NCBI GenBank assembly: GCA_041690135.1
Contig: JAWLHY010000019.1
Coordinates: 32,001-96,000, forward strand
DNA from: Armatimonadota bacterium
GTDB lineage: Bacteria; Armatimonadota; SYMT01
Length of the DNA stretch: 64,000 bases
Direction: 5' to 3'
In this document: positions 1 to 64,000 of the stretch, one piece after another
Position numbering within the stretch: the first letter of the stretch is position 1
Layout: each line of letters starts with the position of its first letter
The notes under the pieces: model-generated
The model's database searches: none
Seen by the model: the letters and a program-made list of their open reading frames with translations, nothing else
Told to the model about the DNA's origin: nothing
Position numbers and translations under genes: made by a program

Positions 1-788
1 GGCACGTGGACCGCCTGCTGATAGCTGCCGGAAAGCCGGCCGGCAATCACTTTCCGCATCCCCTGCAGGCGGGTTTCGCTGGCCGGGAGAAGCACGCGCT
101 TGCGACGCCCGGCCACGCGCCGCACGTCGTCCGCGGTGACCCGACCGGCGGGTCCGCTGCCCACCACGTCCTCCATCGAAACGCCCAGGTCGGCGGCGAT
201 CTTGGCGGCCAGCGGCGTAGGCTGCGGCTCACGGTCCGGCCCCTGCTTCTGGATGAACGCGAGGATGTCGCGCTCGACGATCATCCCCTCAAAGCCGGTG
301 CCGGGAACATCCAGCGCCTTCCAGGAGAGACCCGCCTCCAGGGCGGCTTCACGGGCGCGAGGCGAGACGCTGGGGAACGGTTCTCCGTTCGGAGCGATCT
401 CCGTCTCGGACTCGGTACTCCCGGTAGGCATGGTGGGAGCCGAAGGTGCGGCGGGAGTGAGGAGGGTGCCCAACTCCGGTTCGGTCGGAACCGGCGCGGT
501 TGCAGCGCCCGGCGACTGAAGCGTGGCCAGGATAGCGGAGATGTCCTCGTCGGCCGTCCCGATGATGGCGACCGGCGCCCCGATGGGAATAACGTCGCCC
601 TCATTGGCCAGACGCTTCCGAAGCACGCCGCTGTAGCCGGGTTCGACTTCCATGTCGATCTTGTCGGTCATCATCTCGACGATGCCCTCCCAGCTCTCTA
701 CCGCGTCGCCCTCCTGCTTCAGCCACTTCAGGATGGTCCCTTCGGTCATCGTCTGGCCCATCTTGGGCAGGTAAAAGATCTCCGCCAT
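1..788 (-). CDS. Dihydrolipoamide acyltransferase (E2 of a 2-oxoacid dehydrogenase complex), 5' part; runs off the window
   Basis: Manual translation from ATG at 788: MAEIFYLPKMGQTMTEGTILKWLKQEGD...MTDKIDMEV (lipoyl domain with DK lysine), then a Pro/Ala linker and E3-binding-like SPRARE...GSGPGGRITRDDV. Absent from the ORF track because it has no stop in the window. Confidence 0.9.
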   Translation of the reverse strand, partial: MAEIFYLPKMGQTMTEGTILKWLKQEGDAVESWEGIVEMMTDKIDMEVEPGYSGVLRKRLANEGDVIPIGAPVAIIGTADEDISAILATLQSPGAATAPVPTEPELGTLLTPAAPSAPTMPTGSTESETEIAPNGEPFPSVSPRAREAALEAGLSWKALDVPGTGFEGMIVERDILAFIQKQGPDREPQPTPLAAKIAADLGVSMEDVVGSGPAGRVTADDVRRVAGRRKRVLLPASETRLQGMRKVIAGRLSGSYQQAVHV

Positions 789-1089
789 CGTCCGCTCGAC
801 CCTCGCTGTTCTGCTTCTATCCGGCGCTAAAGTGGTATCTCAACGGGCACCCCGGCGGCCACTCCGCCGCTCGACTCCGGGTAGTCCCTATACCGCGGTT
901 CCCCATCGCGCTGCCCGGCTCCTCCACGGGTTGCCGGGTCTACGCGTGCTCCATAGGCAGGCCCATCGACCGGCTCCGGGAATGTTTGTCGTGTCGCGTT
1001 TAACGGGGTAATGCTGAGACGGTGTTGTCTGGACATCGAACCGCCGCGTACACTGGCGTGACCCGGACAACAGGCAAGCACACGCGACC

Positions 1090-2721
1090 ATGCTTCGACC
1101 GAAATTCATCCTTCCATTGGCGGCTCTCCTGGCGTTGATCGGTCTGATCGTCGTGCAAATGCAGCCGCCGACCGTCCGCATGGCAACGGCGGAGACGGGA
1201 CGGGTAGTCGACGTCGTCTATGCCACGGGCAACGTTCGTCCGGATACTGAGACCAAGGTAGCGGCCGAAGTGGCGGGCCGGATCGTGGAGCTCCTCGCGG
1301 ACGAGGGAGACCGGGTGCGATTCGGACAGGTGGTGGCCCGCCTGGACGATACGGAAGCGAGGATCCGGCTTCGGGAGGCGGAGAACCGCCTGGAGACGGT
1401 GCGCGCCCGCGTGCGCCAGGCCGAGGCGCCGACGGACCCGTACAACATCCAGCAACTGGAAGCCCAACTCCGGGCCGCCGTGGCGAGGGCGCGCGCCGCG
1501 GAAGAGCGCGTTGGAGCGGCAGGGGACCGAATCGAGACTGCGCGCAGCAGTGCTCGCGCCGTAGGGACGACCGTTGAAGGTGCGCAGGCGAAAGCTCGCG
1601 CCATGCGGAGCGCCGCCACTGCGGCCCAGAACGAGATTGACGCTGCCCGTCAGCGCGCCGAAGCCGCCGCCTCGGATGTAAACCAGGCCCGGGCCAACCT
1701 GGAAGCGGCTCGTGACCTGTACCGGAGGCGGGCACAGCTCCTGCGGGAGGGGGCGATCGCAGAGCGCATGGTTACCGAGGCGCGGACCGCAATGAATGCC
1801 GCGGAGGCCGCGGTGAAAGCCGCGCAAAACCGGCAGCAGGCCGCGGAGCAAACGGTCCAGACGGCGCGGGCCAACGCCGCTGCGGCGCAGGCGCAGTATG
1901 AAGATGCCATGGCGGCAATCGAGACGGCACGGGCCAACACCGCCGCGGCCCAGTCCCAGGTCCAGGAAGCAGCCAGCGGCGTCTCGGAACTGGACCGCCA
2001 GGTAGAAGCCGCTCAACAGGAGGTAGAAGCGATCCGGAGCCAGCTCGAACAGGCGCGCCGAGGTCAGCGGAGTGTGGACATCGAACCGATCCGGACGGAG
2101 CTCCGCACGGCAGAGTCGGCGGTCGCCCAGGCGCGGCAGGACCTGGTTCAGTTTACCATTACGGCACCGGTCGCGGGCCGCGTCACGGAACGGCCCGTCG
2201 ATCCGGGGGATTACGTCGCCTCGGGCAACCGGGTCATGACCATCGCGAACGAAGACCGGGTCTACGTGCGTGCCGACGTCGACGAAGCAGATATCGCCCA
2301 GGTGCGAGTCGGGGCGGAGGCGCGCTTCCAGGTAGATGCCCGGCCCGAAGTGACCTACACCGGCCGCGTCGCCCGGATCGGGGACGCCGCGGACCCGAGC
2401 ACCAAGACTTACCCCGTGGAGATTCGCAGGCTTTCGACGACCCAGGGTCTGCGCATCGGCATGACGGCGGACGTCAACATCCAGGGGCGGGTCACTCCGG
2501 ACGCGGTGCTGGTACCGACCTCGGCGCTCCAGACCGAAGAAGAGCGGATCGTCGTCTGGACGGTCGACGCGGAGGGGCGCGTCCACAAGCGCCCGGTCCG
2601 GATCAAGGCGCAGGATGCGAACACGGCGCAGATCGTTTCCGGATTGATCCCTGGGGAACGAGTGGTATTGAACCCGAGCGGGAAGCTCCAGGAAGGGCGG
2701 CGCGTCCGCGTCGAGCGGTAG
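1090..2721 (+). CDS. Efflux periplasmic adaptor (MacA/HlyD-like membrane fusion protein) with very long Ala-rich coiled coil
   Basis: N-terminal TM; VAAEVAGRIVELLADEGDRV and ITAPVAGRV lipoyl halves; ADVDEADIAQV beta-barrel; LVPTSAL. Confidence 0.9.
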   Translation: MLRPKFILPLAALLALIGLIVVQMQPPTVRMATAETGRVVDVVYATGNVRPDTETKVAAEVAGRIVELLADEGDRVRFGQVVARLDDTEARIRLREAENRLETVRARVRQAEAPTDPYNIQQLEAQLRAAVARARAAEERVGAAGDRIETARSSARAVGTTVEGAQAKARAMRSAATAAQNEIDAARQRAEAAASDVNQARANLEAARDLYRRRAQLLREGAIAERMVTEARTAMNAAEAAVKAAQNRQQAAEQTVQTARANAAAAQAQYEDAMAAIETARANTAAAQSQVQEAASGVSELDRQVEAAQQEVEAIRSQLEQARRGQRSVDIEPIRTELRTAESAVAQARQDLVQFTITAPVAGRVTERPVDPGDYVASGNRVMTIANEDRVYVRADVDEADIAQVRVGAEARFQVDARPEVTYTGRVARIGDAADPSTKTYPVEIRRLSTTQGLRIGMTADVNIQGRVTPDAVLVPTSALQTEEERIVVWTVDAEGRVHKRPVRIKAQDANTAQIVSGLIPGERVVLNPSGKLQEGRRVRVER

Positions 2722-2726
2722 TCACC

Positions 2727-4007
2727 ATGGGGATCGTGTTTTCGATTGCGGTTCGTTACCTCTTCGGTCGGGTGCGACAGAGCCTCCTGACGGTAGGAGG
2801 AATTGTGATCGGGGTGCTGGCCCTCACGGTAATCCAGGCGATGATGGGCGGCTTCCGCGCCAATTTCGTTGATAGCATGCTGGGAGCCTCGCCTCACATC
2901 ACCGTCCGCCGGAAGTCGATCCAGGCCTTCGATCCGGCCTCCCCCACCCGCGACGCGCTGCGGCGGCTGCAGGACCCGTTCATCGTACAGCTATCCCGCC
3001 CGCCCTTACCGGACGAGGAAGAAGAGATCCGCAGTCCCTCAACGGTAGAAGAAGCGATCCGGCAAGTACCCGGCGTGACCGTTACGGCTCCCATGGTCGG
3101 GGGCCAGGTGCTCTTCGGATTTTCCGGTAACTGGGAGCCCGTAAGCCTGAACGGAATACTCCCCTCGCGCCAGGCCCGGCTTCTCGACTTCGCGAGCAAG
3201 GTGATTGAAGGGAATCCGGAGGACCTGGAACGGAACCAGTCCGGCGTGATCCTCGGGCGGATCCTGGCGGAACGGATGCGCGTGGGTGTCGGCGACCGGG
3301 TCACGGCCCGCGCGGAAGACGGAGCGCTCACCAGTCTCCGGATCGTGGGCCTTTATGCGTCCGGCATTTACGACGTCGACAACTCCACCGCCTATGTCAA
3401 CCTGCGGCGCGGGCAATCGCTGCTCGGCCTGGGCAGCACGGTCAACACCATCGGCGTGCGCACCACGGATTACGAAGCCGCCGACGAGACCGCGCGCCGG
3501 ATCGAGTACGCAATCGGGATGGAGGCCGAGAGCTGGATGGAGGCGAGCGCGAATAACCTGGGTCTCCTCCGGATGATTACCACCGTGATGTATCTCGTGA
3601 CGTTCTTCACGATGACGGTGGCCGGCTTCGGGATCGCGGGGAATCTGGTGACCACGGTCAGCGAGAAGACGTTCGATATCGGCGTGCTTAAGGCGATGGG
3701 GATGAAGTCGCGCGAAATCAGCCTGGTTTTTCTCACGCTGGCGCTACTGATGGTGATCATCGGGCTGGGCCTGGGGCTGGTGCTTTCTTACTTCGCGGTG
3801 GAAGGAATTTCTCGCATCCCCAGTGCTTCCCGTGAGGTCCCCGGCGCGATTGTGTCGAGTTCCACCTTCCCGATGATGAAGTCCACCAGTATGTACGTGA
3901 TCTCGGCCGGGTTCGCCCTCGTAATCGGGATGGCGGCCGGTTTCTCGCCGGCGGTGCGGGCGGCGCGCCTCGAACCCCTGAACATCATCAGGAACGCGGC
4001 CGGATGA
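2727..4007 (+). CDS. ABC transporter permease, FtsX/MacB/LolC-like
   Basis: TM1, periplasmic domain, EKTFDIGVLKAMG motif, C-terminal PAVRAARLEP. Confidence 0.9.
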   Translation: MGIVFSIAVRYLFGRVRQSLLTVGGIVIGVLALTVIQAMMGGFRANFVDSMLGASPHITVRRKSIQAFDPASPTRDALRRLQDPFIVQLSRPPLPDEEEEIRSPSTVEEAIRQVPGVTVTAPMVGGQVLFGFSGNWEPVSLNGILPSRQARLLDFASKVIEGNPEDLERNQSGVILGRILAERMRVGVGDRVTARAEDGALTSLRIVGLYASGIYDVDNSTAYVNLRRGQSLLGLGSTVNTIGVRTTDYEAADETARRIEYAIGMEAESWMEASANNLGLLRMITTVMYLVTFFTMTVAGFGIAGNLVTTVSEKTFDIGVLKAMGMKSREISLVFLTLALLMVIIGLGLGLVLSYFAVEGISRIPSASREVPGAIVSSSTFPMMKSTSMYVISAGFALVIGMAAGFSPAVRAARLEPLNIIRNAAG

Positions 4008-5263
4008 AGGGACTGCGCTTTACCCTCTTCGTGGCGCTGCGACACATCCGCATGCGCGTACGGTCGACACTGCTGATCCTTCTCGGGGTGAGCCTGGGTG
4101 TGTTCGTGATGGTGGTGATGCAGTCGATGATGTTCGGCTTCCAGGCCGAGTTCATGCGAATTCTACTGACGACCACACCCAGCATCCTGGTGAAGGGCCG
4201 CGAGCGCGGAACCATCAGCGAGGGGCGCATCTACACCAGCCGGCCGGGAACCCTTTACGACCAGACCCGCCTGAAGCCGATCGAGAAGGAAGAAGGGATC
4301 CGGGCCTACCGCACCTTGAGTCGTGAGATCGAGGCGATACCCGGCGTGCAGGCCGTAGCCCCCATCGTGCAGGGGCGGGCCATTCTCCGCTACGGGACCC
4401 GGGACCGCGGCGCGAACGTCATTGGGGTGGATGCTCCGGATTACGACCGGGTGGTAGAGTTCCGCTCCAAGGTCATCGGCGACGTCGACGAGCTGATCCG
4501 CCGGCGTGACGGGGTGATCCTGGGAGTCTTCCTCGCGGAGGAGTTGGGGGCCGTTCCCGGTACGCGGATCCGGATGATCGGGGTGGAAGGACAGGAAGCC
4601 GACCTGCGGATCGTGGCGCTGTTCCGGAGCGGGATCACCGCCATCGACAAGACCTACGCCTTCGTCAACCTGCCGATGGGGCAGTCGATCCTGGACTACC
4701 CAACGGCGGCAACGGGCATCGCCGTGAAGGTGAGCGACCCTGACCGCGCCACTCCGATCGCCCGCCGGGTGGAGTTCGTCACCGGGCTCGAGAGCCAGAG
4801 TTGGCAGGAAATCAACGCGGTGTTCTTTGGGATCATGCGGCAACAGAACGTGATCACCTTCGGCGCCGTGGCCATGACGATCCTGGTTGCCGGGTTCGGG
4901 GTGGCGAACGGACTGGTGACCGTGGTGCTGGAGAAGCGCCGCGACATCGGCATCCTCCGGTCCCTGGGCGTCACGGCGCGCGGCGTGGCGGCGATCTTCA
5001 CGGTGGAGGGCATTATCATCGGTATTCTGGGAGCCATCGTGGGCGTGGCGCTGGGGGCCGTGTGGGTGGATATCATGGACGACCTCCCGATTGGCGGGCG
5101 CGGAGGGCTCTCTACCAGCGACACCTTCCTGATGCTCCGCGAGCCGGCGGTCTACATCCGCTCGATCGTCTTCGCCTTGATCGTGAGCACCGCTGCCAGT
5201 CTGGCCCCGGCGCTCCGGGCCGCGAAGTACGATCCCGTGGAAATCATCAGGACCGCGAAGTGA
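4004..5263 (+). CDS. ABC transporter permease, FtsX/MacB/LolE-like
   Basis: EKRRDIGILRSLG and PALRAAKYDPVEII; ATGA overlap with the previous gene. Confidence 0.9.
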   Translation: MKGLRFTLFVALRHIRMRVRSTLLILLGVSLGVFVMVVMQSMMFGFQAEFMRILLTTTPSILVKGRERGTISEGRIYTSRPGTLYDQTRLKPIEKEEGIRAYRTLSREIEAIPGVQAVAPIVQGRAILRYGTRDRGANVIGVDAPDYDRVVEFRSKVIGDVDELIRRRDGVILGVFLAEELGAVPGTRIRMIGVEGQEADLRIVALFRSGITAIDKTYAFVNLPMGQSILDYPTAATGIAVKVSDPDRATPIARRVEFVTGLESQSWQEINAVFFGIMRQQNVITFGAVAMTILVAGFGVANGLVTVVLEKRRDIGILRSLGVTARGVAAIFTVEGIIIGILGAIVGVALGAVWVDIMDDLPIGGRGGLSTSDTFLMLREPAVYIRSIVFALIVSTAASLAPALRAAKYDPVEIIRTAK

Positions 5264-5982
5264 TGAGCGAACCCGTGCTGGAAGCGAGCGTCCTTGCGGC
5301 GCGGGACCTGAAGAAGGTCTTCGACGAGCAGGTTCCGGTGGAGGTGCTGAAGGGGATCACCCTGGATTTTCCGCGCGGGCAGTTCGCCTCGATCGTGGGA
5401 CCGAGCGGCAGCGGCAAGAGCACGCTCCTCTACATCCTGGGAGCCCTGGACCGTCCCACCTCCGGTTCGTTGAGTATCGGAGGGCGGGTCGTGGATACGA
5501 TGACGCAGAACCAGTTGGCAGACTTGCGGAACGAGATGATCGGCTTCGTCTTCCAGTTCCACTTCCTCCTGCCGGAGTTCACGGCTCTGGAGAACGCCAT
5601 CATGCCCGCGTTGATCGGGGGAACTCGCCGGGAGGACGTGGAATCCCGCGGCCTGGAGTTGCTCGACCGGGTGGGCCTGAAGCACAAGGCCCAGCAGCGC
5701 AGCACCAAACTCTCCGGCGGCGAGCAGCAGCGCGTGGCCATTGCCCGTGCGTTGATCAACCGGCCGGCCCTTGTGCTCTGTGACGAGCCGACCGGCAACC
5801 TGGATACCCGCAACAGCGAGGCCGTTTACCGCCTCTTCCGGGAACTGAACCAGGAAAACCGCCAGACCATCATCGTAGTAACGCACGACCCGGACTTTGC
5901 CGGCCGCACGGACCGTACGGTCCGCCTCGTGGACGGTCTGGTGGACCAGGATCAGCTCAATGAAGTCCCTCCGGGTGGGTAG
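5263..5982 (+). CDS. ABC transporter ATP-binding protein (LolD/MacB-type)
   Basis: Walker [10 protein letters not shown], signature [16 protein letters not shown]; start moved to the TGATG overlap at 5263. Confidence 0.93.
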
Positions 5983-8655
5983 TCACCGCGAGAACTCGGC
6001 CAGGAAGGCGTCGGTCAGTTCCGACTCGTCGCCTTCCAGTTTACCCCCCTCCATATCGGTGACATAGAAGGCGTCGCGAGCCCGGTCGCCCTGAGTGGTG
6101 ATGCGCGCGCTGTGGATATCCCACCCCAGGCGCGCCATCGCCCGCGTAATGCGGTACAGCAGTCCCGGCTGGTCGTTCGCCCGGATATCGATGACCGTGT
6201 GGCTCTCCGCGATCTCATTGTTAAAACGGACGCGACTGGGTGGAATCGCCGGAGGAAGCTGCTTGCGGTGCTGGATGATGATCTGCTCCACGTCCCCTCC
6301 TTTGAGCGCGGCTATCAGATCTTGCTCCAGCTCCAGGCGTTTGAATGTGGGTATGGCGCGGCCGTGGTAGTCGGCGAAGAGGGTGTCGAGCGCGATACCG
6401 GGGTCTCCCTCCCGGGTGAACACCTGTGCTGAATAGACTGCGACCTCATGGGCATAGAGCACTCCGGCGATCTCACTGAGCAGGCCCGGCTCCGGGCGCT
6501 CCTCGGTGCAGATGTGGACGGTGGTGACCTCGCTGCCGAATTCGTTATCGAAGTCGACCACCGGGCCGTTGGCCCGGTGCGCTTCGACCATGCGGATGTG
6601 CGTCGCGATCTGTTCGGGGCGTGTGTTCAGCAGGTACGAGACCGGCATCCCCTCTGTGTGTTCTCGGATCTGCTCTGGGGTCAGGTTGGCCGCGGCCAAC
6701 TGACGTGAGAGCCGGGTCTGGAACCGGCGCGCCCGGTCCGGTGTGAACTCCTGCTGCTGAGGCGCGGCGCCGCTGAGGACCGGCTCCGCGCGATAGTAGA
6801 GATCCTCCAGGAAGCGGATTTTCACCGGACTGATCACCCCGGTAGCCTCCATGTCCGCATAGGTCAACAGCAGGAGCATGTTGAGCAGGTCGACCGAGTC
6901 GATGATCTGGGTGAAGTCCTGGATGGTCTTGTCCAGGGTGACGTCCCGGAGCTGCGCCGTGTCGGACATCAGCAGGTGATGCCGGACCAGAGTTTCCACC
7001 CGCTGCGTCTGGACAGGGTCTAACCGGAGCCGCTGACAGATCGCCCGCGCCATCCGCGCTCCAGCCTCCGAGTGGTCTCCCGGGGGGGCCACTTTGCCGA
7101 CATCGTGGAGTAGGCAGGCCAGGAAGAGGAGCTCTGGGGCCTCTACTTCCGACCACACCCGGCGGAAGTCCGCCAGCCGTTCGTCCGGGGTGGTGCGGAG
7201 GCTTTCCAGACTGCGGACCGCCAGCAATGAGTGGAACCCGATGGTATGGCGGTGGATCTGGTCGAACGGCACGCGCTGGTAGGCGGTCCCCAATTCCGGG
7301 ATCAGCCGTTGTAGGACGCCCAACTCCGCCAGCAGCGCCAGCGTGTCGTAAACGCCAGGCCGTGAGGTCACGACGTGGTCTACATAACGAGGCGGCTCCG
7401 GGGACGCCGGCGCGCGCAGGAGCCCCATAAAGTCGTCCGCCGCCTCGGTGTCGGTGGAGAGGTCCGGGCAGTGATCCAAGTGCTCCGCAATCATCCGGCG
7501 CAGGTCGTGGCCGGGGACCAGGCCATGGGACTGATAATGCTGGCCCAGGGTGACCAGGAACTGCGGCGTGGCGACCTTGACCCATGGGAAGGCGGGATGG
7601 AGCTCGTTTCCGGAACTCACCAACTCATCAGACAGGCTAAGGCGCTCGGAGAAGCAGCGATCGATAACGAAACGGGTTACCGTCTCCACCCGCGCAGCGT
7701 GCTCATAGTACTTTTCCATGAACCGCTCCACGCGAGAGGCGTGAGCATCATCCACGAACCGGAGCGCTTCCGCCAGCAATTCCTGGCGCTCTCGCACCAG
7801 GACCTCCGCCTTGCGGCCGGTGTGCCAGTGCATCCAGTTGCGGATGGTCAGCAGGAACTCGCGCGCGGCGGTGACTTGCTGCACATTTCGGCGAGAGACG
7901 GCTCCCAGGCGCTGGAGTTGGGTCCACACGTCGCCGCGGGTGGTGGGAAAGCAGGCGGCGGCCAGCCACTCCGCAAGGTGGAGGTCGCGCAGGCCTCCGG
8001 GGCCCTCCCGGACCTCCGGTTCAATCCGGTAAATCGTGCCGCCATGTTTTTCCATCAGAGCCCGGCGTTCGGAGACCTTCTGGCGGGCAAAGGCCGCGGG
8101 CCAGATATGGCGGAACACTTCCTGGATGAACTGCTGCGTCAGCCCGTGGCTCCCGGCGATCACCCGGGTGTCGAGAAGCGAGGTTTCGGTCTGGTGGTCG
8201 AGGTGACCCGCGTCACCCAGCGTGCGATAGGCGTAGCCTACTTTCAGCCCGACCTGCTGGGTGAAGGTCTCCATCAGCAGAAGGAACATCCGCCGTACGG
8301 TGGCATCAAGGTCGGGGTCCTCTTCTTCCGCGACGACGAACGTGACATCGATGTCCGAATACGGACAGAGCTCCCGGCGCCCATACCCCCCCGTCGCGGC
8401 CACGGCGATCTTGGGGCGCGTCGCCTCGCGCACGACGGGATCTTCCGGAAGAGAAATGGCAAGCATCCGCTGGATCACCTGGTCGGTTGCCTCCGCCAAT
8501 GCCCGGCAAGCTCTCGTTCCCTGTGGACTGCGCTGGTTCGCCTCCCGCAGCCGCTGGCGTTCGTTAACCAGGAGGCGCCCCAGGCTTTCAGCATCCAGCG
8601 CGGCGGCAAGTTGGGAGCGGAAGGAAGCGGATTTCGGGGGCACGGGTTCGGGCAT
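5983..8655 (-). CDS. glnD: [Protein-PII] uridylyltransferase / uridylyl-removing enzyme
   Basis: ATGGYGRRELCPYSDID nucleotidyltransferase motif, GPGGLRD, HD domain LLHDVGK, two C-terminal ACT domains (DQPGLLYRIT). Confidence 0.93.
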   Translation of the reverse strand: MPEPVPPKSASFRSQLAAALDAESLGRLLVNERQRLREANQRSPQGTRACRALAEATDQVIQRMLAISLPEDPVVREATRPKIAVAATGGYGRRELCPYSDIDVTFVVAEEEDPDLDATVRRMFLLLMETFTQQVGLKVGYAYRTLGDAGHLDHQTETSLLDTRVIAGSHGLTQQFIQEVFRHIWPAAFARQKVSERRALMEKHGGTIYRIEPEVREGPGGLRDLHLAEWLAAACFPTTRGDVWTQLQRLGAVSRRNVQQVTAAREFLLTIRNWMHWHTGRKAEVLVRERQELLAEALRFVDDAHASRVERFMEKYYEHAARVETVTRFVIDRCFSERLSLSDELVSSGNELHPAFPWVKVATPQFLVTLGQHYQSHGLVPGHDLRRMIAEHLDHCPDLSTDTEAADDFMGLLRAPASPEPPRYVDHVVTSRPGVYDTLALLAELGVLQRLIPELGTAYQRVPFDQIHRHTIGFHSLLAVRSLESLRTTPDERLADFRRVWSEVEAPELLFLACLLHDVGKVAPPGDHSEAGARMARAICQRLRLDPVQTQRVETLVRHHLLMSDTAQLRDVTLDKTIQDFTQIIDSVDLLNMLLLLTYADMEATGVISPVKIRFLEDLYYRAEPVLSGAAPQQQEFTPDRARRFQTRLSRQLAAANLTPEQIREHTEGMPVSYLLNTRPEQIATHIRMVEAHRANGPVVDFDNEFGSEVTTVHICTEERPEPGLLSEIAGVLYAHEVAVYSAQVFTREGDPGIALDTLFADYHGRAIPTFKRLELEQDLIAALKGGDVEQIIIQHRKQLPPAIPPSRVRFNNEIAESHTVIDIRANDQPGLLYRITRAMARLGWDIHSARITTQGDRARDAFYVTDMEGGKLEGDESELTDAFLAEFSR

Positions 8656-8769
8656 TCCAAGGATCTCCGGGGGCCGCGGTGGTATTGTGCGACCTCATTT
8701 TATCTTGTAGCGCCAGACCACGCTTGGAGTGAAGCGGTTCTGGGTAAGGAGGAGCGGAGGGATGAGACG

Positions 8770-8991
8770 ATGGGCATGATCCGCTGGATGAGTACCGAAG
8801 GCGATACGCAGGTGGCCTGGGATGAGACCGATACCGCTTCGATGGAACGAGCGGAAGAAATGATCGAGCGTGCTTTCCGGGAAGGCCGCGGAGTCTTCTC
8901 GCTTGACGAAGACGGAGTGGGCACCCGCCTGAAGCGGTTTGATCCCTCCGCGCGCCAGATTGTGGTGATTCCTCAGATCAAAGGCGGTTAA
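8770..8991 (+). CDS. Small 73-aa hypothetical protein ending in -IPQIKGG (C-terminal diglycine)
   Basis: Purine-rich RBS (AAGGAGGAGCGGAGG) upstream of ATG 8770; it is the 3' tail of the spurious 7375..8991 ORF; stop lies 6 nt before the next gene. Confidence 0.8.
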   Translation: MGMIRWMSTEGDTQVAWDETDTASMERAEEMIERAFREGRGVFSLDEDGVGTRLKRFDPSARQIVVIPQIKGG

Positions 8992-8997
8992 CCGGGG

Positions 8998-9600
8998 ATG
9001 GCGCAGGCTCTTACGTCACCTACCGCGCGCGCGGAGCAGCTCCTCCGGGAAGTGATGGGACCGGCGAGGTTCGAGGCGCTTCGCACGATCGGCTTTGTCG
9101 ACCTTCCGTCCCGGGTCCACCCGGGACGTACCTACCGCCTGGACAATCTGGGAAACCTCTCCTATCGAGACCCGGGAGACGCGGGCTTCGACGTCTCGCT
9201 CTGCGTCCAACCAGATGAGAGCATTCCCCGTGATGACCAGATCGCCATGCGGTACCTGCTGGTGACCGCGGACGAGGAGCGGTTGCTCACCACGGCCAAC
9301 CCGGTGACATTCGGCTTTATGTCGCTGAGCCGGGCTCTATACCACGACTTCTCGCAGCGCTACCCAGCCTGGGTGGCCGCCTTGCTGACGCCGTTGGTGA
9401 TTCTGTTCTTCCTGGGCGCTACTCTGGCGGAACTTGCCGTGCTCGTGGGCCTAACGGGACTGGGAGCCCTGGCCGCCGCCGTGGTGTTTATTCTGCTACT
9501 GGTGCCCGCGCTGGTGGGGGCGGTGCTCGTCGCCGCGGCCTTTAGCGACCTTTCGCGGGGCTATCGGGTATTCCGGGCGCGGCGCCTGCTGAAGGCGTAG
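8998..9600 (+). CDS. Hypothetical protein: soluble N-terminal domain (single Cys in SLCVQP) plus C-terminal transmembrane helices
   Basis: 200-aa ORF coupled to the GG protein; hydrophobic stretches in the C-terminal third. Confidence 0.75.
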   Translation: MAQALTSPTARAEQLLREVMGPARFEALRTIGFVDLPSRVHPGRTYRLDNLGNLSYRDPGDAGFDVSLCVQPDESIPRDDQIAMRYLLVTADEERLLTTANPVTFGFMSLSRALYHDFSQRYPAWVAALLTPLVILFFLGATLAELAVLVGLTGLGALAAAVVFILLLVPALVGAVLVAAAFSDLSRGYRVFRARRLLKA

Positions 9601-9609
9601 GGTTGGAGG

Positions 9610-9820
9610 CGTAGCGTGGGTCCTCGGAGGTCTTCCACTGCCGGGCGAGACTCTCGCCCCACTGGACCCTTGCTCCCCCGCTTCCAGGTGCGTTAACACA
9701 CTGGTGATTGCCGTGACCGAGGCGACCTTACCCAACCGGACCCATGGGGGTTAGCTTTGCGATCAGGTTGGTTGACGTCCTTCACAGCCCCTTCCCCGGC
9801 TTTGCCAGCCACACTCTGAC
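9610..9820 (-). ncRNA. Candidate structured non-coding RNA of unknown family
   Basis: Several nested helices on the minus strand, some needing G-U wobbles (AGTGTGG/CCACGCT, GCTGTGA/TCACGGC, CCAACC/GGTTGG, GGGTCC/GGACCC, GGGCGAGA/TCTCGCCC); no convincing ORF. Confidence 0.4.
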
Positions 9821-9850
9821 CGTCCGAACGTTTACCCCCACATGGGGGCC

Positions 9851-9906
9851 CGAAACAAAGAACGGCCCGGTCCCCACGTTTGGGGACCGGGCCGTTCTTT
9901 GTTTCG
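9851..9906. terminator. Perfect 26-bp inverted repeat; bidirectional-type terminator downstream of ftsH
   Basis: CGAAACAAAGAACGGCCCGGTCCCCA-cgtt-TGGGGACCGGGCCGTTCTTTGTTTCG. Confidence 0.85.
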
Positions 9907-9922
9907 TCTCCGGATCTATTGG

Positions 9923-11872
9923 TTAGGCCGGCTCGGGCCGGGGCCGGAGCTGCGGGGCCTGGGGCGTCCGCTTCTCGACCGGGTCCACCGGGTTCGCCGG
10001 AGCAGCCGGAGGGGCCGGCTTCGGCGGAGGCTCGGGAAGCTCCTCGCCGCGCATCAATGCCAGGAACTCTTCGCGGCCGATCGTCTCGCGCACCAGAAGC
10101 ACGTCCACGATGCGGTCCATCAGTTCCCGGTTCTCTTCCAGGATCTTCCGCGCTCGCTCGTAGCTGGACTCCATGATGGAGCGGACTTCCTCGTCGATGG
10201 CCTTCGCCACGTCCTCGGAGTAGTTCCGGTCTTCCATCAGGTCGCGACCCAGGAACGGATTACCGTGGCGCTGGCCCAGCTTCAACGGTCCCAGTCGCTC
10301 GCTCATCCCATACTCGGTAACCATGTTCCGAGCCAGGTCCGTGGCGCGATCCAGGTCGTTGCTGGCGCCCGTGGTGATCTCGTGGAATACCATGTCTTCC
10401 GCCACGCGCCCGCCCAGGAGGCCGGTGATCTCGTCGAGAATCTCGCTCTTGCTCACGAGGTACCGGTCTTCCGGCGGCAGGCTCCAGGTGATACCCAGGG
10501 CCATCCCGCGCGGCAGGATCGTGACCTTATGCACCTCGTTGGGGTGCGGAAGCACTTCCTGCACGATGGCGTGACCCACCTCGTGGTAGGCGATGATGTT
10601 CTTCACCTTGTCGTTGATGACGCGCGACTTTCGCTCGGGGCCCGCCACCACCCGGTCGATGGCCGCTTCGAAATCTTCCATGAAGATCTGCTGCTTGTTC
10701 TCGCGCGCAGCCTTCAGGGCGGCTTCGTTGACCATATTCGCCAGGTCGGCGCCGGTGAAGCCCGGCGTGCGGCGCGCCAACACGTCCAGATCCACCTCTT
10801 CCGCGATCGGCTTGCCCTTGGAATGTACGTCCAGGATCTTGCGCCGGCCGGTCACGTCCGGGTTGTCCACGATCACGCGCCGGTCGAAACGGCCGGGGCG
10901 CAAGAGTGCCGGGTCGAGAACGTCCGGGCGGTTCGTCGCCGCAATCAGGATCACGCCGGAGTTCGGATCGAAGCCGTCCATCTCCACCAGGAGTTGGTTC
11001 AGCGTCTGCTCGCGCTCGTCGTGACCACCACCGAGACCGGCACCGCGCTGGCGGCCCACGGCATCGATTTCGTCGATGAATACCAGGCTGGGCTTATTCG
11101 CCTTCGCCGTATCGAACAGATCGCGAACGCGGGATGCACCCACACCCACGAACATTTCCACGAAGTCGGAGCCGCTGATGTGGAAGAACGGCACTCCGGC
11201 CTCGCCGGCTACAGCGCGCGACAGCAGCGTTTTGCCGCATCCGGGAGGTCCCAACAGCAGTACGCCGCGCGGGATCTTCGCGCCCAGTGCCTGGAACTTC
11301 TTGGGGTTCTTCAGGAACTCCACAACTTCCTGGAGCTCGTGCTTGGCCTCTTCCACGCCCGCCACGTCTTCGAAGGTGACCTTCGGCACGTTGTCGGTGA
11401 GCCGCTTGGCCCGGCTGCGCCCAAAGTTGAGCGCCTGGTTACCGGTGCTTTGCGCCTGCCGCCAGAAGAGAACCCACAGGACCACGATGGCTCCCAGAGG
11501 AATCAATACGGAGACGAACACATTCTGAAGCGTGTCGGAAATGACCGGGTTCGGGTAATCAAAAACGAGGCCCGGCTGCTCCCGCATCCGCTCGCGCAGG
11601 ATCGCCGCAAGCTGGCCCTGGGCATCGCTGCTGCTGGGCAACTCCACGACGTACTCCGCCTGCTCGCCGGCGGGTGGCACCTGGGTGCCGTGGGCGCGAA
11701 TGTGTTCAATGGTGACACTCGTAATGGTGCCGCGCTCCAGCCTGCTCAGGAATTCCGAGTACTTCAGGGGAGTCCGGCGCTGGGTAAATCCGCTCATCGG
11801 GCTGCGAACAACAAAAAGCCCGACGACGACCAGCACCATAACCCAGAGCAGGTTGCGCATCAGTCTATTCAA
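9923..11872 (-). CDS. ftsH: ATP-dependent zinc metalloprotease FtsH
   Basis: Two TMs, [41 protein letters not shown] zinc motif; TTG start with GGAG RBS. Confidence 0.97.
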
Positions 11873-11933
11873 AGCAAATCCTCCAACGGGGCCGATATGT
11901 CCATTGAGAATCTATAACAGGAGACGTTGAGGG

Positions 11934-11962
11934 ATTATACCACGAGAGTACTACCCAGACAA
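11934..11962 (-). promoter_or_regulatory. Sigma70-type promoter of ftsH
   Basis: Minus strand TTGTCT-N17-TATAAT with extended TG (GTGGTATAAT). Confidence 0.65.
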
Positions 11963-12110
11963 CGCACGCCAGGGGGCTCTTCCGTGCCTGGATCATCCCC
12001 TCTTCCTAGCTCTCCTGCCGCTCGATTCCCCTCGGTCGCGATGATAGAGTATCCTCAGCTTACCGGTCGTTCCCGCCCGTGTCCGCTGTGCGATACCAGG
12101 AAAACGTCCT

Positions 12111-13115
12111 ATGTCAGACGCCCAAGCTCACCCAACTTCTCTGCCGATCCCCAACCGCCGTCCGCGTCGACTGCGCCGCACCGCAACGCTTCGCCGCCTG
12201 GTGCGGGAGACGTATCTCTCGACCAATGACCTGGTGTACCCCCTGTTCGTGACTCACGAAACGGAGACCAAGCGAGAGATCGGCGCGATGCCGGGCAACT
12301 ACCACTGGTCTATCGACCGGGTCGCTGCGGAGTGCGAAGAGATCGCTTCCCTCGGTATTCCCGCGGTGCTTCTCTTCGGCATCCCTGATGAGAAGGATCC
12401 GCACGGCAGCGGGGCGTTCCACCCCCAGGGTGTCGTGCAGGAAGCAGTCCGGCGGATCAAACAGGCCGTACCCGACCTGCTGGTGATCACCGACGTCTGT
12501 CTTTGTGAGTATACGGACCACGGGCACTGCGGCGTTATCCGAGACGGCGATGTTTTGAATGATCCGACTCTCCAACTTCTCGCGGACACGGCGGTGTCCC
12601 ACGCCGAGGCGGGCGCGGACATCATCGCCCCCAGCGACATGATGGACGGACGCATCGCCGCCTTGAGGGCCGGGTTGGATGCCGCGGGGTTCGAATCCAC
12701 CCCTATCCTCTCTTATGCGGCCAAGTACGCCTCCGCGTTTTACGGTCCGTTCCGCGAGGCCGCCGGCTCCACGCCCCAGTTCGGTGACCGGCGCAGCTAC
12801 CAGATGGACCCCGCCAACCGCCGTGAGGCGATCAAAGAGGTCCTGCAGGACCTGGATGAGGGAGCGGACATGGTAATGGTGAAGCCGGCCCTCTCCTATC
12901 TGGACATCATCCGGGAGATCAAAGATCTCACCGACGTTCCCGTGGCGGCCTATAACGTAAGCGGCGAGTACTCAATGGTGAAGGCTGCCGCCGAGCGGGG
13001 TTGGGTGGACGGCGAGCGGGTGATGATGGAGATTCTCACCAGCATCAAGCGAGCGGGCGCCGACATCCTGATCACGTACCATGCTAAGGAAGCCGCGCGG
13101 TTGCTGAACGGTTAG
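12111..13115 (+). CDS. hemB: Porphobilinogen synthase (delta-aminolevulinate dehydratase)
   Basis: [14 protein letters not shown] zinc site, [25 protein letters not shown]. Confidence 0.97.
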
Positions 13116-13126
13116 GGAGAACATTC

Positions 13127-13915
13127 ATGAATCATGTATGGTGGCGAACCCACTTGCGGAAGTTGCCGGAGTTGGGCTTCCTGGCGCGGTTTGGGAACTA
13201 CGTGGAGGTGGACCGGGCGATGCCGTTCCTGGCAGAGGCGCTGGACCTTCCAAGCGGAGCTCGCGTTCTAGAATTGGGCTGCGGGCGTGGCTCGTTCAGC
13301 ATCCGGCTGGCGCAGTGGGGTTACCAGGTAACCGGGATCGACGAATCCGAGCCGATGCTCGCCGTGGCTCGCGAGGAGGCCCGGCACCGGGAGGTGGAAG
13401 TGGAATTTCGCCAGGGCGATCTGCGCGAGCTCCCGGAGCGGAGCGTTTTCGACGGAGCGCTGCTCCTCGGCTTCGGCACCCTGAGCGACCCCGATAACGC
13501 AGCGATGATGCGGGCTGTGGCGGCCGCTTTGAAGCCGGGTGGGAAACTCGTGTTCGGCACCTGCAATCCTTACGCCTGGGCGCGCGAGCCGATCACGGAG
13601 CACCGCGCGCAGGAAGGGGTGGACATCATCCATCGTTATCGCTTTGACTTCGGGACAGGCTGCCTCAGCAGTCGGGTCCGCTGCATCCTCGCGAACGGCG
13701 AGCGGCGGAACCTTCCGGAGGCCAGCTTCCGCGCTTATACCCTGCCGGAACTCAAAGCGTTGACCGCCGCCACCGGCCTGGCGGACCTGCGGGTGTACGG
13801 TCAGGATGAGACCGGCGCGCCGCGTACGGACCGCGCGGCGGATCCGCTGCGGTCGCCCTCGTTCCATTGCGTGGCTATTCGGCCGGTGATCGGGGAGTCC
13901 GGGGAAGGCATCTAA
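13127..13915 (+). CDS. Class I SAM-dependent methyltransferase
   Basis: VLELGCGRG motif I, VTGIDES, LKPGGKLV. Confidence 0.85.
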   Translation: MNHVWWRTHLRKLPELGFLARFGNYVEVDRAMPFLAEALDLPSGARVLELGCGRGSFSIRLAQWGYQVTGIDESEPMLAVAREEARHREVEVEFRQGDLRELPERSVFDGALLLGFGTLSDPDNAAMMRAVAAALKPGGKLVFGTCNPYAWAREPITEHRAQEGVDIIHRYRFDFGTGCLSSRVRCILANGERRNLPEASFRAYTLPELKALTAATGLADLRVYGQDETGAPRTDRAADPLRSPSFHCVAIRPVIGESGEGI

Positions 13916-13928
13916 CTTCCCTACGGCC

Positions 13929-13964
13929 GATTAGGATAGGGATTACGATTAGGATAAGGATAGG
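13929..13964. repeat. Six tandem degenerate hexamers (GATWNN)
   Basis: GATTAG GATAGG GATTAC GATTAG GATAAG GATAGG. Confidence 0.8.
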
Positions 13965-14269
13965 CGCCGCGCTTGGACGGACGAACCAGGTCTCGTTCAA
14001 GCGCGGCCGCCCATTCGACTCGGGTTGATACCCAGACTACCCGAACCCGTTCTGGTCTCCTGAGGTAGCAGAAGGCCTCGTGCCCGTCGGTCACGGCACG
14101 CGCTAAATGTTGGGAGAACCAACTCCCGATGACGGAAAGTCCGTCTTGGTCACGGACCAAGCCTCCCGTGCACCGTTACTCCACCTGTTCGCGGAGTTCC
14201 CGTCCTGTTCGCGGCGAACCAGGGGAGCAGCGACAAATCCCTTGGAGTTAGTCGTACAGAGGAGCAACG

Positions 14270-14470
14270 ATGGAGAGCGAATGGATTCCACGGGAGGTTC
14301 TACTCCTTTCCGCCATGGTGTTGCTGGCATTCACGATGGTACCGCTCGTTTTTCACCGGCTTCGGTCTCACCTGGCGTTGCCGTTGCGGGGGAAATGGCT
14401 CACCCGCGCCCTCTGGCCTCTCGCCCTTGGTCTCCTTTTATTCGTTTTGGAGCTGCTCGCCCGCAGATAG
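14270..14470 (+). CDS. Small two-TM membrane protein (66 aa)
   Basis: AGAGGAG RBS before ATG; two hydrophobic segments. Confidence 0.55.
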   Translation: MESEWIPREVLLLSAMVLLAFTMVPLVFHRLRSHLALPLRGKWLTRALWPLALGLLLFVLELLARR

Positions 14471-14577
14471 CTCGCAGGCCCCTGCCTGACTGGTCAAGAT
14501 TTGTGTCTCCGCCTCCCATGGCTGACCCTATCTGCAGAGGAAGCGGAAAGGACACGGAACCTGGCTGCCCCCTAGGA

Positions 14578-16077
14578 TCAGGGGCGGAGTACCGTCTCCG
14601 CAACGGATTTGCCGCCTAGCTCCAGCACCAGGCGGATGTCGCTGCCCTCAGGCACGGCGAATCCCGTGAAGAAACCTCCCTCTTGAGGAACGCGAAGGTC
14701 CGATCCGTTCCGGATTTCGGTGGCGCCAAGGAAGAGCCGCAGGCGGGGCATGGGCGGTGTCGCGCCGCGTGCCCCAAGGGACACATTGACCCATCTTCCC
14801 ACTCGATGGAGCGCCACTTCCACATTCCCGTTGGGCGATGGCGCCAACCAGGTGCGGGGATAGGAGTACGTTTCGGGCTGAGCCAGGACAGAGGTTCCGT
14901 CCGGACGGACGTAGGTGTTGCGCACCGGGTCCCAGCGGGCTTTAATTGCTCCAAAACGGTGCAAATGTGAGCGCCACTGCGGTTCCTGGTTTTCGTAACT
15001 ACCTGTGAGGCGCTGGCCCCACTCGTCTTCCGCCACCGGGTATACGGGAGCCACCAAACGTAGAGCCTGATCACGGGCGATGGACCTACCCCATGCCTCT
15101 TCCGAGCCCCAGTCCGGCCACTCCGGTGAGGCGACCATGCTTTCGATCACCTCGAGGGGGTTGTCCGGCGGTCGTAAGGGCTGACTACGTACCCTCCCCC
15201 ACCGGCGGTAGGGCTCGAGGTGCCACTCCAACATCTCGGCCACACCGGCTAGCGAATAGCCATTGATGCCACTGAAGGGGATATCCCGGTGGAGCACCAC
15301 GGGAAACCGGGGTGAGAAGCGGAGGTGCTTTGGAGCGTCGGGATGAGGAAGTCCCACTACCATGGGTGGAAGATGTCCCGGGGAACGAGGTATCTCGAAC
15401 AGGCAGCGAACGACGACGAACAGGCCATCCCGACCGCCTCCAAAGGCGGGTTGGTCCGCAACGCGCAGGTATTCGTCGATCACCGCCAGGCCACCTGACT
15501 TGCCGAGGGGTTGCAGCCCATTAACCACCTGAATCACCCGAAGCGGATCGTTACGGTGGTCGTAGCCTTTGAGGCGGTCAATCAGGCGCAGGATCCGCCG
15601 CGTTTCCCGCTCCGGCGGCAGGTCCTTGCCCGGTAGCCGTTCGCCGTGCCCTAGTACCTCCACCACCTTTCCGAAGCTGTCGAAAGTGACGCGACCCAGT
15701 GTGGGAAAGGTCAAGTGACCTTCGCCGCCGTACGCCCAGGTTTCCACCCCGGACGGGTATACGAATCCCAATCGGGAGGCCCTGACTTCGTCACCGGCCC
15801 AGACGTCATCCGGTTCCCCCGGCAGTTTCCGGACTCTCTCCCGCGCCATCCCCTCCTGCACCCGAGCCAGCCGGCGCGCAAACGCGGCGCGGTCTCGCAG
15901 CGAGGGTTCGGTCGGTGCCAAGGCCGGCGCCGTGGGTGTTGCCAGTGCTTGCGGTAACCTGGGTGCCTCCGGCTTTACAGCCGCATAGAGGCCGCCAACG
16001 GCGGCAAGAACACCGACAACGAGCCCCAGAACCGGAGCGGTCCTCTTTCTCGGAATCACAACCTCTCCCCTGCCCAT
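14578..16077 (-). CDS. Hypothetical exported or membrane-anchored protein
   Basis: 499-aa ORF with an N-terminal hydrophobic segment; a GMARERVRKLPGEPD...ETWAY segment loosely like BamE/SmpA. Confidence 0.65.
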   Translation of the reverse strand: MGRGEVVIPRKRTAPVLGLVVGVLAAVGGLYAAVKPEAPRLPQALATPTAPALAPTEPSLRDRAAFARRLARVQEGMARERVRKLPGEPDDVWAGDEVRASRLGFVYPSGVETWAYGGEGHLTFPTLGRVTFDSFGKVVEVLGHGERLPGKDLPPERETRRILRLIDRLKGYDHRNDPLRVIQVVNGLQPLGKSGGLAVIDEYLRVADQPAFGGGRDGLFVVVRCLFEIPRSPGHLPPMVVGLPHPDAPKHLRFSPRFPVVLHRDIPFSGINGYSLAGVAEMLEWHLEPYRRWGRVRSQPLRPPDNPLEVIESMVASPEWPDWGSEEAWGRSIARDQALRLVAPVYPVAEDEWGQRLTGSYENQEPQWRSHLHRFGAIKARWDPVRNTYVRPDGTSVLAQPETYSYPRTWLAPSPNGNVEVALHRVGRWVNVSLGARGATPPMPRLRLFLGATEIRNGSDLRVPQEGGFFTGFAVPEGSDIRLVLELGGKSVAETVLRP

Positions 16078-16237
16078 TTACAGATGGACTGAAGTGCGTG
16101 TGCTCTTTCGGCCCAGAGTGGGCTCGCAAAGCTTCCGCCGCAGGTTGGCTGCAGACCAGAGGGTGCCCGCGAAATGAGTATGGGTGGAGATTCTGGTCAG
16201 TCAGCCCCGGATGTGAATCCGGGGAGGGCGGTCACAC

Positions 16238-16279
16238 GCCCCGGGCGAGTGGGTCGGAACCGACCCACTCGCCCGGGGC
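16238..16279. terminator. Perfect 19-bp-stem hairpin downstream of the acyl-CoA dehydrogenase
   Basis: GCCCCGGGCGAGTGGGTCG-gaac-CGACCCACTCGCCCGGGGC; no long U tract. Confidence 0.6.
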
Positions 16280-16300
16280 AACGTCCTCTACTACAAGCGC

Positions 16301-18076
16301 TTATTCCATGCCCAAAAGCATGTTGGCGACCTCGGTGGTTTCGGGATCGTGGTTCTCGCTGAGCTCGCGCATACGCTGCCGGATCCGGGTCTCGGCGGTC
16401 CGGCAATAGTAGCCGCCGATCTCCAGTTCCCGCCTGGCCTGCTCCGTATCCGCTTCGGGACCCTGCAGTAGCGCATCCAGGCGGGAGACGACCGCGATCA
16501 TCATGTAGATTTCCGTGGCGGCGTCGGCGATGCGGCCCTGCTGGTATTGGCGGTCGAGAATGTCTTCACGGTACTTCATCAACACTCCCTCGACGTTGTG
16601 GCCGAAGTCGCGGATGACGCTCTCGAGCAGATGGGCAAGATCGCTGATCTCCCGGCTCCGTACGGCGACATGGACCGCGTCCTGGCCCGGAAGGTGGCGC
16701 CGGGCAAAGTCTGTGATCTTGCCGAAGCCGGAGAGGGGGGACTTCAGGGCATCCAGCACACCCTTCAGCGCCATGCCGACATCGCGCATGCCGACCAGGG
16801 CGATGAAATTCCGGAGGACGTCATTGGCCCCTTCGCCGATCTGGTTGATCCGAGCGTCCCGCATCATCCGTTCGTAAGGCTGGTCCTTGAAATAGGCCCG
16901 GCCGCCGTAGATCTGGATCGTCTCGTTGACGATCTCCCAGAGGCTTTCGCTGGCGAACAGCTTGAGCATGGCCGTTTCGACCATGTACTCCTCTTCACCT
17001 CGGTCGATGAGGCCCGCGGTGAGATATGTGCCGGCCTCCATGGCGTAGGCCAGGGCCGCCATCTGCGCGATCTTCTTCTTCACCAGCTCGAAATGGCCGA
17101 GGGGATGGCCAAACTGGTGACGGGTCTGTGCATGCCGGATGGCGTCCTCCACGCACCGCTTCGCCGCACCGGTGCAGGTGGCGCCGAAGGTGGTGCGGCC
17201 GAAGTCGAGCAGGGTCAGCGCCACGCGGAGGCCTTTGCCCGGAGGACCGATGATGTTCTCGACCGGCACGGCTACATCGTGGAACGCCAGCTTCGCGGTA
17301 GCGGTGCCACGGATGCCGCACTTTTCCAGGGAGACGGCTTCCACCTCGAAGCCCGGCATGTCCGGGGTGACCAGAAACGCGGTGATGCGTTCACGGCCCT
17401 TCTCGTCGCGTGTGCCGGGCACCTTGGCCATCACCGTCAGGAGACCCGCGAGGCCGCCGTTGGTGATCCATTGCTTGCGGCCGTTGAGGATGTAGTGGGT
17501 GCCGGCTTCGTTGAGGACGGCACGCGTCTCGATGCCGGCGGCGTCGGAACCCGCATTCGGCTCGGTGAGGGCGAAGGCCGCCAGCATCTCGCCCCGCGAA
17601 AGGCGCGGCAGCCACTCGCGTTGTTGGGCTTCCGACCCGAACAGTAGCAGCGACTTCAATCCGATGCTCTGGTGCGCGTTGACGAGCACGCCGAGGGAAG
17701 CGTCAACCCGGCCGATCTCTTCCATCACCTTGCAGTACCCGTACTGCGAGAGGCCCAGCCCGCCGAACTCCCGCGGGATCGACATCGACATGATCCCCAG
17801 CTCGAAGAGGCGTTTCATCACCGGATCCGGGACCCGTGCTTCGCGGTCGATCTGGTCCGGATCCACTTCCGTGTTCAGGAACTCCCGCACCTCCGCGAGA
17901 TACCGCTGCAGGTCGGCCCGATCCTCCGGTGTGGGCGCGGGATACGGAAAGGCCAGGTCTGCGGCGAAGCGTCCGAAGAACAGCTCCTTGGCAAGACTGC
18001 GGTGCTCATCCTTTCCCAGGAGTTCTTCCGCCTCGCGAATCTGTCGCTCACGATCCGTCTCCACCGTTGCCGACAT
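16301..18076 (-). CDS. Acyl-CoA dehydrogenase (VLCAD/ACAD9-like, long C-terminal extension)
   Basis: FALTEPNAGSDA, NGRKQWITNG, RDARINQIGEGAND. Confidence 0.93.
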   Translation of the reverse strand: MSATVETDRERQIREAEELLGKDEHRSLAKELFFGRFAADLAFPYPAPTPEDRADLQRYLAEVREFLNTEVDPDQIDREARVPDPVMKRLFELGIMSMSIPREFGGLGLSQYGYCKVMEEIGRVDASLGVLVNAHQSIGLKSLLLFGSEAQQREWLPRLSRGEMLAAFALTEPNAGSDAAGIETRAVLNEAGTHYILNGRKQWITNGGLAGLLTVMAKVPGTRDEKGRERITAFLVTPDMPGFEVEAVSLEKCGIRGTATAKLAFHDVAVPVENIIGPPGKGLRVALTLLDFGRTTFGATCTGAAKRCVEDAIRHAQTRHQFGHPLGHFELVKKKIAQMAALAYAMEAGTYLTAGLIDRGEEEYMVETAMLKLFASESLWEIVNETIQIYGGRAYFKDQPYERMMRDARINQIGEGANDVLRNFIALVGMRDVGMALKGVLDALKSPLSGFGKITDFARRHLPGQDAVHVAVRSREISDLAHLLESVIRDFGHNVEGVLMKYREDILDRQYQQGRIADAATEIYMMIAVVSRLDALLQGPEADTEQARRELEIGGYYCRTAETRIRQRMRELSENHDPETTEVANMLLGME

Positions 18077-18222
18077 ATCCCCTCCCTCTGAAACACGTAC
18101 TCATACCTTGATCTTAATACCCAACGGCCCTACGTGCTACTACGGCACGGGTTGTCGTGGTACAATGCCGGGAAACAGTTGCCCGCGCGGGCACAGGTAA
18201 GGCAGAGCGGGGGAAAAGCATC

Positions 18223-20151
18223 GTGAGCGAAAAGGCGCCCAGGGAAGGGTTCAACGGTCTGCGGGTGGTGGCTCTGGAGAGCCGGCGCGCGACGGAGATG
18301 GAATCGCTGATCCGCAGTTTTGGGGGCGATCCGGTGGTGGCGCCGTCGATGCGGGAGATTCCCCTGGAAGAGAACCCGGAGGCCCTCGCCTTCGGCGAGA
18401 AGCTGCTGGCCGGCGAATTCGATGCCGTGTTGTTCCTCACGGGCGTGGGCGCGCGTGCCCTGGTGCAGACGCTGGAGTCGCGCTTCAGCCAGGACGAGAT
18501 TGTCGACGCCCTCTCCCGGGTCACTACAATCGCGCGCGGTCCGAAGCCCGTCAAAACCCTCCGAGAGTTGGGCGTACCGGTGACCATTACCGTGCCGGAG
18601 CCGAACACCTGGCGTGAGGTGCTGGAAACCCTGGAGTCCGATCCCCGTGGGTTCGAACTGCAGAAGGCGCGGCTGGCGGTACAGGAGTATGGGGTCTCCA
18701 ATGATTCCCTCCTCGACGGGCTGCGGGAGCGCGGCGCCGTGGTGACTCGCGTCCCTGTCTATCGCTGGGCTCTGCCGGAGGATGTGGGGCCGCTCCACGC
18801 CGCCATCCGGGAACTGGCGGAAGGAACGGCACGGGTAGTCCTCTTCACCAGCGCCACGCAGGTGGTGCACCTGATGCAGGTAGCCGCTGACCTGGGCCTG
18901 GAGGAGCGGCTGCGCCGGTCCCTCGCACAGGGCGTGGTCTGTTCCATCGGGCCCACCTGCAGCGAGATGCTGGAAAGCTACAGCCTCCCCGCCGATCTGC
19001 AGCCGGAGCACCCGCGGATGGGGCAGCTCGTGCGGGAAGCGGCAGAGCGCTCCGGGCAGATCCTGGCGGCGAAGCAGCCCATGAGCGCGGCGACTGCCCG
19101 AGACGCGCAGCCTGAAGCGGAACCGTGGCGCGACGCTCCCTTTTTGAAGGCGTGTCGCCGCGAGCCGGTGCCGTACACCCCCGTATGGTTGATGCGGCAG
19201 GCAGGCCGGTACATGAGCGATTACCGCGAGGTCCGCGCCCGCTACAGCTTCCTGGAGCTCTGCAAAGACCCGGATCTCGTCGCCGAAGTGACCGTCACCG
19301 CGCGGGACCGCATTAATGCCGACGCCGCGATCCTTTTCGCCGACATCCTCCTGATCGTGGAGCCCCTGGGCCTGAACCTGGAGTACAGCAAGGGCGAGGG
19401 GCCGGTCATCACCCCCACCGTGCGGGAGAGCGCCGATGTCGATCGCCTGACGGAAGTCGATCCCGAAGCACTTAGCTACGTTTACGACGCGGTGCGGGCC
19501 ACCCGCTGCGCGCTCGATCCGAAGATTCCCCTCATCGGCTTCTGCGGCGCTCCGTTCACCCTGGCATCCTACGTGATCGAGGGCAGCGGATCCCGGAGCT
19601 ACGAGTGGACCAAGTCGCTCATGTACCGCGACCCCGGCGCCTGGCACGCCCTGATGGACCGCATCTCCCGCGGCCTCATTGGGTACGTAAACCGGCAGAT
19701 CGAGGCCGGCGCGCAGGTTATCCAGATCTTCGATAGCTGGGTCGGCTGCCTGGGACCGGAGGACTACCGGGAGTTCGTCCTCCCCCACTCGCGGACCCTC
19801 ATCGAGGGCATCACCCCCGGCGTGCCCGTAATTCACTTCGGGACCGATACCTTCACCCTGCTGCGCGACATGCGCGAGGCGGGCGGCGACGTGATCGGCC
19901 TCGACTGGCGGACCGATTTCGGCCGCGGCTGGGCGGAAATCGGTCACGACCGGGCCGTGCAGGGCAACCTCGACCCACTGGTCCTCTACGCCGAGCCGGA
20001 GTTCATCAAGAAACGGGTCCGACACATCCTGGAGCAGGCGGAGAACCGTCCCGGCCATATCTTCAACCTGGGCCACGGCATCCTCCCCCGCACTCCCGTG
20101 GACAACGTGATCCGGTTGATCGAGTACGTCCACGAACTCAGCGCCCGGTGA
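18223..20151 (+). CDS. hemE: Fused uroporphyrinogen-III synthase (HemD) - uroporphyrinogen decarboxylase (HemE)
   Basis: N-half VVALESRRA, VPVYRWALP, LFTSATQV, SIGPTCS (HemD); C-half PVWLMRQAGRY, GAPFTLASY, QIFDSW, FNLGHGI (HemE). GTG start at 18223 is my choice. Confidence 0.92.
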   Translation: MSEKAPREGFNGLRVVALESRRATEMESLIRSFGGDPVVAPSMREIPLEENPEALAFGEKLLAGEFDAVLFLTGVGARALVQTLESRFSQDEIVDALSRVTTIARGPKPVKTLRELGVPVTITVPEPNTWREVLETLESDPRGFELQKARLAVQEYGVSNDSLLDGLRERGAVVTRVPVYRWALPEDVGPLHAAIRELAEGTARVVLFTSATQVVHLMQVAADLGLEERLRRSLAQGVVCSIGPTCSEMLESYSLPADLQPEHPRMGQLVREAAERSGQILAAKQPMSAATARDAQPEAEPWRDAPFLKACRREPVPYTPVWLMRQAGRYMSDYREVRARYSFLELCKDPDLVAEVTVTARDRINADAAILFADILLIVEPLGLNLEYSKGEGPVITPTVRESADVDRLTEVDPEALSYVYDAVRATRCALDPKIPLIGFCGAPFTLASYVIEGSGSRSYEWTKSLMYRDPGAWHALMDRISRGLIGYVNRQIEAGAQVIQIFDSWVGCLGPEDYREFVLPHSRTLIEGITPGVPVIHFGTDTFTLLRDMREAGGDVIGLDWRTDFGRGWAEIGHDRAVQGNLDPLVLYAEPEFIKKRVRHILEQAENRPGHIFNLGHGILPRTPVDNVIRLIEYVHELSAR

Positions 20152-20248
20152 GGGGAACGAATCTCTCGCAAAGACGCTAAGACGCAAAGAGGGAACGCCG
20201 ATTCCTGAATCCAGAACTGGGTTCAGACTTTCCAATGGGAACCGCTAT

Positions 20249-20273
20249 GTAGGGGCTCCCGCCGTGGTTGCCC
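20249..20273 (+). repeat. GTAG-type REP-like palindrome
   Basis: GTAGGGGCTCCCGCCGTGGTTGCCC: GTAG foot plus imperfect GC stem. Confidence 0.55.
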
Positions 20274-20484
20274 TCGGCGGTGTGGCTGATGGCCCCGGCG
20301 CAAACCCGTACCTGTCAACGAATTGCAGTATCCGTACCGGTCGGGTCGGCAGCCGGTCATGTGAACCTAGCGCCGTCCCGACCCTGAGTGTGGAATCGCC
20401 GCTTGCAGCGGCGTTTTGCGATGTGGATCACGGAACCTGCAGTGGCTGTAGGACCTACAGAGTTGCCCACAGCGCTTCGAAGGT

Positions 20485-21501
20485 TCAGTCCCTATCCGCT
20501 GGCCGATCCGTCAACGGCACATCCCACATCAATGGGCGCCGGAGTCGCATCCAGGGTCCGGAGTCATCCGGATCCTGGATGGATCGAACCGCCCGATGGT
20601 AAAGGAGCGCCGCCACCGTGAGTTGGACAGCCATAACGGCCGCGGGCTCCAGGAGCGTGTGCGCCACCGCGGAAACGAACGGCGCCTGTGCCATCACCCG
20701 GTCGATCCCGAACCGGATCGGCGGCAAGAACACGAATGGCACGGCGTAGCACCAGATCAGCGCGGCGCGGGTGGTCCGGCACACGGCGCCCACCGCGCAG
20801 AGGAGCATCGCCGTGGCAATCCAGCCAAGAGCGACGGTGCCCACCTGTAGCGCATCACGCAGGACCGGGTCCCCGAAGGTCGACCGCGGAAACCCGGGCG
20901 GCGGTTCGGGCATCACGCCCAGGAGGTGCTCTCGACCGGTCAGCAGTACCCCCGCCAGGATCCCGAATACGAGCATCACCGCAACCGCCAGCACCCCGAG
21001 CAGCGGCAACATTGCCGCCGCACCCCGTGACAGTAGGATCTCCCGTGGAGACAGCCCCTCGGACCGCTGTTCGTGCAGGCGACCGCTTTCCCAATCCGGC
21101 GCCACACTGCGCGCTGCAAAGGCCGGAGCCAGGAACACCCAGGCCGTGTTGGCGAGGAACAGTACGACCTGAATCAGCGTCAGCAGCGGCAGCGATGGGA
21201 CATCCGACTTCTGGAACATCCCGACGATCGGCGTGAAGAGCGCCTGCACGCCGGTCACGCTGATGAGGAGATGGAACCAGCCGGCTTCCTCTGGGCGCTG
21301 CACCCAGGGCGAGCGGAACAGGGCTGTGGAAATGGCGACCTGAACCAGGAACACCAGCACAAACGTGACGACCGCCCAGAGACGATAGCGCGGAGCCCAC
21401 AGCCGGCGCAGCTCTCCCTGGATCAGGTCCCAGGTGGAAAGTTCGGCAGCGCCGACCGCCACTCCCGATGGATTGCGTTCTTCGAAGGGTGGTCTCGGCA
21501 A
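20485..21501 (-). CDS. Multi-pass membrane protein, ABC-2 permease-like
   Basis: APAFAARSVAPDWESGRL...LSPREIL resembles the ABC-2 loop; about six TMs; GAGGAG RBS before TTG. Confidence 0.65.
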   Translation of the reverse strand: MPRPPFEERNPSGVAVGAAELSTWDLIQGELRRLWAPRYRLWAVVTFVLVFLVQVAISTALFRSPWVQRPEEAGWFHLLISVTGVQALFTPIVGMFQKSDVPSLPLLTLIQVVLFLANTAWVFLAPAFAARSVAPDWESGRLHEQRSEGLSPREILLSRGAAAMLPLLGVLAVAVMLVFGILAGVLLTGREHLLGVMPEPPPGFPRSTFGDPVLRDALQVGTVALGWIATAMLLCAVGAVCRTTRAALIWCYAVPFVFLPPIRFGIDRVMAQAPFVSAVAHTLLEPAAVMAVQLTVAALLYHRAVRSIQDPDDSGPWMRLRRPLMWDVPLTDRPADRD

Positions 21502-21542
21502 GGCGGGTCTCCTCGCACACCGTCAGCAGGGTTGGAAATTGA

Positions 21543-21567
21543 AACGCGGGAACCCCACGGAAGTTAC
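21543..21567 (-). promoter_or_regulatory. Putative ECF-sigma promoter (GTAACT-N15-CGTT)
   Basis: Minus strand GTAACTTCCGTGGGGTTCCCGCGTT, about 40 nt upstream of the permease start. Confidence 0.45.
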
Positions 21568-21808
21568 GGTCTCCAACGCGACTGCCCAACAACTTCCGGT
21601 GCGTTTGGGCGGGGTGCGACCAAATGTGCGTGCCCTGGCCACACAAGGTGAAGCCCGTACGGACCTGGTATACGGGTAAAGGACGTTCGCCATTTGGGAG
21701 TTGGGTTGATCGTGGCAGGAACTGTAGTTACCCATGCGCGGAATGACCGGGGAGCCGACGGAGGCGGGCGCCGGGTACCCACGGAGTGGGTGTGGGCAGT
21801 TGCAGTGT

Positions 21809-21843
21809 GTAGCCGCGGCTTGAGCCGCCTGCGTACCGCAGGC
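21809..21843 (+). repeat. GTAG-type REP-like double hairpin
   Basis: GTAGCCGCGGCTTGAGCCGC followed by GCCTGCGTACCGCAGGC. Confidence 0.55.
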
Positions 21844-22181
21844 GCCGTTGGACTGGAGAACTGGTCACGGGCCGTCCCCGCTGTGCCCGCGGAAGTCGCG
21901 ACATCGTCCGACCCCCGCAACGATACAGAGCGCGCAGAATGAGAAATCTTCGCGAAGCCGGCCGGTTTCCTTTACCAACCTGGAAGCAGGACAAATGCCG
22001 CTCGCTGAAAGAACACTCCAGAGAGGCGCTGGCCTCAAATCCTGCCGGATCAACACCGCACCTGTTGAAGGTTAAGCGTGAGGGGGTAAGCTCGCCTGGA
22101 GCCAGAGGTTGAGAGCACAACGCAGAGGGTTCAACCCCTGGCCCCCGAGGGGGGCTTCCATCCTTTAGCCCCCGAGGGGGC

Positions 22182-22221
22182 TGCAAACCTTCCAACTTGC
22201 AAACCTTCCAACCTTCCAACC
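22182..22221. repeat. Five tandem degenerate octamers, preceded by palindrome AGCCCCCGAGGGGGCT
   Basis: TGCAAACC TTCCAACT TGCAAACC TTCCAACC TTCCAACC. Confidence 0.75.
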
Positions 22222-22253
22222 CAGAAGTACCCTCCTGAATAACGCATCCCACT

Positions 22254-23732
22254 ATGAAGTTAGTAGCGATTGACCTGGGCGCCAGCGGCGGACGCGCGCT
22301 GGTCGGCACGTTGACGGGCGAAGGCGCCCGGGCCACGCTGGAAATGGTGGAGGCGCACCGGTTCCCGCATGGCGGCGTTTACTTCCCGCACGATGAGGGC
22401 CGCACGCTGCATTGGAACGCGCCCTACCTGTGGAACGAGATCCAGACCGGTCTCCGCAAGGCCGGTCACGCGCACGGCCGGCCGGACAGTATTGGGGTGG
22501 ACACCTGGGGCGTGGACTTCGGCCTGCTGGACCGCCGCGGCGCGCTGCTTCAGAACCCGGTATGCTACCGCGACGCTCGCACCGAGGGAATGATCGAAAA
22601 GGCGTGCGCAATCGTGCCGCGGGAGGAGATCTTCGCGCGGACCGGTATCCAGTTCATGGCGTTCAACTCGGTCTTCCAGTTGCTGGCGCTGCAGAACCAG
22701 GGCTCCCCCATCTTTCCGCTGATCGACCGCGTGCTCCTGATGCCGGACCTCTTCCATTACTGGCTCTGCGGCAGCCGGGCAGTGGAGTACACGAACGGCA
22801 GCACCTCCCAGATGGTGAACGCTACCACGCGCGACTGGGATCGCGAACTGCTGGACCGCCTGGGACTGCCGCACCACTTCCTGCCGCCGCTGGTGGAGGC
22901 CGGGACGCGCCTGGGCAACCTGCGCGCTTCCGTGGCCGAGGAGACCGGCCTGTCGCCGGACGTGCCGGTGATCGCGCCGCCCACGCACGATACCGCGTCG
23001 GCCGTGGTGGCTACCCCCGGTGAAGGGAGCGATTGGGCCTTCCTCAGCGCCGGCACCTGGTGCCTCTTCGGGGCCGAGGTGGACCGCCCCTATCTCGATC
23101 CCGCGCTCCTGGAGACCGGTTTCGGTAACGAAGGCGGGGTCCGAGGTACCACCCGCCTGCTGCGCAACATCACCGGCCTCTGGCTCGTGCAGGAATGCCG
23201 CCGCTACTGGCAGAGCGAGGGACACGACCTCTCCTACGCGGAGCTGGCGCGCCTGGCGGAGGAAGCCCGCCCGTTCGTGGCCGTCATCGATCCGGACGAT
23301 GCCGCCTTCGCCCAGCCGACCCGGATGCCGGTCGCCATTGCCGACTACTGCACCCGGACCGGGCAATCTGTGCCGGAGACGATCGGGGAGTTCGTCCGCG
23401 TCTGCCTTGAGTCGATCGCGCTAGCGGTCCGGCGCCGCTGGCTGCAACTCCAGACGATCCTGGGCCGTGAGTTGCGTGTCCTTCATATCGTGGGGGGCGG
23501 CACACAGAACACGCTCCTCTGCCAGTTCATCGCCAACGCGCTCGGAAGGACGGTGCTGGCCGGTCCCACGGAAGCTACCGCCATGGGCAACGCGCTGGTG
23601 CAGGCCGTGGGTCTTGGCGCTCTCGACTATACGGACCTGCGCCCGGTGGTCCGCCGCTCCATCGAGTTAAGGGAGTATCGCCCACGCGATACCGCCGCCT
23701 GGGAAGACGCCGCCGGTCGCGCACCCTGGTAA
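22254..23732 (+). CDS. rhaB: Rhamnulokinase (FGGY family)
   Basis: AIDLGASGGR, GVDTWGVDFGLL, HDTASAV, LRNITGLWLVQEC, GPTEATAMGN. Confidence 0.88.
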   Translation: MKLVAIDLGASGGRALVGTLTGEGARATLEMVEAHRFPHGGVYFPHDEGRTLHWNAPYLWNEIQTGLRKAGHAHGRPDSIGVDTWGVDFGLLDRRGALLQNPVCYRDARTEGMIEKACAIVPREEIFARTGIQFMAFNSVFQLLALQNQGSPIFPLIDRVLLMPDLFHYWLCGSRAVEYTNGSTSQMVNATTRDWDRELLDRLGLPHHFLPPLVEAGTRLGNLRASVAEETGLSPDVPVIAPPTHDTASAVVATPGEGSDWAFLSAGTWCLFGAEVDRPYLDPALLETGFGNEGGVRGTTRLLRNITGLWLVQECRRYWQSEGHDLSYAELARLAEEARPFVAVIDPDDAAFAQPTRMPVAIADYCTRTGQSVPETIGEFVRVCLESIALAVRRRWLQLQTILGRELRVLHIVGGGTQNTLLCQFIANALGRTVLAGPTEATAMGNALVQAVGLGALDYTDLRPVVRRSIELREYRPRDTAAWEDAAGRAPW

Positions 23733-23753
23733 TCGTAATGGCTGAATAGCGGC

Positions 23754-25583
23754 CTACATCTTCGATTCATCCTTGTTTGCTTCGAATTCCAGAAGTTCAG
23801 AGAGTGGGTCCGGAACCGCCCCGAAGGGCTGTTTGTCCGGTTGAAGCCGCCAATGCCACAACGAGCTGCCGCCAGTGAGAGGTCGAAACCCGAGGATCCA
23901 GCGGCCCTCGTAAGTCGCTGCCTCCGGGCTCGTTGGTGCAAGATACAGCGCAACGCGCTCCCGTTCTTGGCGCGTAATGGCGCCCACATGGGTGATCAAT
24001 GTCGGCCCTAGCCACTCCTCCACCAGTGCCCGAGGGGCTTCCGCCAGTGGAAGCCCCTCGGGCTCGCGGACACGGGCTTTCAGCGGCTCGGGTAGGCGGT
24101 TATAGAACTGTAAGCAAGGCTTAGGACCGGTGAGTTCATAGAATGCAGGTACCACCACTCCGGATGCCTGTGGGCAGAGGCCTGACTCCACGAGCTTGTG
24201 GACTTGTCCGAAGTTGAGCTCCGCAAGTTCCAGGAGATCGCTGAGCGACCCCTGCTTGTTCTCACTCAGGCGCTGGCGATACTTGCTCAGAAGGGAGTCC
24301 GGTACATCCGCCACGTCTTCCGTCCACCATGATCGAGATCTAACGAGGACAGTCGATTTCGTAGGGTCCAGCCACTGCCAATCGCAGTTCCACTGCCGCA
24401 CCAGGATCGTGAGCAACTGCTCGATAGGGAGATCGCGAGCCTCGACCGTAGGCACAAAAGCCCGGCAGGGGCGTATATATCCATCCGCAATGAACCGCAG
24501 CTTTGTCTGTCGCTGGAGTAGAGCCAGGCAAGTATCGAGATTCAGCCAGCGATAAGTGCGGTCCCTCGCCCCCGACGGCAGGGGCGGAATCGAGAACCGT
24601 ACCGTTTTCGAACCGTCTTGTGCGTTCCGACCGGGCAATCTGAAGGGAGGGCCGATAAAGGGGGTTCTTCGTGCTCCTTTCATCCGCAGCATACTGAAGC
24701 GGCCCTGGGTTTCTCCATCGGGCGATACGAGACTTCTCACGAGGTAGGTGTTTTGGGCATCAGCCGGGTTTCCCGCGAGCATGACAGTTATGCGGAAGTC
24801 TTCCAGGCGATGATTGGTCTGCTGTCGAGTCGATACAGTAAGGAGATTTATCAGGTCTCCCCGCCCAACTTCGGGGCCGTCAGCGATCCGCAACACCACG
24901 GGTTGTCCTGTCAGCAGCTTTGCGCGCCCATCAACGCCGATGGCTTCAAGCAAGGTTGCTTCTGCTTTACGTCTTGGGGAAGGTATGTTCCCGGGTATCA
25001 GTAGCCCATTGATGATCTTGCTGGGAACGAGCTTGTCGGCAGGGATCTTGCGGACTTCCTCCAGCCAATGGAGTTCACCATCCAGGTGTTCGGCAAAGGC
25101 GGCCAAGCGTTGACTTCGCAGTTCACTAGCCAATACACGGCGGTTGAAGTTCTCGCGCAATATCCAGCCACTGGTTTTCCGATGCCAGTCGACCCGTGCA
25201 CTCTCATTCACACTGAGCAACGTTTCAAGTCCGCGCGCCAGCGTACCAAGTTCGAAGTCCTGGCCAACAACAGTTACTCTTTGGTTGGCGAGCTCGCCCT
25301 CCGCCTTCAACTTCACCCCATAGATTTTGGATAAGGTAGGAAGTGCCTCCGTGAGCGGTCGTCCGTATAAAGTCACGTGGGATGGCTCGCCACCGGACGG
25401 ATAGCGTTCCATTGCAAAAGCCGGTGTCTGGCCAAAAAGAACAATATAGAGTATCCACACACCCCATATGAGGGACCGAACTCTGAGTAGAGATGGAAAA
25501 ACTGCGAGGAAGTTACGGTTCAGCCAGAGATTCCTTCCAAGTGGATTTGCAATCTCCAAGGGCAAGATCTTCTCGGTAGACAT
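23754..25583 (-). CDS. Hypothetical secreted protein with two STN-like segments; AT-richer than flanking genes
   Basis: 609-aa ORF; signal-like segment ending PAFA; PLTEALPTLSKIYGVKL and LDTCLALLQRQTKLRFIAD segments. Confidence 0.65.
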   Translation of the reverse strand: MSTEKILPLEIANPLGRNLWLNRNFLAVFPSLLRVRSLIWGVWILYIVLFGQTPAFAMERYPSGGEPSHVTLYGRPLTEALPTLSKIYGVKLKAEGELANQRVTVVGQDFELGTLARGLETLLSVNESARVDWHRKTSGWILRENFNRRVLASELRSQRLAAFAEHLDGELHWLEEVRKIPADKLVPSKIINGLLIPGNIPSPRRKAEATLLEAIGVDGRAKLLTGQPVVLRIADGPEVGRGDLINLLTVSTRQQTNHRLEDFRITVMLAGNPADAQNTYLVRSLVSPDGETQGRFSMLRMKGARRTPFIGPPFRLPGRNAQDGSKTVRFSIPPLPSGARDRTYRWLNLDTCLALLQRQTKLRFIADGYIRPCRAFVPTVEARDLPIEQLLTILVRQWNCDWQWLDPTKSTVLVRSRSWWTEDVADVPDSLLSKYRQRLSENKQGSLSDLLELAELNFGQVHKLVESGLCPQASGVVVPAFYELTGPKPCLQFYNRLPEPLKARVREPEGLPLAEAPRALVEEWLGPTLITHVGAITRQERERVALYLAPTSPEAATYEGRWILGFRPLTGGSSLWHWRLQPDKQPFGAVPDPLSELLEFEANKDESKM

Positions 25584-25683
25584 AGGCCCTCAACTTGACC
25601 TGTGTCAGAACACCGCAGGACTGCAGGCGATGATCTGACACAGTTGCTTAGATACACATCACATGATGTAGCGAGATATTAAA

Positions 25684-26265
25684 TCACTCAGTGATGATCA
25701 ACGCACGGATCGCATGTCGTTCTTCCGCTAGAGGTCCTGGACCTGGCGAGAAGTGGGCCGAAATCCATGCATTCAGGTAGTAGTTTCCAGGAGAGAGTGT
25801 GGCCTGCAAGCTCATGTCAAGCCAGTCAGATGGAGATCGCCCTGTGTTGAAGTCGAAGTAATCTCCCCACTCGTCGCTGTCATCTTCCACAGGGTCTTCG
25901 TTCAATTCCGTAAGCTCAAGTCCGTAAAAGCCAGAGAGTAGATCGCTTCCCCAGTATGATTCAATGCTGTAGCCGAGTGAAGCGGAGTATTCGTGCGACA
26001 CGTTCGCAACTACGTCGTGCGAACCCGGGGAATAGTGCGCTTCGAGTTCTACCAACGCACCACCGTTCATGGAAGAGAAATATGCCCAATCGTATGCCGC
26101 CTGCGCAGGCGAACCGCTCCATGCACTTAGAAACACGCCTAGCAGCAATGCCAATACTGAGCGACCTGAAACTCTCGAGGGAACGATGTAATGCATTCTT
26201 CTGAACCTCCATTTACTCATTGTGGGAGTCAAGTCCCTTCCGATAAGGTACAAGTGGCCAAGCAA
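25684..26265 (-). CDS. Hypothetical secreted acidic protein (true start probably later than the ORF-track start)
   Basis: Signal peptide ...LLLGVFLSAWSGSPAQA; acidic, aromatic-rich mature region. Confidence 0.6.
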   Translation of the reverse strand: MLGHLYLIGRDLTPTMSKWRFRRMHYIVPSRVSGRSVLALLLGVFLSAWSGSPAQAAYDWAYFSSMNGGALVELEAHYSPGSHDVVANVSHEYSASLGYSIESYWGSDLLSGFYGLELTELNEDPVEDDSDEWGDYFDFNTGRSPSDWLDMSLQATLSPGNYYLNAWISAHFSPGPGPLAEERHAIRALIITE

Positions 26266-26447
26266 CGTGGACTACCCGCAGGGGAGAGTATCCCTACAAG
26301 CCGGGTAATCATCACTCCAGCACAATGTAGCAGAAATACGTCAACCTCAATTGATGGTGCTCACGCATCCGGGCCAATGGTTCTGGAGTGTTCTATCTAC
26401 TTTCATATTGTGCGGTGTTTATCTTATTGCGTCCACTTTTTTTACCT

Positions 26448-26621
26448 AGATCCTATCCGAATTGAAATCTTAAGTCAGTGAATGTCCGTTTGGTATGATT
26501 CCGGCACAGGAGGATTGTGTCAAAATGGGATTAGTTGCGCAGGATGATGGCTGGCCCGTGCCCGACGCGCTTTGGGAACTCATAGAGCCTTTGTTGCTGA
26601 AGGGGAAACCCCATCCTTGGG
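26448..26621 (+). pseudogene. IS5-family (IS427/IS1031-like) transposase 5' remnant truncated by ISKra4
   Basis: DDGWPVPDALWELIEPLLLKGKPHPWG matches IS5 transposase N-termini; probable left end CTAG-ATCCTATCCGAA at 26446-26461. Confidence 0.7.
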
Positions 26622-28119
26622 GGAGCGCGCGTCAGAATTTCGCACGCTCGGATTTTGATCAGGCGCCAAGCCTCGGAATGTGATTCACGATGGGTGGGCT
26701 TTCACCGATGGCAGACAAGAACTTCGATCCCGAGTGGGACGGGATCTTCCGGGAGATCCGCGAAGAGATGGTGGCGTGGCGCCGGGCGCATCCCAAGGCG
26801 ACCCTGCGCGAGATTGAACTGGAGAATGAGCGCGTGCTCGCGCGTCTTCACGCGCGAATGATCCAGGATATCGCGGCCGCCAGTGGGGTGGCCGAGTTTG
26901 CCGGACAGCCGGCCGCGGACCGGCCGCAGTGCCCGCACTGCGCGGTGCCGCTGGTGTCCCGAGGCAAGAAGCGGCGGAACCTCCGTAGTTATGGCGACCA
27001 GCAAGTGGAGTTGGAAAGAGCCTATGGCACCTGCCCCCAGTGCGGGCAGGATTTTTTCCCCTCTGGATGAGGAACTCCAACTGCTCCCCGGGGCGTTGGC
27101 GCCACTGCTCCATGAGCGCCTGGTGCAGTTAGACACCGTGGAACGCTCCTTTGTGCAGGCGGCAAACGTCTTCTTCTCGTTTACACGCATCCGGATCAGC
27201 GAACCCACCGCCCGTCGCTACGCCGAGCGTGCGGGGGCCGTGATGGAAGGCGTGGAAGAGGGTGCGAGTGCGGCAACTCCGGCCCCTGGGGATGGGGCGG
27301 AGCCGGACCCGCGCCCGGCCTGGGTGGGTGCGGACGGGGTCATGGTCCGGTTGGTGGGTGGGGCTTGGCGGGAGGTCCGGACCGTCACCCTCGGACGGGT
27401 GAACCCTCCGGTGCTCGTGAAGGGGGAGGCCCGGGTGACCACCACCGAACTGAGCTACTTCTCCCGCTTGACCGACGGAGCCGATACCTTCATCGACTGG
27501 GCCGCACGCGAGTTCGGTCGCCGCGGCATTGCGGAGGCGACCCTGGTGGGCGCGGGATCGGATGGTGCGGAATGGTGTCAGAAGCTCTTCGACCGCCACT
27601 GCCCCCAGGCGGTGCGGTGCCTGGACTTCTACCACGCCGGAGAACGGGTACATGACTTTAGTAAGGTCCTCTGGAAGGAGCAGCCGGAACTCGCCGACTG
27701 GTATGCCGGCGACCAACTCCATCAACTGAAACACCAGGGGCCGGACCCCCTGCTGACGAGCCTGCGGGACTGGGGCCAGGCCGCGGCGGACCCGAAAGCG
27801 CGTCAGGAGGCTACGCAGCAGTATGCCTTCTTCACCAGCCAGACGGAGTTACTCGATTATCCTGAAGTCCGGGCGCAGGGGCTCCCGATCGGGACGGGCA
27901 ACGCCGAAAGTGCGAACCTACATGTCGTTCAAGACCGGCTCAAAGGACCGGGCAAGTTCTGGGGCCGCGAACACGTCAACCCCATGCTGGCACTCCGCAA
28001 CGCTTGGTGCAGCGACCGCTGGGAGGAAACCTGGCTGGTGACCAGCAAGCGGTTAGCGGAAGGGTATTATCCGGTGCGGATCGTTCATACACCACGTGCA
28101 AAAAACTGACGCGCGCTCC
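26622..28119 (+). mobile_element. ISKra4-family insertion sequence (1498 bp)
   Basis: 25-bp terminal IRs with 22/25 match: GGAGCGCGCGTCAGAATTTCGCACG and CGTGCAAAAAACTGACGCGCGCTCC; no target duplication seen. Confidence 0.88.
26708..28109 (+). CDS. ISKra4 transposase, two reading frames joined at T6C4 (27052-27061)
   Basis: orfA with CPHC/CPQC zinc ribbon ends FFPSG*; orfB begins PLDEEL and has ADG, SDGAEWC, LDFYHA, PIGTGNAESAN DDE motifs. Confidence 0.88.
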
Positions 28120-28215
28120 TAGGAAAATCGCAGTATTGGACCGCAACCTTAGGGTGGTGGTACGATACAGTCAAGCCCTTCAAGCCCCCGGTGTTGGGTC
28201 GCATCACCGACTGGC

Positions 28216-29739
28216 GTGCTTCCAGTTCTAGCAATTCCGTTTTCCGTAGGCGCGGCAGTGGTCAACCATGTGATGGAGAGTATTCGATGTCTTGTTGGTA
28301 GCCGCATCGTGGTTGCGATTTCCGGGGGCGTCGACTCCCTGGCCTTGCTGCACCTCATTGCGTCGATTGGTAGCTTTGATCCTTTGGAGTTCCTCGCGGT
28401 GCACGTCCACCACGGGATGCGGGCCGAGGCCGCAGATGCGGATGTCGAGTTCTTGCGCCAGACCTGCGATGCGTGGGGTGTGCCGCTCGAGGTTGTCTAC
28501 CGCGACGTGCCGGCGCTGGCGGCGGAGCGGCGGATCTCGGTGGAGGAGGCAGGACGGATTGCCCGGTATGAAGCCCTGGAAGCCCTGGCTCGGGAGCGCG
28601 GCTGCAATAAGGTCGTTACGGCGCACCACGCCGACGACCAGGTGGAGACGGTGCTGCTTCACCTGCTGCGGGGCACCGGTCTGGACGGTCTCCGGGGGAT
28701 GCCGGAGCGACGTCCCCTCTCCCCCAAATCCGGCGCGCCGGAGCTGGTCCGGCCACTGCTTGGGGTATGGCGCCACGAGCTGGAAGCCTATTGCCGGGAG
28801 CACGGACTGGAACCTCGCCACGACTGGACGAACGACGACCTCCGCTACCGGCGCAACCGCCTCCGGCAGGAAGTGATCCCCCTGCTGCAGTCCCTGGCGC
28901 CGGCGGTGAAGCAGCACCTTCTGCAACTCGCGCAGCAGGCTCGGGACGAGGTGGCGGTTCTGGAGCCTCTGGCGGCGGACCTGCTCCACCAGGCACGCCG
29001 TCCGGCGCCGGAACCGTGGCGGCGTGCGGGAGGCCCGCCGGAGTGGTTGGTGCTCGCACGAGCATTGCGACCGACGGCGCTCGATGCCGCGACCTTTGCA
29101 CAGGCGCCGCGTGCCACTGCCCGACGCGCCCTTCGGCTTCTTTTTCGGGAGGTAGCCGGCCCACCGGCCGATGTCCCCTTCGAGGCGGTGGAAGCGGTGT
29201 TGTGTCTGGCGGGGGGTGTGGGTACGGCAGTCGATCTTCCCGGATGTGGAATCCGAGCCCGCCGAGTTAGTGGCACTCTTCTTCTGGAACGCCAACGCCC
29301 GCCGCAGCGGGACCTCCCGGAGAAAGTCTTGGTTGCTGGTCCCGGCGAATACACGGTTCCGGCAATGGGGCTCAAGCTCCGGTTCGCAGCGGGCGCCGCC
29401 CCCGCCGACCCGCGCCTGCCGCCCGAGGAAGCCTGCCTGGCAAGCGCCGCAGTCCGATGGCCCCTGCGGCTCCGCGCCCCAGAACGGGGAGATCGGTTCC
29501 AGCCGCTGGGGTCGCCGGGGTCGCGCCTGCTAAGCGACGTGTTCGTGGATCGGAAGATCCCCGCCGAGGCCCGCGCTTCCTGGCCCGTGCTGGAGGATAC
29601 GGAGGGGATTCTCTGGGTGTGCGGAATCGCCGTGGCCGAACGCGCCCGCGTCGCGTCGCCGGGGGATCCGTGCCTCCGCTTGCGGATCGAGCCGATTCAT
29701 GCGTCCGGATCTACCCTTGGCAGGTCCCAGGTGTCCTGA
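28216..29739 (+). CDS. tilS: tRNA(Ile)-lysidine synthetase (start uncertain, 28216-28273)
   Basis: VAISGGVDS PP-loop, HVHHGMR, TAHHADDQVET, LRGTGLDGL, RNRLR, C-terminal GDRFQPLG domain. Confidence 0.93.
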   Translation: MLPVLAIPFSVGAAVVNHVMESIRCLVGSRIVVAISGGVDSLALLHLIASIGSFDPLEFLAVHVHHGMRAEAADADVEFLRQTCDAWGVPLEVVYRDVPALAAERRISVEEAGRIARYEALEALARERGCNKVVTAHHADDQVETVLLHLLRGTGLDGLRGMPERRPLSPKSGAPELVRPLLGVWRHELEAYCREHGLEPRHDWTNDDLRYRRNRLRQEVIPLLQSLAPAVKQHLLQLAQQARDEVAVLEPLAADLLHQARRPAPEPWRRAGGPPEWLVLARALRPTALDAATFAQAPRATARRALRLLFREVAGPPADVPFEAVEAVLCLAGGVGTAVDLPGCGIRARRVSGTLLLERQRPPQRDLPEKVLVAGPGEYTVPAMGLKLRFAAGAAPADPRLPPEEACLASAAVRWPLRLRAPERGDRFQPLGSPGSRLLSDVFVDRKIPAEARASWPVLEDTEGILWVCGIAVAERARVASPGDPCLRLRIEPIHASGSTLGRSQVS

Positions 29740-30524
29740 TCCACAGCGGAAGCCGGGCGCGGAAGCTGGCCTGTAGTGGGAGGAGGCGTGGCGGCGGGTA
29801 TCGGCAGATCGGCCGTGCCGACAAGGTAGGGCTTGAGGAGTTGCCGCATCAATGCCGGTCCATTCTCCAAATCCTCCCAGTACAGTTGGAAAGGTAGGCT
29901 CTGAATGGCGCTTACTGGAACGGATTTGAGGGGACCGAACGGTTTCCGCCCCCGGACATCGAAAGTGAGGGCCCCGTGCAGGCGCCCGCGAGTACGGAAG
30001 ATCTCCAGTTCGAGACGGTCAAGACGTGGATGCGCTTTGACCGTGGGTTCAAAGCAGCCTCTCACTCCGTCGCCTTGAGCGTACACCCAGCGGTGCAACG
30101 CAAATCCCGTGAGCACGGCGACCTCTGTCGCCATCGCGTGGATGGCGATTGGGGGGAGCACGGCGAGGGGTTCCATTTCCGTCTCGGTTTGCCAGAACGC
30201 GCCGCCAACCACTCTCAGGTGCAATGAACAGGCCGTTCCCAGGCAACTCCCCCACTCGACATTTATCCTGACCGGTAATTCCCGTCGCTCTCCGGCCCGA
30301 ATTGCAAAATCCGCCCAGGTTTTCGGCTGTAGGTCCGGAGACGCCACACCTGCGGTGACTTTGCCATTGGATTGACCCGTCAAGGACACGGCGAGGTGCC
30401 GGATGCGCTGGTCCTTCTGCCCCCCCACGAGAGAAATCGTGCCGGTGACTTGCTCACCCCAATGGACGACGTTTCGATGCAGCATCAATGTCACTTCACA
30501 GTTGCCGACCTGCACCTTGGCCAT
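29697..30524 (-). CDS. Spo0M-like (arrestin-fold) protein
   Basis: N-terminus V..GEQVTGTISLVGGQKDQRIRHLAVSL resembles Spo0M; TGATG coupling to the glycosyltransferase. Confidence 0.6.
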   Translation of the reverse strand: MAKVQVGNCEVTLMLHRNVVHWGEQVTGTISLVGGQKDQRIRHLAVSLTGQSNGKVTAGVASPDLQPKTWADFAIRAGERRELPVRINVEWGSCLGTACSLHLRVVGGAFWQTETEMEPLAVLPPIAIHAMATEVAVLTGFALHRWVYAQGDGVRGCFEPTVKAHPRLDRLELEIFRTRGRLHGALTFDVRGRKPFGPLKSVPVSAIQSLPFQLYWEDLENGPALMRQLLKPYLVGTADLPIPAATPPPTTGQLPRPASAVDQDTWDLPRVDPDA

Positions 30525-31675
30525 CAGCCAGCTCTCGCATTTAGCTCAGCCGCCTCCTGGTAGAGGCGGAGGTAGGCTTCGGCGGTGGCGTCGATGGAGA
30601 AGCGGCCCACTTCCCGCAGGCAGGCGCCACTCATACGGGCGCGCAGTTCACGGTCCGAAAGTATCCGGACCAGGGCGCCGGCAAACGGCTCGGGGTCGTC
30701 GGGAATGAGGAAGCCGTCCAGCCCGTCAGTGACGACCGTCGAAGGACCATAGGCGTTTACGGAAACCGCTGGAACGCCCGCAGCTTTAGCCTCGGTGAGC
30801 ACCAGGCCCTGGGTATCCGTCCTGGATGAGAAGGCGAACACGTCCACGGCCGCGTAGACGAGCTCCATCTTCTCCGGCGGCACGAAGCCGGCGAACACGA
30901 TCCGGTCTCCGGCACCCGTCTCCTGGGCCATCCGGCGCGCCTCCGCCTCGACGGGTCCTCCGCCCGCGATCAGCAGCCAGGCGTCCGGCATCTCCCGGGC
31001 TACGCGCGCGAATCCCGAGAAGAGGAGCCCGAGATTCTTTTCTTTGGCCAGCCTCCCCGCATAAAGCGCGAGCGGCGCCTCTTCCGGAATTCCGAAGGCC
31101 CGACGGGGGAAATCCGGGTCCCGCGGGCGTGGCGGACGGAGCTTGAGACCCGTGGGGATGACCCGGATGGGGCGTTGTACCCCGTAACTCACCAGTTCCT
31201 GGCGGACCGGCTCCGTCGGTACGGCCACCACATCGCAGGCATTGCAGAAGGTGAGGGAGATCTGCCGGAGAAGGTGACGGAGTGGCGGCTTTGGCAAAAA
31301 CGGCGCATAGTGGGAATACTCAACGTAGAGGGTGTGATAGGTGGTCACCAGGGGGATCCGGCCCTGGCGAGCCCACCTCCGGCCCACCTGTCCCAGGGCG
31401 AATGGTGAGTGGGTGTGGACCACGTCGAAGCCGGACTGGCCGAACTTCCGGCGGAGGCGCGGGGACCACGGAATGGCCAGCGGGTAGTCGCGCTGGTGCG
31501 GAAACGCATAGCTGGAGAAGCGATGCGCGGGCCGGAGGTCCTGATGGCCGGGGAAATGCGGGGCGAACACCTCTACCGAATGCTCCGGTTCGAAGGCATC
31601 CACCAGGAGGTCGACCGCCACGGCGACCCCGTTGATGACGGGCCGATAGCTTTCCGTAAACTGGGCGATACGCAT
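30524..31675 (-). CDS. GT4 glycosyltransferase (diacylglycerol glucosyltransferase-like)
   Basis: MRIAQFTESYRPVINGV, HTHSPF, TYHTLY, GRLAKEKN, DTQGLVLTEA. Confidence 0.9.
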   Translation of the reverse strand: MRIAQFTESYRPVINGVAVAVDLLVDAFEPEHSVEVFAPHFPGHQDLRPAHRFSSYAFPHQRDYPLAIPWSPRLRRKFGQSGFDVVHTHSPFALGQVGRRWARQGRIPLVTTYHTLYVEYSHYAPFLPKPPLRHLLRQISLTFCNACDVVAVPTEPVRQELVSYGVQRPIRVIPTGLKLRPPRPRDPDFPRRAFGIPEEAPLALYAGRLAKEKNLGLLFSGFARVAREMPDAWLLIAGGGPVEAEARRMAQETGAGDRIVFAGFVPPEKMELVYAAVDVFAFSSRTDTQGLVLTEAKAAGVPAVSVNAYGPSTVVTDGLDGFLIPDDPEPFAGALVRILSDRELRARMSGACLREVGRFSIDATAEAYLRLYQEAAELNARAG

Positions 31676-32053
31676 CAGGTCCGTTACGAGGATCTTTAAA
31701 GGTTAGCAGTGAACGGGTGTGTGGGAAACCTTCAGCTTGAGAGCATTCTGCTGCCTTCTTGCTGGGGTAAGTCTAGCCGGGTCCGCAAGTGAGCGCAACT
31801 TTGCAGCCTGGCTGGTCTCTTCCTAATTACCGGAATACGCTCGTTGCCGCGACTTGAGTTGCGGTGAGGTGTCGTTTCCCCGTTTCCCACAGCGAAGTGG
31901 GGAGACCACAGCAGCGCAGGAGGACTGCATCTCGAACCGATCCCGCTCGAACCGGAAATGAACCGGGCCCGGCTTTCGCTCCCAACGGCGGGGAAAGCTG
32001 GCAACCCTGACATCCCGTACAATTTCACAACGACTGTGTAGGAGATCATCCTG

Positions 32054-34627
32054 ATGGATCAGCAAGCGGTGGGAAGCCCACACATCAGCCGCAACGCACT
32101 CGGCTGGCGCTCCCTGCCAACCCGATTGACCCAACTTTTCACTTCAGCACTGCCCCTCTCCCTACTGGCCCTGGTGTCCCTGGCGACCGCCGTTCCGGCA
32201 TGGTCCCAGGAAGGTGGCGCGCACGCCACTCCGCACCGGGGAGGCGAGGCCAGTTTGGTGGTTCCGGAGCTCGGCGACACGCAGGTGGCCAGTTTCTTCG
32301 GAATGAGCGGACACCAGTTGCTGATGCTCGGCCTCGTCGTTTCGGCCCTTGGCATGGCGTTCGGGCTGATGGTGTTCAACCAGCTCAAGAACGCGCCGGT
32401 CCACCGGTCCATGCGCGAGATCAGCGAGCTCATCTACGAGACCTGTAAGACGTACCTGGTCACGCAGTTGAAGTTCATCGGGATCCTGTGGGCCTTTATC
32501 GGCGTGATCATGGTGGTGTACTTCCGCTGGTTCCAGGAACTAAGCTGGGGCCGCGTAGGCATTATCACTCTCTTCTCGCTGATCGGTATCGCCGGCAGCA
32601 CCGCCGTCGCCTGGTTCGGCATCCGGGTCAACACCTTCGCGAACTCCCGCACCTCTTTCGCCGCCCTCTCTGGTAAGCCATTCCCTTGCTACGCCATTCC
32701 GCTCAAGGCGGGGATGAGTATCGGCATGCTCCTCATCTCGGTGGAGTTGATGATCATGCTGGGGATCCTGCTCTTTATTCCGGGAGAGTACGCCGGCCCC
32801 TGCTTCATCGGGTTCGCCATTGGCGAGTCTCTGGGGGCGGCCGCGCTCCGCATCGCGGGTGGTATCTTCACCAAGATCGCGGACATCGGCGCGGACCTGA
32901 TGAAGATCGTGTTCGGCATTAAGGAAGATGATGCCCGGAACCCCGGCGTGATCGCGGACTGCACCGGCGACAACGCGGGCGACTCCGTGGGGCCGAGCGC
33001 GGATGGCTTTGAGACCTATGGGGTTACGGGCGTTGCGCTGATCTCCTTTATCCTGCTGGCGGTAACGATCGCCGCCGTGCAGATCGAATTGCTGGTGTGG
33101 ATCTTCATGATCCGCATCGTGATGGTGGTCGCCAGTGGCGTGGCCTACTTCATCAACGACGCCATCGCGCGGGCGAAGTATGGTAACGCGGACTCCTTCA
33201 ACTACGAGCATCCGCTGACCACGCTGGTGTGGCTCACCTCGATTCTCTCGATCGCGCTCACGTTCGTGGTGTCTTACCTCCTCATTCCGAACATCGGCGG
33301 CGACCCCAGCCTCTGGTGGAAGCTGTCCGTGGTGATCACCTGCGGCACCCTGGCGGGCGCGGTGATCCCCGAGCTCGTTAAGGTCTTCACTTCCACCGAG
33401 TCCGGGCATGTCCGAGAGGTGGTCTCCTCTTCGCGGGAGGGCGGAGCGTCCCTGAATATCCTTTCCGGGCTTACGGCGGGGAACTTCAGCGCCTACTGGA
33501 TGGGGATTATTCTCATTCTGCTGATGGGCACGGCCTGGCAGGTCAGCACGGCCGGCGTCGGCGCGCTGATGACCATCAACGGCTTCGACGCCTCCCCGGT
33601 GTTCGCGTTCGGGCTGGTGGCCTTCGGCTTCCTGGGAATGGGGCCGGTCACCATCGCCGTGGACTCCTACGGTCCGGTCACGGACAACGCCCAATCCGTC
33701 TATGAGCTCTCCATGATCGAAGCGATTCCCGGCGTCAAGGAGGAGATTCAACGCGAGCACGGCTTTGCGGTTAACTTCGAGCGCGCCAAGCACAACCTGG
33801 AAGAGAACGACGGTGCGGGGAACACGTTCAAAGCCACGGCCAAGCCGGTGCTCATCGGCACTGCCGTGGTGGGCGCCACCACGCTGATCTTCTCGATCAT
33901 CGTGCTGCTTACCAACGGTCTGGAACCGGAGCGCATCAGCTACCTCTCGGTGTTGCACCCGCCGTTCCTGCTCGGCCTCATCGCCGGCGGCGCGGTCATC
34001 TACTGGTTCACCGGGGCCTCCACCCAGGCGGTGGTTACCGGCGCCTACCGGGCGGTCGAGTTCATCAAGGCGAATATCCGGCTGGAGAACACAGAGCGCG
34101 CCTCGATCTCGGACAGCAAGAAGGTGGTGGAAATCTGCACGAAGTACGCGCAGCTCGGGATGTTCAACATCTTCCTTACCATCTTCTTCGCGACCCTGGC
34201 CTTCGCTAGCCTCGAGTCATTCTTCTTCATCGGGTATCTGATCGGGATCGCGCTCTTCGGCCTGTTCCAGGCGCTGTTCATGGCCAACGCCGGCGGCGCG
34301 TGGGATAACGCCAAGAAGATCGTGGAAGTGGAGCTCAAAGAGAAGGGTACGGACCTCCATGCGGCCACCGTGGTCGGCGACACCGTGGGTGACCCGTTCA
34401 AGGACACCTCCTCGGTCGCCATGAACCCGGTGATCAAGTTCACCACCCTCTTCGGCCTCCTGGCCGTGGAGTTGGCGGAGAACCTGCCCACCGGAGTGCG
34501 GCTTACTGCGGCCTTGATCCTGTTCATCCTGGCATCGGTCTTCGTTTACCGTTCATTCTACGGAATGCGGATCAACGTCGCGGCCAAAGCCAAGAGTGTG
34601 CCGGCCAAGGAGCGGGTCCGCGCCTAA
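32054..34627 (+). CDS. hppA: Membrane-bound ion-translocating pyrophosphatase, divergent long K+-independent type
   Basis: GGIFTKIADIGADL, EDDARNPGVIADCTGDNAGD, GNTFKATAK, GGAWDNAKK, GDTVGDPFKDT. Confidence 0.95.
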   Translation: MDQQAVGSPHISRNALGWRSLPTRLTQLFTSALPLSLLALVSLATAVPAWSQEGGAHATPHRGGEASLVVPELGDTQVASFFGMSGHQLLMLGLVVSALGMAFGLMVFNQLKNAPVHRSMREISELIYETCKTYLVTQLKFIGILWAFIGVIMVVYFRWFQELSWGRVGIITLFSLIGIAGSTAVAWFGIRVNTFANSRTSFAALSGKPFPCYAIPLKAGMSIGMLLISVELMIMLGILLFIPGEYAGPCFIGFAIGESLGAAALRIAGGIFTKIADIGADLMKIVFGIKEDDARNPGVIADCTGDNAGDSVGPSADGFETYGVTGVALISFILLAVTIAAVQIELLVWIFMIRIVMVVASGVAYFINDAIARAKYGNADSFNYEHPLTTLVWLTSILSIALTFVVSYLLIPNIGGDPSLWWKLSVVITCGTLAGAVIPELVKVFTSTESGHVREVVSSSREGGASLNILSGLTAGNFSAYWMGIILILLMGTAWQVSTAGVGALMTINGFDASPVFAFGLVAFGFLGMGPVTIAVDSYGPVTDNAQSVYELSMIEAIPGVKEEIQREHGFAVNFERAKHNLEENDGAGNTFKATAKPVLIGTAVVGATTLIFSIIVLLTNGLEPERISYLSVLHPPFLLGLIAGGAVIYWFTGASTQAVVTGAYRAVEFIKANIRLENTERASISDSKKVVEICTKYAQLGMFNIFLTIFFATLAFASLESFFFIGYLIGIALFGLFQALFMANAGGAWDNAKKIVEVELKEKGTDLHAATVVGDTVGDPFKDTSSVAMNPVIKFTTLFGLLAVELAENLPTGVRLTAALILFILASVFVYRSFYGMRINVAAKAKSVPAKERVRA

Positions 34628-34872
34628 CGGTGTCTCCAGATTCTCCCATTCGGTTACCGCGGCTGCTGCCGTTGGGCAAACCGAATGGGAGAACGGGGCC
34701 GATTTCCCACAGCTGCAGCCGATTAGGTTGCTGAATGGGAGAAGAGAAGAATGGGAGCAACGTGGCCGAAAGCTCCCGTTCCCCCATTCATCCGTTCCTC
34801 CATACTCCCATTCATTCGTTCCCTCTTCGCCTCATTCGCCCCATTCGCGGATCGTCCGTCCCCTTGCCTGGT

Positions 34873-34901
34873 TTGACTTGCCCCTTAGGCGAGGATATAA
34901 T
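34873..34901 (+). promoter_or_regulatory. Sigma70 promoter of hom-purC
   Basis: TTGACT-N17-TATAAT. Confidence 0.75.
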
Positions 34902-34974
34902 AGCCGCGCTTCCGGGTAGGACATCCTCCCGGCCTTTTCGGGCCTATTTCGGCTCGCGTCACCACCTCTTTCCT

Positions 34975-36270
34975 ATGCCGCATCAGCCACGGACTATCTC
35001 GCTTGGAATCCTCGGCTGCGGGGTCGTCGGCACCGGCACCATCCGGACCCTGCAGGAAAACGCCGCCGCCATTGAGCGGCAGCTCGGCGCCCGGATCGTT
35101 GTCAAGAAAGTGGCCGTCCGCGACCTCGACAAGCCGCGTGACGTGGACCTGCCTCGCGAGTTGTTTACGACCGATGCCTCCGCGGTTATCGACGACCCGG
35201 AAATCGACGTCGTCGCGGAGCTGATCGGCGGTATCCTGCCCGCGAGCGACTACATCCTGCGCTCCCTGCGCAACGGCAAGCACGTCGTTACCGCCAATAA
35301 GGAGCTCATCGCCAAAGGCGGGCACAACCTGTTGGTGGAAGCGGCGGAACGCAACCTGGACCTCTTCTTCGAAGGCAGCGTCGCGGGCGGCATACCGATC
35401 ATCCGGGCGCTCAAGGTTTCGCTCGCCGCCAACCGCATCCAGGAGGTGATGGGGATCGTCAACGGCACGACGAACTACATCCTCACCCAGATGGCGCAGA
35501 ACGGCCTCGATTTCGGCGTGGCGCTGGCCGAGGCCCAGGCGAAGGGCTATGCGGAGGCGGACCCGACCGACGACGTGGACGGTCACGACGCAGCCTACAA
35601 GCTGACGATCCTCGCCAGCATCGCGTTCCAGAGCCAGGTGCCCCTCGAGAAGGTGTTCCGTGAGGGCATTCGCGGCGTTTCCGACCGGGACATCGCCTAT
35701 GCCCGGAACCTGGGGTATGTCATCAAGCTGGTCGCCGTAGCCCGCGAGCGTGCGGAAGGCCTGGAACTGCGCGTCCACCCCACTATGCTCCCCCTCTCCC
35801 ACCCGCTGGCCTCGGTGAACGACGTGTTCAACGCGGTTCATGTCACCGGCAATGCCGTAGGCGGGACGATGTTCTACGGGCGCGGCGCCGGCTCCATGCC
35901 GACCGGCAGTTCCGTGGCAGCGGATATCCTGGAAGTCGCGCGGGGCATGGTCTTCGGCGGCTCCGGGCGGGTCGGCTGCACGTGCTTCTACGAAAAGCCG
36001 ATCCTGCCGATCGAACAGGTCGAGACGAACTACTACGTCCGCACCGAAACCGAAGACAAACCCGGGGTCATCGCGGCCATCGGCACCGTGTTCGGCAACC
36101 ATGGCGTGTCCCTGGAATCCGTGCTCCAAAAGCAGGGGGACGGGGATTTTGCCGAGATCGTGTGGATTACGCACCGCACGAACGAAGGCAACATGCGCGC
36201 GGCTCTGCAAGAGATCGAAGCGCTGCCCGTCGTGCGGAGAATTGCCAACTGGATCCGCGTCGAAGAATAG
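34975..36270 (+). CDS. hom: Homoserine dehydrogenase with C-terminal ACT domain
   Basis: GCGVVG, VVTANK, EGSVAGGIPII, NGTTNYIL, GYAEADPT, DKPGVIA; start moved to ATG 34975. Confidence 0.95.
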   Translation: MPHQPRTISLGILGCGVVGTGTIRTLQENAAAIERQLGARIVVKKVAVRDLDKPRDVDLPRELFTTDASAVIDDPEIDVVAELIGGILPASDYILRSLRNGKHVVTANKELIAKGGHNLLVEAAERNLDLFFEGSVAGGIPIIRALKVSLAANRIQEVMGIVNGTTNYILTQMAQNGLDFGVALAEAQAKGYAEADPTDDVDGHDAAYKLTILASIAFQSQVPLEKVFREGIRGVSDRDIAYARNLGYVIKLVAVARERAEGLELRVHPTMLPLSHPLASVNDVFNAVHVTGNAVGGTMFYGRGAGSMPTGSSVAADILEVARGMVFGGSGRVGCTCFYEKPILPIEQVETNYYVRTETEDKPGVIAAIGTVFGNHGVSLESVLQKQGDGDFAEIVWITHRTNEGNMRAALQEIEALPVVRRIANWIRVEE

Positions 36271-36303
36271 CGATCCGCTACTGCTCCACCCATCAAAACA
36301 ACC

Positions 36304-37209
36304 ATGAGCGACGTCATCCTCTCCACCCAGATTGCGGGCCTCAAGCCCTTCATCACCGGCAAGGTCCGCGACGTGTACGACCTGGACGACCACCTGCTGA
36401 TCGTCACCACCGACCGGATTTCCGCATTCGACTCGGTGCTGCCGACGGGGATCCCCGACAAGGGGCGCGTTTTGAACCAGCTCTCCGCCTTCTGGTTCGA
36501 GTTCATCCGCGACTTCTGCCCGAGCCACCTGGTCTCGATCGATGACGACGAGATTCTGGAGCGGGTCCGCGCCGCGGGCGGAGATCCGGTCCCGGCGGAA
36601 ATCGCAGGTCGGTCGATGCTGGTGCGCAAGACGCAGGCGCTTCCGGTGGAGTGCGTCGTGCGTGGTTACCTGGAAGGCAGTGGCTGGAAGGAATACCAGA
36701 AGAAGCAGTCGGTCTGCGGCATCGCGCTTCCCGAAGGGCTTCAGCAGGGCTCGCGCCTGCCGGAGCCGATCTTCACCCCCTCCACCAAGGCGCACACGGG
36801 CCACGACGTGAACATCACCCACGAGGAGATGTCGAAGATCGTGCCCCAGGAGCAGATGGACCAGCTCATCCGCCTGAGCCTGGAAGTCTACACCCGGGCC
36901 GCGGCCTATGCCCAGGAGCGCGGAATTATCATCGCCGACACCAAGTTCGAGTTCGGGGTCCTGGACGGCCAGATCGTGATGATCGACGAATGCCTGACGC
37001 CCGACTCGTCCCGGTTCTGGGATGCGGAGAAGTGGCAGCCGGGCGGTCCGCAGCCCAGTTTCGACAAGCAGTTTGTCCGCGACTACCTGGACGCCATCGG
37101 CTGGAACCACGAGCCGCCCGCTCCGCCGCTTTCCGTGGACGTGGCCGCCAACACCGCGGAGAAGTACCGGGAGATCTTCCGCCGGCTCTCCGGCCGTGCC
37201 CTCGCCTGA
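36304..37209 (+). CDS. purC: SAICAR synthetase
   Basis: GKVRDVY, TDRISAFD, ECVVRGYL, ADTKFEFG, DECLTPDSSRFW, DKQFVRD. Confidence 0.96.
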   Translation: MSDVILSTQIAGLKPFITGKVRDVYDLDDHLLIVTTDRISAFDSVLPTGIPDKGRVLNQLSAFWFEFIRDFCPSHLVSIDDDEILERVRAAGGDPVPAEIAGRSMLVRKTQALPVECVVRGYLEGSGWKEYQKKQSVCGIALPEGLQQGSRLPEPIFTPSTKAHTGHDVNITHEEMSKIVPQEQMDQLIRLSLEVYTRAAAYAQERGIIIADTKFEFGVLDGQIVMIDECLTPDSSRFWDAEKWQPGGPQPSFDKQFVRDYLDAIGWNHEPPAPPLSVDVAANTAEKYREIFRRLSGRALA

Positions 37210-37220
37210 TTTGGCTTTTC

Positions 37221-37272
37221 ACCACAGAGATCGCCCACAGGGCACCCGAGACACGGAGAAGGTCACGGAGAG
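37221..37272. repeat. Degenerate CAC(A/G)GAG short-repeat array
   Basis: ACCACAGAGA..CACAGGG..CACCCGAG.CACGGAG..CACGGAG. Confidence 0.5.
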
Positions 37273-37339
37273 CGTTTGAGGGATGGCGCCGGCAGACAGA
37301 GCGGGTGCACTTTCCAAGAACCTCACCTAAACATCTTGG

Positions 37340-37374
37340 AGAGGCGCACCCGGTTCAAGGGTGCGCCTCTTTTT
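37340..37374 (+). terminator. Intrinsic terminator after purC
   Basis: AGAGGCGCACCC-ggttcaa-GGGTGCGCCTCT-TTTT. Confidence 0.8.
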
Positions 37375-37464
37375 GCACCTGGCATGATACCGGTAAGTAA
37401 GCCGGGATTTGTACTTGAAGTAGTACAGTTCGAAACCCTTTCGTTTTGGTGAGGCAAGTGGGCG

Positions 37465-38661
37465 ATGAAGTATGTGATGGTGATATTGGATGGGGCGGTG
37501 GACCGTCCGATCAAGGAGCTGGGCCAGAAGACGCCGTTGATGGTCGCTACCGGTGACAACCTCAAGGCGCTGACCCGCAAGGCGCGGATCGGGGCAGTGC
37601 AAACGCTGCGGCCGGACTGGACCGGCGATCCCGAGGCTGCATTGATGGCGCTGTTCGGTTACGATCCCAAGGAGCACTTCACCGGGCGGGGGCCGCTCGA
37701 AGCAGCTTCGATGGAGATCGCGCTCGACCGGAACGACGTCGCCTTCTCCGCTAACTTTGTCCACACCGACGGCACGACGCTGTTGGACCCCACGGCCGGT
37801 AAGTTACCCAAGAACGCCGGTCGCGAGCTTCTGCGGCATGTCGAAGAGACGCTCCGGGTGCGAAGTATGCAGTTCTTCCCCGGCGCGGGATACCGCCATG
37901 TCATGGTCTGGCGGGATGGTCCCGATGGCGTTGCCTGCACCACGCCCTATGCGGCGCAGGGGCGCCCCCTTCGGGAGGTATTCCCCACCGGGGACCGGGC
38001 CGAGCGGTTGATTTCCGTTATGTGGGACACGGCGGAGGTACTTGCCGACCACACGCTCAACAAGCGCCGGCGAGATGAAGGGAAGCCGACCGCCGACATG
38101 TTGTGGCCCTGGGCGCCGGGCCGCCGGCCCAACCTGCAGGGATTCGGGTTCCGGCACGGGCTGGGTGGCGCGTGCATTGCCGGCACGGAGATGGTGAAGG
38201 GCCTGGCGCGCCTTTCGGGCCTGCGGGTGCTGGACGTGCCGGGCGCCACCGGCTCATTGGACACCGATTACGCGATGAAGGCGAAGGCGACACTTACGGC
38301 GCTCCACGAGTTCGACTTCTGTCTCGTCCACATCGAAGCGCCCAACGAGGCCAGCCTGGCGGGAGACCTGGAGGCCAAGGTGGATGCACTTAAACGCGTC
38401 GACGAACGGTACTTCGGTACACTGCTGGATCGCATCGGCCAGCTCGACAACTTTCGGATCATGGTCGTGCCGGACCACCCTACCTACGTGGAAGAGCGGT
38501 CGACCGGGCTGGACTGGGTCCCGTTCATGATCGCGGGGAACACGGAGAAGCCCCAGGTTCGGAACATCCTTCCGTTCGACGAACGTGCCGTGGAAGACGC
38601 GGAATGGCGTATCGATGAAGGGTGGCGGTTGTTGGACCAGTTGTTTGACCCGGTTCCGTAG
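37465..38661 (+). CDS. ApgM-like cofactor-independent phosphoglycerate mutase family protein with degenerate active site
   Basis: ILDGAVD, KTPL, GYDP..TGRGPLEAAS, PGATGSLDTDY, PDHPT present; catalytic Ser and two metal ligands appear substituted. Confidence 0.8.
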   Translation: MKYVMVILDGAVDRPIKELGQKTPLMVATGDNLKALTRKARIGAVQTLRPDWTGDPEAALMALFGYDPKEHFTGRGPLEAASMEIALDRNDVAFSANFVHTDGTTLLDPTAGKLPKNAGRELLRHVEETLRVRSMQFFPGAGYRHVMVWRDGPDGVACTTPYAAQGRPLREVFPTGDRAERLISVMWDTAEVLADHTLNKRRRDEGKPTADMLWPWAPGRRPNLQGFGFRHGLGGACIAGTEMVKGLARLSGLRVLDVPGATGSLDTDYAMKAKATLTALHEFDFCLVHIEAPNEASLAGDLEAKVDALKRVDERYFGTLLDRIGQLDNFRIMVVPDHPTYVEERSTGLDWVPFMIAGNTEKPQVRNILPFDERAVEDAEWRIDEGWRLLDQLFDPVP

Positions 38662-38667
38662 TACACA

Positions 38668-38701
38668 AGAAAGGCGCGATGGACCTCCATCGCGCCTTTC
38701 T
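38668..38701. terminator. Bidirectional terminator between convergent genes
   Basis: AGAAAGGCGCGATGGA-cc-TCCATCGCGCCTTTCT. Confidence 0.8.
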
Positions 38702-38731
38702 CCCTAGAATCAACTCCAGGCTATCCGCAGA

Positions 38732-39493
38732 TCAGTCCCAGTAACCGGTGGACGGGTTGGGGCCCACGATGCCGTCGGAGTTGTAGTCGAGGCCAGCCAT
38801 GGGCGGGGCCATCGCCTCGCTGGCGGGCACGAGGGCCGTGTTAGTCACGAGTTGGTGACGCATCCACTTGGCATGCCCGTCCGCAAAGCCGTAGTTGGCG
38901 CCCTCGTTGTGCCGGCGCGCATTGATTCGGCCTCCGTTTTCTCCCGTCCATCCGCCGGTGCGGGTCTGCGGCTCATCCGCTGGGAAGCTGAGCCGGCGGC
39001 CATCGTGCCGCGCGCCGGTGCTTCCCGTCGGGATGATGAAGGCCAGCGCCTGGTTCACGTCGTTGATGCCGTTGGCGTCCGCAAACACCGGGGTCTGAAC
39101 TGGCAGCGGGATCTGAGCCATGATGCGTCCGCTGCTGCCCAGGGGAAAGTTGTAGGCGTAGCCCTGAGCGGCCTGCAGACTGGGGCACCGCAGGATCTGG
39201 ACGTTCTTGACGTAGGGCTGGATCAGGCGGTTCCAGGGGAAGGCCCGTCCCCCCGAGCCACCGTCGTGCGAGTAAGGGATCACTGTTTCGTCGTAATCCT
39301 GGGTGTACATCTGCCAGCCGGTGGTGAGCTGCTTGACGTTGTTCATACAGGCGGACTGCCGGGCCGACTCGCGGGCCTTAGCGAAAACGGGGAACAGGAT
39401 CGCGGCGAGGATGGCGATAATGGCGATCACTACGAGCAGTTCAATCAGGGTGAAGCCGCGGCGGGAAGCCGGGGAGGTGCGCAAAGCGGTCAT
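38732..39493 (-). CDS. Prepilin-type N-terminal cleavage/methylation, H-X9-DG (DUF1559-like) protein, copy 1
   Basis: [32 protein letters not shown]; [17 protein letters not shown]; ATG at 39493. Confidence 0.92.
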
Positions 39494-39628
39494 TCTTCTC
39501 TCTTCGGTGAGCGAGCGCACCCGTCCGGGTGCGGTTGAAATAGGGGCCCCGAGGTATCCCTTGCCAGCGGGCTCGCAATAAGGACGATGGTGGGGACAGA
39601 TCGGAGCAGGCGGTGTCCAATTCTTAAG

Positions 39629-39654
39629 GACGGATTGCGGTCAAAAGAGTTCAC
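39629..39654 (-). promoter_or_regulatory. Putative ECF-sigma promoter (AAC-N16-CGTC) upstream of DUF1559 copy 1
   Basis: Minus strand GTGAACTCTTTTGACCGCAATCCGTC. Confidence 0.4.
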
Positions 39655-39782
39655 TTGTCCACGGTTGGACTTCAGCGAAGCGGCTGTGGGGGAATGATTG
39701 AGGTGGGGAAGCAGAAATGCAAAACGGAGCCCCGGAAGGCTCCGGAGCTCCGATATACGTAAAGGCACACTTCGACCGGGTT

Positions 39783-39992
39783 CTACTCCGTGCTATGCAC
39801 CTGCGGAGTATCGCCGCCGGAGGAGCCCTGGGAGTTGTCGGCCGGCAGTTCATTTTGCAACTGAGTTGCCGGAACGTCCGCACTTACGGGTGGAGGTGCT
39901 TGCTGTCCGCCCTTCATTGCGCCGTAACCGACGCCGCCCAGGATCAGCAAACCGGCAACGATGGCCACGATCAGTGTCTTTCGGTCTTCCAT
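39783..39992 (-). CDS. Small single-TM protein (69 aa)
   Basis: GGAGG RBS; one hydrophobic helix then a low-complexity tail; followed by a hairpin at about 39725-39751. Confidence 0.7.
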   Translation of the reverse strand: MEDRKTLIVAIVAGLLILGGVGYGAMKGGQQAPPPVSADVPATQLQNELPADNSQGSSGGDTPQVHSTE

Positions 39993-40022
39993 TGGGTTTC
40001 CTCCAGTCTTCCCGGCGTTACG

Positions 40023-40793
40023 TCAGTCCCAGTAACCAGTCGATGGATGAACACCAACCACCCCATCTCCGTCGTAATCGATGTTGGCCATGGGTGGCGC
40101 CTTGGCCTGGCTGGCCGGCACCAATGCCGTGTTGGTCACTAGCTGATGGCGCATCCATTTCGCGTGGCCGTCCGCGAACCCATAGTTGGCGCCTTCCTTA
40201 TGGCGGGCCGCCGCAATACGCCCCTGGTTGTTCCCCGCCCAACCATTCCCGTTCCGCTGCGGGATTTCATTCGGCCGCGCCAGACGCCGCCCATCATGCC
40301 GCGCTCCATTGCTTCCGGTGGGGATGATAAACGCCAGACACTGATTGAGGTCGTTGTTGCCGTTGGCATCCGCGAATACCGGCGTCTGCGCCGGAAGTGG
40401 CACGCTGGCCAAGGCGCGACCGTTCCCACCCAGAATGAAGTTGTAGGCGTAGCCATGCCGAGCTCGCAGGCTCGGGCACTGTAGGAGTTGAGTGTTCTTA
40501 ACGTAGGGCTGGATAATCACTTCCCAAACGAAAGCCACCCCACCGGACCCGCCATTAGTCGAGTAAGCGAGCGTCGTTTCGTCGTAATCACCCGTGTACA
40601 TGGCCCAACCCAGCGTCAGTTGCTTGATGTTGTTCATGCATGAGGTGGTCCGAGCGGACTCGCGGGCCTGGGCGAACACGGGGAACAAGATGGCAGCAAG
40701 AATGGCGATGATGGCTATCACCACGAGAAGCTCGATCAGGGTGAAGCCTTTTCGGCCCCACCGGGCGCCATTGCGGTGACGCAGTGATTTCAT
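40023..40793 (-). CDS. Prepilin-type N-terminal cleavage/methylation, H-X9-DG (DUF1559-like) protein, copy 2
   Basis: [32 protein letters not shown]; [17 protein letters not shown]; ATG at 40793. Confidence 0.92.
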
Positions 40794-41111
40794 AGATGAG
40801 ACTCCGACAGTAGCGCAGCTCCCAATTGCGGGGGCGGTGAACGTGGTTGGATGCGGTCGGAATGTGGAATTCACTATTTTATGAATAGCATCCACTCCGA
40901 AATGACTGCATAGGCAAAGTTGTCGCCTCGCATCAGGGATAGACTGCCACGGATAGGGTCGACCGCCAAAGACAAGAGGTGATTCCGGGCAATTTGCCCA
41001 TAAAGATTTCAGCTTGCGAAAAATCTGAAATCAATGCCGACCATGCAGACTCGCAGCGAAGGCAGGCGGCCGGCTCGACGCGCGCCCGTAAAGCACTTCA
41101 ACGGCGGAGAG

Positions 41112-42122
41112 TCACGCGGAGGTTTCGGAAGGTTCGAACTGGGGTTGGAGGAGGATCCGCCCTTCCGTAAAGGCGAGGTAAAGGAGACCCACAATGATCC
41201 AGAGCACGTCCCGGCAACGACGCAGAACGGCGAGAGCCAGGGCATGTGGAGCGGCGACCCCGAGGATGGGGGCGAGATAGACGTAGCCGCCTTCCTGGGT
41301 GCCCACGTTGGCGGGGATCAGGAAGGTCGCCATGTTGACGCTGACGATCAGCGCCTCGAAAGCAAGTGCCTCCGAGACAGAAAGTGGAAAGCCGAGCACG
41401 TAGGCGCCCGCGAGCATTTCGAGAGCCCCTGCCGCCCAGCCGAGAAAGAAGAGGGCAAAGGACAGGAGCGATTCGCGGGGGTGGGCGTAGAAGTAGTCCG
41501 CGACCCGGCCCCACGTTTCCAGGACCCAGGCGCCGGGGGAGCGGCGTTTTGGCGCAACGGCTTCTTCGAGTCCGGTGGGGGGAGCAGTCCTACGGGTGCG
41601 ACGGAGGCGAAGGTCGAGAATGGCCGTCACGATGATCGCCGCCAGGATCGCTCCCGGGAATGCCGCAAACCCGAGAAAGAAGCCCTCCCGGCCCGGCACT
41701 TCCCGGATCGCCAGCACGGCGCCGAGGAAGATGAAGCAGACCTGGCCGAGCGTCATCAGCGTCTTGGAGACCGCGACGGAGGCGAAGGCGTCTTTCACGT
41801 TCGCCCCATCCCTGGCCAGCAAGTAGATTTTGAGGGGCTCTCCGCCCATGGAAGCGAGCGGCGTCACCTTGTTCGCCGCCTCGCCGGCACGTTGGACCCA
41901 GAAAAGCCGGGAAAATGGCACCGGCGCGTGGTCTTCGCCGAAAACGGCCCGCCAGCCCCAGGTGTCGAGGAGGTAGATGACTGACGTCACCGTGAGGTAA
42001 AGAAGGAACCCCCACCCCACTTGAGATAAGGACTCCCGCACAGTGCCGGCATGTTGGCTGAATAGAAACGCCGTGAGGGCGAGACCGCCCACCAGCAGAA
42101 TGAACCTAACGGCTTTCAGCAT
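41112..42122 (-). CDS. Lysylphosphatidylglycerol-synthase TM / UPF0104 (HpnL-like) flippase-type membrane protein
   Basis: AGEAANKVTPLASMGGEPLK and IPANVGTQEGG motifs; multiple TMs. Confidence 0.82.
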   Translation of the reverse strand: MLKAVRFILLVGGLALTAFLFSQHAGTVRESLSQVGWGFLLYLTVTSVIYLLDTWGWRAVFGEDHAPVPFSRLFWVQRAGEAANKVTPLASMGGEPLKIYLLARDGANVKDAFASVAVSKTLMTLGQVCFIFLGAVLAIREVPGREGFFLGFAAFPGAILAAIIVTAILDLRLRRTRRTAPPTGLEEAVAPKRRSPGAWVLETWGRVADYFYAHPRESLLSFALFFLGWAAGALEMLAGAYVLGFPLSVSEALAFEALIVSVNMATFLIPANVGTQEGGYVYLAPILGVAAPHALALAVLRRCRDVLWIIVGLLYLAFTEGRILLQPQFEPSETSA

Positions 42123-43389
42123 TGGCGGTCCGGAACATCGAGAGTTGGATGGCCGAGAAGACGATCCAGAAGACGTGTGAGCCGATCCCGGCCAGCCAGG
42201 CCAGCCATTCTAGACGGCCGATCAGCACCAGGGCCACCACGATCACCGAGAAGTCCCGCGAGGTCGCTTCGTTGATGACTTTCTCCGTGAGCGTATCCCG
42301 GGGGGTGGACTTTACCTGGTCCTCGCTGGAAAGGCGATTGGTGGCGGCCAGCGCGGACACCGATCCCGGTTGAAAGCGGCTTTGGAGCTTACCCAGGCCA
42401 AAAATGACCAGCACGCACATGACGACCCCGGTGGCGGCCAAAACACCCAGAGTGGTGGCCAGCGGCACTCCCAACTGCGTCGCAGCAGCCCGCGCGGCGG
42501 CCGCGAACACGGCCACCGTCACCACGTTATCCGCCCAGACGTCGAGCCAGCTCCCGAATTTGCTGAACTGATACTTGAGCCGCGCGATCTCGCCGTCGGA
42601 ACAATCGAGGGCGACCGAAAGCTGGAAGAGCACCGCGCCCACGACCGAGAGCGCATAATCACCCTGCCAGAACAGCCAGGCGGCGAGCATCCCCAGGGAG
42701 AAGTGAAGGCAGGTCACCTGGTTGGGGGTGATTGGCAAGTTAATGACCCGCCGAGTGAACCAGCGAGAAATGTGCCGGTTGAACACGCGGTCGATGTAAC
42801 CGTCCGCCACACAGGCCAGGTCCAGGTACATTCGCCGATCCGCGGCATCTACCGCTTCTTGGCTGTCGAGCCGGAGATAGGCCTCAGGAGAAGCGAGCAG
42901 TGGGGAGCTACTTCGAATGAGACGGCGCGCGGCGTCTTCCGGAGCACCTCCGGCGCCGAGCGCGACCTGCACTTCTCGACCGGGAACAACCGCCGGGCCG
43001 GCGCATGGATGGCCGGTAGCGTCGAGCGCCACGGCCCCCGCTGTCTGCCGCTGCGCTTCGAGAAGCCGTTTCAGAGCGTCTTTTGCCGCCATTACCTGGG
43101 GAGAGAGCAGCAGCACGCGGTCGTCATCATCGAAGCGAGGGAGGTCCTCGGGACGGCCAACGACGGTGAGCGGGACATGCAGTTCCTTCTCGCTCTGCGC
43201 CCAGTGCGCGGCGGCCTCCGGGCTCCCGGTCACCAGGGTTACGTGCTGGGCACCCAGGTGCCACGCCTGCAGGATGGCGCGCCGCACCAACGTGAGACCC
43301 GCGAGCCGGGTGTCCGGAGGGATAGGAGAGACCGCGCACCCCTCTGGACGGAAGGGGGCATCCGTTTCGAAAACGATGGCTCGGATCAC
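42106..43389 (-). CDS. CDP-alcohol phosphatidyltransferase with degenerate N-terminal NTP-transferase-like domain
   Basis: ITPNQVT and DCSDGEIARLKYQFSKFGSWLDVWAD signature; GTG start overlaps the upstream stop. Confidence 0.88.
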   Translation of the reverse strand: MIRAIVFETDAPFRPEGCAVSPIPPDTRLAGLTLVRRAILQAWHLGAQHVTLVTGSPEAAAHWAQSEKELHVPLTVVGRPEDLPRFDDDDRVLLLSPQVMAAKDALKRLLEAQRQTAGAVALDATGHPCAGPAVVPGREVQVALGAGGAPEDAARRLIRSSSPLLASPEAYLRLDSQEAVDAADRRMYLDLACVADGYIDRVFNRHISRWFTRRVINLPITPNQVTCLHFSLGMLAAWLFWQGDYALSVVGAVLFQLSVALDCSDGEIARLKYQFSKFGSWLDVWADNVVTVAVFAAAARAAATQLGVPLATTLGVLAATGVVMCVLVIFGLGKLQSRFQPGSVSALAATNRLSSEDQVKSTPRDTLTEKVINEATSRDFSVIVVALVLIGRLEWLAWLAGIGSHVFWIVFSAIQLSMFRTANAESR

Positions 43390-44093
43390 AGTTCCTTCAG
43401 CAACTCTCGCGCTCGTTCCACGTCTTCGGGAAAGTCGATCTCCAACCAGGGGAGGTCGTCCACCAGCTCGTAACCGATGTGGCACTCCCGCATCAACGCC
43501 GGATAGACCTCTTCGTGTTCGATGCCGTCCCGTCCCTGCTCCAATGTGCGGCCCAGGAGCTCACGCAGGGTGGAGGCCGCCTCGGCATTGAGTTTCAAGA
43601 AGCCGACCGATTCGCCGGTGGTATCGTAACCGGGCTGGGCGCCGCGGGCGATATCGAGTACCCGGCCGTCGCGTGCCATCAGCATCTGTGCTTCCCCGTC
43701 ATCGGCCGCCCTCGTGTCCATCAGAAAGCAGTTGGGATGCGGCGACCGGACCAGGCGCTCCAGCATTCGCACCGGAAACAACACATCGGCATCCATGATG
43801 AGAACGTCGGCATCCAGGGCCTCCCGCGCGCACCAGAGGGAGAGAATCGCCCCCTTCCGGTACTCCGGATTGTAGACGGTCTTTACTCCCGCTCGGCCCG
43901 CCACGGCCCGTTCGATCTGGTCTGCCAGGTGTCCGACCACGATCGTGACGTCGTGTACGCCGACTTCATGGAGCGCGTCCAGCATGCGGTCGAGCAGGGA
44001 GCGTCCGTCCAGATCCAACAGGCACTTGGGATGTTCGACGACGGCGCCGCTGAGTCGCCTGCCTCTCCCAGCGGCCAGGATAACGGCCTTCAT
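43386..44093 (-). CDS. LicC/PntC-like phosphocholine or phosphonate cytidylyltransferase
   Basis: ILAAGRGRRL, PKCLL, DADVLF, GESVGFLK, WLEIDFPED. Confidence 0.88.
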   Translation of the reverse strand: MKAVILAAGRGRRLSGAVVEHPKCLLDLDGRSLLDRMLDALHEVGVHDVTIVVGHLADQIERAVAGRAGVKTVYNPEYRKGAILSLWCAREALDADVLIMDADVLFPVRMLERLVRSPHPNCFLMDTRAADDGEAQMLMARDGRVLDIARGAQPGYDTTGESVGFLKLNAEAASTLRELLGRTLEQGRDGIEHEEVYPALMRECHIGYELVDDLPWLEIDFPEDVERARELLKEL

Positions 44094-44094
44094 G

Positions 44095-45057
44095 TTAGAA
44101 ATCGTCCCACCGGCCTAATACGTCGCCCGGCTCCTGTCCCCGTTCGTTCAGGTAGGTGCGGTACTTCTGGAGAGTATCGTACACGTCGCAGGTGATCAGC
44201 AGATTACTTGACCGCCCGGGGGCCGCGGACCAGAGCCCATCCGGGTTCCGGTTGGCCAGGAGCCACTGTACTCCCTGGGTGAACTTTTCTTCGTAACGGT
44301 GGTCGTTCATGACCAGACAGGCCAGGATCAGGGCGCGTGTCGAGTCGCAGGTATGGTCCACATCCCCACCGTCCCAGGATCCGTCCTGGTCCATCGCATT
44401 CGCCATCAGGTCGAGGCCCTTCCGGGCGGCCTCCGAGTCTCCCTGGTAGACCACGATCTTGGGGAGGATGTGGGCCGTCCAGGCAACCGGGGAAAGACGT
44501 TGCTCCTGCTTGAAGCGCGGGTCGTACCAACCGCCATCCTCTGCCTGCATGCCGCAAGCGAAAGCGATGCCGCGCTCCACTGCCGATCGCACCCGGTCGG
44601 ACTCGATCCCGTCGTGGCCGGCCAGCATCAGGGCACCGAGAGAGATGCTCGTAGAGTCGCTGCGTCCCCACAGCACGTCCAGCCAGCCACCACCCGGCTC
44701 CTGCTGCGCCAGGAGATAGTTGACGGCCTTCTGTACCGCTGCGGTGATCGCCGGGTCCTGGAGTTGCCGGTTGAGCGTGACGAGATTGCGCGTGCAGAAC
44801 GCGGCCTCGCGGATGCCGCTCTTCTCATCGTTCGAGAACTCGCCCCAGCCGCCGTCCTCATGCTGGATCCGGACGAGCCGCTCGCAGGCGTCTCGGGCCA
44901 TCTCCGCCGCCTTCTCCTGGGCAAGTACGCGCAACACGTGGTTCGTGGTGTCGAGTGACAGCCGGTCCGCCGCCAGGTCCCATTCCGGTCGCCGCTGCTC
45001 CAGGACGGCCAGTCCCTCATGCATAAGATCGTCGATCTGTCCCACCGTAATCGGCAC
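44095..45057 (-). CDS. Prenyltransferase / squalene-oxidase repeat (alpha-alpha toroid) protein
   Basis: Five QW-like repeats: QHEDGGW, QEPGGGW, QAEDGGW, MDQDGSW, RNPDGLW. Confidence 0.78.
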   Translation of the reverse strand: MPITVGQIDDLMHEGLAVLEQRRPEWDLAADRLSLDTTNHVLRVLAQEKAAEMARDACERLVRIQHEDGGWGEFSNDEKSGIREAAFCTRNLVTLNRQLQDPAITAAVQKAVNYLLAQQEPGGGWLDVLWGRSDSTSISLGALMLAGHDGIESDRVRSAVERGIAFACGMQAEDGGWYDPRFKQEQRLSPVAWTAHILPKIVVYQGDSEAARKGLDLMANAMDQDGSWDGGDVDHTCDSTRALILACLVMNDHRYEEKFTQGVQWLLANRNPDGLWSAAPGRSSNLLITCDVYDTLQKYRTYLNERGQEPGDVLGRWDDF

Positions 45058-45060
45058 GGT

Positions 45061-46332
45061 CTAACTCCTTGTCGCGGGCTCGTCCCGCAGGTTCTTGCGT
45101 AACTCTTCGTGGATCGAACTGTTGGTGGCCAGCAGCGATTGGCCGTTTTCCCGGAGTGGGTACCCCTCAAAGTCCGTGAGCCGGCCCCCGGCCTGCTCGA
45201 GCACGAGCGCACCCGCGGCAAAATCCCATTTGCGCGTGGTATTCCGAACGAAGGCGTCGATGCGCCCGCAGGCCGTGTAGCAGAGCAGGCTGGCCGTCGA
45301 TCCCATCACCTTCACGCGCCCCTCGCATTCTCGGGCGACGCGCTTGAAGATTGCCAGGCCCTCTTCAAGCCGCTGGTGGCGATCGAAATAGCAGTTGACC
45401 ATCGCCTCGCGCACCGAAAGTACTTCCGACACGTGAATTTCCTCGCCGTTGAGCGTGGCGGGTTCTCCCTTCGCGGCCGCGAACAGTTCATCCAGGACGG
45501 GCAAGTATACCACGCCGATGGCCGGCTCGCCTTCCACCCACAGGGCGATGGAAACGGCGAAATAGGGCAGCCCGCGGGAGAAGTTGGTCGTCCCGTCCAG
45601 GGGGTCCACGATCCACTGACGCGGGGAGTTGTGTCCCGACTCCCCCGCCTCTTCAGACAGGATGTAGTCCTCGGGGTAGACCTCGCGCAGCCGTGAGAGG
45701 ATCTCCGCTTCCGCGGCCGGATCCGCATCCGTCAGCAGCGACCGGTCGCTCTTCTCCCGGACACTGAAGGAAGAACCACGGTACTCCAACAGGATCTCCC
45801 CCGCCGCCCGCGCCGCGGCAATCGCCGTGTCCAGCTCCGCTGCGAACCTGGGAGCCACAGATTTCACAGATTGGGAAGGATTAGAAGGGGACGGGAGCGG
45901 TGGAGGGCCAGTGCGGCGGAGTTTGGGCGCTTCCCAGCCAGGATTGTGTTTGTACCGCTGTTGTTGCAATGAGGCGGTTCCGAAGTTGAGGAGCAGCCCG
46001 ATTTCGCAACCTGTCGCTTTCAGGTAGTTCAGGATCTGGGCCTTCTCGGTGCCGGAGAGATGTTCCTGCGCCTTGAGCTCTACCAGGACGGTCCCGAAGC
46101 AGATCAGGTCGGCACGGTACTTCTTCTTCAGGCGCCGCCCCTTGTAGTGCAGTGCCAACGGCACTTCGTGCTGCACGGGAATACCTCGGCGCCGGAGTTC
46201 TATCAGGAGGGCTTCAAGATACACGGCTTCGAGAAATCCCGGTCCTAGCTGCCGATGCACCTCCATCGCAGCCCCGATGATGGCGTAAGTCCGTGGATCG
46301 TCCTTCTCCGAGTTGCTTTGCTGGGTTCTCAA
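45061..46332 (-). CDS. GxxExxY nuclease-like domain fused in frame to inositol monophosphatase
   Basis: LGPGFLEAVY, RADLIC, VELKA, GLLLNFG (GxxExxY); ILSEEA, WIVDPLDGTTNF, WDFAAG (IMPase). Confidence 0.9.
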   Translation of the reverse strand: MRTQQSNSEKDDPRTYAIIGAAMEVHRQLGPGFLEAVYLEALLIELRRRGIPVQHEVPLALHYKGRRLKKKYRADLICFGTVLVELKAQEHLSGTEKAQILNYLKATGCEIGLLLNFGTASLQQQRYKHNPGWEAPKLRRTGPPPLPSPSNPSQSVKSVAPRFAAELDTAIAAARAAGEILLEYRGSSFSVREKSDRSLLTDADPAAEAEILSRLREVYPEDYILSEEAGESGHNSPRQWIVDPLDGTTNFSRGLPYFAVSIALWVEGEPAIGVVYLPVLDELFAAAKGEPATLNGEEIHVSEVLSVREAMVNCYFDRHQRLEEGLAIFKRVARECEGRVKVMGSTASLLCYTACGRIDAFVRNTTRKWDFAAGALVLEQAGGRLTDFEGYPLRENGQSLLATNSSIHEELRKNLRDEPATRS

Positions 46333-46374
46333 CTCCCTCTCCTTCCTTCCAAATCTGTGAAATCTGTGGCTCCC
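45850..46374 (-). mobile_element. Putative 525-bp GxxExxY cassette with 31-bp TIRs and ACCT direct repeats
   Basis: Left GGGAGCCACAGATTTCACAGATTGGGAAGGA (45850-45880) and right TCCTTCCAAATCTGTGAAATCTGTGGCTCCC (46344-46374) are 30/31 inverted; ACCT at 45846-45849 and 46375-46378. Confidence 0.65.
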
Positions 46375-46382
46375 ACCTACTC

Positions 46383-47438
46383 TCAGTCTTGTAGAAGAAG
46401 GTCTAAGGCGGTGGAGCGGATATGGGAGTAGCGGTTGGGGTGGAGGTAGGGCGCGGGGCTGCTGCCGTAGAGGCGGTAGAGCATGGTGAGGGCGGCGTAG
46501 CGGCGGAAGCGGAGGGACCAGCGGGTATCCAGGGCGGGGGCGGTTTCGCGGTAGCCGGCTTCGATGGCGGACGCGGCCGCCTGGGCGGAAGGACGGAGGT
46601 TCGGGTCGTTCTCTCCCATCAACAGGTAGTGGCCGGCCAGGAAGCCGGGATCGTAGGCAGGGTCGGAGACGGCAGCGCCCAACTCGAAATCGAGCAGGAA
46701 TACCTCCCCCTCCGGTCCGACGCGCACGTTCTTCGGCGCCGCATCCAGGTGGGAGATCATCCCCTCCCGCTCCGCGGCGCGCGCCTCGTCATAGAGGGAA
46801 TGGGTCACCTGTTCCGCATCGGCCGGAAGCTCGGCACGCTGGAGAACCCCGGTTGTCCGCATGCGCAAGAAGCGGAGCCAGTTGGCGTGGTCCTGTTCGC
46901 GGGTTGGCCAGAGTGTTTCTTCCCCCAGGCGCACGGTATGCACGATGCCGAACAAGCCGGCCAGACGGTAGGCCGCCTGGGGATCGCACTGGTTCTTCTG
47001 GAGTGCCGATTGGAGGGAGGTGGTGCGTTCCCCGATCCGCAGCGTCCAGAGGATGTTGTTCCGTTCGTCATAATGGACGACCTGGGGAACCTTATGACGC
47101 ACGGGCTCCGGCAGGGCGGTACGGAGCGTCCGAAGTGCCCGGGCCTCGACCTGGATCCGGGCTGGGGACACATCGGAGAGGTCCTTGCCCAGGCGCTCAT
47201 GTTCTTTGACCCGCGAGAGCGCTTGTTTGAGAAACACGGATCCGGCAGGTACGTCTACCCGATAGACGTAGTTCATGACGCCCACGTCGAGATAGGTGAT
47301 TTCAGCCTCGTCCCACTCTCTCGGTAGTCCCGAATGGATTGCAACCCTTGTCTCGCGCAAATAGTTGCGGACTGCCTCCGGTCCCTCCGCCAGCGAGTGA
47401 ACGGGAACCCAGTCTGGACGGTCTATCCCGGCGTGCAT
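46383..47438 (-). CDS. APH/choline/methylthioribose-kinase-like phosphotransferase
   Basis: GVMNYVYRV, FLKQAL, SHLDAAPKN (Brenner-like), LLDFE. Confidence 0.8.
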   Translation of the reverse strand: MHAGIDRPDWVPVHSLAEGPEAVRNYLRETRVAIHSGLPREWDEAEITYLDVGVMNYVYRVDVPAGSVFLKQALSRVKEHERLGKDLSDVSPARIQVEARALRTLRTALPEPVRHKVPQVVHYDERNNILWTLRIGERTTSLQSALQKNQCDPQAAYRLAGLFGIVHTVRLGEETLWPTREQDHANWLRFLRMRTTGVLQRAELPADAEQVTHSLYDEARAAEREGMISHLDAAPKNVRVGPEGEVFLLDFELGAAVSDPAYDPGFLAGHYLLMGENDPNLRPSAQAAASAIEAGYRETAPALDTRWSLRFRRYAALTMLYRLYGSSPAPYLHPNRYSHIRSTALDLLLQD

Positions 47439-47451
47439 CGTGGGGTCCGCC

Positions 47452-48597
47452 TCAGGCGATCATCTGCAGAACTTCGCGCAGGCCTGCAGCATCCAGGTCC
47501 CGGAGGTTGTGGCCGGCACGGTCCGGCGTGTAGCCGTCGCGCACGCACAACTCGATGCCCTCGGCATCGATACCCAGCTCCGACAGGGACGTTTTTAGCC
47601 CGACGCGCTGCAGGAGAACCTGGATCCGCCGGGCGCCGCTATCGATGCTGTTGCCGCCCGTGGCTCGAGCCAGGGCGGTCATCCTCTCCAGCGAGGCTTC
47701 CGCGTTGAAGCGCAACAGTGCCGGCAGGGTAATGCTACTCGCCTGTCCGTGGACCACGCCGAAATGCAGGGTCATCGGGTAGGATAGCGAGTGCGCGGCG
47801 GCCGTTTTCGTGTTGCTGAATGCGAGGCCGGCGAGCAGCTGGGCGAAAAGCATCCGGTTGCGATGCCCCAGGTTGTCCGGATGGTTCACCGCGAGCGGGA
47901 GCGCCTCGAAGATGCGCCGCACCGCTTCCAGAGCGTAGGTGTCCGAAATCGGGTTGGCGTTCTTATTCCAGTAGGCTTCCATCGCGTGCGAAAGCGCGTC
48001 CATGCCCGTGGTGGCGGTGAAGGCCGTCGGAAGCGTTAATGTGAGGCGAGCATCGAGCACGGCATGGGTCGGGTACATTCCCATGCCCTCCATCGAGAAC
48101 TTCTTCTTCGTTTCCAGGTTCCAGAGGGTGGCCCAGCGGGTAACCTCACTGCCGGTCCCGGCGGTGGTGGGCACCATCACGGTGGGGAGACTGGGGGTCG
48201 AGGTGGAACGCTGCTTATCCAGGATCGGCAGCACTTCCCCGCCGTTGGGCAGGGTGGCGGCAACCACCTTGGCGGTATCGAGTGCGCTGCCGCCGCCGAT
48301 CCCCAGGATGATCTCAGCACCATGCTCGCGCGCGAAATCCACCGCTTCCTGTGCCTGCGTCACCTCCGGGTTGGGCCGGACCCCGTCGTAAACGGAAAGC
48401 TCGCGGTCACCCACCAGGCTCGCGACCTGATCCCGGATCCCCAACTCCTGCAAGATGGCCCCGTCGGTGACGAGGGTAACCCGCCGCCCCGGAAGCTCGG
48501 CGAGGATTTCCGGAAGCTTCTCCAGGCTGCCGGGACCAAAGGTGACCTTGACGGGATTCCAGAAACGCGTGGCGAGGTTTTCAGGAGAGATGCTCAT
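47452..48597 (-). CDS. Iron-containing alcohol dehydrogenase, probable phosphonoacetaldehyde reductase (PhpC/FomC-like)
   Basis: GGGSALDTAK, PTTAGTGSEVT, DALSHAMEAYW, AAHSLSYPMT, HGQA; located in a pepM-ppd operon. Confidence 0.85.
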   Translation of the reverse strand: MSISPENLATRFWNPVKVTFGPGSLEKLPEILAELPGRRVTLVTDGAILQELGIRDQVASLVGDRELSVYDGVRPNPEVTQAQEAVDFAREHGAEIILGIGGGSALDTAKVVAATLPNGGEVLPILDKQRSTSTPSLPTVMVPTTAGTGSEVTRWATLWNLETKKKFSMEGMGMYPTHAVLDARLTLTLPTAFTATTGMDALSHAMEAYWNKNANPISDTYALEAVRRIFEALPLAVNHPDNLGHRNRMLFAQLLAGLAFSNTKTAAAHSLSYPMTLHFGVVHGQASSITLPALLRFNAEASLERMTALARATGGNSIDSGARRIQVLLQRVGLKTSLSELGIDAEGIELCVRDGYTPDRAGHNLRDLDAAGLREVLQMIA

Positions 48598-49697
48598 GAC
48601 TTGATTTCCAGGAACGACTCGCGGACGGCGTTCACGACGCCGCGGAGGTCATCGGCGGTGAGGGTCCCCAGGTTGGCGATGCGAAACGCCCAGGTTTTGA
48701 GGTCCCCCTGGCCGGCATAGATCACGTAGCCGCGCTCTTTCATGGCATCGTGCAGCGCGTCGTACGACACACCTTCCGGAAGTGGGAAGGTCGTGAGGGT
48801 GTTGGACCGCCACTCGGGGGCCACGATCGGCTCCAGTCCCAGTTCGGCCATTCCCTCGCGGAGCGCCTGGGCCGCCTCCCGGTAGCGGTGGAACCGGTTC
48901 TCCAGCCCCTCCTCGTGGGTTTCGAGGATTGCCTGGCGCAGGGCGAAGAAGACCTGGATCGCCGGGGTGAAAGGCGTGTTATCGGCCTCTTCCGCTTTCC
49001 ACTGGTTATACAGGTTGAGGTAGACCGACCGGGCCGGAAGGGAAGCCAACCCCTCCAGGGCTGTACGCCGCGCAACCACGAACGAAAGCCCGGCCATGCC
49101 CTGAAGACACTTGTTGGAACTCGAGATCAGGTAGTCGATCCCCAGCTCCTTCACATCAAGTGGCTCCCCCGCGAATGAGCTCATCGCATCCACGATTAAC
49201 GACCGTCCGTGTTTGCGGCAAACGGCCGCGAGCGCTTCCACGGGATTGAGGAGCCCGGTGGTGGTCTCGTGATGCACCACGGCCAGGTGGCTGAGCGAGG
49301 GGTCCTCGGTAAAGGCTCGATCCACATCTTCCGGCCGGGGCGCTTCCGTCCAGTGGTAGTGGAGCACGTGGTGCTCGATGCCGTGGGCCGCGGCCATCTG
49401 GCGGATGCGGTCGCCATAGACGCCGTTGTCGATGACCAGCAGCTTGCGGTCCCGCGGGACGACGGAGCAGACCGTGGCCTCCACGGCCGCCGTTCCGGAA
49501 CCGGAGAAGACGACGGTGGACCACTCGTTGCCTCCGCCGGCCAGACCGGCGATTTCGTCGCGCACCCACCGCATCACGGCAAAGAACTCCGGCTCCCGGT
49601 GACAAAGATCCGGCGTGACCATCGCGTTCCGCACCGTGGGGGTGGTGCAGGCGGGACCGGGGTTCAGGAGGATGTACTCCTTTAACGGCTCACTCAA
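48594..49697 (-). CDS. phnW: 2-aminoethylphosphonate aminotransferase (AepZ/PhnW)
   Basis: LLNPGP, GSGTAAVEA, HHETTTGLLNP, DAMSSF, SSNKCLQG, PFTPAIQV, VIYAGQ. Confidence 0.88.
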   Translation of the reverse strand: MSEPLKEYILLNPGPACTTPTVRNAMVTPDLCHREPEFFAVMRWVRDEIAGLAGGGNEWSTVVFSGSGTAAVEATVCSVVPRDRKLLVIDNGVYGDRIRQMAAAHGIEHHVLHYHWTEAPRPEDVDRAFTEDPSLSHLAVVHHETTTGLLNPVEALAAVCRKHGRSLIVDAMSSFAGEPLDVKELGIDYLISSSNKCLQGMAGLSFVVARRTALEGLASLPARSVYLNLYNQWKAEEADNTPFTPAIQVFFALRQAILETHEEGLENRFHRYREAAQALREGMAELGLEPIVAPEWRSNTLTTFPLPEGVSYDALHDAMKERGYVIYAGQGDLKTWAFRIANLGTLTADDLRGVVNAVRESFLEIKS

Positions 49698-50272
49698 GGT
49701 CGGTCTCCGGTAGCGTGAACGGCGGCGGAGAAACGGTCGCGGATCTCTTCGGGGGTATGCGTGACGCGCCCGGCCTTGAACGGCCCCGTCTCAACCTCAA
49801 CCTCCGCCAGGATGAAGGTCGGCCCTTCGGTCTCCAGGCATTCGCGGTATGCGGCGGCCGTCTCTTCCGGCGTCCGGGTGCGCACCGCCCGGGTGTAGCC
49901 GGCCGCCTCCGCGATCTTCTCCAGGGCTATGGACTGGCTCACCGCCGGCTGGTTGCCGGTGCTGGCGTAGACCCCGTTATCGAAGACGATGTGGATCAGG
50001 TTCTTCGGCCGGGTGGAGGCGATCATTGCCGTGGAGCCGAGGTTCATCAGCAGGTTGCCGTCGCCGTCGTAGATCACCACGCGGCGGTCGGGGCGAGAGA
50101 GCGCGACCCCCAGGCCGATCGACGAGGCGAGGCCCATCGAACCAATCATATAGAAGTTGCCGGGCCGGTCGTCCACGGTGAACGAGCGCCGGGAGATGTG
50201 CCCGTTGGCGTGGACTACGACCGCATCCCCCAGCAGCGGCTGCAACGCGCGGATGGCTTCTTCCAGAGTCAT
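49694..50272 (-). CDS. Phosphonopyruvate decarboxylase, beta (TPP-binding) subunit
   Basis: NFYMIGSMG, DGDGNLLMNLG, DNGVYASTGNQP; ATG at 50272 overlaps the alpha stop. Confidence 0.85.
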   Translation of the reverse strand: MTLEEAIRALQPLLGDAVVVHANGHISRRSFTVDDRPGNFYMIGSMGLASSIGLGVALSRPDRRVVIYDGDGNLLMNLGSTAMIASTRPKNLIHIVFDNGVYASTGNQPAVSQSIALEKIAEAAGYTRAVRTRTPEETAAAYRECLETEGPTFILAEVEVETGPFKAGRVTHTPEEIRDRFSAAVHATGDRP

Positions 50273-50790
50273 TTCGTCACCCCCGCACGCAGCAGCAGCG
50301 CCGCGGGAAGACTGTTCTCCCGCTGGTATTCCGTCGCCCACCGGAGGTCGTCCAGCAGGGTCTCCGGTTCCGGTGTCCGGAAAGGAACTCCAATCGTGTC
50401 GAGGAGCTTTCCGGAGATTTCCCCCATGATGATGTGCTCCGGGGCATCCTTCCCGAGATAGCCTCGCCATGTGATGAGCAGGAGGCACGGGGTCTTGTAC
50501 ATCAGGGTCATCGAAGTGAGGGCGTTGACGCAGACGCCGAGTCCGGAGTTCTGCATGACGACGACGGGACGACGTCCCGCCATCATCGCCCCGCAGGCCA
50601 GTCCCACGGCGGCATCCTCGCGGGTTTCCGCGTAGTAGTGCACCTCCGGGTCGCGCTCGAGCTCAGCAATGAGACCACTGACGAGGGAGCAGGGTACTCC
50701 GGTGAAAAAGTCGTACCCTTGCTCCTTCAGCGCCGCCGCGAACGCGGTGGGCGAAACGGGGTCGGTTTCGAAGACGGATCCACTTGCCAC
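50269..50790 (-). CDS. Phosphonopyruvate decarboxylase, alpha subunit
   Basis: FFTGVPCSL, REDAAVG, MQNSGLG, WRG...DAPEH. Confidence 0.85.
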   Translation of the reverse strand: MASGSVFETDPVSPTAFAAALKEQGYDFFTGVPCSLVSGLIAELERDPEVHYYAETREDAAVGLACGAMMAGRRPVVVMQNSGLGVCVNALTSMTLMYKTPCLLLITWRGYLGKDAPEHIIMGEISGKLLDTIGVPFRTPEPETLLDDLRWATEYQRENSLPAALLLRAGVTK

Positions 50791-50799
50791 GGGGATTTC

Positions 50800-52485
50800 C
50801 TACTTCTGCTCCGCCCAGGCGCGCCGGTAATCTTCGAAGGTATCGATCTCGGCCCAGCCCTTGTAGATGTCGACGGCTTGCACGGCATGGCCGCGGTCGA
50901 TCAGTTCCTGGAGCATATCCGTCAGCTTGGCGGCCCGCAGCCGGGGCGCTTCCTGGAAGGGAGCTTCCGGATCTCCGGCGCAAGCTTCGGCATAGGCTTC
51001 CCGCAGTGCGGCACAGCCCTCCGGCGAGAGCATCATCATGCCGATGAACTCCCCGTCGCATTGCTCGCGCGGCAGGTCGTGGCCGATGCGAAGTACACGG
51101 TTCCCCTCCTCGCTGGGCAGATAACGATAGCCCACACTGGGAGGCCGCTCCGTTGCCACCAGGTCTTCGTACGGCCGCTGCCGGCCGTTGCCACTCGCCC
51201 GGTGCTCCATCCAGGCGCGGTCCACCACCACGTTGACATCACCTTCCGCCTTCAGGAGCTTTTCCAGGATGCCCTGGTCGAAGAGCACGTCCGAGTAAAG
51301 GACGACCACCCGGCCCTTGAGCTCCGGCTCGGCACGGAAGAGGGAATAGAGCTCGCTGGTCTGCTCGTACTCGTCGTTGTCGTAGTAGCGGGGCGTCGTT
51401 AGGGTGAAGGCTTCCTTCTTGTAGCCGCGCACCACCACGACGTCCTTGATGTTGCAGGCGTTGAGAAGATCGATCTGGCGCTCCAGGATCGACTTACCCT
51501 TGATGTCGAGCATCGCCTTGGGGCGCTCTTCGATCAGCGGGAGTAGTTCGGGCTCGAAACCGGCTGCCACGATCACGGCCGTCACCTTGCCGCCGTCCGC
51601 GGGCAAGAACTGCTTCTCCTGGTGGTTCATCTCCTCCACGCCGACCAGCCGGTAGACTTCCTCCAGTGGTACCAGCGAGGGCTCCACGTCCGCGATCCGG
51701 CGGGTGCGGTGGAGCTCGCCGAGGGTTTGCTGCATCGCTTTGATCGCGGCGCGCAGGCCGTGGTTGGCGAAGATCACGATCTTGAAGCCGGCCGCGTGGC
51801 AATCATCCGCGCTGGCTGTGGGGAAGATCGTCGGCACCACCACCAGCGGCGTGTCCCGGTTCCACTGCTGGGCCGCGTGGGCCAACTCGTCGAGGGTCTT
51901 CGACTTGGAATGGATCAGGACGGCATCCGCGCCGGCATCCGCGTACGCGTGGGCGCGCTTGAGTGCCTCTGCTTCCCCCCACCCCGCAATCAGCGCCTCG
52001 GTGCGGGCGATGATAAACGTATCGGGGTCACGCTGGGCGGCCTTGGCGGCGCGGATCTTGCCCGCGTGTTCCTCCGGAGAAACCAGTTCCCGCCGGGAGC
52101 CCGAGTAGAAGCTGCAGCGCTTGGGGAAGATGTTGTCCTCTAGACAGATCCCCGCGATCCCGGCATCTTCGTATTCCCGGATGGTGCGGACTACGTTCAC
52201 CGCGTTTCCGAACCCGCTGTCGCAGTCCGCGATGACCGGGATGTCGATCGCGTGTGCGATCCCTCGGGCTACTTCCAGGTTTTCGGAGAAGGTGAGGATG
52301 TTGGCGTCGGGAACGCCCTGGGATGCGGAGATTTCAAACCCGCTGGCCCAGACGGCATCGAAACCCGCCTCTTCCACGAGACGCGCACTGAGGGGATTGT
52401 GGGCGCCCGCCACGAGGAGCGGCCCGGACCTTCCCAGGGCCAGTCGCAGCTTGCGTGCGGGTGAATCAGTGGATCGACCAGTCAT
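50800..52485 (-). CDS. pepM: Phosphoenolpyruvate mutase fused to a C-terminal nucleotidyltransferase
   Basis: GAHNPLSA, WASGF, ADCDSGFGNAVNV, EDNIFPKRCSF, ARTEALIAG, ADAVLIHSK, IFANH; C-domain RPKAMLDI, YSDVLF, GEFIGM, WAEIDT. Confidence 0.85.
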   Translation of the reverse strand: MTGRSTDSPARKLRLALGRSGPLLVAGAHNPLSARLVEEAGFDAVWASGFEISASQGVPDANILTFSENLEVARGIAHAIDIPVIADCDSGFGNAVNVVRTIREYEDAGIAGICLEDNIFPKRCSFYSGSRRELVSPEEHAGKIRAAKAAQRDPDTFIIARTEALIAGWGEAEALKRAHAYADAGADAVLIHSKSKTLDELAHAAQQWNRDTPLVVVPTIFPTASADDCHAAGFKIVIFANHGLRAAIKAMQQTLGELHRTRRIADVEPSLVPLEEVYRLVGVEEMNHQEKQFLPADGGKVTAVIVAAGFEPELLPLIEERPKAMLDIKGKSILERQIDLLNACNIKDVVVVRGYKKEAFTLTTPRYYDNDEYEQTSELYSLFRAEPELKGRVVVLYSDVLFDQGILEKLLKAEGDVNVVVDRAWMEHRASGNGRQRPYEDLVATERPPSVGYRYLPSEEGNRVLRIGHDLPREQCDGEFIGMMMLSPEGCAALREAYAEACAGDPEAPFQEAPRLRAAKLTDMLQELIDRGHAVQAVDIYKGWAEIDTFEDYRRAWAEQK

Positions 52486-52644
52486 ATCGTCTATTCAAAC
52501 CTCTTAAGCCCCGGGGCGGGCGGAAATCTTACGCAGTGCTTAACCAGCCCCTAAAATTCGCTGGCAGGGCGCTTGTTCCCTTGCGTCCGGCGAGATTCCA
52601 TCTGGAGGATGAGAAACCGCCATCTCTTTGCAAGGAGTCGAGGG

Positions 52645-52672
52645 CCGTCCCTACCTCTAGAGGTAGGGACGG
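52645..52672. terminator. Perfect 28-bp palindrome just downstream of the propeller-thioredoxin gene
   Basis: CCGTCCCTACCTCTAGAGGTAGGGACGG. Confidence 0.6.
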
Positions 52673-52680
52673 AAGTGGCT

Positions 52681-54159
52681 CTAGCCTCCCCCAAAGGGGA
52701 GAAGGAGCTTGGTGAGGGTGGCGCGGACCTCGTCGGGGGTGGTGGTGCCGACGGCCTGCACGATGCCCTTCTTATTCACGACTACATTGACGGGGACGCC
52801 GTTCAAGCCGAGTTGGTTGATATATTCCGCCTTGCTGTCGAGCAAAACGGGGCCCTCGATGTTATGGATCTTGCAGAAGTGGAGGGCCTCGTCACGGGCG
52901 TTGACGTGTTCCCACACATTCACCATCACGATTTCGAGCCCGTAGTTCTTCGCGCGCCGGCGGACTTCTTCGAGTAGCGGAGCCTCCGCATTACATGGCC
53001 CTCACCAACTGGCGAAGAAGTTAAGGATATAGTTCTTCCCACGCCACTCGCCAGAGGTTCGCTCCCGGCCATCCACCATATCCGGCAGGGCGAAGTCCGG
53101 CAGCGGTTTGCCCACCAGGGGGTGCCGCTCGTCCTTGGGCAGAGTGCGAGGCTTTCCCGTGAGCCGGTCCTGGAAGATACTCACGGTACTGGTCGCCGCA
53201 TCCGAGACATAGACCGTGTTGGTGGTCGGATCGACCGCGAGATCTCCGGGCGCTTGCCCGACCCGCACGCGTCCCCACTCCCGACCGGACTCCCGATCGA
53301 TCACGCTAACGCGGCCGGTTCCGCGATTGGCGGCGTAGATGCGATCTCCGGACCCGCTGAGTGCCATCCCTACGGGGGCACGCTCGACGGGAACTGTGCG
53401 GACGACCTTCCGCTTCTCCAGATCGATTACCGAGACGGTGCTGACTAGCGAGTTGGCGACGTATGCCAGCCCGCGCTCGGAGTCGATGGCGATCTTGCAG
53501 GGGGCGTAATCCACGGCGATCTTATCGATGGCCTGGTTCGACTCACCGTCGATCACCGTTACGGAGGCATCGCCGAAGTTGACACAGTAAACGCGGTCGC
53601 GCTTCGGGTCGGCGGCGATACTGCCTGCGGCGAGCGCGGCGGGCACGGTCGCGATGACCTCCAGCGAGTCGATGTCGATCACGCTGACCGTGCCGTCGGC
53701 GGTGTTGCCGACGTACAGCTTCCGGCGCTCCTCATAGATTCCGGCTCCGGCAGGGTAATGCTGAACGGGTATCTGCCGGATGACTTCCAGGCGTTCCGTA
53801 TCCACGGCTGAAACCATGTCGGAACGAGCGTCCGTAGTGAAGGCGCGGCGGGTTCGTGGGTCATAGGCCAGCCCGATCGGCTCGCGGGCTACCGGTATCT
53901 CGCGAATGACTTCGCGGGTATCCAGATGGAAGACGACGAGGCTGTTGCTGCGAGCGCAGGCGACAAACCCGTGGCGTCGTTCGGGGTCGAGTGCCAGGCC
54001 CTCCGGGCCCAGGCCAACGGGCACAGACCCGAGCGAGGGAAACGTTTCGTCCAATGATCTCTCCGGTTCGAGGGAATAGATCCGGCCAGGGAGCGCGTGA
54101 CGTAGGGCCAACGAACGAGGGTCTGCCCGCACGCCGACACGGCTCTCCTTATGTAACAT
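52681..54159 (-). CDS. YVTN beta-propeller fused to a TlpA/ResA-like thioredoxin domain with UxxC (probable selenoprotein; UGA at 53002-53004)
   Basis: Repeated (L/V)Y(V/A)xN...TVSVID blades; the frame continues through TGA as NFFASW-U-GPCNAEAPLL...GVPVNVVVNKKG. Confidence 0.85.
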
Positions 54160-54234
54160 ATCGGGACGGGGGGCTGTCCGGCGTAGTTGTGGCGAGGTAA
54201 TCAGGCGAGATTCGTGTTCACGGTATCCCTTGTC

Positions 54235-54516
54235 TCAATAGCGAATCCGGAAACCATCGGGTTCGGACCGGGGCTCCTGCCAGTCGGTGCGGACATCGTC
54301 GACGCGGGCGGCGGAGGGCCCTTGGGCGAGGCGCTGAAGGTATTCCTGGAGGCGTTCCTCTCGCCCCTCGGCGACTACCTCCACCGTTCCGTCGGGCAGG
54401 TTGCGAGCGTAACCGCGCAGGCCAAAGCGGCGGCCTTCTCGCTGGGCGAACATACGATAACCGACGCCCTGGACCACTCCGTGCACGATGGCGTGAAAGC
54501 GGCGGTCAGAATTCAC
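54235..54516 (-). CDS. acyP: Acylphosphatase
   Basis: HGVVQGVGYR, GYARNLPDGTVEV, GPSAARV, FRIRY. Confidence 0.93.
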   Translation of the reverse strand: MNSDRRFHAIVHGVVQGVGYRMFAQREGRRFGLRGYARNLPDGTVEVVAEGREERLQEYLQRLAQGPSAARVDDVRTDWQEPRSEPDGFRIRY

Positions 54517-54664
54517 GGCGTTCCTCCGGGTGGCACTTAATTCTGTTCACGGATCTGGGGGCACCTCTCGTCTTATAGCTTAGCGGTTGATCGCCCACGT
54601 GGTCAGCCGAGAGACATTGCAGAATTGCGCTGAGCAACGACGCACAATCTTCTGGGTTCCCGGT

Positions 54665-54690
54665 GTAACCTTTTGACGACGCGTGTCGTC
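54665..54690 (+). promoter_or_regulatory. Putative autoregulatory ECF promoter GTAACC-N16-CGTC
   Basis: GTAACC TTTTGACGACGCGTGT CGTC, about 55 nt upstream of the sigma gene. Confidence 0.6.
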
Positions 54691-54746
54691 ATACAGCGAA
54701 AGGGGCTCGACAAGGAGCCTGGTACTGTGTTGAGCGAGGAACCTGG

Positions 54747-55319
54747 ATGACGACTGCCACCACCCGCCCGGTAAGCCGCCCCGCGGCCGCCACGATGTCT
54801 CTCCCCGGCTTTGTGCCGGCATTCACCGGTGAGATGGCCACGACGCTGGATGGTTTTCGGCCCGGTCTTCAGGCGTTCATCCGGCGCAAGGGTTTTACGG
54901 CGGAGGAGGCGGAGGACCTCACGCAGGAGACTTTGCTTCGGGCCTACCAGCATCGGGAACACTTCCGGGGCACCTTTCTCCGAGCCTGGTTATTCCGCAT
55001 CGCCTCGAACGTAGCGGTGGACTATGTCCGCCGCCAGCGCCTGCAGACGGTCCCTCTGGAGGACGTGGAAGGGGTACTTCCCTGCTCCGAAGACCCGGCC
55101 GAGTACTGGGAAAGAACGGAGTTGGAGAGGGGCCTGATCGCCCTGGTCGGTAGTCTGCCGGAGGCCCAGCAGCGGATTATCCGGCTGCGGTACCTGGAAG
55201 GGTATTCCCTGGCGGAGATCGCGGAGCGGGTGCAATGCACCCCCCTTGCAGCGCGGCTGCGGGTGTTCCGAGCGGTCGAAACCCTGCGGAAAAGAGCGGC
55301 GGCGCGGGGGGAGGTGTGA
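54747..55319 (+). CDS. ECF-type RNA polymerase sigma factor
   Basis: EAEDLTQETLLRAY, AWLFRIASNVAVD, LPEAQQRII, GYSLAEIAE. Confidence 0.92.
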   Translation: MTTATTRPVSRPAAATMSLPGFVPAFTGEMATTLDGFRPGLQAFIRRKGFTAEEAEDLTQETLLRAYQHREHFRGTFLRAWLFRIASNVAVDYVRRQRLQTVPLEDVEGVLPCSEDPAEYWERTELERGLIALVGSLPEAQQRIIRLRYLEGYSLAEIAERVQCTPLAARLRVFRAVETLRKRAAARGEV

Positions 55320-55322
55320 GGG

Positions 55323-55556
55323 TCAGGCGTCATCGCGGTATTCGGCGCAGCGTTCCCAGGGCTCATGAAGCGAGTTGCGACCGTGGTGCTCGGCCTGGCG
55401 TTCGATGTAATCGCAGACGGCTTCCACGTGTTCCGGGCTGAAGGAGAAGGCGCCGTAGGAACCCTGCCATTTGGAGCCGGTTTCGCGGGCCACTTCCTGG
55501 GCAATCAGGTGGGCCGAAGCGCCTTTCATCTCTTTCGCCAGCCATGCCACGGCCAC
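55323..55556 (-). pseudogene. IS200/REP-associated Y1 (TnpA) transposase C-terminal fragment
   Basis: KEMKGASAH, KWQGSYGAFS, YIERQAEHH; the N-terminal HUH half is missing; REP-like AGCCCCGGTGGG...GTAGACACGGG at 55607-55645. Confidence 0.78.
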
Positions 55557-55666
55557 CGCCGGCAGATTTCATCTTCTCTTCATCCCAGGTGTTTACCATT
55601 CAGTCAGAGCCCCGGTGGGCCGGTGGTGTGGTAGACACGGGCCCTGAGGAATGAGGAGAAGAGAAG

Positions 55667-56689
55667 ATGCAGCGACGCGGTTTCATCACGCTGGCGCTGG
55701 GTGGTCTGTTGGCACCCTTCGCACCGGCGGACTCAGCGGAAAAGACGACCCATGGGAATTCGCAAGGGTCCGGGAAGATCGCCTGGTATGGAGCCTGGAA
55801 GGAGGGCCTGGCCGAGGCGAAACGCACGGGGCGTCCGATCCTGCTCATCGCCGCGGCGCCGCATTGCCACAACGTCTCCGGCCTGTGGTGACCGGGCAAG
55901 CAACAGATGGACAGGAGTTTCCTGTCCCAGCCCGAGGTCGTGGCCGCCTCCCGCAGCTTTGTCTGCATCCGCCTGGCTACCTACGAGAATGAGGAAGAAG
56001 CAAAGCTCCTGAAATCGATCTTCATCGGGCGATCCGGCGAGTTGGAGAACACCACGTTCGCCATTTTGGATCCAGAAGGAAAGCGGCCATTGGTGGCGCC
56101 CGGCCGAAGCCCGGATCGGGCGTTCCGTGGCGCGACGGACGCGCCCGCGCGGGAAATGGCGGCAACCATGCGTGAGATTTCCGCCTACTACCGGAAGCAC
56201 GGTAAGACCCACGACAGCGACTTGACACTGCCGTCCAACGGAGCCCCGCGACTGGCACTCAACGTGGCAGCGTGCGACAACGTTCCACTGGTCGTGCTCC
56301 ATGCAGCGTCCGACACGGAGCGAACTCGATTGGAGAAGCGGCTCGCGCCACTGGCGTGGAGCACCGAACTGGCGGGGCGAGCCGTTTACACGGTCCTGGC
56401 GGGAGCCAATGAATTGAAACTGGATCGTGCTCCCGGCGTTAAGCCTGGGCTGACGGTGGTTGCTCCGGATACTTACGGCCAGTCGGGGAAAGTGCTCGCC
56501 GAGATTTCGGCTACCGCCAGTGACAAGGAGTTGAAGGCGGCCCTGCTGGCAGCCCTCGCCCGGTTTACGCCGGCGGAGAAGGACTCCCGCTTCCATATCG
56601 GCGAGGGTCGGCAGCGAGGCGTTTATTGGAAGACACTGCTGCCGGTAACGGATCCAGGCCCGCCGCGCGGCCAGCGACCGCGCCGCTGA
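55667..56689 (+). CDS. Tat-signal thioredoxin-like protein read through an in-frame UGA (55889-55891); probable selenoprotein
   Basis: MQRRGFITLAL; IAWYGAWKEGLAEAKRTGRPILL...HCHNVSGLW-U-PGKQQMDRSFLSQPEVVAASRSFVCIRL, in frame across the stop; hairpin at 55909-55927. Confidence 0.75.
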
Positions 56690-56821
56690 TCGCTCTCGAA
56701 ACGGGCACATACGGCGGCAGCGCATAGCGAAAACGCGTCAGGAGGGGCTGGCTGGAGTGCATCCGGCCTGCCCTTCGTGTCTTCAGGACGCTCACAGAAC
56801 ACACCAAGCGGCTTGCAGCCG

Positions 56822-56863
56822 TTGAGGATCCGGCGCCGCTTTTTGAGGATCCGGCGCCGCTTT
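56822..56863. repeat. Perfect 21-bp tandem duplication
   Basis: TTGAGGATCCGGCGCCGCTTT x2. Confidence 0.85.
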
Positions 56864-56940
56864 GCCCCAAATCCACAGCACCGGCCTCGCAGGCTGTTCG
56901 GTTCCAATGGCGGGGTGAACAATTAGAGTTTTGAAAACAC

Positions 56941-56966
56941 GTAACCCCCGGAAGTTCGTTTGCGTT
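56941..56966 (+). promoter_or_regulatory. Putative ECF promoter GTAACC-N16-CGTT upstream of the gsp operon
   Basis: GTAACC CCCGGAAGTTCGTTTG CGTT; same boxes and spacing as 54665-54690. Confidence 0.55.
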
Positions 56967-57220
56967 TAGCCTGTGATGAACCAAGAAAGCAACCCCAAAA
57001 CTCGCCGCGAGTTTTGAGGGACGCGAATGCCGTGAGGAGGGTCCCCTCCTCATATGAAGCCTCGCTCGTCGATCCTCTGAAGCCCGCTGCCTCCCACCGA
57101 TCGCCATGAGGTGAAAGGCGACTTGCGGCTTCGTCTGTCTCGCGTTTTCAGCTTTTTCTTTCGCAGCCCCGCATTCGCACTTCGCCCGCGAGTAATCCCG
57201 GCGCCTGAGCCAACCTGCAA

Positions 57221-58912
57221 ATGAGCTCCACATCCGTCCCCTTCTCCCTTCGCAGTGCCCTCGTGTCCTCGGGTCTCGTTGCGGACGAGGCGCTGCAGGC
57301 CGCCGTGGCCGAGCAGCAGTCGACCGGCAAGCGCCTGGTCGAGATCCTCCTTAGCCGTCGGTTGGTGGCCGAACCGGCGCTGGTGCGAGCTCTCAGTGAG
57401 ATGCTGGGGTTGGAGGTCGTTTCGCTCGCGCAGAGCGACGTGAAGCCGGAGGTGCTCGCCCGGATTCCGAGCGAGCTCGCGCTCACACGGCAAGTGCTCC
57501 CGCTGGCGGCTACGGAAAAGTGCCTGACGGTGGCGGTGGCGGACCCGCTGGACCTTGCCACCCAGGACGACCTGCAGATGCTGACGGGTCTGGCGATCCG
57601 GCCGGTGCTCGCTCCCCCATCGGAGATCCGCCGAGCCACTGAGCGATTCTATCTGGCGCGGATGCTCCAGGACAGTGAATCGCAGGAAGCTCGGGACGGA
57701 GCCGGCGAGGAAGCTCTCGACGTCGCCGACCTCCAGAAGATGGCACAGGAAGAGCTGATTATCCAGCTCGTGAACCTCATCCTGAACCAGGCCATCCAGG
57801 ACCGGGCCAGCGACATCCACGTGGAGCCGTTTGAACGGGAGTTACGAGTCCGGTACCGCATCGACGGGATTCTGCACGACGCGCAGACTCCGCCGAAACG
57901 CCTGCATCCCGCGATTGTTTCGCGCATCAAGATCCTGAGCGACATGAACATCGCGGAGCGCCGGCTGCCGCAGGACGGCCGGATGCGGCTGCAGTCGGCG
58001 GGACGGCAGATCGACGTCCGTGTCTCCACCATTCCCTCTCTCTATGGTGAGAGCGTTGTGATGCGTATCCTGGACCGCTCCTCGGCGATGCTGACCCTGG
58101 AAGACCTGGGGATGCGATCCGATGCCCTGACCCGGTTCCGCCACCTGATCGGCAGCCCGAACGGGATCATCCTGGTTACCGGACCTACCGGCAGCGGCAA
58201 AACGACCAGCCTGTACGCCGCGCTCCAGGAGATCTACTCGCCCGAACGCAAGATCATCACGGTTGAAGATCCGGTCGAATACCAGCTCAACGGCGTGACG
58301 CAGATGCAGGTACACCCCCAGATCGGGCTCACGTTTGCCAACGGGCTGCGGCACATCGTCCGGCAAGATCCGGACGTGATCATGGTCGGTGAGATCCGCG
58401 ACGGAGAGACGGCGGACATCGCCATTCATGCCGCTCTTACGGGACACCTGGTCCTCTCCACGCTGCACACGAACGATGCGGCGGGTGCGGTGGGACGCCT
58501 GCTCGATATGGGCGCCGAGCCGTTCCTGGTGGCCTCTTCTCTCGTCGGCAGCATCGCCCAGCGGCTGGTCCGCGTGATTTGCCCGCGCTGCCGGGTTTCC
58601 GTCCCCGCCGGGCACGAAATGTGGGCGCAGGCCGCCATTCTGGGCCCGGAACTGGCCACCGGACCCCTCTACTACGGCACCGGCTGCGAGGACTGCCGGC
58701 AGTTCGGCTACCGGGGGCGTTCCGCAATTTTCGAGTTTCTTCCGGTGGATGAGGCGGTGCAGCAGTTGATCATGCAGCGCAGTTCGGCCTCGGAGATTCG
58801 CAATTACGCGGTGACCCAGGGGATGACGACGCTGCTCGCGGACGCGAAACGGAAGGTGTTGGACGGGACGACGACGGTGAGTGAGCTGCTCCGCGTATGT
58901 CAGCGGTCCTGA
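57221..58912 (+). CDS. gspE: Type II secretion / type IV pilus assembly ATPase
   Basis: ASDIHVEP, RYRIDG, AERRLPQDGR, GPTGSGKTT, RQDPDVIMVGEIRD, GHLVLSTLH, CPRC/CEDC. Confidence 0.93.
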   Translation: MSSTSVPFSLRSALVSSGLVADEALQAAVAEQQSTGKRLVEILLSRRLVAEPALVRALSEMLGLEVVSLAQSDVKPEVLARIPSELALTRQVLPLAATEKCLTVAVADPLDLATQDDLQMLTGLAIRPVLAPPSEIRRATERFYLARMLQDSESQEARDGAGEEALDVADLQKMAQEELIIQLVNLILNQAIQDRASDIHVEPFERELRVRYRIDGILHDAQTPPKRLHPAIVSRIKILSDMNIAERRLPQDGRMRLQSAGRQIDVRVSTIPSLYGESVVMRILDRSSAMLTLEDLGMRSDALTRFRHLIGSPNGIILVTGPTGSGKTTSLYAALQEIYSPERKIITVEDPVEYQLNGVTQMQVHPQIGLTFANGLRHIVRQDPDVIMVGEIRDGETADIAIHAALTGHLVLSTLHTNDAAGAVGRLLDMGAEPFLVASSLVGSIAQRLVRVICPRCRVSVPAGHEMWAQAAILGPELATGPLYYGTGCEDCRQFGYRGRSAIFEFLPVDEAVQQLIMQRSSASEIRNYAVTQGMTTLLADAKRKVLDGTTTVSELLRVCQRS

Positions 58913-58922
58913 AGAAGCGGGA

Positions 58923-60173
58923 ATGACTGAGTTTACCTATCAGGCGTTGGATCGGGGTGGAGCCACGGTTTCAGGCGTGCTCAAAGCGGAGACACGCGAC
59001 GCGGCGGCCGATCGGATCCGACAGTTGGACCTCTTCCCGATGGTTGTGGAGGTGGTCGGAGCGCGGAAGTCGGCGGCTTCGTCCGGAGTTGGCGGCCTTC
59101 CCGCCGCTCGCTCGTCCGGGTTGAGCGGCTGGCGCGGCCGGGTCGGGCGGATGGAAGTTGTGGTGTTTACCCGGCAGCTGGCAGACCTTGTGTCCGCGGG
59201 TCTGCCGTTGGACCGAGCTCTTACCGTTTTGATCCGCCAGACAGGCTCCGCCGGGCTGAAAGCACGCCTGCTCCAGATTCAGGAGGATGTCCGGGCGGGA
59301 CAGTCCCTCTCCGAAGCGCTCGCCCGCTTCCCACGTGAGTTCCCGCGTCTCTACGTGAATATGGTGCACGCCGGCGAAGTCACCGGGCAACTCGGCGAAG
59401 TACTGGAACGGTTGGCGGGTTACCTCGAGCGAGAGATCACCCGGCGTTCCCAGCTTGTTTCGGCGATGACCTACCCGGCAGTCCTCACCGTGGTCGCGGT
59501 TTCCGCCGTCGTGTTCCTACTCACCTTTGTGGTGCCGCGGCTATCGACGGTCTTCGACGAGATGGACCGCGCCCTCCCGCTGCCCACCCAGATATTGCTC
59601 GCCGTCACGGGGTTCATCACCCAGTATTGGTGGGGCCTCCTGCTGGCCCTGGTTGGGGGCGGCCTGCTTCTACGCCAACTCCTTTCTACGGCTTCAGGAC
59701 GAGCCGCCTGGGATGCCGGGCTGTTCCGTGTTCCCGTGGTAGGGAAGCTGCAGCAGCGGATCGTTTCGGCGCGGTTCGTTCGTTCCCTGGGTACGATGCT
59801 CTCCGGCGGTGTACCCATCCTTGACTCGCTGGAGATCGCACGCGATGCCGTAGGGAACGTAGCCGCCGGCCGCGCCGCGGACGAGGTCAAAGAGGCGATC
59901 CGCCAGGGAGAAAGCCTGGCCGGAGCCATGGAATCCAGCCCCTTCTTTCTGCCGGTAGTAGTGCACATGGCTGCGGTTGGCGAGGAAACCGGGCGGCTTC
60001 CCCAGATGCTGGTGCGGACGGCGGACAGTCTGGATTTCGAGATCGACAGCACCATGCGCCGCACGATAACGCTGATTGAGCCGGCGATTGTCCTCAGCAT
60101 GGGCCTTTTGGTCGGGTTCATTGTGCTGTCGATCTTGCTGCCGATCTTCGAAGCGAACATGGCGGTGAAATAA
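58923..60173 (+). CDS. gspF: Type II secretion inner-membrane platform protein
   Basis: FTRQLADLVSAGLPL, MVHAGEVTGQL, AMTYP, VGEETGRL, LIEP; ATG at 58923. Confidence 0.93.
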   Translation: MTEFTYQALDRGGATVSGVLKAETRDAAADRIRQLDLFPMVVEVVGARKSAASSGVGGLPAARSSGLSGWRGRVGRMEVVVFTRQLADLVSAGLPLDRALTVLIRQTGSAGLKARLLQIQEDVRAGQSLSEALARFPREFPRLYVNMVHAGEVTGQLGEVLERLAGYLEREITRRSQLVSAMTYPAVLTVVAVSAVVFLLTFVVPRLSTVFDEMDRALPLPTQILLAVTGFITQYWWGLLLALVGGGLLLRQLLSTASGRAAWDAGLFRVPVVGKLQQRIVSARFVRSLGTMLSGGVPILDSLEIARDAVGNVAAGRAADEVKEAIRQGESLAGAMESSPFFLPVVVHMAAVGEETGRLPQMLVRTADSLDFEIDSTMRRTITLIEPAIVLSMGLLVGFIVLSILLPIFEANMAVK

Positions 60174-60183
60174 GGAGCGACCT

Positions 60184-60663
60184 TTGGACTTCCGGCACAG
60201 AGCGGCTCTTTTCCCGGAGACGCGGCAAACAACAACAAAGCAAAGGGGTCGGGGTTTCACCCTGATCGAGCTCCTGGTGGTGATGGCCATCCTGGGTGTC
60301 CTGGCGGCGGTGATCGTGCCGCGCGTCGTGGGGCGTTCGGAGGACGCCCGGCGCGCGCGGGCCGTGTCCGATATCGAAGCCCTGGGGACCGCCCTGGACA
60401 TGTACGCGGCGGACAGCGGACGGTATCCGACCACGGAGCAGGGACTGGAAGCGCTGCGCGATCGCCCGACGACCCCGCCCCTACCCCGTGCCTGGTCCGG
60501 TCCTTATCTGAAGAAGGCGATTCCAGCGGATCCCTGGGGCAGTTCCTATCTTTACACCAGCCCGGGCGAGAATAATCCGGAAACCTACGACCTTTACTCC
60601 CTGGGGGCCGATGGACGTCCAGGTGGCAACGGGAACGATATGGACATTACGAATTGGGAATAG
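60184..60663 (+). CDS. gspG: Major pseudopilin
   Basis: [37 protein letters not shown]. Confidence 0.95.
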   Translation: MDFRHRAALFPETRQTTTKQRGRGFTLIELLVVMAILGVLAAVIVPRVVGRSEDARRARAVSDIEALGTALDMYAADSGRYPTTEQGLEALRDRPTTPPLPRAWSGPYLKKAIPADPWGSSYLYTSPGENNPETYDLYSLGADGRPGGNGNDMDITNWE

Positions 60664-60670
60664 GCAAGCG

Positions 60671-60718
60671 GGTTGAAAGTTGGAAGGTTGAAGGTTGAAA
60701 GTTGGAAGGTTGAAGGTT
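60671..60718. repeat. 22-bp tandem duplication built from 7/8-mers
   Basis: GGTTGAAAGTTGGAAGGTTGAA x2; reverse complement resembles the 22182-22221 array. Confidence 0.8.
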
Positions 60719-60741
60719 AGTGCGGTTGTGGGTGCCAGGAG

Positions 60742-61341
60742 TTGAAGACTGTGCGGTATTCTGGCGTTCAGGCGTTCAGGCATTCGGGGGATAGGAACCT
60801 CTGCCCTCCGGCGGCTTGGGAGGCGGAGGCCAGGTCTGCCTGGAACCGGCGAGGGTTCACGCTGGTAGAGCTGATTATCGTGCTGGGGATCCTGCTGATG
60901 GCGGCCTCGGCGGCGGTACCGGCGTTCTTGCGCTTCCAGCAGGGGGCGCAGATCCAACTCGCGGCTCGGCGTACGATGGCCCTCGCCGCGGAAGCACGCG
61001 GCCTGGCCATCACGCGGGATACGGGGGTCACTCTTACTTACGACCGGAGCGCTCACGGACTGCGGATGACGGTCGATCCGCCGGACCTCGACACTGAGAA
61101 TGCCGCGGCGCCCGGTGCGATGCCGGCGGGGGAAAGCCTCACCGGAGACCGCCGACTGCTGGAGTACCCCCTGGACGTGGCGGTGGAGATCGTGCAGCCG
61201 GACCCGTCGCTCCCGGGCGAGCTGCGGTTTCGGCCGGACGGGAAGGCCAGCGAAGCGACGCTGAGCCTTTCGCGCGAAGGGTTCGAAGGCGTGACCCTGG
61301 GCCTGAACCCCCGGACCGGTAGGTTCCACGTGCTGCCATGA
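60742..61341 (+). CDS. gspH: Minor pseudopilin GspH-like (start uncertain)
   Basis: RRGFTLVELIIV; LRFRPDG. Confidence 0.8.
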   Translation: MKTVRYSGVQAFRHSGDRNLCPPAAWEAEARSAWNRRGFTLVELIIVLGILLMAASAAVPAFLRFQQGAQIQLAARRTMALAAEARGLAITRDTGVTLTYDRSAHGLRMTVDPPDLDTENAAAPGAMPAGESLTGDRRLLEYPLDVAVEIVQPDPSLPGELRFRPDGKASEATLSLSREGFEGVTLGLNPRTGRFHVLP

Positions 61342-61697
61342 AGAGGAAGCGCGGGTTTTCGTTGGTGGAGACGATCGTCGCGGTGGCGTTACTCGGCGTG
61401 GGCATCTCGGCCTGCGTGGCCTGCATGGGCTCTGCGACCCGAGCTTCCGCGCGCGCGGAGGAGTACACCGCCGTTCAACTGTTGGCTCGTGAGAAGCTGG
61501 CGGAGTTGGAGCTAGCTTCTCCGCAGGAGGGGCAGGAGACGGGAGACTTCGGCGAGGAGCGGCCGGGTTATTACTGGCGGACGACGACAGCTCCCACCGA
61601 CACCCCAGACCTGCACCAGGTCCGCCTGGAGATCGTGTGGGGCGATCCGGAGCACCCACGCACGGCCGAGTTCGTGACGATGATGCGGGGGGACTAG
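61338..61697 (+). CDS. gspI: Minor pseudopilin GspI-like
   Basis: RGFSLVETIVAV; LAREKLAEL; GYYWR. Confidence 0.82.
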   Translation: MKRKRGFSLVETIVAVALLGVGISACVACMGSATRASARAEEYTAVQLLAREKLAELELASPQEGQETGDFGEERPGYYWRTTTAPTDTPDLHQVRLEIVWGDPEHPRTAEFVTMMRGD

Positions 61698-61866
61698 GCG
61701 TTTGGGCCGGAGGGAGCGCGGACGTCCCGTCCGCCAGTGTTCAGGTAGTCAGGTGTTCAGGCACCTGGGCAGTGGGGCGTTGGGCGTTAGGGCACTCCGG
61801 TAGAGTTGGCGGCCTAGGCGTGGGCTGGAGTGGCCAAGGGGGATCGGGGAGATGGAGCGGTAGGGA

Positions 61867-62661
61867 ATGGGTGGACGTTGGGTTGAGAGCGCTGGACGGC
61901 GGGGTCGGTGCAGGGGCCGGCGGGGGTTTACCCTGCTGGAGGCGCTCGTGGCGCTGGTGCTCGGGGGCATCGTGATGGCGGGTATTGCCATGGCACTCCG
62001 GACCGGTCTGGATGCTCAGGAGCGGATCCAGGACCGCAGCGACCGGCACGCGGAAGCGCGTGCCGTGGCCGACGTGCTTACCACCGACCTTTCCTCCGCG
62101 TTTCTCTCCCGGCAGAACACCGAGCAAACCCACTTTACTGCCAGTCCGTCGGAGGCAAGTCCGCCCGGAGAGCCGTTCTTGAGCTTCACGACCCTGAGTT
62201 ATCGCCGCGGACGACCGCTGCCGGATACCGATTCATCTCCGCGCTCGGATGCGGTTCAGGTGGATTACCTGCTCCAGCCGCATCCCGCGGGCGAACCGGA
62301 TCGCGTGGCCCTGGTGCGCCGAGAGCGGTGGCTCACCGAGACCGGTCCTGGAGTGATGGAGATCCTTTCGACGGATCTGGTTGGTCTCCGGCTAGGCTAT
62401 TCGGATGGCACGGGCTTTCAGGAGGAGTGGAGCGCGGACGCGGAGACCAATCCTGCCCTCACCAGCTACGAGGATGAGGGAGTGCCGCCTGCTCCTGCAG
62501 AAAGAGAGCTTCCGCGGGCCGTACAAGTAACGCTTCTACTTCCGCCAACGTCAGGTATCGGTGAAGAACAGAGCCCCCGTGCCTACCAGACCGTGATCCT
62601 GGTCCACGCCGATGGCACGGCACCTTTCGAGACCCAGCTGGTCCCGCGCCCGGCCCAATAG
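61867..62661 (+). CDS. gspJ: Minor pseudopilin GspJ-like
   Basis: RGFTLLEALVAL; VDYLL; LVRRE; ELPRAVQVTL. Confidence 0.82.
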   Translation: MGGRWVESAGRRGRCRGRRGFTLLEALVALVLGGIVMAGIAMALRTGLDAQERIQDRSDRHAEARAVADVLTTDLSSAFLSRQNTEQTHFTASPSEASPPGEPFLSFTTLSYRRGRPLPDTDSSPRSDAVQVDYLLQPHPAGEPDRVALVRRERWLTETGPGVMEILSTDLVGLRLGYSDGTGFQEEWSADAETNPALTSYEDEGVPPAPAERELPRAVQVTLLLPPTSGIGEEQSPRAYQTVILVHADGTAPFETQLVPRPAQ

Positions 62662-62693
62662 GTCGCCGGAGTTGGAGTGAACGGCAGCGAGCA

Positions 62694-64000
62694 ATGAGGC
62701 TCCCGATCAGCAGCCAAAAACGAACAAGCAGACTCCGGCGTGGTCGGCGGGGCCAGGCACTGATCGCGGCCATCCTGGCGCTGACAGTGCTCACGGCTGG
62801 CGCAATTGCGCTTTCCGCCCAGGCGCGCCTGGAACTGCGGGCCGCACGCCGCGGCGTGGACCAACTCCGGCGCGAAGCCGCCCTGAAGGGGGCCATCAAC
62901 CGCGGCATTGCCCTGCTGGAACAGGGACGCACCGATCCGGAAAGACTGCTGACCGAGCTCCGGTCCCATACCGAGCTGCGCTGGGAGCCGATGACGCAAG
63001 GTACGGAAGCTGGCGGCACGCCGATGCTGGTCGCGCTGCAACTGGTGGACGCCTCCTCACGCTTGAGCCTGCAGGGGGTAACGTCGGACCAGCTTCAGAA
63101 GCTGCCGGACCTGGACCGCGAAACCGCACAGGCGATCCTGAAGTGGCGAGACACCGACGAGGGCGCGGACGACGGAGATTATGCCGGGCGGCCGCGTCCC
63201 TACGAGCCGAAGGACCGACCTTTCGACACCCTGGAGGAACTGTTGCTGGTGGAAGGGGTGGACCTGCCGCAGTTCTTCGGTAGCTCCACCTTGCGCGAGA
63301 CCCGGGAGTTGAAGGCGCCTCCCCTCTCCGAGTTCCTCACCGTGATTTCCGGCGAGAACAATATCGACGGCTTTGGTAACGCCCGCGCCAATGTGAACAC
63401 CGCGGGTGAGGCGGAGTTGCTGGAAGCGGCCAACCGGGAGGGGCAGTTCGTTACGCCGGAGCAGGTGCGCCGGATCGTGGCCCGGCAGGAGCAGCACCGC
63501 GCCCAGATCGCCGGCGGGATGTCGCCGGGCCAGAGTGAAAACCCATTCCGCACCGCCCTGGATGCGATCCGGGAAAGCGGCGCGGGCTTTGAGTACTACG
63601 GGGTGCTCCTCGATGCCTGGACCGCGGACACGCGAGCGTTCCTGCCCAACCGGATCAACGTCAATACCGCACCCGAGGCGGTGCTGGAAGTTGTTCCGGG
63701 CCTTACCGGTGAGATGCGAAACGAGTTGCTGCGGTTACGGCGGGAACGTCCGGAGGGACTGTCCTGGACCGAAGTCCTCCAGGCCCTGGGAGTACAGCAG
63801 CAGGGGCAACAGAACCGGCCGACTGACGGCGGCGAGGGCGGCGAGGGCACGCCCTCTGAAGGACAGCCGGGCGGTCAGCAGGACCCGGGCGCGCAGGTGC
63901 TGGAGCACCTGACCACACGTTCCGCGGTCTACCTGGTCCGCTGTCTGGTGCGTGAGGGGGCATCGCAGCGGATAGACGCCGCCGCTGCCCTGGTTTACTG
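62694..64000 (+). CDS. gspK: Minor pseudopilin GspK-like; runs off the window
   Basis: Manual translation: MRLPISSQKRTSRLRRGRRGQALIAAILAL...AILKWRD...PFDTLEELLLVEG...RINVNTAP. Confidence 0.82.
   Translation, partial: MRLPISSQKRTSRLRRGRRGQALIAAILALTVLTAGAIALSAQARLELRAARRGVDQLRREAALKGAINRGIALLEQGRTDPERLLTELRSHTELRWEPMTQGTEAGGTPMLVALQLVDASSRLSLQGVTSDQLQKLPDLDRETAQAILKWRDTDEGADDGDYAGRPRPYEPKDRPFDTLEELLLVEGVDLPQFFGSSTLRETRELKAPPLSEFLTVISGENNIDGFGNARANVNTAGEAELLEAANREGQFVTPEQVRRIVARQEQHRAQIAGGMSPGQSENPFRTALDAIRESGAGFEYYGVLLDAWTADTRAFLPNRINVNTAPEAVLEVVPGLTGEMRNELLRLRRERPEGLSWTEVLQALGVQQQGQQNRPTDGGEGGEGTPSEGQPGGQQDPGAQVLEHLTTRSAVYLVRCLVREGASQRIDAAAALVY

Follow-up and report, generated by a model that had tools for sequence, protein, structure and literature searches.

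The operon of eleven minus-strand open reading frames (ORFs) at positions 41112-52485 of the window, the 64,000-nucleotide stretch of DNA analyzed here, probably combines two phosphonate modules: a core that would attach 2-aminoethylphosphonate (AEP) to a lipid or polyol, and an inserted cassette that would process 2-hydroxyethylphosphonate (HEP). The closely spaced or overlapping genes of the initial annotation are indeed present, 10 of the 11 products match the expected families in Pfam, the exception being the kinase g06, and gene order is identical on five metagenome contigs as far as each extends (11 of 11 operon genes in L011, 10 in L016, 7 in L014, and 6 each in L013 and L012). This conservation far exceeds chance; the loci of the clade also share flanking genes and are therefore related, not independent of one another. 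With three gene starts revised from homolog comparison, the intergenic gaps are, in order, 9, -4, -4, -4, 13, 50, 3, 1, -4, and -17 nt, and the overlaps are of the ATGA/GTGA type. Homologs and codon inspection move the start of g03 to an ATG at 50272 that shares nucleotides with the g02 stop codon (ATGA), and g10 begins with a GTG at 43389 that runs into the g09 stop codon (GTGA).

In a sister genome of the same family (G021), the cluster consists only of the PepM-NTase fusion, PpdAB, AepZ, an NTase, and a CDP-alcohol transferase, the iron alcohol dehydrogenase (Fe-ADH, g05) being absent. Because g05-g08 are missing from this otherwise identical cluster, we treat them as a cassette: a four-gene block inserted into a core of g01-g04, g09, and g10, to which g11 appears to be an optional addition.

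The phosphonate core and related pepM clusters

The first core gene, g01 (50800..52485), fuses a PEP-mutase-like (PepM-like) domain (residues ~1-295; PF13714, 209.8 bits) to an NTP_transf_3-like domain (residues ~300-561; PF12804, 37.4 bits) and, despite a variant lid (EDN...KRCS), would supply phosphonopyruvate. It is the only candidate source of this compound, given that the sole other PF13714 gene of the genome is of the PrpB type (EDQ..KRCGH), adjoining a methylcitrate-synthase-like gene. A split TPP decarboxylase, comprising the phosphonopyruvate decarboxylase alpha-like subunit g02 (50269..50790; TPP N-terminal domain, PF02776) and the beta-like subunit PpdB, g03 (49694..50272; PF02775), would pull phosphonopyruvate toward phosphonoacetaldehyde. 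From there, the AepZ/PhnW-type 2-aminoethylphosphonate aminotransferase g04 (48594..49697; TIGR03301) would yield AEP, and the PhpC-like Fe-ADH g05 (47452..48597; TIGR03405), which opens the cassette, would yield HEP. The Pfam and NCBIfam assignments thus support the AEP and HEP branches originally proposed.

The core represents a variant of a predicted pepM cluster type, named Group 1 phosphonolipid or Burkholderiales_CDP-OH. Li and Horsman (2022; PMC8942020), who equate the Burkholderiales_CDP-OH group with what Yu et al. (2013) called Group 1 phosphonolipids, state that a phosphonolipid from the group has never been characterized; its product, like that of the window, is a prediction. As described there, the group shares with the window a Ppm-PF12804 fusion, Ppd, and an AEP transaminase, together with a further PntC-type NTase that stands alone and with phospholipid-synthesis-associated genes, which in the window are represented by the CDP-alcohol transferase. 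The window differs in its PepM lid, EDN..KRCS, which places it outside the motif filter given in that paper, and in the inserted Fe-ADH/kinase/IMPase/toroid cassette; neither the operon nor the window ORFs of at least 120 aa yielded the alpha-ketoglutarate/Fe(II) oxygenase of the group. Comparison with known pepM neighborhoods, as initially suggested, therefore matches the core to a predicted cluster type but, that type being itself uncharacterized, provides no gene-for-gene match to a characterized cluster.

Proposed cytidylyl transfer and acceptor of the head group

The operon had been credited with two cytidylyltransferases. However, the P-loop of the PepM-fused domain reads AAGFEPEL where GxG(T/S)R, described as the pyrophosphate site (PMC6697681), is expected, so that only g09 (43386..44093) looks canonical. 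This LicC/PntC/IPCT-like protein (PF12804, 70.5 bits) carries the motifs AAGRGRRL, DAD, and EID, and its top PDB matches are LicC (1jyk, 51 bits), IPCT (2xme, 40 bits), and PntC (6pd1, 38 bits). Like the PntC enzymes Tde1415 and Ari1348 (Rice et al. 2019, PMC6697681), g09 is a PF12804 protein with NTase motifs, although the similarity is low, with LicC and IPCT scoring as well or better. In low-identity HMMER alignments, D101 and E193 of g09 align with PntC E104 and E196, which are reported to touch the amine of AEP (PMC6697681), and g09-type NTases occur together with AepZ in all four assessable loci. We infer that g09 converts AEP to CMP-AEP, from which g10 (42106..43389; PF01066), a CDP-alcohol phosphotransferase whose AF2299/DIPPS architecture includes a cytosolic domain at the N terminus, would transfer the aminoethylphosphonyl group onto an alcohol. 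The flippase-like g11 (41112..42122), an LPG_synthase_TM/HpnL-like polytopic membrane protein (PF03706, 120.4 bits; TIGR03476 HpnL, 170.7 bits, under the 195.65 cut-off), may then, as an MprF/HpnL-like protein, move the product lipid across the membrane. All three downstream assignments agree with the initial annotation.

The motif D-x2-DG-x2-AR-x8-G-x3-D-x3-D is intact in g10, whose profile matches are AF2299 (4o6m, 5e-27) and IPCT/DIPPS (4mnd, 2.6e-21). These Archaeoglobus fulgidus proteins have the same N-terminal cytidylyltransferase-like domain, and neither of them processes lipids (Clarke et al. 2015, PMC4634129). The stand-alone NTase next to g10 is the window's counterpart of the IPCT half. 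The N-domain of g10 differs in being degenerate, with weak NTase likeness (hhalign probability 14.5%), and the presumed donor is a CMP-phosphonate, not CDP-glycerol or CDP-inositol.

For the acceptor, we slightly favor a membrane lipid, through the polyol of its head group, and put a soluble polyol phosphate second. A soluble aminoethylphosphonyl-polyol, made as in di-myo-inositol-phosphate synthesis, is the foremost alternative, if a rather unlikely one: g09 would produce CMP-AEP or a CDP-polyol, g10 would join this to a phosphorylated, soluble alcohol, for example inositol-1-phosphate or glycerol phosphate, the IMPase would remove the remaining phosphate, and g11 would be an exporter or unrelated. 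That the closest solved relatives of g10 are non-lipid enzymes speaks for this scenario and against a lipid acceptor. The bifunctional IPCT/DIPPS model NF041135 is also the top NCBIfam match of both g09 and g10, albeit at ~80 bits each, far under its cut-off of 580. The hydrophobic segments of g10 are confined to residues ~215-420, which leaves no room for helices beyond a six-TM domain, and six-TM CDP-alcohol phosphotransferases are said to take soluble acceptors (PMC4634129). The operon includes an IMPase, and elsewhere the genome encodes an inositol-1-phosphate synthase; however, the minimal G021 cluster has no phosphatase, the IMPase tracks the Fe-ADH/kinase/toroid block rather than g09/g10, and, at the two amine-contacting positions, g09 matches PntC and LicC, not IPCT. 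The membrane protein cuts both ways: sought after g10 in five assessable loci, g11 was not found in two (L013 and G021), which weighs against a lipid acceptor, but where it is present it overlaps g10 by 17 nt; L011 and L014 both have it.

The inserted cassette and its probable link to HEP

The kinase g06 (46383..47438), an APH-fold small-molecule kinase of the MtnK/PsiK/LxmK subgroup, has no Pfam match of its own, and PF01636 is present in most of its homologs. Its HxDxxxxN (HLDAAPKN) and DFE motifs are intact and invariant among homologs, and invariant Arg/Lys residues are numerous. The closest structure to its AF2 model (pLDDT 91.2) is MtnK (2pul_A; Z 30.6, rmsd 2.8 over 308 residues), followed by PsiK (Z 28.7), LxmK (Z 25.4), and NahK and choline/ethanolamine-kinase-family proteins (~18-20). 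The predicted fold matches MtnK, PsiK, and LxmK along its whole length, and these kinases have the HxDxxxxN and DFE motifs as well, but identity is only 14-20%, TIGR01767 gives 29 bits where its cut-off is 275, and the context is phosphonate synthesis rather than methionine salvage.

In archaea, Deltaproteobacteria, and bacteria of candidate phyla, homologs of g06 neighbor pepM genes of the HEP type; we found no description of this kinase in the literature. Given that PepM, Ppd, or Fe-ADH occurs in 13 of the 17 informative kinase-homolog loci, and that the genes for Fe-ADH, kinase, IMPase, and toroid stay together in L002, the cassette is most likely linked to HEP. Outside this clade, kinase and AepZ were never seen in one locus; HEP-only loci pair the kinase with an NTase subgroup other than that of g09, and AepZ accompanies this subgroup in none of five. 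Kinase, phosphatase, and toroid had been read as pointing to an inositol- or isoprenoid-linked lipid. No test ties them to one: in other phyla the kinase goes with pepM loci of the HEP type, and the trio forms, with Fe-ADH, the cassette absent from G021. The route to HEP via PepM, Ppd, and Fe-ADH is common to the early fosfomycin logic of Fom1/Fom2/FomC, where CyTase-PepM, Ppd, and Fe-ADH lead to CMP-HEP (cited in PMC6697681). The window, however, has a C-terminal PF12804-like domain instead of the Fom1-type PF01467-PepM fusion, itself found in kinase loci from archaea and candidate phyla (L003, L005, and L022); the window also lacks a Fom3-type radical-SAM enzyme and has an AEP branch.

The ORF annotated as an IMPase is only in part that. 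It begins with a GxxExxY/PD-(D/E)XK_3 domain (g07a, 45868..46332; PF13366, 138 bits; TIGR04256, 142.8 bits), whose TTG start is preceded by a strong GGAGG-like site and which reads in frame, with no intervening stop, into the inositol-monophosphatase-family phosphatase g07b (45061..45867, start approximate; PF00459, 216.6 bits). The domain was inserted in this genome, the IMPase genes of relatives starting at query residues ~141-191, and g07b might have its own start at GTG 45867 or 45858. The remaining member, g08 (44095..45057; PF13243, 62.5 bits), is a cytosolic protein that consists of one (alpha/alpha)6 toroid domain and bears QW-type repeats; a scan for hydrophobic segments found none in it. 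Its AF2 model (pLDDT 93.5) resembles SHC (Z 28.0) and cellobiose 2-epimerase (Z 27.9) equally; with 75-80% identity within the clade and 37 invariant columns, among them H40, R43, H196, D234, H235, D238, C290, D291, and K298, it is probably an enzyme.

In the chemistry that we propose for the cassette, g06 would phosphorylate a hydroxyl on an anionic HEP-derived substrate, g08 would act on the phosphorylated intermediate, and g07b would strip the phosphate or recycle a by-product. The leading, still tentative, candidate for the kinase substrate is HEP itself; the ribose of CMP-HEP comes next and is considerably less likely. Two observations run against this model: most kinase loci beyond the clade have no toroid, which was seen there only in L002 and L005, and, if HEP phosphate is cytidylylated, the window clade lacks the kinase-associated NTase subgroup, the predicted acidic pocket of g09 being one that would poorly fit an anionic tail.

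It is improbable, but worth considering, that the cassette instead builds a PAPS-like donor, 3'-phospho-CMP-HEP: an NTase would form CMP-HEP, the MtnK-like kinase would act on the ribose 3'-OH, a transferase, possibly the toroid, would use the donor, and the IMPase (as a CysQ-family member) or, elsewhere, HADs would recycle cytidine 3',5'-bisphosphate. The Campylobacter O-methyl-phosphoramidate pathway, with its 3'-phosphorylated cytidine donor, offers a precedent, and the nearest structure to the kinase works on a ribose hydroxyl, but we are not aware of any APH-fold kinase with the ribose of a nucleotide as its substrate. This scheme accounts for the joint travel of kinase, NTase, and a hydrolase, whose type varies: IMPase for the window clade and L002, NUDIX for L007 and L022, and HAD for L004, L005, L017/18, and L019 (in L019 with a HAD-NTase fusion). 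Among NCBIfam models, pyrimidine nucleotidases of the YjjG type are the second-best match of the HADs, and the NUDIX is similar to NudE. APS-kinase-like genes are also reported to flank ppm-ppd in Campylobacter clusters (PMC8942020). Nevertheless, g07b scores no better with CysQ (142 bits) than with HisN (174 bits, the best NCBIfam match) or SuhB (147 bits), all under cut-offs, and both the rarity of the toroid and the lack of an obvious HEP NTase in the window clade count against a PAPS-like donor too.

The variant lid of the PEP-mutase-like domain

Where canonical PepMs carry EDKxxxxxNS, g01 reads EDNIFPKRCS. Among the active-site columns, defined as those invariant across eight aligned PepM-like proteins, five of them canonical, g01 keeps D87, D89, E116, D117, K122, S125, R161, and H192, with only the K-to-N and N-to-C changes; the Asn that gives way to Cys is important in the Mytilus enzyme. 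The domain scores 280.5 bits with TIGR02320 (PEP mutase), under the 319.55 cut-off, and 279.7 bits with TIGR02321 (phosphonopyruvate hydrolase), also under cut-off, so that both motif and score speak against our preferred reading of g01 as a PEP mutase. It nonetheless seems very improbable that g01, as its Cys-containing KRCS lid would signal, is an isocitrate-lyase-superfamily enzyme of the lyase or hydrolase type in an operon that handles sulfonates or external phosphonates and forms no C-P bonds: the decarboxylase subunits do score equally for sulfopyruvate decarboxylase (g02, TIGR03297 123 bits and sulfopyruvate decarboxylase alpha 127 bits, both under cut-offs; g03, TIGR03297 176 and TIGR03846 177 bits), and g05 also matches sulfoacetaldehyde reductase (190 bits), but a decarboxylase would make no sense in a catabolic route, g04 exceeds its equivalog cut-off (407.3 against 360.8 bits), the best family of g05 is the phosphonate-cluster ADH TIGR03405 (332.4 bits, cut-off 423.7), ahead of the next-ranked family (216 bits) by 116 bits, and the remaining invariant active-site columns are common to canonical PepMs. 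Moreover, the variant motif is found in 21 of the 150 nearest 50%-identity clusters, fused as well as free-standing, and in two distinct phosphonate-like contexts; other EDN..KRCS genes of the host's presumed phylum adjoin a class I/II aminotransferase gene, in a layout reminiscent of the PalB-type route.

Architecture and modularity of the operon

Eleven minus-strand open reading frames fill positions 41112-52485, and their Pfam and NCBIfam assignments, together with intergenic gaps running from 50 to -17 nt, bear out the closely spaced or overlapping minus-strand genes described in the initial annotation. The first gene, g01, joins a PEP_mutase domain (PF13714, 209.8 bits against a cut-off of 31.5) to an NTP_transf_3-like domain; g02 and g03 encode the alpha and beta halves (PpdA and PpdB) of a TPP decarboxylase and score equally, below both cut-offs, with the models for phosphonopyruvate and for sulfopyruvate decarboxylase; and g04 is AepZ (TIGR03301, 407.3 bits against 360.8). 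These are followed by an Fe-ADH, g05, with TIGR03405 as its best family (332 bits against a cut-off of 423.7; second family, 216 bits), a 351-aa kinase protein without a Pfam match of its own (g06), a single reading frame holding GxxExxY/PDDEXK_3 and IMPase domains (g07), a 320-aa squalene-cyclase-repeat protein (g08), an NTP_transf_3 enzyme (g09), a CDP-OH_P_transf protein (g10) and an LPG_synthase_TM protein (g11). HpnL is the closest family of g11 (170.7 bits), but the TIGR03476 cut-off of 195.65 is missed and the window holds no hopanoid genes. With the starts of PpdB and g10 moved to 50272 and 43389 by comparison with homologues, the gaps are, in order, 9, -4, -4, -4, 13, 50, 3, 1, -4 and -17 nt, which indicates that g01-g11 form one translationally coupled operon. 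DUF1559/N_methyl genes (Pfam) flank it, a context suggestive of Planctomycetota. In a promoter and terminator scan, uninformative for this phylum, nothing resembled a promoter, and the single terminator-like site lay beyond the operon.

The kinase, chosen as bait for its mid-operon position, found nothing in species genomes as a single-protein query; as an alignment of 21 homologues, it retrieved 7 loci in species genomes and 15 in metagenomes. With the eleven proteins of the window as queries, tblastn and blastp revealed the same gene order, up to the contig limits, on five contigs: L011 (11 of 11 genes), L016 (10 genes, the contig ending inside g10), L014 (7 genes, Fe-ADH through the HpnL-like gene), L013 (6 genes, Fe-ADH through the CDP-OH transferase, g11 having no match in the final 1.7 kb) and L012 (PpdA through IMPase). 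Because flanking genes are common to these contigs and the window, they represent relatives rather than independent samples. Within this clade, AepZ, PepM and the toroid g08 are the most conserved (75-86% identity) and the kinase, g10 and g11 the least (42-55%). Among 401 sampled genomes of the phylum, 2, the window's included, have the kinase and 59 a PepM-like gene (E up to 1e-40).

The modular structure emerges from three further loci. In G021, a genome of the same family, a PepM-NT fusion 78% identical to g01 is followed by PpdA, PpdB, AepZ, a g09-type nucleotidyltransferase (NTase) and a g10-type transferase, with Fe-ADH, kinase, IMPase, toroid and g11 all absent downstream. In genome G048, the series PepM-NT, PpdAB, AepZ, Fe-ADH is followed by an Fe-ADH fragment and by unrelated genes. 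L002, from a Planctomycetota MAG, retains a block of exactly four of these genes, Fe-ADH, kinase, IMPase and toroid (38-56% identity), before the contig ends. Going by the gene content of G021 and G048, AepZ, the NTase and the transferase can stand by themselves as a core, and the Fe-ADH, kinase, IMPase and toroid genes were inserted as a block.

Set against known pepM clusters, as the initial annotation had proposed, the operon divides into a familiar and an unfamiliar part. The 'Burkholderiales_CDP-OH' group of Li and Horsman, which corresponds to Yu et al.'s Group 1 phosphonolipids, has a core of seven genes: Ppm, Ppd, AEPT, an alpha-ketoglutarate oxygenase, a pair of PntCs, of which one is fused to Ppm, and a pair of genes for phospholipid synthesis; the authors point out that none of its phosphonolipids has been characterized (PMC8942020). 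Like that type, which is known here by description, the window has a Ppm-PF12804 fusion, Ppd and AEPT, and g09 and g10 (PF01066) fit the second, stand-alone PntC and a lipid-synthesis gene; unlike it, the window lacks an alpha-ketoglutarate Fe(II) oxygenase among the 11 operon ORFs and the other scanned ORFs. The core matches an already predicted, still uncharacterized cluster type minus its oxygenase, and is by its gene content a new variant of that type. Literature searches on pepM-cluster kinases and on CMP-AEP transferases turned up no description of the kinase/toroid cassette; inventory supplements may list such neighbourhoods. The inserted cassette, predicted to act on 2-hydroxyethylphosphonate (HEP), and the variant of the putative PEP mutase are the novel parts of the operon.

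We tentatively propose that the cassette constitutes an HEP pathway in which HEP, or the ribose of CMP-HEP, would be transiently O-phosphorylated on the way to a new phosphonate head group; that g10 would be a CMP-phosphonate transferase, its acceptor possibly a hopanepolyol or other polyol lipid; and that g01, as the initiating enzyme, would belong to a PEP-mutase clade discarded by current motif-based surveys. Taken jointly, we consider these propositions possible but rather doubtful. If they are true, HEP is processed by an undescribed pathway whose kinase is common to bacteria and archaea, and the AF2299-type g10 is the long-sought enzyme that transfers a CMP-activated phosphonate to its acceptor.

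The putative variant PEP mutase and the nucleotidyltransferases

The lid of g01 reads EDNIFPKRCS against the EDKxxxxxNS of PepMs, a motif that separates PepM from other members of the superfamily (PMC6697681). The variant is identical in L011, L016, G021 and G048; the canonical motif is present in the kinase-homologue loci L003, L004, L005, L019 and L022. Moreover, g01 misses the TIGR02320 equivalog cut-off (280.5 against 319.55 bits), and the phosphonopyruvate hydrolase model ties at 279.7 bits. Nevertheless, D87, D89, E116, D117, K122, S125, R161 and H192, columns with presumed roles in the active site, are invariant in an alignment of 8 sequences, 5 of them with canonical EDK..NS, and the decarboxylase genes g02 and g03 follow 9 nt downstream in the same operon. 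When the 150 closest representatives of clusters at 50% identity were searched for the pattern, 90 had the canonical motif, 19 N..CS, 2 S..CS and 21 other combinations; in 18 the region was not found. None of the best 25 PEP-mutase-family loci of the phylum sample is canonical, 7 being EDN..KRCS and 18 PrpB-type EDQ..KRCG; the sole other family member in the window's genome is a PrpB adjoining a methylcitrate-synthase-like gene.

Both published phosphonate inventories, as far as their text describes the procedure, filter by motif, so that the EDN..KRCS clade would be invisible to them (PMC6697681; bioRxiv version of PMC8942020). Producers are possibly undercounted in such surveys, given a predicted C-P-forming enzyme that does not carry the motif by which they are counted. 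Free-standing EDN..KRCS PepM-like genes also occur in Planctomycetota, at L058 (G358:C76) and L059 (G087:C56). At least these two share a conserved operon, without a decarboxylase, in which the PepM-like gene is joined by a class I/II aminotransferase, an unknown protein of 420 aa, a gamma-glutamyltranspeptidase and an exporter of the MFS_3 family. It may specify a phosphonoalanine-type route or natural product cluster.

The initial annotation counted two cytidylyltransferases in the operon; an alignment of 14 NTases, which fall into three groups, leaves g09 as the only canonical-looking one. In g09 and its clade orthologues the diagnostic stretches read AAG(V/R)G(K/R)RL, MDADV and IEHEEVYP; the loop of g09 itself is AAGRGRRL, with Arg in place of the Thr/Ser of GxG(T/S)R, and the protein combines the PF12804 domain, the loop type and the acidic residues expected of a PntC. 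In HEP-only loci, the kinase-adjacent NTases share 23-30% identity with g09, have YGDV, PSPSYLF and non-acidic residues at those sites, and find their best NCBIfam matches among sugar-1-phosphate NTases. Finally, the PepM-fused domains of the window, L011, L016 and G021 read AAGFEPEL or similar and lack the GxG(T/S)R loop, which is likewise missing from the canonical-motif PepM fusions of L004 and L019. This loop is the pyrophosphate site according to Rice et al., whose PntC contacts the amine of 2-aminoethylphosphonate (AEP) through E104 and E196 (PMC6697681). In HMMER alignments of low identity, D101 and E193 of g09 fall on these two positions, at which LicC has Asp twice and IPCT has Met and Pro. 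AepZ accompanies a g09-type NTase in all four assessable loci (window, L011, L016 and G021) and the kinase-adjacent group of HEP-only loci in none of five. On these motifs, aligned residues and co-occurrence, we read g09 as a putative AEP cytidylyltransferase and the PepM-fused domain as probably degenerate or re-purposed. The PntCs that Rice et al. characterized are a PntC-aminotransferase fusion and a monomeric protein, neither being described in the available text as a PepM fusion (PMC6697681). Both g09 (80.2 bits) and g10 (79.8 bits) fall far below the NF041135 (IPCT/DIPPS) equivalog cut-off of 580.

Two fusions stand out among the second NTase subgroup, a 470-aa NTase-HAD phosphatase (L019:8466-9878) and an 830-aa NTase-phosphonopyruvate decarboxylase (L003:10948-13440), and it is through these partners that the subgroup is tied to the pathway.

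The kinase-centred cassette

With the window left out, the 22 kinase loci reduce to 17 informative ones upon removal of three under 2.1 kb and of L015, a duplicate of L001, and merging of L017 with L018. Thirteen of these contain PepM, Ppd or Fe-ADH; L001, L006, L020 and L021 do not. An archaeal locus (L003) combines a Fom1-type PF01467-PepM fusion (CT-PepM), the kinase, the NTase-Ppd fusion, Fe-ADH and B12 radical-SAM genes; a deltaproteobacterial one (L004) encodes PepM-NT, PpdAB, Fe-ADH, kinase, NTase and HAD; and one from Methanosarcinales (L005) encodes CT-PepM, Ppd, Fe-ADH, NTase, HAD, kinase, a toroid and glycan genes. The metagenomic L017/18 and L019 have similar contents, with NTase and HAD fused in L019, and L007 (Woesebacteria) and L022 (metagenome) carry a different dehydrogenase, a PF01467 CT, NUDIX, the kinase and Ppd. 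AepZ has no match in any of these seven loci. The kinase is therefore constantly accompanied by an enzyme that reduces phosphonoacetaldehyde, a cytidylyltransferase and a hydrolase, and for each of these an unrelated family can stand in. The kinase-centred module is a concrete, conserved lead to undescribed HEP chemistry that spans archaea, Deltaproteobacteria, candidate-phyla bacteria and the window clade.

In L018, a PhnX-like phosphonoacetaldehyde hydrolase homologue (L018:1286-2080, 130 bits against a cut-off of 220) is encoded on the opposite strand, flanked by Ppd and Fe-ADH, within a biosynthetic HEP-type cluster. Kinase homologues of about 35% identity also occur outside a phosphonate context, at L020:5601-8238 and L021:9914-12384, each neighbouring a class-III aminotransferase similar to HemL/GntE, an M19 dipeptidase and a PLP enzyme of Cys/Met metabolism, and may represent an amino-alcohol kinase branch of the family.

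Most of the 50 homologues of g06 carry PF01636, and HLDAAPKN, DFE and many Arg residues are invariant among them. The AlphaFold model of g06 (pLDDT 91.2) most closely resembles 5-methylthioribose kinase (Z 30.6, rmsd 2.8, 308 residues), followed by PsiK (Z 28.7) and LxmK (Z 25.4) and, far lower, by NahK (Z 19.9) and a choline/ethanolamine-kinase-family protein (Z 18.3). The top score denotes shape, not function: against the 5-methylthioribose kinase equivalog TIGR01767, g06 reaches 29 bits, the cut-off being 275. An inositol or DIP route for kinase, phosphatase and toroid is retained solely as a rival reading, the kinase being associated with HEP clusters devoid of inositol features. The sugar-1-phosphate NTase matches prompted a second alternative, a sugar anomeric kinase of the AmgK/MurU/MupP kind, which we rank low because of the many invariant Arg/Lys residues of the kinase and the fusion of one such NTase to Ppd in L003.

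In VIA, the model of g08 (pLDDT 93.5), an (alpha/alpha)6 barrel, matches squalene-hopene cyclase domains with Z 28.0 (rmsd 2.5 over 271 residues) and cellobiose 2-epimerases with Z 27.9 (rmsd 2.8 over 304 residues). This tie between terpene-cyclase domains and AGE-type sugar epimerases, given by Foldseek as well, assigns no function, nor do the 'terpene cyclase family' clusters that are all the protein atlas gave. Features of a class II terpene cyclase of the squalene-hopene type are lacking: g08 is a single 320-aa domain rather than a two-domain protein, scores 53.6 bits on TIGR01507 (cut-off 431.1) and has GDVDHTCD where DxDD, which we take to be the proton-donor motif of these cyclases, would stand. 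No transmembrane segment was found in g08. A dense invariant set of His, Asp, Arg, Cys and Lys residues and high overall conservation point to an enzyme. As for a lanthipeptide-like logic of kinase plus LanC-like toroid, no LanC structure occurs among the best 50 matches of g08, which does not disprove it.

By family, the IMPase of g07 is ordinary (PF00459, 216.6 bits against a cut-off of 27), a score that leaves its substrate undefined. At 45868-46332 a GxxExxY / PD-(D/E)XK_3 domain is inserted in frame, with no intervening stop codon, between kinase and IMPase; this domain has its own strong ribosome-binding site and is missing in relatives. In L012, a 58%-identical GxxExxY gene lies elsewhere in the operon, before PpdA; members of this small family seem to change place within it.

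The transferase, its acceptor and the upstream gene

The signature D-x2-DG-x2-AR-x8-G-x3-D-x3-D, in the wording that we take to define CDP-alcohol phosphotransferases, is complete in g10 (DCSDGEIARLKYQFSKFGSWLDVWAD), and 20 sequences agree without exception at D262, D265, G266, A269, R270, G279, D283 and D287. By profile, g10 is nearest to AF2299 (5e-27) and IPCT/DIPPS (2.6e-21), both far above PIP synthase or cholinephosphotransferase. Its N-terminal ~190 residues have no meaningful Pfam match at E up to 1 and show a faint likeness to NTases (hhalign probability 14.5%), a short match falling at the same place as the N-domain of AF2299. AF2299 and DIPP synthase each carry a cytidylyltransferase-like N-domain and are described as not processing lipids; in the same account, soluble acceptors go with a six-TM form, and DAG-using enzymes have three or four extra helices (PMC4634129). 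The hydrophobic segments of g10 are confined to about residues 215-420, which, by this helix rule, weighs against plain DAG as the acceptor. Its architecture is in keeping with either a soluble polyol phosphate or a lipid that inserts its polyol head group into the cavity; for the lipid, CDP-alcohol-type cardiolipin synthases would be a precedent. Since the window's genome encodes both inositol-1-phosphate synthase and, on another contig, a true squalene-hopene cyclase (793.7 bits), both kinds of acceptor would be available. To our knowledge, the transfer of activated phosphonates onto lipids or glycans is a step still uncharacterized, and the six genes of the G021 unit, which combine an AEP pathway with a single canonical NTase and a single AF2299-type transferase, make it directly testable.

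Upstream of the operon, at 52681-54159 on the minus strand, lies a gene listed as an ORF ending at 53002. Its TGA, within ILNFFASW-TGA-GPCNAE, falls exactly at the first Cys position of a TlpA/ResA-type thioredoxin and, read as Sec, adds 106 residues of thioredoxin-like domain up to a TAG at 52681-52683. The in-frame TGA and the conserved downstream frame recur in L011 and G048 (L057), and the window's genome encodes SelA (481 bits). The likely product of this gene is a selenoprotein in which a YncE/NHL beta-propeller is linked with a UxxC thioredoxin. Eleven nucleotides past its real stop, a perfect 24-nt palindromic hairpin (52647-52670; 10-bp stem, 4-nt loop) looks like a terminator separating the selenoprotein gene from the pepM operon.

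Follow-up and report, generated by a model that had tools for sequence, protein, structure and literature searches.

A GxxExxY gene fused to a host enzyme between inverted arms: apparently a member of a widespread, so far undescribed class of selfish gene cassettes that resemble rRNA intervening sequences in structure

Why should a gene of the GxxExxY family lie inside a biosynthetic operon of an Armatimonadota bacterium, enclosed by inverted repeats and open at its 3′ end into the enzyme gene that follows? To our knowledge, no role has been assigned to GxxExxY proteins, of which there are thousands. A preliminary description of the locus, which lies within a 64,000-nt stretch of DNA (the window), proposed a possibly undescribed mobile element bounded by terminal inverted repeats and a 4-bp target duplication and moved by its own nuclease. 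On balance, we favor an account in which the locus houses a resident example of a widespread type of hairpin-bounded mini-cassette, with a GxxExxY gene between arms of phased words. The suggestion that the element is undescribed has held so far, as we found no published description of such cassettes in the literature searched or in Rfam.

The fused gene and its boundaries

The whole block (~530 bp) lies inside the operon, between a kinase-like gene and an inositol monophosphatase (IMPase) gene, and comprises or abuts the following features.

45061..45848, minus strand: IMPase part of the fused ORF (PF00459), with its stop at 45061-45063
45846..45849, no strand: ACCT, left copy of the proposed 4-bp duplication, judged to be chance
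45849..45880, minus strand: distal (3′) arm, translated within SQSVKSVAP, with in-frame GTG codons at 45865-45867 and 45856-45858
45881..45960, minus strand: C-terminal tail and Pro-rich linker, open (…YKHNPGWEAPKLRRTGPPPLPSPSNP), without a stop codon
45961..46290, minus strand: GxxExxY / PD-(D/E)XK domain, ORF residues 15-124
46333..46343, minus strand: purine-rich run AGGAGAGGGAG, resembling a Shine-Dalgarno sequence, that separates the proximal arm from the TTG start
46344..46375, minus strand: proximal (5′) arm, with purine-rich words on the gene's sense strand
46375..46378, no strand: ACCT, right copy of the proposed duplication, judged to be chance
46383..47438, minus strand: kinase-like gene, the upstream neighbor, with a TGA stop at 46383-46385, 8 nt before the proximal arm

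That the gene is boxed by inverted repeats, as first described, is borne out: the arms at 45849-45880 and 46344-46375 are 32 nt long, complementary at 31/32 positions (97%) and separated by 463 nt. Each contains two CACAGATT words at 9-nt spacing, the proximal arm reading TGGGAGCC-CACAGATT-T-CACAGATT-TGGAAGGA on the gene strand, and a 30-mer derived from the arms occurs in the window at these two sites only (expectation 0.00 over 100 shuffles). In the predicted RNA fold, the arms close the cassette (z -3.8) and the Shine-Dalgarno-like run pairs with the Pro-rich linker region; an Rfam search of 45500-46700 returned no match.

A single minus-strand ORF (45061..46332; 423 aa, TTG start at 46330-46332) encodes PF13366 (residues 15-124, E 1.6e-39) and PF00459 (residues 168-417, E 2.4e-63) without an intervening stop codon, confirming the reported read-through of the distal repeat, which translates here as QSVKSVAPRFAAELDT. 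In the other five cassettes of the genome, the GxxExxY gene terminates ahead of the distal arm. The caution that removing the cassette leaves the IMPase without a nearby start is likewise correct: once the block is removed in silico, a TAG interrupts the IMPase frame 10 codons upstream, and no ATG, GTG or TTG follows it. The nearest syntenic ortholog, a 269-aa protein of genome G002, lacks the fusion and begins at a start of its own; it is 63% identical to the IMPase part, the downstream gene order matches, and its N-terminus, MPFMMHDYEREL, equals in length that obtained by starting at the first arm GTG. The upstream kinase-like gene, which resembles MTR kinase and LxmK only weakly in NCBIfam, below cut-off in both cases, has a whole C-terminus, since alignment with its G002 homolog extends to residue 350 of 351.

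Contigs from two soil metagenome studies bridge the IMPase/arm/GxxExxY junction (X1 record 6, 243 nt with 5 differences; X2 record 13, 151 nt with 2 differences), and the junction is thus not an assembly artefact of the source genome. Of four variant sites lying shortly downstream of the arm, three are synonymous when read in the IMPase frame. The two soil sequencing runs contain only a share of 0.22 and 0.06 of the stretch, and none of their contigs spans the site with the block absent. No RNA run containing the region was listed. One X2 contig has identical arms around 39 other letters; we considered it as an excision product and rejected it as a gene-less hairpin from elsewhere.

The identical PF13366+PF00459 fusion occurs in proteins P0121 and P0122 (68% and 78% overall identity), where the linker varies in length yet stays open and the arm peptide ..SVA.. 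is retained, these being comparisons of protein sequences alone; where the first arm GTG encodes Val here, P0122 carries Met. The preliminary description would have given way to a fusion carried everywhere with no empty site. The fusion is indeed found in two other lineages, but the G002 ortholog is unfused. The empty site that was to be sought by aligning related operons did not turn up at this exact junction: only G002 among 61 genomes keeps the IMPase-SQHop-NTase synteny, its kinase homolog is on a different contig from these genes, and a genome-contig search with the kinase protein found no relative.

We propose that the block inserted between the kinase-like and IMPase genes once this lineage had diverged from that of G002, and that it has been retained ever since. 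The cassette would be transcribed along with the operon, its insertion may have displaced the IMPase's own start, and the enzyme would now be produced as a read-through fusion or from the in-frame GTGs of the distal arm. The element would in this way have captured the translation of a host enzyme. Retention of the in-frame fusion in three lineages shows a route by which cassettes can become fixed.

Inverted arms around GxxExxY genes

Lying between inverted arms is a regular feature of GxxExxY genes. In the source genome, 6/6 full-length PF13366 genes are flanked by inverted arrays of 32-54 nt, 413-590 nt apart, built respectively from the words CACAGATT, CGCAGAG, CGCCAAG/CGCAAAG, CGCAAAG/CGCGAAG, ACACAGAG and CACGAAA. 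In relatives, where 24 loci were scored, cognate flanks reach an inverted-repeat score of at least 14 at 21/24 loci vs 3/72 non-cognate pairs, with medians of 20 and 9. An ordinary gene might by chance be flanked by two copies of a common dispersed repeat, and the CACAGATT arm does have 43 copies in the source genome, most near gene ends. Only 2 inverted pairs exist among those 43 copies, however, one of them being this cassette, and we give chance flanking next to no probability: it is refuted by the other five GxxExxY genes of the genome, each with its own, different inverted arms, and by the 21/24 relatives.

Among 28 cassettes, the word strand comes first and its complement second in 26, and Watson-Crick pairs form at 915/1035 arm positions. 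Mismatches on the sense strand are balanced between G.U (42) and A.C (35) and thus give no sign of RNA-specific pairing. Within one cassette, both arms stay complementary and change together; for example, orthologous cassettes at the argF-argG junction use different words (CACAGAG vs CACGGAG), matched on both arms of each. The cassettes sit in short spacers, and the upstream neighbor is on the same strand in 22/28, by a crude longest-open-frame call that is wrong for some high-GC loci. Genes for PF05635, the intervening-sequence protein, are boxed likewise in the source genome (6/8 loci score at least 19; controls score at most 12 in 55/56), with other words: CRC..A-type words occur in 28/28 GxxExxY cassettes and 0/6 PF05635 cassettes. 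Among GxxExxY cassettes, word type does not track the poorly resolved protein tree (19 changes observed; shuffle median 19; fraction at or below observed 0.63), which argues against a model in which every nuclease recognizes a word of its own.

The protein itself is a clear family member. The fused ORF matches PF13366 (PDDEXK_3) at 135.3 bits (cut-off 22) and TIGR04256 at 146.3 bits (cut-off 35; E 4.5e-43), and G32, E35, Y38, D75, E85 and K87 are present and invariant across 46 aligned sequences. An AF2 model of the domain (pLDDT 90.4) matches the BpuSI nuclease domain (Z 8.2, rmsd 2.7, 95 aligned), Cas4 SSO0001 (Z 7.9), 3ijm (Z 7.3) and Hjc (Z 6.8), and the first Foldseek match is Cas4 (E 3.4e-4). 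The modelled domain is a PD-(D/E)XK nuclease fold; the Z scores are middling, and all top matches are nucleases of that fold. Homologs at E 1e-10 or better number 5091 among the candidates scored, and a classification paper gives the family's function as unknown (PMC3424549). A sequence search of the PDB gave no match to the GxxExxY protein at E up to 1, PHROGs gave none for the paralogs, and PADLOC gave none to a defence system for three paralogs beyond one weak Cas4 (E 0.0027, one copy).

Dispersed arms, target sites and age

The arms are not private to this GxxExxY gene. An inverted partner lies within 700 nt of 4/43 CACAGATT copies; the other 39/43 are unpaired, which makes single arms, and not hairpins, the prevailing gene-less form in this genome. 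Each arm family has 4-36 further genomic copies (30 shuffled controls gave 1 match in total). Three-word arrays at periods of 8, 9 and 10 number 52, 32 and 18 (reversed control 0-1), and a strict three-word search finds 163 arrays, among which 9 pairs show a word followed by its complement. Across 61 genomes, the excess of arrays correlates with the number of PF13366 matches (Spearman rho 0.76), with at least 10 excess arrays in 18/25 genomes with PF13366 vs 3/36 without it, a relation that genome size may confound and in which related genomes are not independent. An exact 18-mer of the arm is found in at least 10 phyla, and a GxxExxY gene lies within 900 nt of only 2/80 such loci in other genomes. 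Small ORFs downstream of gene-less copies share no common protein family. In Rfam, matches of ten gene-less hairpin loci were limited to microRNA precursors and stayed below threshold.

The arms could also be thought of as the mobile or functional unit, handled by a host or trans-acting factor, with GxxExxY and S23p-type proteins as interchangeable cargo, for example for addiction or defence. Two unrelated cargo families do share one layout in one genome, word type shows no dependence on the protein tree, and a lone CACAGATT arm makes up the entire 27-nt spacer at a junction where G005 has an ATGA overlap. Outer arms are also retained without a gene, and with a nested second hairpin, at argF-argG in G006. 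Word class nevertheless tracks cargo, CRCRRA arrays are linked genome-wide with PF13366, and the sole PADLOC match, in one of three copies, is the weak Cas4; we consider this explanation improbable.

The literal form of the original proposal, a classical transposon with GxxExxY as transposase, can draw on the existence of terminal inverted repeats and of ACCT at both ends. Direct repeats at the ends of the 28 cassettes, however, are distributed (0 nt, 15; 2 nt, 8; 3 nt, 3; 5 nt, 2) like those of a non-cognate control (56%, 31%, 10% and 0.8% in the same length classes; about 3% at 4 nt or more). ACCT fits chance, as the preliminary description had itself allowed, because there is no general target duplication among cassettes, and absence of a regular duplication means that the cassette is not a classical cut-and-paste transposon. 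Moreover, the duplication and the arms share one base, as the inner base of ACCT is the outermost complementary arm pair, and removal of the block plus one ACCT leaves the IMPase without a start. Several near-identical copies, as expected of a classical insertion sequence, are also absent from the genome: its six GxxExxY paralogs are 35-46% identical and their arms differ. All told, we find a classical transposon very improbable.

Support for the mobile-element reading also comes from the argF-argG junction, which is seen empty, with a gene-less hairpin and with a gene-carrying cassette. G000, G004 and G005 have a gene-carrying cassette there; G006 has matching outer arms around no gene, in the nested arrangement noted above; G001, of the same genus as G006, has a 27-nt spacer; and five more distant genomes have spacers of 16-78 nt. 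Recent mobility is not supported, given the divergence of the paralogs, the fusion in two other lineages and the argF-argG cassette common to three genera. No act of movement was seen among these paralogs or in the soil contigs. This copy of the cassette is old.

Relation to known systems

Two known systems come closest: ORF-carrying 23S rRNA intervening sequences (IVSs) and REP/RAYT. The Coxiella burnetii 23S IVS, termed selfish, is 428 nt long, with a 28-bp terminal stem, an S23p ORF preceded by tandem GACAGAT heptamers, and excision by RNase III (PMC4990558). The resemblance extends to size (~0.4-0.5 kb); to a small ORF enclosed by terminal inverted repeats that pair as a ~28-32-bp stem; to tandem 7-nt words (GACAGAT there, CACAGAT here) separating the stem end from the start codon; to location within a transcribed unit; and to a description that includes no target duplication (PMC4990558). 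In addition, genes of PF05635, the S23p family, occupy equivalent boxes in the source genome. By contrast, the cargo here is a PF13366 protein of PD-(D/E)XK fold rather than four-helix S23p (PF05635), the host site is a protein-coding operon rather than helix 25/45 of 23S rRNA, words recur with an 8-10-nt period, gene-less arms are dispersed genome-wide, and this cassette's gene lacks a stop and is fused to the next gene.

A rival reading is a domesticated element acting at the RNA level alone, whose long stem in the operon transcript is cut by RNase III or another factor, or tunes translation and stability, with no DNA movement now and with GxxExxY a passenger or an RNA-acting protein. Such an element would suit the predicted fold closed by the arm stem, the matching architecture and RNase III excision of the published IVS (PMC4990558), the short-spacer location with mostly co-stranded upstream neighbors (the crude call again applying) and long retention at two junctions. 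It leaves unexplained both the presence/absence states at argF-argG and the cross-genome link of dispersed arms with the gene; G.U is not in excess over A.C; the nuclease triad is invariant in 46 homologs; and a cut in the distal arm here would yield a GxxExxY message without a stop codon and an IMPase without a leader. We regard an exclusively RNA-level element as unlikely. In the resident-cassette account that we favor, the paired arms, as a DNA hairpin/cruciform or an RNA stem, would be what the element's biology acts on: the GxxExxY nuclease may act on the arms, as RAYT does on REPs, and, once transcribed, the arm stem may undergo cleavage of the kind that RNase III carries out on 23S rRNA intervening sequences.

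In REP/RAYT systems, a nuclease-type gene is likewise reported to be flanked by short repeats in inverted orientation, with many more copies dispersed extragenically; each gene copy has its own repeat variant, and inheritance is mostly vertical with long persistence (PMC3116915, PMC3337134, PMC5581495, PMC8266576). RAYT (TnpA-REP) is an HUH Y1 enzyme (IS200/IS605-like), whereas Pfam finds only PF13366 and PF00459 here; REPs are single palindromes with a GTAG/CGTC tag rather than phased word arrays; gene-less copies here are mostly single arms, not doublets as in REPINs; and several GxxExxY paralogs occur per genome, the putative link between protein and repeat here being one of layout.

More broadly, the cassette layout ties GxxExxY proteins to a defined DNA partner, inverted phased-word arrays, as a concrete candidate substrate, and connects them with the long-unexplained rRNA intervening sequences. 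It would also account for a large part of the odd word repeats found in the intergenic spacers of many soil and aquatic bacteria. Tentatively, we raise the possibility that GxxExxY cassettes and S23p-type IVSs are two cargo classes of one pan-bacterial mini-cassette family, in which phased-word arms would be the substrate of DNA-level copying or insertion, driven for CRC..A-type words by the PD-(D/E)XK nuclease. If so, they would form a new class of mobile DNA, with REPIN/RAYT-like logic and a different enzyme, that enters gene junctions and may supply a neighbor's translation signals, making a host gene dependent on it as here.

Finally, MITEs and classical TIR transposons resemble these cassettes in their terminal inverted repeats, and gene-less inverted doublets of 100-170 bp occur in the source genome. 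The elements here differ in having no regular target duplication and no recognised transposase, and between copies only the arms are conserved, the interior not.

The fused cassette and its protein

The locus holds a genuine and old GxxExxY cassette bounded by a hairpin. The cassette type is widespread and apparently undescribed, resembling an IVS in build and REP/RAYT systems in layout, and we infer that it is mobile and that its nuclease plays a part. What sets the locus apart is the in-frame capture of an inositol monophosphatase (IMPase).

Features of the cassette and the fused reading frame
45849-45880 and 46344-46375: inverted arms, 32 nt each, 31/32 matching, with 463 nt between them
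45061..46332, minus strand: fused ORF, 423 aa, TTG start
ORF residues 15-124, minus strand: PF13366 (GxxExxY) domain
ORF residues 168-417, minus strand: PF00459 inositol monophosphatase domain

As the preliminary description proposed, the GxxExxY domain sits between inverted repeats, here 32-nt arms complementary at 31/32 positions, and stays open through the distal repeat into the IMPase. The single 423-aa ORF passes from PF13366 to PF00459 without an intervening stop, and translation across the distal arm gives QSVKSVAPRFAAELDT. Each arm holds two CACAGATT words spaced 9 nt, and both occurrences of the arm 30-mer in the window are these arms (0.00 expected from 100 shuffles). Two soil metagenome studies yielded contigs that run across IMPase, arm and GxxExxY with 2-5 differences, and the junction is therefore real.

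PF13366 and TIGR04256 profiles match the protein well above their cut-offs, and the GxxExxY motif, D75, E85 and K87 are invariant among 46 sequences. For the AF2 model of the domain (pLDDT 90.4), the top structure matches are all PD-(D/E)XK nucleases, led by the BpuSI nuclease domain (Z 8.2) and Cas4 SSO0001 (Z 7.9), with a restriction-endonuclease-like protein (Z 7.3) and Hjc (Z 6.8) next; the best Foldseek match is Cas4 (E 3.4e-4). At these middling scores, no PD-(D/E)XK subfamily stands out. The nearest homologs, named from other phyla, are 60-72% identical and paralogs from the same genome 35-46%, consistent with PMC3424549, which records multiple transfers of the family. The six full-length GxxExxY genes of the source genome have 56-60% G+C, against 65% for the genome.

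GxxExxY fusions are rare, since the domain reaches E 1e-10 or better in only 29 proteins among those of 232-741 aa and in 5091 of 73-233 aa. Two of the 29, the database proteins P0121 (420 aa) and P0122 (477 aa), share the PF13366+PF00459 architecture, with overall identities to the fused ORF of 68% and 78%, respectively. Their linkers are of unequal length and still open, and both retain the arm-derived ..SVA.. peptide. Sequence comparison suggests that the cassette was in place before the three fusion-bearing lineages split. The relative G002 (same family; IMPase 63% identical) is the only one of 61 genomes to keep the IMPase-SQHop-like-nucleotidyltransferase order. In G002 the IMPase stands alone, 269 aa long and starting at a TTG of its own (MPFMMHDYEREL...), so the fusion is not universal; the G002 homolog of the kinase-like gene upstream of the cassette lies on a different contig. 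An empty site at the kinase-like gene/IMPase junction, which the preliminary description had proposed to look for in relatives, was not found in the 61-genome set.

Translation of the IMPase could begin at the GxxExxY start and read through, or begin at a GTG in the arm (45865-45867). A start at that GTG would give an N-terminus equal in length to that of the G002 ortholog, and P0122 has Met at the place of the first in-frame arm GTG; no Shine-Dalgarno sequence precedes the arm GTG. Just downstream of the distal arm (45829-45835), three of four variant sites in the metagenome contigs are synonymous in the IMPase frame, and the N-terminal helix of the IMPase is probably translated. The contigs with these variants are 95-99% alike, and the synonymous changes include CTG to TTG.

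Inverted arms on other GxxExxY genes

The key result of our analysis is that other GxxExxY genes also carry inverted arms. The source genome has seven PF13366 matches, six full-length and one fragment. All six full-length copies are flanked by inverted repeats, the check that the preliminary description had called for; the other five have repeats of 33-54 nt, 413-590 nt apart, each pair with its own phased words (CGCAGAG, CGCCAAG/CGCAAAG, CGCAAAG/CGCGAAG, ACACAGAG and CACGAAA). No flanking inverted arms were found on the fragment. A PF13366 profile search of the 61-genome set gave 30 loci. Two of these belong to the source genome and three are fragments with E above 1e-10, and all five were set aside; one of the remaining 25 was too near a contig end, leaving 24 to be scored. 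The best inverted match between flanks of the same gene had a median score of 20, compared with 9 for flanks of different genes, and scores of at least 14 were reached by 21/24 GxxExxY genes versus 3/72 controls.

Watson-Crick pairs account for 915 of the 1035 arm positions in 28 cassettes, and in 26 of the cassettes the word strand comes first and its complement second. One of the two with the reverse configuration (L031, G000:C5:238228-239155, source genome) has its GxxExxY gene between two gene-less CGCAGAG-word hairpin doublets rather than inside one hairpin, in the order arm, complement, gene, arm, complement.

Each arm family has 4-36 further copies in the source genome, compared with one match in total for thirty shuffled arms. 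Three-word arrays of the form CRCRRA number 52, 32 and 18 at periods 8, 9 and 10, with 0-1 in the reversed control. Among the 61 genomes, which include non-independent relatives, the excess of arrays over this control rises with the PF13366 match count (Spearman 0.76), a correlation in which genome size may have a share. At least 10 excess arrays occur in 18/25 genomes with the gene versus 3/36 without. Within the five taxonomic families holding both states, gene-bearing genomes are mostly richer in arrays; the exceptions are G002, G008 and G012, with 10-28 excess arrays and no PF13366 gene that we could find.

Junctions, ends and dispersed copies

A GxxExxY cassette separates argF from argG in the source genome and in relatives G004 and G005, three genera in all, with spacers of 549-703 nt. 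At this junction the outer arms (TTTTCGACACAGA...) are also present in G006, whose 323-nt spacer lacks the gene. In G001, a member of the G006 genus, the spacer is only 27 nt and free of repeats, and in five more distant genomes it measures 16-78 nt. Arm words at this junction agree within a genome and differ between orthologs (CACGGAG in G004, CACAGAG in the source genome), and thus the arms evolve in concert. In G006 (L211, G006:C13), the outer arms, whose ACACAGA words enclose a GxxExxY gene in the three other genera, surround a second hairpin nested within them, built of CGCCAAG words around ~190 nt of non-coding sequence. In a genome of another family of the phylum, a PF13366 gene also lies directly upstream of argG (G036:C2:13790-15406), so that either the insertion is very old or the junction has been used more than once.

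ACCT is indeed present at both ends of the cassette, overlapping the arms by one base, and had been read as a target duplication. With the arms of the 28 cassettes extended to the last complementary base, a search for direct repeats no more than 2 nt from each end gave lengths of 0 in 15, 2 in 8, 3 in 3 and 5 in 2. For non-cognate pairs, these lengths make up 56%, 31%, 10% and 0.8%, and ~3% reach at least 4 nt. No regular target duplication was thus found at the 28 cassettes relative to non-cognate pairs, and ACCT here fits chance. As had been cautioned, taking out the block with one ACCT leaves the IMPase without a start. A transposon that makes target-site duplications is rejected on both counts, the irregular end repeats and the loss of the start.

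Nor are the arms private to the GxxExxY gene. The 18-mer CCACAGATTTCACAGATT has 43 copies at up to 2 mismatches in the 9.1-Mb source genome (29 exact; reversed control 0), mostly without an inverted partner; only 4/43 have one within 700 nt, two of them in this cassette and two in a 165-bp doublet. Relaxing the pattern raises the count to 61, divided between two subfamilies. Of these, 22/61 start within 35 nt past the stop of a same-strand gene, as judged by a crude gene call based on GC3, and the gap on the opposite side is usually longer. At least 124 stretches of a species-genome collection contain the exact 18-mer (~17 expected by chance, by our own arithmetic). Among the matches listed, record titles name at least 10 phyla, a third CACAGAT word follows in phase in about half of 87 contexts, many of these contexts form compact hairpins, and only 2/80 loci from other genomes have a GxxExxY gene within 900 nt.

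The 27-nt spacer between GcvH-like and P-loop genes in the source genome (L011:1498-1524; G000:C4:272671-272697) is one whole CACAGATT array closed by GGAAAG just before ATG; in G005 (L249) the two genes overlap as ATGA. A single arm, too, can be an insertion. GGAAAGATG closes many of the repeat copies, an ending that looks like a ribosome-binding site and start codon supplied by the unit itself. Downstream of six source-genome copies lies a shared non-coding core (~120-400 nt, 65-78% identity; for example C14:114503, C3:582982, C9:165906, C1:294732, C2:1090319 and C19:18860) that contains ...gtcat(t/g)gcgaggagcg... and ...gccccctggtcaggg... and has repeated 8-nt words (GTTCAGGC/GTTCGGGT) and CCTTATC-type runs on its flanks; an ORF common to the six was not found.

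Known systems, RNA fold and cargo

In anatomy, the closest system is the Coxiella 23S IVS. PMC4990558 describes this element as selfish and 428 nt long, with a terminal stem of 28 bp and GACAGAT tandem heptamers ahead of an S23p ORF, and as excised by RNase III. In logic, REP/REPIN-RAYT systems appear closest, although their enzyme has another fold and the repeat here does not follow their doublet rule. The accessible GxxExxY/PF13366/PDDEXK_3/TIGR04256 literature yielded no description of GxxExxY-arm pairing, and Rfam no family for the arms.

In the predicted RNA fold (z -3.8), the arms would close the cassette, with a stem reaching over the ribosome-binding region. Sense-strand mismatches are balanced (G.U 42, A.C 35), so arm pairing shows no visible RNA specificity. 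Word type fails to track the poorly resolved protein tree (19 changes, shuffle median 19; one short row left out), and this comparison gave no sign of each nuclease reading its own word.

The source genome also has ten matches to PF05635, the 23S IVS protein; the eight above the family cut-off were scored.

L239-L246, for example G000:C2:458489-458806: PF05635 genes of the source genome

Inverted tandem-word arrays box six of these eight genes, with scores of at least 19 in 6/8 and of at most 12 in 55/56 controls; their words are GGCAGAA, GAGTAA, GTTCGGGT/GTTCAGG, GATAAG and GACAATT. Word class goes with cargo family: CRC..A-type words occur in 28/28 GxxExxY cassettes and 0/6 PF05635 cassettes.
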